27,040 nt of DNA from Nostoc sp. DedSLP01 (GTDB taxonomy: Bacteria > Cyanobacteriota > Cyanobacteriia > Cyanobacteriales > Nostocaceae). The translations under genes and the position numbers were made by a program. Each line of letters begins with the position of its first letter. Positions within the stretch are counted from its first letter, which is position 1. Positions 1 through 27,040 of this stretch are shown here, piece by piece. The DNA is taken from contig JAVRCJ020000063.1 of assembly GCA_034530875.2 (NCBI GenBank), forward strand, positions 1-27,040. Direction: 5' to 3'. The notes under the pieces are model-generated. The model was not told where the DNA came from. It saw only the letters and a list, made by a program, of their open reading frames with translations, and ran no database searches.

Positions 1-154
1 CAGGCACTTATTCAATATAGCGAACCAAATTAAAAGTGTCAACCACTTCGACAACTTTTTTTGGCCTTTTTTTTAATGCAGCTGAAACTGCCCACAGTGT
101 AGGGTTGTGAGCAACAATGGTTTATGCAATGTGCTGACTAAGGAAGGATAGAGC

Positions 155-1033
155 GTGAATTTTCAGTCGGTAATAGCCTTGTTGCATCAATTTTGGAGCG
201 ATCGCGGTTGTTTGATTGCTCAGCCTTACGACATCGAAAAGGGGGCAGGTACTAAGAATCCCCAGACATTTTTAAGAGCATTGGGGCCGGAACCGTGGGC
301 TGTTGCCTACGTTGAACCGTGCCGTCGCCCGACAGATGGACGTTACGGCGAAAACCCCAATCGCTTTCAACACTATTATCAGTATCAAGTTCTAATTAAA
401 CCGTCGCCTGATAATATTCAAGAAATTTATCTTGATTCATTAAGGGCTTTAGGCATTCGTCCTGAAGACCATGATGTGCGGTTTGTGGAAGATAACTGGG
501 AAGATGCGACGGTGGGTGCTTGGGGTACTGGGTGGGAAGTTTGGTTAGATGGAATGGAAATTACTCAATTCACTTACTTCCAACAATGCGGTGGAATCGA
601 TTGTCGTCCTGTGTCGATTGAGATTACATACGGATTAGAACGATTGGCGATGTATCTCCAGGAAGTAGAGGCAATTACCAAGATTCATTGGACGGACAAG
701 ATTACTTATGGTGATGTTTACCTCCAAGGAGAAATTGAGCAGTGTACTTATAACTTTGAAGCGTCGAATCCAGAACTGTTATTGACACTGTTTAATTTGT
801 ATGAGCAGGAAGCTACCCAATTGACGGAGCGAGGATTAGTCTTACCTAGCTTAGATTATGTAATGAAGTGTTCCCACACCTTTAATTTACTGGATGCTAG
901 AGGTGTGATTTCTGTGACGGAAAGAACTCGCTATATTGCCAGGATTCGGCATTTGGCAAGGAAGGTAGCTCATTTATATGTTGAGCAAAGAGAGAAGTTG
1001 GGCTTTCCGTTGTTGAACAAGACAGCAGATTAG
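155..1033 (+). CDS. glyQ: Glycine--tRNA ligase alpha subunit
   Basis: GTG start after AAGGA; conserved GlyQ motifs [56 protein letters not shown]. Confidence 0.98.
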
Positions 1034-1137
1034 TAGTGTTGGCAGCATACAACACTAGAAAGAAAAATGAGAAAGATAAGGACTTTTCCACCTTATCTGC
1101 TCTCTATTTTGTTCGGTCTTTGAACTCGGATACTATA

Positions 1138-1371
1138 ATGACTTTTGAAGAACTAGAAATCGGTGACCACTTTCGGATTCCTGGTATGAGCGTCAGGTGC
1201 GTTTACACGAAAGGCTAGGGATTCTTATTGTAGTATAAATGCACTATTACAACTCCTTGCTTGGGAAAACGGGTGATAGTGCTTATTTCTAAAGAAGTTT
1301 CCGATCATTTTATGGCAAAGCGCGATTATCTCAAGAGCTTAAAACAATCAAGATTAAACTTTTTGCTTTGA
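1138..1371 (+). pseudogene. Probable frameshifted small hypothetical gene
   Basis: ATG 1138 gives MTFEELEIGDHFRIPGMSVRCVYTK then a stop at 1218; protein-like text continues in shifted frames (ARDSYCSINALLQ..., VIVLISKEVSDHFMAKRDYLKSLKQ...). Confidence 0.4.
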
Positions 1372-1435
1372 GTGAGCTAAAAATTAGAGCCTTTGCTACA
1401 AAGCTTGAGAGACACACAAAGAGTTTGAAATCAAG

Positions 1436-1455
1436 AAGCCTGCTGAAGCGGGCTT
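1436..1455. repeat. Short GC-rich hairpin / dispersed repeat (aagcctgc-tgaa-gcgggctt)
   Basis: Imperfect inverted repeat followed by T-rich sequence. Confidence 0.4.
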
Positions 1456-1662
1456 TGTTTGTATAAACCCAATGAACTATACTTCACCACAAGCATGAAG
1501 ATTTTTCTTTACTGCTGCCCCAAGTATTTTTAGTACTGGTTCTCCAAAAGATGACTATTGATGATGACCCAGGAATACGACAATTGATATGTTGTCATGT
1601 TTTGAGAATTGGTCTGAGTCAGGTCTAAATTCTATTGTCTACGTGCTTTTACCAAAAGTTTT

Positions 1663-4020
1663 ATGATCCAAGCGAGTGGTGTAATTATTTGTCTTGCCTA
1701 CATTCTAGGTTTATTGTTTACAGCAATTCCTTGGGGCGGTGTGTCGATTTTGCTTGTGGGGATAATAGGAGCAATTTTTTTTAGAAGACGCAATGTCATA
1801 TTACGGAAATTTGCTCAGAAAACAGAAAATATCGGTAGTAAAGCTAAGGCAGCGCCTCAGATTTGGCAAACTACTCCCCATCCCCGAATATGGCTGGTTG
1901 CTGGGTTGGTGGGGTTGTTGGCAAGTTTCTATTTTCAGTGGCGAGTACCGCAACCAGGTGCAAAAGACATCAGCCAGTTTGTTCCACCTGGAAATAACAG
2001 TAATCAAGAACAACTTGTGATTGTTCGTGGTGAAGTAGCGAGTAATCCCCGCTTAACTCGCAGTCAGCGGGGACAGTTTTGGCTGGAAGCGACCCAGTTA
2101 GATGAGGTCAAAAATAATCAAGGTTCAGCAGGTATCCCAAAAGGAGTGACGGGCAAATTATATGTAACAGTACCCATACTTCAGGCTACTGGTTTATACC
2201 CTAGTCAGCAAATCGAGGTAACTGGGATTTTGTACAAACCAAAGGCGGCTTCCAATCCTGGTGGTTTTGATTTTCAAAAGTTTCTCAAGCAAGAAGGAAC
2301 ATTTGCTGGTTTGATTGGGCGGCAAATCAATGTTTTGGAACAAGAACGTAAATGGGGATGGTGGCAAATTCGGCAGCGAATTGTGCAATCGCAAGTTCGT
2401 AGCTTGGGTATTCCAGAAGGCCCGCTTGTCAGCGCAATGGTTTTAGGTAGTAAAGCTGTAGATTTACCTTATGATATCCGCGATTTGTTTGTACAAGCAG
2501 GATTAGCTCATGCTTTAGCGGCTTCTGGGTTTCAAACTTCGTTGATTTTGAGTGTGATATTACAGCTAACGAAGCGTACTCAGAAAGGAACGCAATTTAC
2601 ATTAGGACTTTTAGGGTTAATCATTTTTCTAAGTTTAACAGGCTTTCAACCTGCGGTTCTCAGAGCCGTAATTATGGGTTTTGCAGCATTAGTTGGTCTG
2701 TTATTAAAAAGGAAGGTAAAACAGCTGGGTTCGCTGTTATTAGCAGCAACAATTTTATTAGTATTTAATCCGCTATGGATTTGGGATTTAGGTTTCCAAT
2801 TGAGTTTTTTGGCAACATTCGGATTAGTGGTAACGGTACCTGCAATTATCGATCGCTTGAATTGGTTACCACCCGCGATCGCTTCTTTGATTGCTGTTCC
2901 TTTAGCTGCGACTGTTTGGACTTTACCTGTGCAACTTTCTGTCTTTGGAGTTGTACCAACCTACAGTTTGTTGCTAAATGTGGTTAGTACTCCATTAATT
3001 TCGATTATTAGTATAGGCGGTATTATAAGTGCAATAGCAGCATTAATTTGGAATGAAGCAGGCAGCTTGACGGCTGGACTATTGCATTACCCGACTGATT
3101 GGCTAATTAAACTAGTGGAATTTTTTAGCAATTTGCCAGGGAACTCTGTTGCTGTGGGGAGCATATCTACTTGGCAATTATTAGCAATTTATGGATTAAT
3201 TTGCTTAGTTTGGCTAGTAAGCTGGTGGCAGCGGCGCTGGTGGTTTGCTATTGTAATTGCTGTTGGTTTGGTAATTATACCCGTATGGCATTCTGCTAAT
3301 ACATTATTTAGGGTAACGATATTAGAATCTGGTACGGAACCAATTATTGTAATTCAAGATAAAGGTACAGTAACTCTGATTAATAGCGGTGATGAAGGTA
3401 CGGGACGCTTTACTGTTTTACCATTTTTACAACAACAAGGAATAAATCAAATCAATTGGGCGATCGCCACTGATTTTCAAGGTAATGAAAGTAATGCTTG
3501 GCTAGAATTAGCACAACGTTTACCAATTAAAAATTTCTATGAATATTCTCCAAAACCAGAAAATTATATTACTACTCAAGCTATCCAGCAGGAAGTACAA
3601 AAGCACCAAGGATCTTACCAGCCTTTAGCAGTTGGTCAAGCTGTGCAAACTGGTTCGATAGTTGCACAATTAATCAATGACGAATTACCCATCTTACAAT
3701 TGCAAATTTTCGATCGAAACTGGTTATTAGTAGGTAATATCAAATCTCAAGAGGTACAACAATTAGTTAAAAATGGAAGTTTACCTCCTCCACAAGTGCT
3801 GTGGTGTGCTCCTCAATCTTTGAAAAATTTAGTTTTGGCTCTCAAACCAAAAGTGGCGATCGCTTCTGCTGCCAATTTTGATGAAAAAACTTTATCTGAA
3901 CTGAATCAAAGTCAAACAAAACTATTTTTTACAGGAAGAGATGGCGCTATTAAATGGTCTCCCAATCGTGAATTTGAGGCGTTTATCGAAGCCTCAGAAA
4001 ATCAGTCTTCTGTATTATAA
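1663..4020 (+). CDS. comEC: ComEC/Rec2 competence DNA-uptake membrane protein
   Basis: NPGGFDFQKFL OB-domain motif, GLAHALAASGFQ, PAVLRAVIM, DLGFQLSFLAT, many TM segments, degenerate C-terminal beta-lactamase-like domain (TGRDGAI). Confidence 0.93.
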   Translation: MIQASGVIICLAYILGLLFTAIPWGGVSILLVGIIGAIFFRRRNVILRKFAQKTENIGSKAKAAPQIWQTTPHPRIWLVAGLVGLLASFYFQWRVPQPGAKDISQFVPPGNNSNQEQLVIVRGEVASNPRLTRSQRGQFWLEATQLDEVKNNQGSAGIPKGVTGKLYVTVPILQATGLYPSQQIEVTGILYKPKAASNPGGFDFQKFLKQEGTFAGLIGRQINVLEQERKWGWWQIRQRIVQSQVRSLGIPEGPLVSAMVLGSKAVDLPYDIRDLFVQAGLAHALAASGFQTSLILSVILQLTKRTQKGTQFTLGLLGLIIFLSLTGFQPAVLRAVIMGFAALVGLLLKRKVKQLGSLLLAATILLVFNPLWIWDLGFQLSFLATFGLVVTVPAIIDRLNWLPPAIASLIAVPLAATVWTLPVQLSVFGVVPTYSLLLNVVSTPLISIISIGGIISAIAALIWNEAGSLTAGLLHYPTDWLIKLVEFFSNLPGNSVAVGSISTWQLLAIYGLICLVWLVSWWQRRWWFAIVIAVGLVIIPVWHSANTLFRVTILESGTEPIIVIQDKGTVTLINSGDEGTGRFTVLPFLQQQGINQINWAIATDFQGNESNAWLELAQRLPIKNFYEYSPKPENYITTQAIQQEVQKHQGSYQPLAVGQAVQTGSIVAQLINDELPILQLQIFDRNWLLVGNIKSQEVQQLVKNGSLPPPQVLWCAPQSLKNLVLALKPKVAIASAANFDEKTLSELNQSQTKLFFTGRDGAIKWSPNREFEAFIEASENQSSVL

Positions 4021-4176
4021 ACTTACTTAACAATCAGGAAATTTAAAAGCAATAATTGCTGGGTAAGTAAGATTAGCATTGGCAAAATCTCTAATAGGCT
4101 AGTACTATCAGGTAATTGTTTAAGAGAATAGCGATCGCTATTACTGCTTATTCATGTCCAAATGCTACTAATTGCT

Positions 4177-4647
4177 ATGACAATCTACTTTTACAGTATC
4201 CGCGAACAATACGGTTGTTTCTCGAACTTTTCTGCCCACGGCTTCGAGTTAGATGGATTGTATTGGCCGACTAGCGAACACTACTTTCAAGCACAAAAGT
4301 TTATCGGTACGCCTCACGCAGAACAAATCCGCCTGGTTAAAATGCCCAAAGATGCTGCAAGAATGGGGCGTCAAAGAAGTCGTCCGCTACGAAAAGATTG
4401 GGAGGAAGTTAAAGACGACGTTATGCGCCAAGCAGTTCTACGTAAATTTCAAACTCATACAGATATCAGGGATATCCTCCTTTCTACAGGTAATGAAGAA
4501 ATTGTGGAAAACTCGCCCATCGATTTTTACTGGGGTTGTGGGGCTGATGGTAGCGGTAAAAACATGCTAGGAAAAATTCTTATGGAAGTGCGAGATATCC
4601 TCCGCCATACCTACAGCACAAATACCGATAATAGTACAGTAAAATAA
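4177..4647 (+). CDS. NADAR (YbiA-like) N-glycosidase
   Basis: FSNF, WPTSEHYFQAQKF, KFQTH, IVENSPIDFYWGCG..G.GKNMLGKILMEVR; start taken at ATG 4177 (MTIYFY) rather than 4162. Confidence 0.92.
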   Translation: MTIYFYSIREQYGCFSNFSAHGFELDGLYWPTSEHYFQAQKFIGTPHAEQIRLVKMPKDAARMGRQRSRPLRKDWEEVKDDVMRQAVLRKFQTHTDIRDILLSTGNEEIVENSPIDFYWGCGADGSGKNMLGKILMEVRDILRHTYSTNTDNSTVK

Positions 4648-4991
4648 TCTTATTGCTACAAATCCTTGCTTAAAAATCAGTCTTGTAGAATATAAATTAA
4701 AGGTCGGGTATTAAAAGCTAGACACTCATATTTATTGGTAAACTTTCTATATAATCCCCTTTTATTGTTTAATTTATTTGGCATATCTCATATATAGAGA
4801 TTAGGGAGTCAGCCTTTTGAACTGGAAATGATTTTTTTCAAAAATCAAATTTGAGCCTTGAAGGTTTTAGATTATTTAGCGCCAAAACTTTCATTTTTGA
4901 GTTGGAAAGACATACTTGCCAAAACTTCGCACGCGTTATATTTTTCTGGAGTAGCTTGAAAGCAACAATTGCCCAAAGGAGTAAACCGATT

Positions 4992-5357
4992 ATGTTTCGT
5001 TTGAGAAAAGCAAATAAATATTGTAAATGGTTCTGGGATGAATCTCTTGGAGGTGAATTTGACGCTTGGGGTACTAGCACCTACTTTATGGAAATTGGTG
5101 ATAATTCCCATGTCGTCAGACAAATAGAAGTTTATGAGAATGGTAACGTATTATTTTATGATAGTAGCCACATTTCTGATGATTACGGAATGTTATGCGA
5201 TCGAGTAATAGGTGAAGATGATATACGCGACTTTGAAATTACGAAGGAAGAATTTGAACAAGTGTGGAATACAAAAACACCAACAAATAGAGAAATTTTA
5301 TTAATTATAATTAGTATAAATTATGAAATATATTGTTGTCAAATATCAGTTTATTAG
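4992..5357 (+). CDS. Small acidic/aromatic hypothetical protein
   Basis: AGGAG at 4977-4981 precedes in-frame ATG 4992 (ORF track starts at 4851); pattern WDES..W.TSTYFMEI..VVRQIEVYENG..YD..D.YG.L..EITKEEFEQVW. Confidence 0.7.
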   Translation: MFRLRKANKYCKWFWDESLGGEFDAWGTSTYFMEIGDNSHVVRQIEVYENGNVLFYDSSHISDDYGMLCDRVIGEDDIRDFEITKEEFEQVWNTKTPTNREILLIIISINYEIYCCQISVY

Positions 5358-5539
5358 TTGAGACTATTTAGTTTTGAAAGTTGCTTGTTAGCTAAGTAAG
5401 TAGCAACTATAGTTGTGCTTGTTTATTAATGGGAAGTCAAGCAGCGATCGCTTCATCTGTCAACTCTCACAGCTGCTAGCTTCGGCGAACCTATCCATCC
5501 TGCGCTAAACCAGCTTCATGAAAGATAGATCCAAGTTTT

Positions 5540-5548
5540 GGGAACACT
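5540..5548 (+). promoter_or_regulatory. SigJ-type J-box extended -10 (GGGAACACT, 8/9 match to GGGAATACT)
   Basis: 33 nt upstream of the TPR gene ATG, preceded by TTTT. Confidence 0.55.
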
Positions 5549-5581
5549 AGATTTAGCACCAGACTAAACAGGAAGGGGTTA

Positions 5582-6664
5582 ATGTCTAAAGACAGATGGA
5601 ATGATAGACCGAAAAATACAGTCCCCCTGAAATTACCTATAAACTATCCAAAATCAGTGAAGCGCAATACAATTACCCATGAATTTGACTCTGGTTCGCA
5701 AGCACAAATACCAATTCCACAGGAAAGTGACGAACATCTCTCGGAAGCATCTCGCCTGCTACGACAAGGCATTCAACAGCAGCAAGCTGGTGAATTAGTA
5801 TCGGCGATGAAGTCTTTGCAACAATCCTTGGTACTGTTTCAGGAAGTTAAGGATTTACAAAAACAGGCACAGGTACTTTCTTTTTTAGGATTGGTAACTT
5901 ACAGCGCAGGGGACTACAAGAGTGCTATCTCCTACTCTCAACAGTGTATGTCTTTAAGCGAGGAACTCTCAGATTTGGGATTGCTGATGCAAGCGCTTTC
6001 GCATTTGGGTAATGCTTACCGTCACCTAAACGATCAAAACAAGGCAATTGAGTTTTTAGAAAAGTGTTTGAAAATAACTCAACAGCTACAAGACAAACGC
6101 AGTCAAGTGGCAGCACTCAATAATTTAGGATTGGTTTATAAATCTTCTGGTAATTTTACGCAAGCTATTGAGTATCAAGAGCAAAGTCTAGAAATTGTGC
6201 GCGAACTCAAAGATAATTGGGGGGAGGAACAGGTACTTAAGAATTTGGGTAATGCTTGGTATGGTTTGGATAATTATCCAAAAGCGATCGCCTATTATGA
6301 ACAATGTGTAGTACTAGCACGTTCTTTAAAAAATCTTCGCAGTGCTTCTCAGGTACTAAAAAATTTAGGTAATGCTTGTTATGCTTTGGGCGATTATACT
6401 AAAGCGATTAAGTATTATGAAGAACGTTTACAATTAGCTAGGGAAATTGAAGACAAGCGCAGCGAAGAACAGTCGTTGGGTAGTTTAGGAGTTGCTTGTG
6501 AAGCTTTAGGAGATCATCACAAAGCAATCACATATTACGAACAACGTTTACTCTTAGCTAGGGAAATTAAAGATCGGCGTACTGAAGAACAAGCCCTTGC
6601 CAGTTTAAGAATCGCTTGCTATGCCTTGGGCGATTATGCTAAAGCTATGCAATACCAACAGTAG
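5582..6664 (+). CDS. Tetratricopeptide repeat protein
   Basis: About seven 40-aa TPR units (L.NLGNA....G.Y.KAI.YYE..L.LARE). Confidence 0.95.
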   Translation: MSKDRWNDRPKNTVPLKLPINYPKSVKRNTITHEFDSGSQAQIPIPQESDEHLSEASRLLRQGIQQQQAGELVSAMKSLQQSLVLFQEVKDLQKQAQVLSFLGLVTYSAGDYKSAISYSQQCMSLSEELSDLGLLMQALSHLGNAYRHLNDQNKAIEFLEKCLKITQQLQDKRSQVAALNNLGLVYKSSGNFTQAIEYQEQSLEIVRELKDNWGEEQVLKNLGNAWYGLDNYPKAIAYYEQCVVLARSLKNLRSASQVLKNLGNACYALGDYTKAIKYYEERLQLAREIEDKRSEEQSLGSLGVACEALGDHHKAITYYEQRLLLAREIKDRRTEEQALASLRIACYALGDYAKAMQYQQ

Positions 6665-6883
6665 ATATTTCCATGTTTTAAAACTGGCGGCTATTGTCAG
6701 AACTGATTTATCAACCAAAGCTTAATAAGCCTGAAATTCTTAATATAATACTTTTTCAGTACCCAATAGTTCATTGGTTCGATTTAATTAAAGTCTTTAT
6801 CTACAAAGACAGGGAGTTGACGAATCAGTTCTCAGCAAGCTCACCAGCTTAATTACTTTATTCTAATTCCCAACTCCTAACTT

Positions 6884-7951
6884 TTATTTACTCATTCTGA
6901 GTTGCCCGCAAGCAGCATCCGCTTCTAAGCCACGGGAGTAACGGACGCTAACAGCAATTTGTTGTTGCTTGAGAACATTCACAAATGCTTCAATGCGATC
7001 GCGGTTGGGGCGTTTGTAGTCTACTTCTTGGATGGGGTTGTAAGGAATCAAATTTACATGACTTTGAAATCCCCGCAGCCGTTTTGATAGTTCTAGTGCG
7101 TGTTCTGGCAGATCGTTGACACCAGCCAGGAGAATATATTCAAAAGTAACGCGGCGTCCGGTGATTTCCACATATTCGCGGCATTCAGCTAGCAAATCTT
7201 CTAAAGGATAAGCGCGGGCGCTGGGGATGAGTTTTTCCCGCAGTGCTTGGTTGGGTGCGTGAAGACTAACTGCAAGAGTGATTTGCAAATGGTGCTGGGC
7301 GAACTGACGGATGCGATCGCGAATACCTACTGTAGAAACAGTCAGCGATCGCTGCCCAATACCGACATCTTGATTGAGAGATTTCAGGGCTGCCAAGACA
7401 TTTTCAGTATTTAACAACGGTTCGCCCATACCCATGAATACCACATTGCTCACTCGTTGTTGAAAATCTTCTTGCACAGTCAACACCTGATCGACAATTT
7501 CATGCCGTCCTAAGTTGCGCTTATAGCCTCCTTTACCAGTAGCGCAAAAATCGCACGCCATCGGACAACCCACTTGAGTAGAGACGCAAACCGTCAGCCG
7601 ATTTTCTGAAGGGATACCAACAGTTTCAATAATTTGTCCGTCTGCTAATCGCAAAAGATATTTTACCGTGCCATCGGGTGCCACAGAACGGTAGTGTAAA
7701 GTTGAGCGCCCGATGGGAATGTCTGCAAGTTCTTTCCGCCATTGCTTGGGGAAGACAGAAATATCACACAGCGATCGCACCCCCTTGTGATATATCCATT
7801 CATGTAGTTGTTTTCCTCTGTAAGCAGGTTGTCCCTGTTGTTGCACCCAAGCAGTTAACTCCGCGACGGTTGCACCAAGTAGGGGAGGAAGTAATGCTGA
7901 TTTGGCTGGGTTGTGTGAGTCAACCTGAGATACAAGAGGTGTAGCAGACAT
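6884..7951 (-). CDS. rlmN: 23S rRNA m2A2503/tRNA radical SAM methyltransferase
   Basis: [18 protein letters not shown] (CxxxCxxC), MGMGEP, SLHA, AACGQL. Confidence 0.97.
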
Positions 7952-7960
7952 AAAAAATCA

Positions 7961-8005
7961 CGAGTCGATCTGGATCTCTATCCTACACCTGCCAGATCGA
8001 GTTCG
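7961..8005 (-). terminator. Hairpin between the MIF-like gene and rlmN
   Basis: tcgatctgg (7965-7973) / ccagatcga (7992-8000) inverted repeat; on the minus strand followed by a U-run directly before the rlmN ATG. Confidence 0.45.
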
Positions 8006-8028
8006 CCTGAATCAAAGAAAGTGCCCAA

Positions 8029-8382
8029 TTAGCCAAATGTACTGCCGTTCCAGCCCCACATTGCACCTTTAGCATCGGCAAATTCTATATAAATGCGATT
8101 TTTAGAGACCCCCAAAGTTTGATTAATTTGCTGGCAAAAATCTTCACTCATTGCTTTGGTTTGATCTGGCTTCATCGTGCCAATGCTCTTAATTTCAATG
8201 TAACAAACTGGGTCTGTATTACCTGCAAAAGTCATCGGGGTATCAGGTTCAAAAGCCGTCATCACATAAGATTCTGGCTTTCCCAAATGTTTCGCTAATT
8301 TGGCTGATAAGCTCAAAAGCATTGATTCAATTTCAGCTTTCTCAGGAGCAGATGCAGAAGTTTGGACTTTAATTAATGGCAT
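8029..8382 (-). CDS. MIF/phenylpyruvate tautomerase family protein
   Basis: N-terminal catalytic Pro (MPLI), GKPESYVM, IKSIG, RIYIEF.D, WGWNGSTF. Confidence 0.92.
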   Translation of the reverse strand: MPLIKVQTSASAPEKAEIESMLLSLSAKLAKHLGKPESYVMTAFEPDTPMTFAGNTDPVCYIEIKSIGTMKPDQTKAMSEDFCQQINQTLGVSKNRIYIEFADAKGAMWGWNGSTFG

Positions 8383-8637
8383 AGCAAGGAATGGAAATTT
8401 TGAGTTTTATGACACTGTTAAGTTTATTAAACCGCAAACCCAATGAGCAAGAGGGGAGAATTCGGTGCAGGGAAGAGGATGGCTCACAGGTGTAGGTTTA
8501 TACAAGAGTGCGATGGTTCAATCGTAGGGAGCTTTCAAGGGTGGGGGTTGAGAGTTTTTAGACCTCAATTGTGACTTGTGAGTTCTCAGTCTTCTAAAAT
8601 GCAGATAAAACAAGTTACAAATTTAAGAGGGGAACTC

Positions 8638-8853
8638 ATGGCAGTCAAAAAAGGCGATATGGTTCGGGCTGTGCGCGAAAAACTAGAAAATAGTCTGGAA
8701 GCAAAAGCTAGTGATACTCGCTTTCCTTCATATCTATTTGACTCTCAGGGCGAAATTGTAGACCTTAAAGGTGATTATGCACTTGTTAAGTTCGGAAAAG
8801 TGCCAACACCAAATATTTGGTTGCGTATAGATCAACTCGAAGAGTTTAAATAA
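8638..8853 (+). CDS. ndhO: NAD(P)H-quinone oxidoreductase subunit O
   Basis: [34 protein letters not shown]...[20 protein letters not shown] before ATG 8638. Confidence 0.95.
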
Positions 8854-8887
8854 GAATTCAGAATTCAGAATTCAGGAATCAGAATTT
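8853..8887 (+). repeat. Heptamer tandem repeat (AGAATTC)n, STRR-type
   Basis: Three perfect plus two degenerate copies right after the ndhO stop. Confidence 0.85.
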
Positions 8888-9086
8888 AGCATTTATTCTG
8901 GCTCGTGGATTCTGAATTTTTTTTAAAAAATTACATTTGGAGCGAACAAAATTCACGAGTTAGGAGGCGGATATCTCCAATGGAATTGTGTGTGACTGGT
9001 AGATGAAGAAACTGGTTTAAGTTCCCTACCAAATTTAAAATTTGGTGGTCTAGAATTAATGGTGGGTTTCAATCGCCCACTAATTG

Positions 9087-9117
9087 ATTCTGAATTCTGA
9101 ATTCTGAATTCTGTATT
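9087..9117 (-). repeat. Inverted copy of the heptamer array, (ATTCTGA)n
   Basis: About four copies just upstream of mdh, opposite orientation to 8853-8887. Confidence 0.85.
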
Positions 9118-9129
9118 CTTCTTTAATTT

Positions 9130-10107
9130 ATGTCTTTTTCTTCTAACTCTCCAATTTTGTGTAATTTACCCCGTGTCACCATTGTTGGTGCGGGTAGGGT
9201 TGGGAGTACTTTAGCCCAACGCATTGCGGAGAAAAATCTGGCAGATGTAGTTTTGCTAGATATTATCCCGGGGATGCCCCAAGGTTTAGCACTGGATTTG
9301 ATTGAGGCTAGGGCAATTGAATTACATAATCGCCAGATTATTGGCACAAATAATTATGCTGATACATCTGGTTCGCAAATTGTGGTGATTACGGCAGGAA
9401 TTCCCCGAAAAACAGGGATGAGTCGGGATGATTTGCTCAAAACTAATGCCAAGATTGTAGTCGAAGCAGCAAAGAATGCGATCGCCCATTCTCCCAATGC
9501 CATTTTTATTGTCGTCACCAATCCTTTGGATGTAATGACTTATTTAGCTTGGCAAGCTACTGGTTTACCACGCAGCCGAATTATGGGTATGGCTGGTGTG
9601 TTAGATTCTGCCCGTTTTGAAACCTTCATTGCCCTAGAATTGGGGGTTTTACCTGCTGATGTCAAAGCGATGGTATTGGGTAGCCACGGCGATTTAATGG
9701 TGCCTTTGTCTCGTTATGCTACTGTTAACGGCATTCCCATTACAGAATTGCTGGATGCAGCTACAATTGCACGTTTGGTAGAAAGAACTCGCAACGGCGG
9801 TGCAGAAATTGTGGAATTGATGCAAACGGGTGGCGCTTTTTTTGCTCCTGCATCGGCTACTAGTGAGATGGTGGAATCAATTTTGTTAAATCAATCGCGA
9901 TTGTTGCCAGCCGCAGCCTATCTCCAAGGAGAATACGGTTTAAAAGATGTTGTAATTGGTGTTCCCTGTCGCTTGGGATGCGGTGGAATTGAGAGTGTCT
10001 TAGAATTAAATCTCACTGCTGAGGAAACAGAGGCTTTGCATACTTCGGCTCAATCTGTACGGAAAAATATTCAACGGGCGCACGAAATATTGACAACAGA
10101 AATTTAA
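9130..10107 (+). CDS. mdh: Malate dehydrogenase (LDH-like)
   Basis: GAGRVG, ITAGIPRKTGMSRDDLL..NA, VVTNPLD, LDSARF, GSHGD. Confidence 0.96.
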   Translation: MSFSSNSPILCNLPRVTIVGAGRVGSTLAQRIAEKNLADVVLLDIIPGMPQGLALDLIEARAIELHNRQIIGTNNYADTSGSQIVVITAGIPRKTGMSRDDLLKTNAKIVVEAAKNAIAHSPNAIFIVVTNPLDVMTYLAWQATGLPRSRIMGMAGVLDSARFETFIALELGVLPADVKAMVLGSHGDLMVPLSRYATVNGIPITELLDAATIARLVERTRNGGAEIVELMQTGGAFFAPASATSEMVESILLNQSRLLPAAAYLQGEYGLKDVVIGVPCRLGCGGIESVLELNLTAEETEALHTSAQSVRKNIQRAHEILTTEI

Positions 10108-10152
10108 CTACGTTCGATATTTTTTGTTAGTAACTTTATAAAATATTGGAAA

Positions 10153-12591
10153 TTAAATGAATTCAATATCTCCAAATAAATGTGGCGGAATCTGTTCTTT
10201 CGGTAGAAGTAAATTGTCAATCAGTTCTTCTCGCAAACCTTTAATAGTGTAGCGACTTTCTTGGATACAATCCAACAAAAGATTACTAACATAAAGGTAG
10301 TTATCTAGAGCTTTAGCATCCTCTTCCGAAAATTGCACATTATAACCAATATCTAGCTGTTCAAGCATCACATTTTGTAATTCATCTGCCCACTGTTTCC
10401 ATTCTAAGGTTGGACTATTATTAGCAGGTTGACGAGATTGTAAAAATTTTAGGGCATCTGCTAAATTAGCATTACTATTTTCTAGTGCGATATTAATTGT
10501 TTCCTGTAATTTAGATTCAAAAGTAAAATTCTCATCAACCTCTAGACGGGTTTGAATAAATTTACTAGATTCATAAATTTTCCAGCTTCTCTTTGATGCT
10601 TTATCGCTAGCAAAACTATGTATAATTGATAAATTTTTTGCAAGTAAATCTTTAAAATTGCTAAGAATAATTTTATCATATTTTTTATTAATTTCTCTCA
10701 GTTTTATAGACAAGCTTTCGGCAGTACTACGGTCTATATTTATGTCATTATCAATATATAAATCTATATCTAAATCTATTGTTAAGTAAAAAGCTCTCCA
10801 CGAAGCAGACGAAAGCTCTAGTGTTTTTGTTGTTAGTTTATATAGCCATTTCAGCATTTTTTGTAATTCATCGTTTTTAACTAGTTCATTTGCATAGTAA
10901 AAAATTAATTTTATAAAATCGTCAGCATCAGCTTTTGGCAATCGACAAGCAATAATGACAAATACTTCTCGCCAATGGCAATCTGTTAAATGTTCTTTTG
11001 TAATTTGCTTTAAGAGTCCAGGAACACGGCTTTCATATATATATTGGGCAGTAAAATACTCCTGAAAAGTTAAATGCGAAAAAGCATAAATTCCTTGAGC
11101 CGCTTCAGCAATCAGACCATGATGTGTTTCAAGAGATTTCAAAAATAATTGGCTATCCTCATCTAAGTTTTGAGGCTCAAACCCATCAATATTTTCAAGA
11201 AATTTACGAATTTTTGCTCCTAGTTCAAACTTATGCCAAAAGTATTTTTGTGGTTTTTGAATAAATGCATCATAGGCTATTTCTGCCAAAATATTAATTT
11301 TAAGATGGCGTGAGAGTTTGTCTGAAGAAGTTGTGTCATGTTGGATTTTACGACTAGTATCCCACCTTTTTAATAGTACTTCTACTGCATCTTGATACAA
11401 TTGATATCTATTTATAGGTAAATCATAATTATCTCCAGCAACCAAGCATAATAAAGTTAGCAATAATGGATTCTTTGCTAAGTCTTTGATAGATGGATTT
11501 GCATTCAGTTTACGCAAAAAATTCTCTAGTTTATCCTTATTTTGGCTTTGCTTAAACCATTGATTTATGAAGCTTTCTATTTCTTCATCGTTAAAATCTG
11601 CTATCTCTACTTCGGCAAATTCTTTAAAAACATATTCACAGGCTCCATGACGGCAAGTAATAATCATCTGATTTCTACTATACCTTTCATTCAAATCCTC
11701 AATACTTTTATATATATCATAAGTATCTCTAGCTAAAACTTCATCTAAACCATCTAATAAAATCAAGCATTTACCCTTGTCCAAGTAGTCTAAAATCAAC
11801 TGGTCTACATCCTTCCGAATATGTTTTACTTCATCAGGAATCCATTTAGCAAACTCTTGAAGAATACAATTAATTAAGTTTTGTTTATTTTCAGATTCTG
11901 CAAATTTTTTTAGAGATATAAAAAACGGTAAAGGTTTTTCTGATGTATCTTCTTCAGTAAATCCATGCATAGCTATATACTTTAAAAAAGTAGTTTTACC
12001 TGCACCTGCCATTCCCCATATCATCAGCTTGTTATGTTTTTTTACTACGTCTAATCCTGGAATTCCTTTTTCGTGGACTACCTGGCCAAATCTGTTACAA
12101 TCTAGCTTATTATCTTCTAATTCTTGTATACTTGTTACTCGCCTTCCTTTGATACTTTCGATAATATTCACTTTGATAAAAATATCATCTAAATCAATAG
12201 GTTCTCTCATTGATAATATTTTTACAGTTTTACATTCCTTCGTCAGATGTGCTAAATAAGATTCATAAGAATGTAACCAGCTTTTTTGGACAAATGTAGT
12301 TGGTGTAGTTACAGGAGCAAATTTTTTGACTGCTTGTTGATAACTTTTACATCCTTCTAGTAAAACATTACATAAGTAATTAAGATTTTTCTCCTGCATA
12401 TTTGGTGTAGCATTGGAATTGAAAAAATTACGTATTGTTCTCTCTGAAATCAGATGCTCGTCTTTAGCAAGGTAATGTGGAGACTGGGAGTCAAGTTTTA
12501 ACATGAGAACCGTAGGAGAACCACCACATTTTTCGCTATAGGCGTGTTTTAGCTCATTAAAAACTTGCCGATCGACTTGAATTGCTGCCAT
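10153..12591 (-). CDS. NACHT (STAND) NTPase with N-terminal HTH-like domain and C-terminal helical (NCH2-like) domain
   Basis: Walker A GMAGAGKTT, Walker B LILLDGLDEV, ITCR, NPLLL, FSHLTFQEYFTA, WREV; N-terminal ISERTIRNFFN helix; C-terminal W..W...L....DIGY...FSEED...L.NYL. Confidence 0.92.
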   Translation of the reverse strand: MAAIQVDRQVFNELKHAYSEKCGGSPTVLMLKLDSQSPHYLAKDEHLISERTIRNFFNSNATPNMQEKNLNYLCNVLLEGCKSYQQAVKKFAPVTTPTTFVQKSWLHSYESYLAHLTKECKTVKILSMREPIDLDDIFIKVNIIESIKGRRVTSIQELEDNKLDCNRFGQVVHEKGIPGLDVVKKHNKLMIWGMAGAGKTTFLKYIAMHGFTEEDTSEKPLPFFISLKKFAESENKQNLINCILQEFAKWIPDEVKHIRKDVDQLILDYLDKGKCLILLDGLDEVLARDTYDIYKSIEDLNERYSRNQMIITCRHGACEYVFKEFAEVEIADFNDEEIESFINQWFKQSQNKDKLENFLRKLNANPSIKDLAKNPLLLTLLCLVAGDNYDLPINRYQLYQDAVEVLLKRWDTSRKIQHDTTSSDKLSRHLKINILAEIAYDAFIQKPQKYFWHKFELGAKIRKFLENIDGFEPQNLDEDSQLFLKSLETHHGLIAEAAQGIYAFSHLTFQEYFTAQYIYESRVPGLLKQITKEHLTDCHWREVFVIIACRLPKADADDFIKLIFYYANELVKNDELQKMLKWLYKLTTKTLELSSASWRAFYLTIDLDIDLYIDNDINIDRSTAESLSIKLREINKKYDKIILSNFKDLLAKNLSIIHSFASDKASKRSWKIYESSKFIQTRLEVDENFTFESKLQETINIALENSNANLADALKFLQSRQPANNSPTLEWKQWADELQNVMLEQLDIGYNVQFSEEDAKALDNYLYVSNLLLDCIQESRYTIKGLREELIDNLLLPKEQIPPHLFGDIEFI

Positions 12592-12823
12592 TTATAACCT
12601 CTTATAATGTGCTAGTTTTCTCAAACTGTATTACTATAAAATTAATATGGTAATCCTATCTAATTTATGAGAATTCAAATCTGAGAAATAAGAATGTTAT
12701 TTCTCAGGAATAAAGATTTGCTATATAGGAATTAATTTATTCTCAAAAAAATTAATACTTCAAGCTAACTTTCAACACTGGCTAATCTTCTATGATAAAG
12801 CTAAAAAGTATGCTTTATATAAA

Positions 12824-12853
12824 ATTGCCGTTTATTACCGCTTATTGCCGCTA
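12824..12853. promoter_or_regulatory. Three 10-bp-phased direct repeats ATT(G/A)CCG, candidate operator
   Basis: attgccgttt-attaccgctt-attgccgcta, about 230 bp upstream of the NACHT start. Confidence 0.65.
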
Positions 12854-12891
12854 AATGCTTTGAAACTTTGGGAGAAATGTTTGATTAAATT

Positions 12892-12918
12892 AAAAAACCC
12901 CCAGTATTTGCTGGAGGT
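12892..12918 (-). terminator. Intrinsic terminator after the 70-aa ORF
   Basis: Minus strand ACCUCCAG-caaaua-CUGGGGGU then UUUUU. Confidence 0.7.
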
Positions 12919-12954
12919 AGTAGTTTAATAGAGAATCCAAAGTTGATTGTTGCT

Positions 12955-13167
12955 TTAGTTTTTACCAGCTTTTTCCCGAATTGCTGGGATTAAGACCTGA
13001 ATTAGCCCAGTTACTGCTCGCAATAAAATCGCAGTTGCAATCATAAAGCTGACTGTACTATTAGTTGGCAACTCGTGTATCGGTTCTGTTGGTAAAGATG
13101 GTGAAATACAGGAATCTATTTCTATACATGTATTAAGGTTCGTTTGCTGTTCTTCGTTGTTAAGCAT
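12955..13167 (-). CDS. 70-aa small protein with a C-terminal hydrophobic helix
   Basis: GAGGA Shine-Dalgarno before ATG 13167; FMIATAILLRAVTGLIQVLIPAI then basic tail REKAGKN; terminator downstream. Confidence 0.7.
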   Translation of the reverse strand: MLNNEEQQTNLNTCIEIDSCISPSLPTEPIHELPTNSTVSFMIATAILLRAVTGLIQVLIPAIREKAGKN

Positions 13168-13195
13168 TGTGATTTCCTCTTGAGGATTAAAGCGC

Positions 13196-13306
13196 AAACC
13201 CAGAGGAATTCCATATCATATTCTAAGAAGTATGATAACCTTGAAATTAGATAATAAAGTTAGTGGTCTAGGAAGCCTCTGGGTTTCAACCTAGGCCATT
13301 TTTTTT
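13196..13306. promoter_or_regulatory. Structured leader or antisense RNA region with competing stems
   Basis: aaacccagagg 13196-13206 / cctctgggttt 13276-13286; tatcata 13214-13220 / tatgata 13231-13237; tggtctagg 13264-13272 / cctaggcca 13290-13298 followed by T8. Confidence 0.6.
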
Positions 13307-13518
13307 CCCCTTGAATATAGTATTACAGAGCATAACGGCATTCCAGATGTGTATTAACAGGTAATACGAGTGAAATTAACGGAATTTTAGTGTCTTAAGC
13401 TACTAAGTTTTACACTCATTTTTTAGAGTTATTTTTTTAGTACTAAGCCTTCTATCTTTTTGCTTAATTAATTAAAATTTATCCTATCTCTAAAGATTGA
13501 AAACCATTTATTACTTGA

Positions 13519-13628
13519 TATAGGAATCCAATTTGATTTTAAAATCACTCCTACAGAGAGGGAACCGAGAACAGTAAAAAGTAATAAAGGTGTACTTAGC
13601 TTCCCAACAATCAAATATTAGCCCTATA
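13519..13628. mobile_element. Decayed MITE-like short element
   Basis: Imperfect terminal inverted repeats tataggaatccaatttgatt / aatcaaatattagccctata; a similar end (tcaaataagattgctata) occurs near 20263-20280. Confidence 0.45.
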
Positions 13629-13917
13629 GTAAGCTCGTTACATAGATAGACAAAATTAAAGTATCAGAACAAAGACTAAGGGCTAATAAAAGTTCTCTTT
13701 TTTGCCCTCTGTCTTGTCTGAACACTAAATATTAACATCAATATACTCTCGCAAGAGTAGGAGAAGCATCTTAAAGTACAGGCGTTACGTATATGTAACA
13801 AAAAATAAACCATATAGGACATAAAAGACACGGAGAAATTAGAGTTTTCTAGTGTTATTGCTTAAGCCCTAAAGTAAAAAAAATACTTGGTTTTCTTCTT
13901 TATTAGTTGATTGTTTT

Positions 13918-14097
13918 TTACTTGTCGAGTGCAATCTGTTTAGCAGATGTTATACTCTCATTCTCTTGGTCTTCAAGATGTCCAAAATAATTCTTTGCTA
14001 ATAAATCTTCCCCACAACAGCCGTCTTTCCATCTGTCGCCTGCCTTATGTTTGCATACATTTTTAACCAGACTTTTATTTATAGGAGTTTGGCTCAT
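13918..14097 (-). CDS. 59-aa Cys/His-containing small protein, not in the ORF track
   Basis: MSQTPINKSLVKNVCKHKAGDRWKDGCCGEDLLAKNYFGHLEDQENESITSAKQIALDK*; GAGGT Shine-Dalgarno and TATACT -10 (14139-14144) upstream. Confidence 0.6.
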   Translation of the reverse strand: MSQTPINKSLVKNVCKHKAGDRWKDGCCGEDLLAKNYFGHLEDQENESITSAKQIALDK

Positions 14098-14150
14098 GGT
14101 TACTTACCTCTGTGACTTAGAAATGTCTCAATCCAAAAAGTATACATTTA

Positions 14151-14202
14151 AACGGTAATAAGCGGCAATTAGCGGCAATATTGCAATATTTTAAGCGGTT
14201 TT
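14151..14202. promoter_or_regulatory. Three 10-bp-phased CGG(C/T)AAT repeats plus one partial copy, inverted relative to 12824-12853
   Basis: aacggtaata-agcggcaatt-agcggcaata ... aagcggtt, immediately upstream of the TATACT -10. Confidence 0.65.
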
Positions 14203-14273
14203 TTAGAGACAAAAATTATGTATTTTTAGTAGTATATTTTACATAAATACTGTAATAAGCAGTTTTTATAAAT

Positions 14274-14312
14274 AAAAAAAGGTAGTAACATTAACTGCTA
14301 CTGCCTTTTTTT
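14274..14312. terminator. Bidirectional-type intrinsic terminator
   Basis: A7-ggtagtaaca-ttaac-tgctactgcc-T run, downstream of the 14351-14620 gene. Confidence 0.6.
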
Positions 14313-14350
14313 AAAGTTATTCTTGTAATTTCTTACTGCATCAACTGTTA

Positions 14351-14620
14351 CTAACGATTGTATTCATCTGCGGGGTCGCCGTAGGGGTCTTCGCTGGCTG
14401 GGCGGACATCGCCGTAAGATGCTATATCTGCGGGGTCGCCGTAAGGGTCTTCGCTGGCTGGGCGAACATCGCCGTAAGATGCTATATCTGCGGGGTCGCC
14501 GTAGGGGTCTTCGCTAGCTGGGCGGACATTGCGATCGCGGTATTCTTTATCTAGTTCGCCTTGGTCGTTGTTCTGCCCCAAGAGGAAATCTTTCGCCTTT
14601 CGCAAAAAGTCATCTACCAT
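14351..14620 (-). CDS. Small acidic repeat protein (3x VRPASEDPYGDPAD)
   Basis: AGGAG before ATG; 20-aa in-frame repeats. Confidence 0.85.
   Translation of the reverse strand: MVDDFLRKAKDFLLGQNNDQGELDKEYRDRNVRPASEDPYGDPADIASYGDVRPASEDPYGDPADIASYGDVRPASEDPYGDPADEYNR
14366..14529. repeat. 60-bp coding tandem repeat, about 2.7 copies
   Basis: Units start at 14366, 14426 and 14486 and are nearly identical. Confidence 0.92.
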
Positions 14621-14696
14621 AATTTATCTCCTGATTTAAGTTCGTGTTTCCGACATTGGCGATCGGCGTTATCCTCCAAGAAAACGCTTTGCCGAT

Positions 14697-15185
14697 TTAA
14701 AGTGCCGGAGCTGCCGATGAAGTGATGCCAGTTAGATCGCGGCCTGAAGAACTGCCGTTATATCCTTGAAATTGCCGATACTGTTGCGCTTCAGACTCCG
14801 GCACTCGAATTCCTTCTGATGGTGGAGTTACCCAGTGAGCGCGGTGTTCGGCATCGCGGTAGTATACACGCCCATTCTTGGAAAGGTAGTACTTACCTTG
14901 CGCTCCTTCTTGTGGAGCATTTTTATGCTGGTTGTAGAGGTAGTAAAGTGCTGCTGCACCTGCCAAAATAGCCACTTTTTGACCGCCAGACAAGCCTTTT
15001 TTAGCTTGGGTTTGGGTGTTGCGATCGCTGACTGTTCTACCAACGGTATCATCAACAGGTGGTGGTACATTGGCACTCCGGGAACCTCCTCCGCAGCTAC
15101 TCAGCAATGGCACTGTTAGCAATGCCGAAAGGAAGACAGCGAGCAAACGTGAAACTACTTTACGGTCTTTAAATATTGTAATCAT
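14697..15185 (-). CDS. Putative lipoprotein
   Basis: Signal peptide with lipobox LSSC (Cys31), a second hydrophobic helix, YYLSKNGRVYYRD motif. Confidence 0.8.
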   Translation of the reverse strand: MITIFKDRKVVSRLLAVFLSALLTVPLLSSCGGGSRSANVPPPVDDTVGRTVSDRNTQTQAKKGLSGGQKVAILAGAAALYYLYNQHKNAPQEGAQGKYYLSKNGRVYYRDAEHRAHWVTPPSEGIRVPESEAQQYRQFQGYNGSSSGRDLTGITSSAAPAL

Positions 15186-15515
15186 CGTATCTCATCATCA
15201 ACTACGTTTACTAAAAGCCTTGCTGTTGTAGCAACAGAGAGATAATTCCTATTATTTTGCATGAAATTGCAAAAACATTTACCGCTGATTTACAACAGCA
15301 CAATTACAGCGTTTCATTAAGCATAATGAGCGAATTTATTAAATATTTCGTCTTGCCTGTGAGAGAAATTGCTTTCATCCAAAGGAATATATTGTTGATT
15401 TCTGATGAATGAAAGACAAAAATATTCAGCAATTTCTCGGTTATTTTTCCCTAACCCAATAACTTCAAAAGATACAGGTACTACGATGATATTTGCTAAA
15501 TAAATACGCTAAATT

Positions 15516-16175
15516 ATGACATCAAAAAATACAACCCAAACCAAAACCCGCGTGCTGTTAGCTTTGTGGGATTTGGGAGGAATTGGGCAGCAAGTGAGTA
15601 AAGGTTTACTCACGAAACGAATTGTATCCAAAAATAAAAAGGTAGCAGATTATCAAGGCATATTCGAGGAATTACAGAGCCAAGGAGCGATCGCTATTTC
15701 CAAAAAGGGATATTCTCTGATATCTCCCAAGGGTTTGGAGGTATTGGGTGATGGTTTGAGGAGTGATGATTTTAAATTTGAGGGGACGATTGTCGGAACT
15801 TGGGCGGCGAATGCGTTGGTTAAGTGGATTAGTCAGATTAATGTTGCGGTTACTAGGACAGATGTAGCGGTTAATGGGAAGAGTGGGGCGATCGCTTCTT
15901 ATGACGAGTTTAAATCTGTGGCGTTGGAAGTCTACGACAAGTTGAACTATGAGTACAACTTTAATAATTTAGTGCCAATTTATCGCATTAGGAGAGAAAT
16001 CGGCGATCGGGTTAATCGTACAGAGTTTAATGATTGGCTACTCGAAACACAAGCCGATGATATTTTGCAACTACAAGGTGGGAGTGTAGAAGACAGCGCA
16101 CCTGACAAAATTGAAGATTCGGTAACTACAGAATTAGATGGATTACGCTGCTACGCCACACGTCTGCAACCTTAA
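15516..16175 (+). CDS. Putative tandem winged-helix DNA-binding protein (C-terminus recalls RcaD-family proteins)
   Basis: N-terminal RVLLALWDL...FEELQSQGAIAI...SPKGLEVL; C-terminal LVPIYRIRREIG...RTEFNDWLLETQADDILQL; first gene of an operon. Confidence 0.7.
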   Translation: MTSKNTTQTKTRVLLALWDLGGIGQQVSKGLLTKRIVSKNKKVADYQGIFEELQSQGAIAISKKGYSLISPKGLEVLGDGLRSDDFKFEGTIVGTWAANALVKWISQINVAVTRTDVAVNGKSGAIASYDEFKSVALEVYDKLNYEYNFNNLVPIYRIRREIGDRVNRTEFNDWLLETQADDILQLQGGSVEDSAPDKIEDSVTTELDGLRCYATRLQP

Positions 16176-16216
16176 ACCTTATTTAGCTTTTCACATAATA
16201 TTAACTTCACAAAATT

Positions 16217-18121
16217 ATGGCTGTTAGCACATCTACCATTGACGATCTGATTAGAAATCAAAACCCTTTTGCTGGGCATATTGTGGTCAGACCACAACAA
16301 ATCTGGGGTAAAAGCTTTCCTGATGTGCCTTCAATTAATGCTTACGTGTCTAATTCAGTTTTTGATGCCGTTGAGAAAGTCCGTAAAGGTAAACGTGAAA
16401 CTGTCGGTATCACAATCACAGCAGAAAAAGGCTTAGGTAAAAGCCATATTATTAGCCGGATTCGCCACCGCTTAAAGACAGAAGATGGCAGCTTATTTAT
16501 TTATATGAGTAAGTATGACAATCTGAACCAAATTAAATATCAATTTCTCCAAACAGTCGCCTCTAGCCTTAGAGCATTTGGAAGCCAAGATTTAATGCAA
16601 TGGCAAGAGGTTGCCGCAGCTTTAATTAACGAAGTAAAGCAATGGAATTATACACCACAACAATATATTAGTATGTATCCTAGTTGGTTAAGCAAATACT
16701 CAACTAAGGCTATAGATCATTTAACAGAAATTGTTTTGAAACTTAAGCCTGAAATAACCAACCCTTACATAGCGAGAGCAATTTTATGGACACTATCTAC
16801 AGTCCATGCTAATTTTGCAACCTACTGGCTATCTGGTTTGGAATTAACACAAACGCAAGCTGAAGCTATGGGATTACCTAATCCTAAAAGTGAGGATAGA
16901 GAAGCTGAAGCATTAAGTACTGTTCGTCAAATTCTAGATATTACTAGTCATTATCGAGTTCCAGTGATTTGTTTTGATGAATTAGATATTACAGATGCTG
17001 CTGATAATGGATTTTTAGCAGCACAAGTTGTCGCAAGCTTAGTTAAGGATTTATATAACAGCCTTAAACAAGGTGTTCTGGTCTTAGCGATGTATCCTCG
17101 TACTTGGGAAGACCAAATCAAGGCTTTGCCAGAAGCTGAAGCAGTTATAGATAGATTAGTAAGCGAGCAAACTGACAGACAGCCTATCAAATTAAGCTTT
17201 CTTAATTCTGATGATATTGTTGCTTTAGTGAGCCGATGGTTACAAGATTTTTATGATGAACATCAACAAACACCGCCTCATCCTGTCTACCCCTTTGATG
17301 AAATTAAACTCAGAGAACTTGGTAAGAGCAGACCAACTGTTAGATCGGTTTTAAAATGGTGTGCAGAAAACTTCATACCTCCTTTATCTCCAATTGAAGA
17401 AATATTACCTCCTCCGCCACCGCCTGGGCTAATATTGGGTCTACCACCACATGCGGTTCAACCATACTTCAATAATGAATTAGCAAATTTTGAGGCTTCT
17501 ATTGATTCATTAATGGAAGAAGATGCAACAATTGCTGAAGCTCTTTGGCTAGCTTTCAATAGTTTAATAGGTGAAACTTTAGAGGGAGTAACAATTAAAG
17601 ATATTGAAGAAATTGAAACTAGTGCAGGAGATAAGGGTTTTATTGATTTCAGAATCGTTGGCAATAATAGGAAGGTTAAGATCGGAGTAAGTGTAGTTCA
17701 GCAAGATGGCAAGTTTATAGGTGCTGCCTTAAATCGATTAATAGACTATAGAAAGTTTGATTTAACTCGCGGTTGCTTAGTTCGTTCAAAGAAGATTAAG
17801 CCGGGTGCAGGATTAGCTAGAGAACGTTTAAGAATACTGTTGAAAGAAAAGGGTGGAGAGTGGGTGGGCTTGCAAAGCCAAGATATTAAACCTCTTTTAG
17901 CTATCTATTTTGTTTGGTATAACAGAGATAGTTATCAAGTGACAGAAGAACAAATATTTGAATTTATTGAGCAAAAAAAATTAGCAATCAATAATCCTTT
18001 AATTCGAGAAATTCTCAGCGATCCTTCTGGGCAAGAACCTACTAATTTAACTGATGATGAATTACCTATTAGGATTCCTCAAAGTGTTACTACTACCGAT
18101 TATGTCGAACTAAATCTATAA
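16217..18121 (+). CDS. P-loop (AAA/STAND-like) ATPase
   Basis: Walker A AEKGLGKSH, Walker B VICFDELD, YPF...RPTVRSVL motif, poly-Pro linker, separate C-terminal domain. Confidence 0.85.
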   Translation: MAVSTSTIDDLIRNQNPFAGHIVVRPQQIWGKSFPDVPSINAYVSNSVFDAVEKVRKGKRETVGITITAEKGLGKSHIISRIRHRLKTEDGSLFIYMSKYDNLNQIKYQFLQTVASSLRAFGSQDLMQWQEVAAALINEVKQWNYTPQQYISMYPSWLSKYSTKAIDHLTEIVLKLKPEITNPYIARAILWTLSTVHANFATYWLSGLELTQTQAEAMGLPNPKSEDREAEALSTVRQILDITSHYRVPVICFDELDITDAADNGFLAAQVVASLVKDLYNSLKQGVLVLAMYPRTWEDQIKALPEAEAVIDRLVSEQTDRQPIKLSFLNSDDIVALVSRWLQDFYDEHQQTPPHPVYPFDEIKLRELGKSRPTVRSVLKWCAENFIPPLSPIEEILPPPPPPGLILGLPPHAVQPYFNNELANFEASIDSLMEEDATIAEALWLAFNSLIGETLEGVTIKDIEEIETSAGDKGFIDFRIVGNNRKVKIGVSVVQQDGKFIGAALNRLIDYRKFDLTRGCLVRSKKIKPGAGLARERLRILLKEKGGEWVGLQSQDIKPLLAIYFVWYNRDSYQVTEEQIFEFIEQKKLAINNPLIREILSDPSGQEPTNLTDDELPIRIPQSVTTTDYVELNL

Positions 18122-18132
18122 CTAAATTACAA

Positions 18133-19515
18133 ATGAATCAGCTGTTCTCAATTCCAACAGCACTATGTCTACCTGCCCCTGATATTGAAGCTTTAATACA
18201 GGGGCGAACAATTGCAGCTTTACCTAAGATGTTTATTCGTCCTGGGCAAAGATTTGCACTTTATCCTAATGAGTCTTCAGTTTCAATTAAAGCTTGGGCT
18301 AAATGCGAACTTTGTCAGATTTTAGACGAGAGTAAGCCATTAGATATTTTGTCAAAATTAACAATATGGACACCACAAAGACTAAAAGAGATACTACAGC
18401 AACAGCAGTACCTTTTTTTAACTTATTTACGTGTCTATCAGTTACCTCAGTTACAAGAAATACCAGTTAATTCTAGTATTCAAGAAAAGTTAGGAAAATT
18501 TGTTAGTTTACCTAATCCTTTAAAGGTTTCTGAAGACAAGCCAATTTTAAACGATCGCACTTTCGCCCAACGCAAGCATCAACTAGAAAACTTACAGCCA
18601 CCACTGTATCCTGAACTGGAAGAATTACAAAGTGCGATTGCCTCGCTAACCAGTAACCAACCAGCAGCTAAACAATTAGATAATGATATCAAAGTATTTT
18701 TAGGTTGGAGTAGTAACAAGTTAATTAAACAACCCGATGCAAGTTTAGCTTGGATAGATGATATCGCAAAATTAGGCGATCGCAGCATAGAGTTAGATGA
18801 GAAAAAAAGCAACTACCAAGCTGGTACAGATTTTGAAAATATCGCACGTCAAAGTCTGGAATTTTTAGGCTTCAAAGTTGAAAGTGCTTTCAAAGGTGGC
18901 GCTGGAGGCTTAGATTTATATTGTTCAAAACCTTACCCTATTGTTTGCGAGTGTAAGGCGGGTAAGCTCATTCCGAGTCGTACTGTTGAGGAATTACTCA
19001 AACTTGGTGGAATGCACTTAGGTAAAACTCAACTATTAACTTCAGCTAAGTTAGTAATTGGCCCTGGTAATCCATCTCCAGATACACTAAAAGCCGCTAA
19101 AGAGTGGGAAGTAAGTATTATTAATGCTATGACTCTACAAAAGCTCGTTGAATTCCAAGCAAAATATCCAGGCGCTATTAATTTAGTAGAATTACAGCAA
19201 TATCTCAAACCTGGGCAGATTGACTATAAAATTGATGAATATATTGATAAAGCTGAGAGAGAAATTCAATTGCGATCGCACATTATCCAGCTTGTCAAAA
19301 ATTATCTAGAAAACTCAGGTATAGAATCTGCTGGTGTTGAATCTCTACATGGTGCTTATTTCGGTTCGCATCCACCACAGCCACTAAAAACAACAGAAAT
19401 GTATGAAATTCTGATAGAGCTTTCTTCGCCCTTAACAGGTTATTTAGGACGAATTAAAGGTAGTGATTGGAAGAGCGATCGCTTTTACTTTCTACGCAAT
19501 TTACTTATTAACTAA
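18133..19515 (+). CDS. DUF1802-like N-terminal domain fused to a PD-(D/E)xK (Mrr-like) restriction endonuclease domain
   Basis: DIEALIQGRTI...FALYP...IKAWAKC...LRVYQLP; GTDFENIARQSLEFLGF...GGLDLYC...CECKAG catalytic pattern. Confidence 0.8.
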   Translation: MNQLFSIPTALCLPAPDIEALIQGRTIAALPKMFIRPGQRFALYPNESSVSIKAWAKCELCQILDESKPLDILSKLTIWTPQRLKEILQQQQYLFLTYLRVYQLPQLQEIPVNSSIQEKLGKFVSLPNPLKVSEDKPILNDRTFAQRKHQLENLQPPLYPELEELQSAIASLTSNQPAAKQLDNDIKVFLGWSSNKLIKQPDASLAWIDDIAKLGDRSIELDEKKSNYQAGTDFENIARQSLEFLGFKVESAFKGGAGGLDLYCSKPYPIVCECKAGKLIPSRTVEELLKLGGMHLGKTQLLTSAKLVIGPGNPSPDTLKAAKEWEVSIINAMTLQKLVEFQAKYPGAINLVELQQYLKPGQIDYKIDEYIDKAEREIQLRSHIIQLVKNYLENSGIESAGVESLHGAYFGSHPPQPLKTTEMYEILIELSSPLTGYLGRIKGSDWKSDRFYFLRNLLIN

Positions 19516-19614
19516 AAGTAATAAAAATATTTGTTACTTTGCACTTTTATATTCTTTGCAGTTCGTTACAAAAGAGTGCGTGCTACTGCATTGTTTTCCA
19601 AAATCTACTTTGAA

Positions 19615-19932
19615 TCATATTCTGCCAGTTGTTCCTGTTTCGTTCAGGCAAAAAACACAGTGGTAAGTATTTAGGTACTTTTCAAGGGCTTTTTTATGAG
19701 CTTGCATTATGTCAGCATCAATCAAGTAATCACTGCTATCTGGCTCAACAGCAATATACTAAACATAGTGTTCTTCAATTAAATCGGGACGCACACGCTC
19801 AACAATTGCCCGACAACGCTGATAATACGCTTCATCTTCAGCTTTGTGTTTAGCAACTTCTTCTGGTGGTAAAGTGCGTTCTGGAAAGATTCTGCCCCGG
19901 CGTGCAGGTTGTTTTGCAGTTGATTCTGTCAG
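19615..19932 (-). pseudogene. Pseudogene of a small cyanobacterial hypothetical protein of the kind usually paired with a clan AA aspartyl protease
   Basis: 106-codon frame (L)TESTAKQPARRGRIFPERTLPPEEV...EEHYV*YIAVEPDSSDYLIDAD...FCLNETGTTGRI; CTG in place of the start, in-frame TAG at 19759-19761; ATGA-coupled stub MIQSRF follows. Confidence 0.7.
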
Positions 19933-20309
19933 GATTTAACTCTACCTGTTGATTTTGCTTTAATTTTAATATTATGGGGAATTAACAGCGATCGCTCCCC
20001 AATCTCAGCATTGCTATCTTGCATTTTTCTCAGTATTGTATATTTTAAGTGATAAACTTTACAAAAATTTTATACTTAACTACTGTGTAACTTCATTTAC
20101 AGAAGATAGTCAACTAAATACTGTCGAAGAGTCTTCTTATACTTACTACACTGGTATTCATTGATCGCAATTCACTATACCAGCCTTGAATGATTTGTAA
20201 AATCTTGCATACAGGCTGTTGACTGTTAACAGTTAACAGCTACATCTGGTATTTTTCACAACTCAAATAAGATTGCTATAGCCAGTTTAAGACTTAGGAA
20301 AGATGAGTT

Positions 20310-20969
20310 ATGTACTATCAAATTTGGAATTTCTTCCTTCAAGAGGATAAATATAATTATTGGAAAGATACAATAAAAATTAATAAAAGTTTTAATAGGG
20401 TTACTTGGCAAAAAGTTATTGACTTTTTGTCATTGGTAGAGCAAACTTTCGCCCTGAAATATCAACTTGGAGAAACTGATAATCTAGAGCCATTTCTTAA
20501 ATTAGCAAGAGAAAATGGTTACAATCTCACTGCCCAAGAACTTGCGTGGTTTTTAATTACCAGAAAACAGATTTGGGATCTTTTTGATTTTGCACAAAAA
20601 ACGCCATCTCTTAAAGAACAATTACTAACAGCTAAAAGTCCACAACATTTTGTCAATATAGCTGCCGATAATGGCTATTACTTTTCTGTAGAAGAATTAG
20701 CTTGGTTGTTAACTGAAATCAAATCCTCGTCGGAATTAGTATCGATTAATAACAGCGTTGGCGAGATTCTGACGGTATCGAATTACGGCAGAATTGAAAC
20801 AGGATATTGGATTTGGTTGGCAGAAGACTGGGGAATTGTAGCGCCATTTTGTCATCGCGATAAGCCTGGTACTTTTTTATCTCAAAATATCAGCAATCCT
20901 TTTTTACCCGATCGCTGTTTTTTACCCAAGAGCTACTTTAACCAGCGGCTAATGGCACTTAATAATTAA
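20310..20969 (+). CDS. Protein with two tandem Nif11-like leader domains
   Basis: FL..VEQT.ALKYQL.....LEPFLKLARENGYNLTAQELAWFL and LFDFAQKTPSLKEQLLTAKSPQHFVNIAADNGYYFSVEELAWLL. Confidence 0.75.
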   Translation: MYYQIWNFFLQEDKYNYWKDTIKINKSFNRVTWQKVIDFLSLVEQTFALKYQLGETDNLEPFLKLARENGYNLTAQELAWFLITRKQIWDLFDFAQKTPSLKEQLLTAKSPQHFVNIAADNGYYFSVEELAWLLTEIKSSSELVSINNSVGEILTVSNYGRIETGYWIWLAEDWGIVAPFCHRDKPGTFLSQNISNPFLPDRCFLPKSYFNQRLMALNN

Positions 20970-20995
20970 AATAATGAGTTACCAATCCTACACTA

Positions 20996-21037
20996 AAGCA
21001 TCCTAGACTGAAGATATACTTTGTATCTAGGATGCTT
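20996..21037. terminator. 12-bp inverted repeat between convergent genes
   Basis: aagcatcctaga / tctaggatgctt. Confidence 0.6.
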
Positions 21038-21101
21038 CACAATAAAAAATTGTTGCAGATACAACAATTCTCAACAAAATGTGATACTTACACTAGAGCT
21101 A

Positions 21102-22688
21102 TCAGCTAGCAGAAGCGGTCAAACTACTAGGTTTATGTAGATCGCCTTGCAAAACTACACCGCGCTGATTGGCGTGGAGATGACGCAAAATCTTGTAAAT
21201 CGCCTCAACTTGCTCTGATGCACCTGCTTTTTGGGCCAGTTCTTCCAAAGAAAGGGGAGCTTTTTCTTTTTGTAGCACTGCTAATACTCGTGTTTGCAAA
21301 TCAAGAATACTGGCGGCGGCTTTTTTGCCAGCTTCTACCCCTGGTTGATGGTAGGCGTTGATGTTGACCAAGCTAGCATATAAACCAACAGCACGTTCAT
21401 ACAAAGCAATTAATGCGCCTACTGTTCGGGCATTAACTTGGGGAATAGTGACTGTAATCGAATCGCGCTGATTTTCATAAAGTGCTTGTCGGGTTCCTTG
21501 GAGAAAACCAGAAAGATAATCGCCTGATGTAACTCCCGGATCTATTTCTGCCGATGGCCCTTGACGATCTTCCAGAACTTCAATGAGGGTAGCAAAGAAA
21601 TTCGGCACGCCTTCCCGTAATTGCTGGACGTAAGCATGTTGATCTGTTGAACCTTTGTTACCATAAACGGCGATGCCTTGATAGACAGTTTTGCCGTCTA
21701 AGTCTTTTTCTTTACCCAAAGATTCCATAACCAGCTGTTGCAGATAGCGGCTGAATAACAATAAGCTGTCCTTGTAAGGTAGAACAACCATATCTTTTTC
21801 ACCCCGTCCGTTACCAGCAAAGTACCAAGACAAAGCAAGCAAGGCTGCTGGGTTACTTTTCACATCTGGGACGCGGGTAGCGTCATCCATTTCTTTAGCA
21901 CCTTGGAGCATGGCGCGAACATCAATGCCTTGCAGTGCTGCTGGTACTAACCCGACAGTGGACATTTCGGAGGTGCGTCCTCCCACCCAGTCGTACATGG
22001 GAAATCTAGCCAGCCAGCCTTCCTCTTTAGCTACTTTATCGAGGTTGCTATCAGGGCTGGTAATAGCTACCGCATATTGAGCAAACTCCAAATTATGTCC
22101 GGCGTAGGCTTTTTTAACTTCAATCATGCCATTGCGAGGTTCTGGCGTACCCCCAGATTTGGAGATTACCAATACTAAAGTACTGGCGAGGTTGTTTCGC
22201 AAATGATTGAGAACGCGATCGATACCTGCCGGATCGCTGTTATCAATAAAGTGAATTTTCAGCGGTGGAAAATCAGGCGCCAAAGCTTCAGCGACGAATT
22301 GGGGGCCGAGGGCGGAACCACCAATACCAATAGAAATAACATCCGTGAAACGGCTCGCTCTGGGAGGATGAATAGCACCTGTTTGGACTTTTTCCGCAAA
22401 GGCTTCGATTTGTTCTAGGGTTTGGACAATTTCTTGTGTGAGTTCTGGAGTTGGCGCTAAATCAGGATTTCGCAGCCAATAATGTCCAACCATGCGGTTT
22501 TCATCAGGATTTGCGATCGCACCCTTCTCCAGACGATCCATATCCGCAAACGCCTTGTCAAACTTCGGCCGCAACGACTCCACAAAGTCATCATCGAACC
22601 GCATTCGACTCACGTCTAAGTACAGTCCCAATCCCTCGTGGAAATATAACCAGTTTTGGTATCGTTGCCAAAGTGCCCTAGCATCCAT
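21102..22688 (-). CDS. pgi: Glucose-6-phosphate isomerase
   Basis: [43 protein letters not shown]. Confidence 0.97.
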
Positions 22689-22802
22689 AGGGAAATCTCA
22701 AGTAAAGTGTGTTTTTCAAAAACCAGTTTAATGGAAGGTAATAGCGATCCCTGCCTAGCCTTATACAGTTTACAGTTTTAAGTGTTCGCTTAGCTCTTTC
22801 CC

Positions 22803-23060
22803 TTAAACATCTGGCATAGGGATGACACGCAAAAATTTTACGATTCCACCCCTAATTTCTATACCAATGAGATAATTATCTAAAGTGAAGCGATGAAAAA
22901 TCCCTTCACTATCAAGCTGTCGTAGTTCTTTTAGTCCACTCAACTGCCACTTATGGGCAAACTGGGTAAACACAAAGTCATACACCCGCTCGTAAGCAGC
23001 AGGTTCTAAATTTTTCAGGTCTAGCAAAAAAGACCTTGCATAGCGCACTTCCAGACTCAC
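22803..23060 (-). CDS. RelE/ParE-fold protein with apparently degenerate catalytic residues
   Basis: GTG start; YARSFLLDLKNL N-terminus; HRFTLDNYLIG where YRIRVGDYR is expected. Confidence 0.7.
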   Translation of the reverse strand: MSLEVRYARSFLLDLKNLEPAAYERVYDFVFTQFAHKWQLSGLKELRQLDSEGIFHRFTLDNYLIGIEIRGGIVKFLRVIPMPDV

Positions 23061-23185
23061 TAGGCGTTACCTTAAAAAATATTGCTGAGTACTGTTAGCG
23101 GTAGCGGGGCATTTAGCCCGTGTTGAGTGAAGAGGTCGGACTCAGGACTCAGCACCACTCAAAGCACATCGAAAGCGCTGCTGCA

Positions 23186-23383
23186 TTAGAAAAACATTAA
23201 TAGTCGTATTGCTTCATCATGGGTTAAGATGTCCCACGGCTGCTGCGATCGCTTTACTTTTTGTATAGCTCTAAGCATATAAAAGTCACAATGTAAAGCT
23301 TCGAGAACGCTCCAAGTGCTTTGCAGATCCTCGTCGGCTAACTGCTCAATTAAATGATGCATTCTAAGTCGCAGCAAATTCAT
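23186..23383 (-). CDS. Small antitoxin-like protein
   Basis: LRMHHLIEQLADEDL...LTHDEAIRLL pattern; lies upstream of the RelE-like gene. Confidence 0.65.
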   Translation of the reverse strand: MNLLRLRMHHLIEQLADEDLQSTWSVLEALHCDFYMLRAIQKVKRSQQPWDILTHDEAIRLLMFF

Positions 23384-23422
23384 ACGTCAATTCTTCCCTA
23401 CAAGCAAACACTAACAGTAAAT

Positions 23423-23431
23423 AGTATTCCC
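23423..23431 (-). promoter_or_regulatory. SigJ J-box (exact GGGAATACT)
   Basis: Plus-strand agtattccc, 39 nt upstream of ATG 23383. Confidence 0.65.
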
Positions 23432-23891
23432 AAAAATTGATTAAGGCTTAACGACAATACAGCACTAAGATCCAGCTAATACGATTTTGGCTTTTGGATT
23501 GAAAATTGACTTTGTAGAGGTCAGAGAATAGGAACAGGCGAAAGAAAAAACAGGCCGATCTGAACTGCATTGTGCTGTATCAGCCAAATCAAGCGTACAA
23601 GACAGTGTGGGAAGATAAATTTCACCTTCTGAGGCTCAAGTTTGACCTTGAAATAAATTATCCAAATCCAATCTTGTGAGGTGGATATCTTGTTCGCCCC
23701 TGTTTACGGGCGGGCGAGACGCCCACCCCACAAGAGAAGTTAAATTTTTTTGATTGGGAAAGCCTTTAAATCTTCTAAAGAGGACTAAACTCAGTCAATA
23801 CTTAGTGCGATCGCAGTCTACAAAACGTGGACTTAAAATAAAAGCCTGTAAAATTTATTTCTTGATGGTAAATTGAACAGACTCTCAACTA

Positions 23892-23947
23892 TTGTACAGA
23901 CGCGATTCATCGCGTCTCTCTTGTACAGACAGGATTCATCGCCTCTC
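23892..23947. repeat. Tandem 29-bp palindromic short dispersed repeat
   Basis: ttgtacagacgcgattcatcgcgtctctc followed by a degenerate copy, upstream of natC. Confidence 0.75.
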
Positions 23948-23967
23948 CCAACTTTTAACTATTTAAT

Positions 23968-25101
23968 ATGGTTGAATATCTCATTTTCTTAGCAATTTCT
24001 ACAGCCAGTTTTGCCTTATTTGCTCTCGGACTGAATTTACAGTGGGGGTTTACTGGCTTAATTAACTTTGGTCATGTTGCTTTTATGACCTTAGGAGCGT
24101 ATACAACTGTGTTGTTAAGCTTAAAGGGCGTTCCCCTACTGATATCAACACTGGTAGGGGCAATGGTAGCTGCTTTGTTGGGTTTGATAATTGGTTTTGC
24201 AACTCTACGCTTGCGAGAAGATTACTTAGCAATTGTAACTATCGGTACAGGAGAATTAATTCGTTTAATAATCAATAATCAAGAATTACCTATAGGGGAT
24301 GCTTGGGTTTCTGGGGCGTTTGGCGTCCAAAGTTATCCCATACCCTTCTCCACACAGCCGAGTTTGTTTTTTAGATTCGTGATGATTGGGCTATTAACGC
24401 TGCTAGCTGCTATAACTTTCTGGACGTTGTGGCGATGGATTCGCACTACTCAAATATCTCGGACTACCGATTTAGGTCGAAAGCTGACTAACAAACAAGA
24501 ATTTATATCTCGTTTGGGGGTGGGAATTGTATTAGGAATTTTGGCAGCAGCGATTTATATTTCTGGGGTAATTGGACTGTATAATTACAACCCAAAAGCC
24601 GGTTTAATGTTGGTGTTGCTGTTGGTTCTAGCTGTTGTATTTTGGCGGTTAGAAATTTTGGTGCGATCGCCTTGGGGTAGAATTCTCAAAGCTATCCGTG
24701 AAGATGAAGAAATTCCCAAAGCATTAGGAAAAAATGTCTTTTGGTATAAATTACAATCTCTCATGCTTGGAGGTGCGATCGCTGGTATCGCTGGTGCTTT
24801 CTTCGCTTGGCAACTCGGCGCTATTTACCCTGATAATTTTCAGCCCCAGTTGACTTTTGATACTTGGATTATGGTAATTTTAGGCGGTTCTGGTAATAAT
24901 ATCGGCACAATCTTAGGTGCAGTGATTTTCTTTGCTTACGATGCCATCACGCGAGAAGTTTTACCGAGAATCGTACCCCTTGATGAAGCGCGTTTGGGTG
25001 CATTTCGCATCATGGTAATTGGATTAATTTTAATGGTACTGATGATTTGGCGTCCTCAAGGTATCTTAGGGAAAAAGGAGGAACTCACCCTTGGTAAATA
25101 A
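23968..25101 (+). CDS. natC: Neutral/branched-chain amino acid ABC transporter permease (LivM-like)
   Basis: GLNLQWGFTGLINFGHVAF, LRLREDYLAIVT, SPWGRILKAIREDE, MVILGGSGN. Confidence 0.9.
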   Translation: MVEYLIFLAISTASFALFALGLNLQWGFTGLINFGHVAFMTLGAYTTVLLSLKGVPLLISTLVGAMVAALLGLIIGFATLRLREDYLAIVTIGTGELIRLIINNQELPIGDAWVSGAFGVQSYPIPFSTQPSLFFRFVMIGLLTLLAAITFWTLWRWIRTTQISRTTDLGRKLTNKQEFISRLGVGIVLGILAAAIYISGVIGLYNYNPKAGLMLVLLLVLAVVFWRLEILVRSPWGRILKAIREDEEIPKALGKNVFWYKLQSLMLGGAIAGIAGAFFAWQLGAIYPDNFQPQLTFDTWIMVILGGSGNNIGTILGAVIFFAYDAITREVLPRIVPLDEARLGAFRIMVIGLILMVLMIWRPQGILGKKEELTLGK

Positions 25102-25873
25102 CCAATCATCACCACTTCCTCTGCTGGCTGCCAGTGGGCTTTCTAAAAGTTTTGGCGGTATTAAGGCAGTTAATGAAGCAAAAATCGAAGTTGCCAAAGG
25201 CAGCATCACGGGTTTAATTGGCCCCAATGGTGCTGGTAAAACGACTTTATTTAATTTACTCTCAAACTTCATCCGCCCAGACAAAGGACGGGTAATTTTT
25301 GACGGCGAACCTATTCACAATTTGCAGCCATATCAAATCGCCCAACAGGGAGTAGTACGTACTTTTCAAGTTGCACGCACTCTCTCGCGGTTGTCGGTGT
25401 TAGAAAATATGCTGTTAGCCGCGCAAAAACAAACGGGTGAAAATTTTTGGCAAGTGCAGTTACAACCCCACATCGTAGCCAAGGAAGAAAAGGAACTCCA
25501 AGAACGAGCGATGTTTCTGTTAGAATCTGTGGGCTTGGCAAAAAAAGCACACGATTATGCTGGTGGTTTGTCTGGCGGACAGCGCAAGCTGTTGGAAATG
25601 GGACGCGCCCTCATGACTAATCCCAAGTTAATTTTGTTGGATGAACCAGCAGCAGGAGTAAATCCCAGATTAATTGATGATATTTGCGATCGCATTGTTA
25701 CTTGGAACCGCCAAGATGGCATGACATTTTTGATTATCGAACACAATATGGATGTGATTATGTCACTGTGCGATCGTGTTTGGGTACTTGCCGAAGGACA
25801 AAATCTAGCTGACGGTACGCCAGGAGAAATTCAAAACAATCCCAAAGTTCTCGAAGCTTATTTAGGAAAATAA
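25091..25873 (+). CDS. natA: Neutral/branched-chain amino acid ABC transporter ATPase (LivG-like)
   Basis: GPNGAGKTT, LSGGQRKLLE, LLDEPAAG, IEHNM; overlaps the natC stop. Confidence 0.92.
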   Translation: MVNNQSSPLPLLAASGLSKSFGGIKAVNEAKIEVAKGSITGLIGPNGAGKTTLFNLLSNFIRPDKGRVIFDGEPIHNLQPYQIAQQGVVRTFQVARTLSRLSVLENMLLAAQKQTGENFWQVQLQPHIVAKEEKELQERAMFLLESVGLAKKAHDYAGGLSGGQRKLLEMGRALMTNPKLILLDEPAAGVNPRLIDDICDRIVTWNRQDGMTFLIIEHNMDVIMSLCDRVWVLAEGQNLADGTPGEIQNNPKVLEAYLGK

Positions 25874-25909
25874 TTTGCAAGATAAAAACATATTAGTTCA
25901 TGAAAGCTA

Positions 25910-25944
25910 AAGATACCCGACTTATTAAATAAGTCGGGTATCTT
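25910..25944. repeat. 35-bp palindrome (17-bp arms), dispersed repeat or terminator
   Basis: aagatacccgacttatt-a-aataagtcgggtatctt. Confidence 0.85.
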
Positions 25945-25945
25945 G

Positions 25946-26263
25946 TAAGTAGGTGGACATATTGCGATCGCGTATTCGAGAGCGAGTATTAACTGAGGCA
26001 GTTCTGTTATGAAGGATAATAGTGAAAAGTTGCGCGATATTTTAGCAGCTATCGAACGTATCGACAAATATGCAGTTTAAGGTCGGAAAGCTTTTGAAGA
26101 TAACGAACTAATTCCAACTTGGTTTATTTAACACCTACAAATTCTTGGAGAAGCATCACGTGTATTAAGTAGAAGGCAGGAGGCAGAAGGCAGAAGGTAA
26201 AAACCAGTTGAACAGAGGATTTGAAAGATTGACAGTTTACATTTAATTATGTCCACCTACTTA
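25946..26263. mobile_element. Segment bounded by perfect 16-bp inverted repeats (MITE-like ends)
   Basis: taagtaggtggacata 25946-25961 / tatgtccacctactta 26248-26263. Confidence 0.55.
25962..26170 (+). pseudogene. Remnant of an MNT (nucleotidyltransferase)-HEPN/DUF86 toxin-antitoxin pair
   Basis: MNT-like C-terminus LRSRIRERVLTEAVLL* is ATGA-coupled to MKDNSEKLRDILAAIERIDKYAV*GRKAFEDNELIPTWFI*HLQILGEASRVLS; two in-frame TAA; truncated. Confidence 0.8.
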
Positions 26264-26290
26264 TTTGCTTGAAATAAAAGAGGTCTAAAA

Positions 26291-26530
26291 ATGAAAAGTG
26301 AACAGGAACGCGAACAATTAATTAAAGAGATTAATGTATTTTTAAATCAAGCTTATGATAGCACTTTAGATGAGATTTACGCACTACTACAAACAATAGA
26401 AGAAGAAGAGGAAGAAGAAGATTTAAAAGCTTACGACAAAGCAAAAAAAGAAGCTAATATTGATAGTTCAGTGTCATGGGAAGAAGCTAAAAAAGAACTA
26501 AAAACAGGAATAAACAAGGAAGTTGCGTGA
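26291..26530 (+). CDS. Type II antitoxin (acidic)
   Basis: GAGG Shine-Dalgarno; EEEEDLKAYDKAKKE...VSWEEAKKEL; GTGA overlap with the toxin. Confidence 0.8.
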   Translation: MKSEQEREQLIKEINVFLNQAYDSTLDEIYALLQTIEEEEEEEDLKAYDKAKKEANIDSSVSWEEAKKELKTGINKEVA

Positions 26531-26793
26531 GTTATAAAGTTGAAATATTGAGGGGTGCATTGAAGCAACTTAAAAAAATACCGTTAGAACTTCAAGAACG
26601 TATACAAATTAAAATTGATGATTTAGCTACAGAACCACGTCCGAATGGGGTTAAAAAGCTAAAAGGCAAAGAAAATGCTTATAGAATTAGAGTAGGTGAC
26701 TATCGAATTATCTACGAGATTTTCGATGAGCTTCTAGTGGTGAATGTTGTGGAAGTCGGACATCGTAGAAATATTTATAAAGAGGAAAGTTGA
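26527..26793 (+). CDS. RelE/ParE family toxin
   Basis: PRPNGVKKLKG...YRIRVGDYRIIYEI...VVEVGHRRNIY. Confidence 0.92.
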   Translation: MSYKVEILRGALKQLKKIPLELQERIQIKIDDLATEPRPNGVKKLKGKENAYRIRVGDYRIIYEIFDELLVVNVVEVGHRRNIYKEES

Positions 26794-27040
26794 GAAGCAA
26801 GAAAAATTTAGAGCGATCGCACCTCTCTACAAACCCAAACTTAGGCATCGCACTTCTCCACAAACCCAAAACGCAATCGATCGCCCATATCCCCATCTAC
26901 TCCCAATACGATTCGGTTAAAGGGGAAAGAGGAAAGGGAAAAGGGTAATTTCAAACTTTTTCCCCTGAAGGGGTGACAAAGAGCCTATAAAGCAGACTGG
27001 ATAAGAGCCATAGCACGTAAACCTTGATGAAAATAAGGTA

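Follow-up and report, generated by a model that had tools for sequence, protein, structure and literature searches.

The window analysed here, a 27,040-nucleotide stretch of DNA from Nostoc sp. DedSLP01, contains a two-gene cassette in which the genes of an 812-aa HTH-NACHT protein and of a 59-aa microprotein each lie behind three short boxes repeated at a 10-bp period. Exact arrays of this kind occur nowhere else in the genome, the array of the microprotein gene stands at a fixed distance from the -10 hexamer, the larger protein has NACHT and NCH2 domains, and the two genes recur as a pair in other cyanobacteria. From these features we infer that the NACHT protein binds the boxes and activates transcription. 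Probably, a divergent XssQ-type HTH-NACHT factor binds the phased boxes, activates one microprotein gene and autoregulates via the inverted array.

A low-GC cassette with a patchy distribution

The cassette, within which all features given below are annotated on the minus strand, extends approximately over positions 10110..14340, between mdh and the gene of an 89-aa protein. These flanking genes are 208-603 bp apart in four of four congeners versus about 4.3 kb apart in Nostoc sp. DedSLP01, and the GC content of the cassette is 31.9% versus 40.9%. The unit of NACHT and microprotein genes is a 4.2-kb low-GC insert, absent from all four congeners compared.

The preliminary description of this DNA had taken the 59-aa ORF as a target of the NACHT protein, and the comparison of genomes shows the ORF to be a conserved partner of the NACHT gene. 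The N-terminal domain of the NACHT protein and the 59-aa peptide are common to the same eight of 127 genomes of the genus, on one contig and at most 5 kb apart. Profile searches of the order found both in an identical set of seven of 401 genomes, a count informative chiefly on the 394 genomes that have neither, because the peptide profile included the peptides of those same seven loci. Many of the loci compared are close kin. Among loci retrieved by the N-terminal domain, 25 of 27 carry the peptide and the remaining two end at contig edges. When the search started from the peptide, the NACHT gene was found 2.7-4.5 kb upstream at both loci from the same family and at four of eight loci from other orders, a fifth having it on another contig. 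Two genomes of one genus hold an intact peptide gene and array, and the N-terminal domain was not found in them with profile A6; one of these genomes is 98% complete. The two-gene unit has a patchy distribution among scattered cyanobacteria and is plasmid-borne in two taxa. A search of viral contigs with profile A3 found no relatives, and a single-sequence scan of genome contigs gave no match. Among the neighbours of the cassette in 40 loci are a WD40-TIR gene (14 loci, in 8 of them together with a nucleoside deoxyribosyltransferase-like gene) and a cation/proton antiporter-like gene (12 loci).

This distribution bears on a role in phage defence, which had been put forward from the NACHT domain. 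The cassette could serve an anti-phage system as its sensor and transcriptional switch: the NLR would detect infection and induce the peptide as effector, or would control a neighbouring TIR operon. We regard this as rather unlikely. A patchy low-GC insert that is sometimes plasmid-borne would fit, as would the adjoining WD40-TIR and deoxyribosyltransferase-like genes, and antiphage activity occurs among bacterial NACHT proteins (10.1101/2022.07.19.500537). However, PADLOC matched no family to the NACHT protein, the peptide or a 70-aa ORF of the cassette, which leaves the defence claim without support from that search, and the NACHT protein has no enzymatic effector domain. Furthermore, the WD40-TIR operon was not found in the Nostoc sp. 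DedSLP01 genome, the antiporter-like neighbour is equally frequent, and XssQ, the tested relative, governs polysaccharide synthesis. The EruA defence-model score was 52 bits (cut-off 1000). The anti-phage reading is nevertheless compatible with our best explanation because it concerns the trigger.

Phased box arrays and their promoters

Array A (12824..12850), upstream of the NACHT gene, consists of three CGG(C/T)AAT boxes with a 10-bp period and is a putative autoregulatory site. Array B (14153..14179), a putative activator site, consists of three ATT(G/A)CCG boxes covering the spacer and the -35 position of the microprotein promoter. Their CGG(C/T)AAT cores run on the minus strand in array A and on the plus strand in array B, so that the arrays are mutually inverted; positions, exact spacing and orientation are as first described. 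The window holds four two-box matches versus 0.02 expected, and none of 100 shuffles reached four. The genome-wide motif scan that had been suggested showed the exact arrays to be locus-specific: the 8.57-Mb genome has 2906 single cores, and all four exact two-box arrays and both three-box arrays are those of A and B, where 8e-5 three-box arrays would be expected by chance. We thus rejected a dispersed genome-wide repeat, since exact arrays are confined to two sites at this locus. With training confined to 25 foreign loci, a matrix likewise ranked arrays A and B first in the genome, at 36.4 bits each; the next site, at 30.6 bits, lies inside a gene.

The arrays are kept beside the homologues across the cyanobacterial class. 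An array precedes the peptide gene in all 25 foreign peptide-bearing loci, and 12 of 14 held-out loci, the window included, score at least 15 bits, a level reached by none of 3000 random 200-nt windows. An inverted array ahead of the NACHT gene, which the preliminary description had seen in the window, is common (19 of 26 loci); seven have no strong one within 900 nt. We also considered array A as a divergent promoter in the window and rejected it, there being no gene on that side and no -10 after it (score -7.8). When one mismatch was allowed, a relaxed three-box pattern matched 105 of the 127 genomes of the genus, which makes it too loose to discriminate. The 12 relaxed-pattern loci inspected were mostly coding, and the recurrent imperfect matches inspected were mostly within coding genes. 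It is very improbable that the arrays serve a different host factor and are simply carried along by the cassette. The two genomes with array and peptide, and no N-terminal domain detected, would agree with such a factor, but other sites would then be expected and none is present in the genome; in addition, nine of the 11 perfect arrays among the first 150 of 202 relaxed-pattern matches listed for the 127 genomes are at cassette loci.

The microprotein promoter has a good -10 hexamer, TATACT (14139..14144), located by a consensus scan and by homologous loci. As claimed earlier, array B lies over its -35 region, with the middle box on the -35 position itself, and apart from the boxes there is no recognisable -35. 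Among 25 homologous loci the -10 is TATACT in 16 and TATGAT in six. The last box ends 8 nt before the -10 in the window, and the distance in the 25 loci is 8 nt in 18, 9 nt in six and 7 nt in one. A candidate -10 for the NACHT promoter, TATCAT (12792..12797), lies 26 nt past array A in an anchored alignment read by eye, in which most homologues have a TAnnnT roughly 23-26 nt beyond the array. A consensus scan marked a terminator-like hairpin (12897..12918) between the 70-aa ORF and array A.

The same geometry could suit repression, with the protein covering the -35 and spacer of the peptide promoter until a signal releases it, which we judge unlikely. XRE domains are often repressors, the nearest folds of the N-terminal domain include many of them (DdrO, SinR, ImmR, P22 c2, 434), the middle box coincides with the -35 position, and boxes over the -35 and spacer would fit repression equally. 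However, the promoter has no recognisable -35 besides the boxes, and the strict spacer of 7-9 nt in 25 of 25 loci suits polymerase contact better than occlusion. Moreover, XssQ, the closest tested relative, and AfsR are both activators.

The preliminary description had extended the regulon to a third promoter, that of the 70-aa ORF (12955..13167, ATG at 13167), and had considered a DNA loop joining the inverted arrays; such an arrangement is quite improbable. The three looser cores upstream of this ORF (13336..13386) lie at 13336, 13359 and 13380, as described, yet they are spaced by 23 and 21 bp and do not follow the 10-bp phase. Two of them score 9.7 and 7.4 bits with the foreign-locus matrix and the third below 4. 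They are retained in two close relatives, although this says little, since conservation among those three strains is high throughout the intergenic region. An AATTCCG variant does occur in the arrays of other loci, and XssQ boxes are also found 12 and 23 bp apart. Against a third promoter, the loose boxes are 13 nt from the nearest TAnnnT, and the ORF itself, which encodes a hydrophobic C-terminal helix and is accessory, is confined to the closest relatives (two of 40 foreign loci), with a weak purifying signal (pN/pS 0.52, 0.41 and 1.0 for three pairs); we do not retain it as a regulon member. Its leader folds no better than shuffles (z -1.36), and the three Rfam matches were all far below gathering scores. 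Looping is disfavoured by the widely varying separation and order of the arrays: in three close genomes the peptide gene precedes the NACHT start by 1.3-1.5 kb, and in most other loci it lies 2.6-4.9 kb downstream.

The NACHT protein, its microprotein partner and a possible mechanism

The 812-aa protein (10153..12591) is, according to Pfam and a structure model, an HTH-NACHT-NCH2 STAND protein and a predicted transcription factor. The NACHT domain (PF05729) spans residues 190-348 (E 1.9e-14, 54.3 bits versus a cut-off of 26.7). Walker A (residues 193-200, 11992..12015) has invariant G193, G196, G198, K199 and T200, and the NACHT-type Walker B (LDGLDE, residues 279-284, 11740..11757) has invariant D280, D283 and E284 in 25 aligned rows, in agreement with the D[GAS]hDE signature. 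NCH2 (PF22727; residues 713-797, 10201..10455; E 3.7e-16, 59.5 bits versus a cut-off of 27) is a candidate sensor region. The model has a pLDDT of 90.3, and its top structural matches are NLRC4 and NOD2; the NLRC4 match extends over about 490 columns (E 2e-11), with the helical and winged-helix domains present behind the P-loop domain. No repeat sensor was found in the protein.

The region ahead of the NACHT module comprises a 91-residue XRE-like domain and a linker. This N-terminal domain (residues 1-91, 12319..12591) is predicted by modelling to be an HTH of XRE/Cro-C1 type in which helices 2 and 3 are joined by an inserted loop (pLDDT 80.8). The segment ISERTIRNFFN that had been described as HTH-like corresponds to residues 48-58, and the model, of moderate strength, agrees with that description. 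It has a helix at residues 50-58, and by XRE topology the recognition helix would be residues 49-57 (SERTIRNFF, 12421..12447); T52, F56 and F57 are invariant in 26 aligned rows. Judged by their titles, some 45 of the 50 best VIA rows are lambda-repressor/XRE-like (Z 4.8-6.6), the best match having Z 6.6 and rmsd 2.7 over 71 aligned residues, where the tool cautions that Z below 8 may reflect a common arrangement. The first Atlas match, 'HTH cro/C1-type' at 0.81, is a lead only. Foldseek gave no match to the N-terminal model at E<=0.001, the first 180 residues matched no Pfam family, and the N-terminal domain matched no NCBIfam family. The suggested co-variation of recognition helix and box was compared by eye: three loci combine a T-rich array with Q or E at position 55, as co-variation would have it, but Tyr at position 54 goes with a normal box.

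The 59-aa microprotein (13918..14097) would be the dedicated target, as its co-occurrence with the NACHT gene suggests. Judged by sequence, it belongs to an unnamed cysteine/histidine microprotein family of 41 members with no Pfam entry. The motif C-x-H-x-x-G-x-x-W-x-x-G-C-C (residues 15-28, 14014..14055) is a candidate metal- or redox-binding site; in 38 rows C15, H17, G20, C27 and C28 are invariant, and W23 and G26 are kept in at least 90%. The pN/pS is 0.35 versus two close relatives. The family had no Atlas match, and 38 members scanned against NCBIfam and Pfam gave single-member chance matches only. The three-Cys/one-His motif is the sole conserved part of the microprotein. A RiPP precursor was considered and rejected, as no modifying enzyme is a regular neighbour among the gene maps listed.

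In the activator model, the protein at rest would be autoinhibited, like STAND ATPases. Signal perception by the helical C-terminal part, to which NCH2 belongs, would lead to ATP binding and head-to-tail oligomerisation, and three or four HTH domains would fill one box after the next along the same face of the DNA. At the peptide promoter, boxes replacing the -35 would recruit RNA polymerase in the manner of AfsR/SARP, while at its own promoter the inverted array, ending just upstream of the -35 position, would most likely damp self-expression. The weakest step is the last: the microprotein most likely binds metal or senses redox and would act as output or feedback partner. A possible, tentative extension is a feedback switch in which the induced microprotein, metal-loaded or oxidised, is the dedicated ligand of its own NLR, either inhibitor or trigger. 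If so, the NLR would write its own regulator, and multicellular cyanobacteria would have in the cassette a portable switch of pulse or on/off type.

For most bacterial NLR-like proteins neither ligand nor output is known. Here a putative operator, a promoter of fixed geometry and one conserved target lie within 4 kb, so that a simple reporter could read NLR activation. Sensing by the NCH2 region, the reading of helically phased DNA by a NACHT oligomer, and the role of a cyanobacterial NLR in stress signalling or defence thereby become testable. In addition to an unnamed microprotein family, the cassette defines a predicted second DNA specificity beside that of XssQ, one that could serve in cyanobacteria as an orthogonal switch.

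Comparison with known systems

The protein resembles antiphage bacterial NLRs in its NACHT domain with the Walker B signature and in a model nearest to NLRC4 and NOD2, but differs from them in lacking an enzymatic effector, a repeat sensor and any defence-model match above cut-off. HTH adaptors predicted to activate transcription are listed for bacterial NACHT proteins (10.1101/2022.07.19.500537).

The experimental precedent for an HTH-NACHT transcription factor in cyanobacteria is XssQ (Slr5058) of Synechocystis PCC 6803, an HTH-STAND activator that binds tandem boxes by EMSA and works with XssR/XssS on polysaccharide genes (PMC8205485); XssQ-type homologues are covered in PMC12267927. HTH-NACHT regulators are thus already known, whereas we found no description of the box and its peptide partner in print, although Table S1 of 10.1101/2022.07.19.500537 and the supplements of PMC8205485 may list the proteins. 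Both XssQ and the present protein are cyanobacterial, with an N-terminal HTH and a NACHT-type STAND module (29% identity over residues 154-800, E 4e-65), and XssQ acts via boxes, single or in tandem, that lie ahead of genes in its vicinity. Unlike in the present family, whose profile does not match the N-terminal domain of XssQ, the XssQ box is AAGTTxxAC (PMC8205485) instead of ATT(G/A)CCG at a 10-bp period. The 812-aa protein also lies outside the six-row XssQ-type side of a branch with SH-aLRT 99 in an unrooted quick tree. Its target would be one microprotein, with no regular two-component partner as neighbour: XssR/XssS and polysaccharide genes are absent among the window ORFs and the gene maps listed, a HisKA-like gene is near the cassette in five of 40 loci (by eye), and the microprotein motif was not found in the xss region. 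Nostoc sp. DedSLP01 has an XssQ-type paralogue of its own on contig C2, and the profile comparison with that paralogue was not significant (probability 0.4).

MalT is a STAND activator that oligomerises on direct-repeat boxes, with a C-terminal LuxR-type HTH and an ATPase subclade different from that of the 812-aa protein. The product of afsS, the target of AfsR in Streptomyces, is small. AfsR, like the proposed factor, is a STAND ATPase activator with a single target gene, and SARP (AfsR) repeats lie over the -35 and spacer and end 8 bp before the -10 (PMC10936776), the same distance as in the window and at 18 of the 25 loci. Unlike the XRE-type domain, 10-bp period and NACHT with NCH2 described here, AfsR combines an OmpR-type SARP domain with a TPR sensor and has repeats of 11 bp, and the OmpR-type DNA-binding and BTA domains are absent from the N-terminal region of the 812-aa protein. 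The likeness to AfsR is thus an analogy and not homology of the DNA-binding part. MalT is also named as a STAND regulator (PMC10936776), and the preliminary description had drawn on it; the promoter spacing, by analogy, matches that of AfsR/SARP, and the comparison with MalT is not needed.

Phased box arrays in the cassette and in homologous loci

The window, contig C63, comes from an 8.57-Mb genome; its close relatives, where they carry names, are cyanobacteria of the Nostoc group. The 812-aa NACHT gene (10153-12591), a 70-aa ORF (12955-13167) and a 59-aa ORF (13918-14097) lie there on the minus strand in an insert of 31.9% GC, against 40.9%. The gap between mdh and an 89-aa gene is 208-603 bp in all four congeners examined, whereas it spans ~4.3 kb in the window. 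The 89-aa gene (14351-14620, minus strand), encoding three acidic 20-residue repeats in a 60-nt tandem repeat, adjoins mdh in congeners and forms one edge of the cassette. Upstream of mdh is a short heptamer-repeat element (8945-9130) with many dispersed copies in congeners.

Both three-box arrays were found as previously described, array A (12824-12850) before the NACHT gene and array B (14153-14179) before the 59-aa ORF. The genome contains 2906 single CGG(C/T)AAT cores, and a genome-wide dispersed element had been considered; however, the exact 10-bp arrays, namely all four two-box and both three-box ones, fall only at these two sites, where 8e-5 three-box arrays would be expected in the genome. 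A box matrix built from 25 foreign loci (homologous loci in other genomes), with the window left out, also gave these two arrays the top ranks genome-wide, and the site ranked after them is intragenic.

Looser boxes near the 70-aa ORF were present as proposed, and two of them (9.7 and 7.4 bits) are kept in the closest relatives, but their spacing of 21 and 23 bp is out of phase. Membership of this ORF in the regulon was not borne out: it occurs in only 2/40 foreign loci, the closest relatives, with a pN/pS of 0.41-1.0. Its leader (13165-13315, minus strand) could pair into a long stem, of which an 11-bp core persists in two close relatives; it folds no better than shuffles do (z -1.36), and Rfam gave no match. 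Because the peptide-to-NACHT distance varies from -1.5 to +4.9 kb among loci, the anatomy does not call for the suggested DNA looping between the inverted arrays.

In 25/25 foreign loci having the peptide gene, it is preceded by three or four ATT(G/A)CCG-type boxes that run in the same direction as the gene. The last box lies 8 nt from the -10 element in 18 of these, 9 nt in 6 and 7 nt in 1, and the -10 reads TATACT in 16 and TATGAT in 6; of the boxes, the one occupying the -35 position is best conserved and the final one is loosest. Among 14 held-out loci, including the window, 12 scored at least 15 bits compared with 0/3000 random windows, and the other two have a T-rich periodic tract in the array position. 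Eight loci from other orders comprise three above 15 bits, two at 12.2, one at 3.0, one T-rich and one broken. In 19/26 loci, an inverted array scoring at least 19 bits lies no more than 900 nt from the NACHT start, a score that 0.07% of random 900-nt windows reach; read by eye, the array ends about 23-26 nt upstream of a TAnnnT, often adjoining a TTG-like -35. These locus counts overstate independence because many loci are close kin; the pattern extends over several families and orders. On the Leptolyngbya boryana plasmid (L112:5200-6000), the CGGCAAT-rich region upstream of NACHT is tandemly duplicated. Decaying copies are seen at L037:10001-10704, where the NACHT frame stops at 234 aa beside an intact array, and at L135, with a broken peptide gene and no NACHT found.

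The predicted HTH protein and its paired microprotein

Pfam placed NACHT at residues 190-348 and NCH2 at 713-797 of the 812-aa protein and gave no match before residue 180. The Walker A motif and the NACHT-type Walker B are both preserved across 25 homologues, and NLRC4 and NOD2 are closest to the full-length model (pLDDT 90.3). With the model of the N-terminal 100 residues (pLDDT 80.8), Foldseek returned no significant match; a wide structural search returned nearly exclusively HTH domains of the XRE/Cro type, with a top Z of 6.6 across 71 residues. Because this Z is middling, the predicted XRE/Cro-type fold, which agrees with the HTH-like N-terminus proposed around ISERTIRNFFN, leans on the uniformity of the match list. 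SERTIRNFF forms the third helix and, judged from this topology, is the putative recognition helix. Signs that helix and box co-vary, a test proposed earlier, are no more than suggestive: Q/E at position 55 accompanies T-rich arrays in three loci, but Tyr54 occurs with a normal box.

The 59-aa ORF family comprises 41 database proteins and has no Pfam entry. An alignment of 38 members shows C15, H17, G20, C27 and C28 without exception, the remainder being variable, and pN/pS is ~0.35 against two close relatives. In 127 genus genomes, the N-terminal profile gave eight strong matches and a ninth (E 9.6e-4) to an XssQ-type protein; the peptide profile found the same eight at E<1e-7, each less than 5 kb from the N-terminal-domain match and on one contig with it, plus two marginal matches (E>0.005). 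Both occur in the same 7 of 401 order genomes, a count informative mainly for the 394 genomes with neither because the peptide profile included those 7 loci. Searching with the N-terminal domain fetched 27 loci. A profile detects the peptide in 24 of them, and reading the ORFs adds a 25th; in the other two, the sequence ends 2.0 and 0.26 kb past the NACHT gene start. Peptide-first searches found NACHT upstream in 2/2 new loci of the family and, in other orders, 2.7-4 kb upstream in 4/8 and on another contig in one. Two more, from one genus with the peptide near a contig edge, had no NACHT by the N-terminal profile A6, and the eighth was a broken peptide with no NACHT found. The L. boryana plasmid carries both genes with one other between them. 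The module is rare (10/341 class genomes). The motif and the tight pairing with NACHT lead us to infer that the peptide may bind a metal or act in redox binding, serving as an output of the regulator or as its feedback partner.

Neighbouring genes and a proposed switch

We consider it fairly probable that a signal would turn the STAND protein on, whereupon several predicted HTH domains would occupy the phased boxes, activating the microprotein promoter and modulating the regulator's own. The main rival on sign, in which the boxes would serve repression and release, appears improbable. Phage as the trigger is likewise unlikely, and PADLOC has no model for the cassette core genes.

WD40-TIR, antiporter-like and HisKA-like genes neighbour the module in 14/40, 12/40 and 5/40 loci, respectively; none was found in the DedSLP01 genome. 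The WD40-TIR gene, whose product has ~1020 aa, is accompanied by a gene for an unknown 169-aa protein and by one resembling nucleoside deoxyribosyltransferase genes (L004:1113-5211, with 13 further loci); the set is divergent from NACHT in mapped loci and makes a candidate undescribed defence operon. The ~350-aa cation/proton antiporter-like membrane protein, whose gene separates NACHT from the peptide gene in several genera (L005:8666-9718, with 11 further loci), could point to an ionic or pH signal. In the window, three plus-strand genes at 15516-19515 encode a 219-aa unknown protein, a 634-aa P-loop ATPase (weak Sll1717-like match) and a 460-aa DUF1802 plus Mrr_cat nuclease-like protein; this run, whose first two genes recur in L095, has the look of a defence operon, or one of restriction type, that carries no name yet; it had no PADLOC match. 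A 219-aa protein with two Nif11 domains follows at 20310-20969 (plus strand).

Comparison with known regulators

Literature searches, supplements apart, turned up no description of the ATT(G/A)CCG box or the 59-aa peptide. In a bacterial NLR preprint (10.1101/2022.07.19.500537), HTH adaptors are listed as predicted transcriptional effectors. According to PMC10936776, the repeats used by SARP activators, among them the STAND protein AfsR, overlap the -35 and end 8 bp before the -10; the peptide promoter shares this geometry, here with a period of 10 bp. In Synechocystis, the HTH-STAND activator XssQ was shown by EMSA to bind AAGTTxxAC boxes (PMC8205485; see also 10.64898/2025.12.18.694786 and PMC12267927). 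In the DedSLP01 genome, sugar-nucleotide and glycosyltransferase-like genes surround an XssQ-type paralogue (L006, G000:C2:313500-321500), and one AAGTTxxAC box sits directly upstream of the divergent gene there. XssQ, assigned by position as the pSYSM NACHT gene between a sugar transferase and a response regulator, shares 29% identity with the 812-aa protein over residues 154-800. Its N-terminus does not match the N-terminal profile of the 812-aa protein family, and a quick unrooted tree with 48 rows has a branch of support 99 that sets the XssQ-type rows apart on one side. The 812-aa protein would therefore work like XssQ while standing outside the XssQ group.

Follow-up and report, generated by a model that had tools for sequence, protein, structure and literature searches.

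A mosaic three-gene locus encoding an AAA+ ATPase and an ASCH-nuclease fusion in Nostoc and related cyanobacteria is a candidate methylase-free defence system

A 27,040-nucleotide stretch of Nostoc sp. DedSLP01 DNA (contig JAVRCJ020000063.1, hereafter the window) carries three adjacent genes for a small All4300-type protein, an AAA+ ATPase and an ASCH-nuclease fusion. The locus is a mosaic, in which the C-terminal domain of gene 1, the ATPase and the ASCH domain travel together and the nuclease core reassorts independently. The trio is probably a methylase-free, ATP-gated nuclease system directed against invading DNA; a defence role was proposed in the initial annotation and remains the best reading.

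The genes lie on the forward strand at 15516-16175 (gene 1, 219 aa), 16217-18121 (gene 2, 634 aa) and 18133-19515 (gene 3, 460 aa), and the ORF coordinates confirmed their shared orientation and the intergenic gaps of 41 and 11 nt. A Pfam scan covering 10 of the window's 28 ORFs matched DUF1802 (E 5.7e-33), Mrr_cat (E 1.6e-4) and AAA_22 (E 9.4e-6) in the trio. As had been claimed, no DNA methyltransferase was evident among the 28 ORFs, 10 of them Pfam-scanned; the ORF at 6884-7951 presumably encodes the rRNA methylase RlmN. Methylase motifs were found in 0/119 related loci by a crude motif scan of flanks of about 7 kb or less. The expected co-occurrence was also observed in a sample of 150 genomes of the window's family searched at fixed thresholds, where all three genes were present in 103 of the 104 genomes with a strong ATPase match. 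The trio was contiguous in 60/60 family loci and in 16/20 loci from other families, and in the 60 loci no further conserved co-oriented gene adjoined it. A related ATPase occurred without partners in 4/20 non-family loci, which counts against the anti-invader reading. A promoter scan at the trio gave 8 sites versus 15 in shuffled sequences.

In the AlphaFold2 model of gene 2 (pLDDT 83), residues 10-390 form an Orc1/Cdc6/TnsC-type AAA+ ATPase that contains a helical insert (about 129-222) and is joined by a proline-rich linker (391-409) to an alpha/beta C-terminal domain (412-605). The Walker motifs are intact, as first reported, with AEKGLGKS as Walker A (69-76) and CFDE as Walker B (252-255). 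G72, G74, K75 and D254 were kept in 119/119 non-redundant homologues, and E255 in 111/119, with Q in the other eight; R313 and R376 are invariant and, judged by position only, would be the arginine finger and sensor 2. The fold matches were Cdc6 (7jgr_G; Z 15.0, rmsd 3.8, 242 aligned), 2qby_A (Z 14.7) and TnsC (7m99_A; Z 13.8). The McrBC logic initially ascribed to the locus, a GTP-specific McrB-clade AAA+ motor with the McrC nuclease, found no support in this form: the best folds were those of Orc1/Cdc6 and TnsC, and neither PADLOC nor Pfam matched McrB or McrC. NCBIfam returned weak ATPase matches for the trio, all far below cut-off (Sll1717 E 3.8e-5, DS41_1 E 2e-4, DpdH E 0.08), and a PDB sequence-profile search gave nothing credible. 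The modelled C-terminal domain has a restriction-endonuclease-like element order (helix-3 strands-helix-strand-helix-strand), but neither acidic nor Lys catalytic residues are conserved in it, and it showed no similarity to the gene 3 nuclease core by hhalign and no ESM Atlas match at 0.9 or above. A search for longer fused ATPases (1169-3335 aa) found none, which is weak evidence. YTHDF matches within residues 190-260 of the ATPase (E about 0.01) were dismissed as chance because the model gives this segment helices and the Walker B strand.

Gene 3 comprises three domains on the forward strand: a DUF1802 domain that is an ASCH/PUA barrel (18133-18588, residues 1-152), a FokI/Nt.BspD6I-like PD-(D/E)xK nuclease core that is the exchangeable allele (18739-19242, residues 203-370), and an Orc/Cdc6-like winged helix (19246-19515, residues 372-460). 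The E...D...ExK signature noted earlier was borne out across homologues, with E235, E273 and K275 kept in 119/119 and D261 in 118/119. The nuclease core matched 2ewf_A (Z 14.6), FokI 2fok_A (Z 14.5, 147 aligned) and HindIII (Z 12.6), and the winged helix matched Cdc6 8s0e_G (Z 10.8). Within the winged helix, the SSPLTGYLGR segment is near-invariant and the second helix variable; residues 431-440 share 95% identity even between classes. The idea that gene 3 carries the terminal winged helix of RcaG gained no support, since hhalign found no similarity of this domain to RcaG- or RcaD-type proteins.

The N-terminus of gene 3 had been read as an ASCH/PUA-like reader of modified bases. The fold part of this claim stood (Foldseek E 9e-4 to ZmASCH), with matches to CXorf40A (Z 9.2), ZmASCH 5guq (Z 9.1, 122 aligned) and YqfB (Z 8.4). 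The reader part is unproven because the RKGG motif of stand-alone DUF1802 proteins is lost and the domain co-varies with the ATPase. The fused ASCH is a short form, without the insertion of about 27-55 aa; RKGG was present in 0/119 and Arg never at position 31, whereas LRKGGI.E occurred in 3/3 of the stand-alone proteins compared. The missing RKGG and arginine also weigh against strict type IV restriction, in which the ASCH barrel or winged helix of gene 3 would read a modified base and direct cutting with the ATPase as helper. Nostoc DNA is itself heavily methylated, so fewer marks would be readable, and the ASCH follows the class of the ATPase rather than that of the nuclease. Type IV restriction would agree with a PUA-superfamily fold joined to a nuclease with no methylase nearby, with an extra SeqA_C-like domain in the ATPase of one relative, L213 (E 6.6e-5, below cut-off), and with the 6mA dependence of PD-(D/E)xK-wH and PUA-wH-HNH enzymes described in PMC11037411; as of that paper, ASCH as a reader of DNA 6mA was still unconfirmed. 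We consider this explanation unlikely. It is the version given in the initial annotation, and it overlaps the anti-invader reading in all but the trigger.

Allele swapping was evident at several levels. The ASCH domain correlated with ATPase class (Spearman 0.67-0.70) and not with the nuclease (0.05), and 15/16 of the main nuclease and ATPase class combinations were observed. ATPase classes swapped between near-identical hosts share only 29-55% identity. At the DNA level the breakpoints are sharp between close Nostoc relatives: the window and locus L166 differ by dS of 0.23 in pgi, 0.27 in the nuclease and 1.84 in the ATPase, and the window and L122 by 0.27 in pgi, 0.19 in the ASCH and 2.04 in the nuclease. 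The pgi tree supported a 12-genome clade (97/98) that was rejected both by the tree of the nuclease (p-AU 1.2e-5) and by that of the ATPase (p-AU 4.5e-37). Median dN/dS within classes was 0.10-0.22, and purifying selection acts within classes. Because the loci were picked for their coverage of ATPase classes, swap frequency is overstated. Mosaicism demonstrates that old alleles have recombined but not why, and allele swapping at one slot fits the expectation of an arms race. Long-lived balanced alleles at one slot, in a trio largely restricted to the window's own order, would also suit a locus of self/non-self incompatibility or addiction whose targets are other cyanobacterial strains or chromosomal DNA entering the cell rather than phages. 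We regard such a locus as barely credible, since no cognate immunity or methylase gene was found at the loci examined, and the free mixing of classes indicates no fixed toxin-antidote pairing between nuclease and ATPase.

At least one slot marker was retained in 92/119 loci, and the trio lies elsewhere in some genomes. At the window locus the trio is not in a defence island and is not flanked by repeats or element ends; gene 3 had no match on plasmids, and 308 pattern matches in viral contigs yielded none that was confirmed. For a defence system the trio is unusually widespread and positionally stable, and this was counted against the anti-invader reading. A single copy in the source genome, a fixed slot and presence in some two-thirds of the 150 genomes searched in the family would instead befit a housekeeping role in DNA maintenance, such as making nicks during the repair of mismatches or modified bases, or preserving the HIP1 octamer, of which the source genome has 7591 copies versus about 55 expected. 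The best fold match of the nuclease core is likewise a nickase. Housekeeping is nevertheless very unlikely, given that 36/150 family genomes wholly lack the trio at the thresholds used and that such divergent ATPase classes swap among near-identical hosts.

Gene 1 has two domains (residues about 8-110 and 125-219) that are probably winged helices. The earlier wHTH label was weakly supported, by weak SelB winged-helix matches in 10/54 members; Pfam gave nothing credible, the ESM Atlas matched only unnamed cyanobacterial clusters, and hhalign found no similarity between the two domains. The N-terminal domain tracks host phylogeny and the C-terminal domain tracks ATPase class by covariation. Complex prediction for genes 1 and 2 scored 0.28 (mark, 0.32). 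A Lyngbya homologue of gene 1 was identified as a promoter-binding protein by pull-down on the jamaicamide promoter, and the recombinant homologue produced no DNA shift (PMC2799420). These findings, with the promoter binding of RcaD, count against the anti-invader reading. This pull-down, and the binding of RcaD to the cpc2 promoter, would be expected if genes 1 and 2 were a transcription regulator pair like RcaD-RcaG, with the nuclease as passenger or regulated target. That explanation is highly unlikely, because gene 3 overlaps gene 2 or starts within 30 nt of it in 57/60 loci, the gene 3 ASCH is inherited along with the ATPase, and RcaD-RcaG proper likewise precede a nuclease gene in 17/20 loci.

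Under the anti-invader reading, the gene 1 protein would bind DNA and nucleate the ATPase, and a non-self cue would cause the Orc/Cdc6/TnsC-like ATPase to oligomerise on DNA. The oligomer would then recruit gene 3, in part via the ASCH domain, and bring FokI-like cores together to cut DNA, so that either the invader is restricted or the cell dies and thereby spares the filament. Such a mechanism would be akin to Tn7 TnsD-TnsC-TnsA or to the BrxA/BrxC and SspB/SspC scaffolds, but methylase-free. Recombination at one slot would exchange old alleles of the nuclease core and of a sensor block (gene 1 C-terminal domain, ATPase and ASCH). More tentatively, the trio may be a chromosomal immune locus that is near-core in filamentous cyanobacteria, working as a combinatorial restriction machine with no methylase. 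Ancient alleles would be kept across genera and recombined as separate modules, namely a sensor block (gene 1 C-terminal domain, Orc/TnsC-like ATPase and an ASCH adaptor that has degenerated) and nuclease and winged-helix modules that interchange freely; the light-acclimation factors RcaD-RcaG would then be the first members of an immune family to have been characterised. No experiments on the trio were found in the literature searched, most subscription papers being outside its scope. Nostoc sp. PCC 7120 carries the nuclease gene (BAB75997.1, presumably all4298) and All4300, and these homologues make a one-sentence prediction of 2024, discussed below, testable in a genetic model that has phages of its own. 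If immune, the trio would represent a common obstacle, so far unnamed, to phages or to the transfer of DNA in cyanobacteria that form blooms or live in symbiosis, with domain-level allele shuffling and no methylase, and RcaD-RcaG would have to be re-read. It would also allow one to ask directly whether an ASCH domain fused to a nuclease reads a modified base.

Compared with known systems, the three proteins had no match in PADLOC, as the first annotation had anticipated for an unnamed system, and this is counted among the points against the anti-invader reading. The type IV enzymes MspJI, VcaM4I, HhiV4I, DpnI and Mrr resemble the trio in combining a PUA-superfamily domain, a nuclease and a winged helix without a methylase; the trio differs in that its nuclease is obligately linked to a small partner as well as to an AAA+ ATPase, and in its FokI-like core. 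BREX (BrxA, BrxC), SspBCD and Tn7 TnsD-TnsC-TnsA share the pairing of a small DNA-binding protein, as gene 1 may be, with an Orc/Cdc6-clade ATPase, and gene 2 matched BrxC (Z 11.1) and TnsC (Z 13-14). In contrast to these systems, a methylase, a PglZ-sized partner, a sulphur-transfer gene, a transposase and element ends were not seen in the examined loci, and no BREX or Ssp modification genes (PglX, PglZ; SspA, SspD) were linked by PADLOC or among co-oriented neighbours in 60 loci.

The likeness of genes 1 and 2 to rcaD-rcaG of Tolypothrix (Fremyella) PCC 7601, initially suggested, held as homology but not as orthology: the genes have the same order and are followed by a nuclease gene, but they are distant paralogues (gene 1 is 17% identical). 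The hhalign comparison of gene 1 with RcaD-type proteins (probability 96.5, E 7.8e-10) covered only RcaD-type residues 97-280, and that of gene 2 with RcaG-type proteins gave probability 99.7 and E 3e-27. RcaD-type proteins have about 280 aa (RcaD about 285 aa); RcaG-type proteins have about 690 aa, are 21-25% identical to gene 2 and carry DQ or DN at Walker B where matched, in contrast to CFDE. The name RcaD belongs to the 280-aa family, and both types coexist in the same genomes; no RcaD-RcaG paralogue was found in the source genome. Their third gene encodes a 3'-5' exonuclease, PD-(D/E)xK and FtsK, often with ParA, and its presence after the pair in the 17/20 loci is counted for the anti-invader reading. 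The trio is likened to the Orc/Cdc6-coupled HerA/FtsK capture systems, alongside rcaD-rcaG.

The system is not undescribed, as was first supposed, because the layout had already been predicted: section 22 of Rakesh, Aravind and Krishnan 2024 (PMC10853773) predicts, in one sentence, that operons of Orc/Cdc6, ASCH-REase and wHTH have anti-invader functions. This independent prediction of a role against selfish elements is counted for the anti-invader reading. As presented in that section, the operon shares with the trio its three genes, an AAA+ ATPase of the Orc/Cdc6 clade, an ASCH-fused REase, a small partner related to RcaD-type proteins and the lack of a methylase. Its partner protein is DndG-like with three wHTH domains; gene 1 has 219 aa, two domains and weak winged-helix Pfam matches. 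For the related FtsK-linked version, an REase domain described as inactive follows the AAA+ core; the gene 2 C-terminal domain has the REase-like element order given above. The operon's neighbourhood is described as mobile; the trio is patchy, mostly in one chromosomal slot and without plasmid or viral match. Section 22 makes no mention of cyanobacteria, of swapped alleles or of the change in the ASCH motif. New here is a locus that keeps mostly to a single chromosomal slot, yet is a mosaic.

Three co-oriented open reading frames (ORFs), namely, gene 1 (15516-16175, +), gene 2 (16217-18121, +) and gene 3 (18133-19515, +), are separated by gaps of 41 and 11 nt, as the initial annotation described. 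Each is single-copy in the source genome (tblastn; 8.57 Mb, completeness 99.8%), which also carries a separate stand-alone DUF1802 gene, and the nearest named neighbours in the tree of pgi, a gene beside the trio's chromosomal slot, are Nostoc. Pfam assigned DUF1802 and Mrr_cat to gene 3, weak AAA matches to gene 2 and no match to gene 1, and PADLOC gave no match for the trio proteins, consistent with an unnamed system.

The three genes co-occur. A strong match to the ATPase (gene 2; E up to 1e-50) was found in 104 of 150 family genomes, 103 of which also matched genes 1 and 3 strongly (E up to 1e-30; genome lists taken by hand); 36 of the 150 held none of the three. The trio was contiguous in all 60 family loci, which were picked because their contigs are long and their ATPases range from 28 to 83% identity; gene 1 is short in one. 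A genome-wide scan of 80 loci, some duplicating the 60-locus set, gave intact ATPase and nuclease genes in 72, a contig edge in five and broken genes in three. The trio was present in 16 of 20 loci from other families, and a more distant ATPase stood alone in four, all of one family. Across the phylum, the ATPase profile matched 59 of 301 genomes at 1e-20 (a few reflecting a distant paralogue alone), and three of the 59 lie outside the window's own order. No copy was found in the viral contigs and plasmids searched. The chromosomal slot is stable: the upstream marker or pgi lies nearby in 92 of 119 loci, and both in 46. From their sequences, we take the slot markers to be ndhO, mdh and pgi. 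Wide occurrence at a fixed slot leaves room for housekeeping, regulatory or incompatibility readings, and the patchy range speaks for an anti-invader system; taken jointly, the former are unlikely. Tandem complete trios with different ATPase classes occur at L143 and L144, a tandem duplication of gene 3 at L153 and L155, and an additional ATPase ahead of the trio at L215.

Several other ORFs surround the trio. Just downstream of gene 3, about half of the 60 family loci carry convergent ORFs of 105 aa and 120 aa (aspartyl-protease-like), at times in tandem copies; the window holds a broken copy of the former (19618-19932, -; one in-frame stop, 74% identity), and no 120-aa partner was identified there. 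Many family loci have two ORFs in divergent orientation to the trio: one of 89 aa that carries three repeats of 20 aa (60-nt repeats in the DNA; 14351-14620, - in the window) and a lipoprotein-like one of 162 aa (14697-15185, -). The interval from mdh to the trio includes a stretch of 30-31% G+C that encodes an 812-aa NACHT/NCH2 protein (10153-12591, -), possibly a second defence gene; a gene 78% identical occupies the same slot at L171. The window further encodes a double Nif11-domain protein (20310-20969, +), a NADAR protein (4162-4647, +; both Pfam) and two small ORFs that are presumably RelE/ParE-like (26527-26793, +; 22803-23060, -).

Residues 10-390 of the predicted gene 2 structure (pLDDT 83.1) match Orc1/Cdc6 (Z 15.0), TnsC (Z 13-14) and BrxC (Z 11) in model comparison, and its Walker residues and two arginines are invariant or nearly so in 119 non-redundant trios. 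The modelled C-terminal domain appears to follow a restriction-endonuclease-like order of elements; no conserved catalytic residues were found in it. An 811-aa family member (L213:4240-6672, -) ends in an additional SeqA_C-like domain (E 6.6e-5, short of the cut-off), which may point to methylated-DNA binding in one lineage. More distant stand-alone relatives (L204, L205, L206 and L207) have Walker B DE changed to DR, and three of these four sit between a membrane-anchored ORF of 221-227 aa and a 201-aa ORF, which we take to be vWA-like.

The DUF1802 part of gene 3 had been proposed as an ASCH/PUA-like reader of modified bases. The fold was borne out by the predicted structure (pLDDT 85.6), in which residues 5-140 form an ASCH/PUA barrel (Z 9.1 to ZmASCH, 8.4 to YqfB), followed by a helical linker, a nuclease core closest to Nt.BspD6I (Z 14.6) and, at Z 14.5, to FokI, and a Cdc6-like winged helix (Z 10.8). 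In the 119 trios, the four nuclease residues show little or no variation, and 37 of the 119, the window's gene 3 included, lack an insertion of 27-55 aa. Three stand-alone DUF1802 proteins show LRKGGI.E after the first helix, where the fusion has LPKMF (gapless, aligned by eye). RKGG occurs in 0 of 119 fused ASCH domains. At position 31, 96 of them have Pro and none has Arg; the Arg that the stand-alone motif has there is presumably the signature Arg of ASCH. YqfB requires Lys21, Thr24 and Arg26 (PMC6972931, in part), and ASCH as a DNA 6mA reader is unconfirmed in the available part of PMC11037411. Judged from sequence, a docking role would account for the altered motif and the linkage of ASCH to ATPase class no less well than base reading does; the linkage might also arise simply because ASCH lies close to gene 2. 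An anti-invader system strictly dependent on modification, with the fold in its favour and the altered motif against it, is doubtful.

Mosaic inheritance was found within the trio. Identity relative to pgi (Spearman; 62 loci with pgi, non-independent pairs) correlated at 0.72 for the gene-1 N-domain, 0.23-0.30 for the ATPase and 0.07 for the nuclease core. Across 119 loci (also non-independent pairs), the gene-1 C-domain (0.82-0.87) and ASCH (0.67-0.70) tracked the ATPase, whereas the winged helix was only weakly tied to any other part (0.26 or less) and the nuclease core to none (0.14 or less). The ATPases fall into four main classes (64, 19, 16 and 8 loci; 29-51% identity between classes), as do the nucleases (31, 23, 22 and 20 loci; 42-69%), and 15 of 16 combinations occur, with adjusted mutual information of 0.09 (shuffle maximum 0.10), compared with 0.74 between ATPase and gene-1 C-domain classes. 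DNA identity between the window and Nostoc linckia NIES-25 (L166; pgi 96%) is 83-97% over the first 160 or so codons of gene 1, 40-75% across the ATPase and ASCH, and again 82-100% from gene 3 codon 141. Compared with L122 and L125, the window is 82-97% identical in the ASCH part and only 44-74% over gene 3 codons 161-420. In the 32-row pgi tree, several sister tips differ in ATPase class and share nuclease and winged-helix classes. The 12-row pgi clade with the window (support 97/98) was rejected by the nuclease (p-AU 1.2e-5) and AAA+ (p-AU 4.5e-37) trees, these being quick LG+G4 trees of 32 of the 62 loci, hand-picked to span classes. Within-class median dN/dS was 0.10-0.22, and these low values suggest that the alleles are functional and old, under purifying selection and without evidence of positive selection.

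The trio is probably an anti-invader system with an ATPase-gated trigger; this reading is best because the nuclease is methylase-free and patchy, and old alleles under purifying selection have been shuffled. In the most economical model, gene 1 would be a DNA-bound partner, gene 2 would form an ATP-dependent Orc/TnsC-like oligomer, and the FokI-like nuclease of gene 3 would be recruited and would cut only when clustered. FokI cleavage depends on dimerisation, and by analogy gene 3 may require it as well.

Gene 1 members gave a weak SelB winged-helix match in 10 of 54. Many longer proteins also contain the C-domain; its fusion partners include a phage portal/InPase protein, a telomere resolvase, a ferritin-like domain and a ParB-like domain (P0114, P0137, P0022, P0121). 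In Rivularia/Richelia loci such as L138 (4838-5770) and L143 (151-1149), a further ORF of 310-332 aa lies upstream, in which only the N-domain of gene 1 is present, fused to a long histone-H1-like tail rich in Lys, Thr and Ala. Judged by length and neighbours, gene 1 is probably the orthologue of All4300, which has been listed for Nostocales and Oscillatoriales as a signature protein (PMC2823733, in part). According to the accessible part of PMC2799420, the All4300-type family (217-245 aa) is distinct from RcaD (285 aa, 22% identity), each is followed by an RcaG-like ATPase, and a Lyngbya All4300-type protein was pulled down on DNA, the recombinant fusion giving no shift. The suggested resemblance of genes 1-2 to rcaD-rcaG held as homology, profile comparison giving E 7.8e-10 for RcaD-type proteins with gene 1 and E 3e-27 for the RcaD-neighbour ATPase with gene 2, but the pairs are paralogous. 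Proteins of 280 aa adjoining distant ATPase matches carry the RcaD annotation. Since the third gene of RcaD-type loci combines a 3'-5' exonuclease, PD-(D/E)xK and FtsK in 17 of 20 (domain scan of four loci), a nuclease gene follows both pairs.

The Orc/Cdc6, FtsK and exonuclease version was described by Rakesh, Aravind and Krishnan (2024; PMC10853773), and the trio, first regarded as undescribed, belongs by layout to a kind predicted in that paper. It shares two features of this kind; for two others, a triple-wHTH partner and an inactive REase domain, the nearest counterparts are gene 1, with its weak winged-helix matches, and the C-terminal domain of gene 2, with its element order. The trio was not found in the accessible text of PMC12839542 or bioRxiv 10.64898/2026.10.19.760177; the kind is apparently predicted, unnamed and without bench tests in print. 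The trio is common and testable in PCC 7120, and to a layout already known it adds modular allele exchange, which is absent from the available published passages on that layout.
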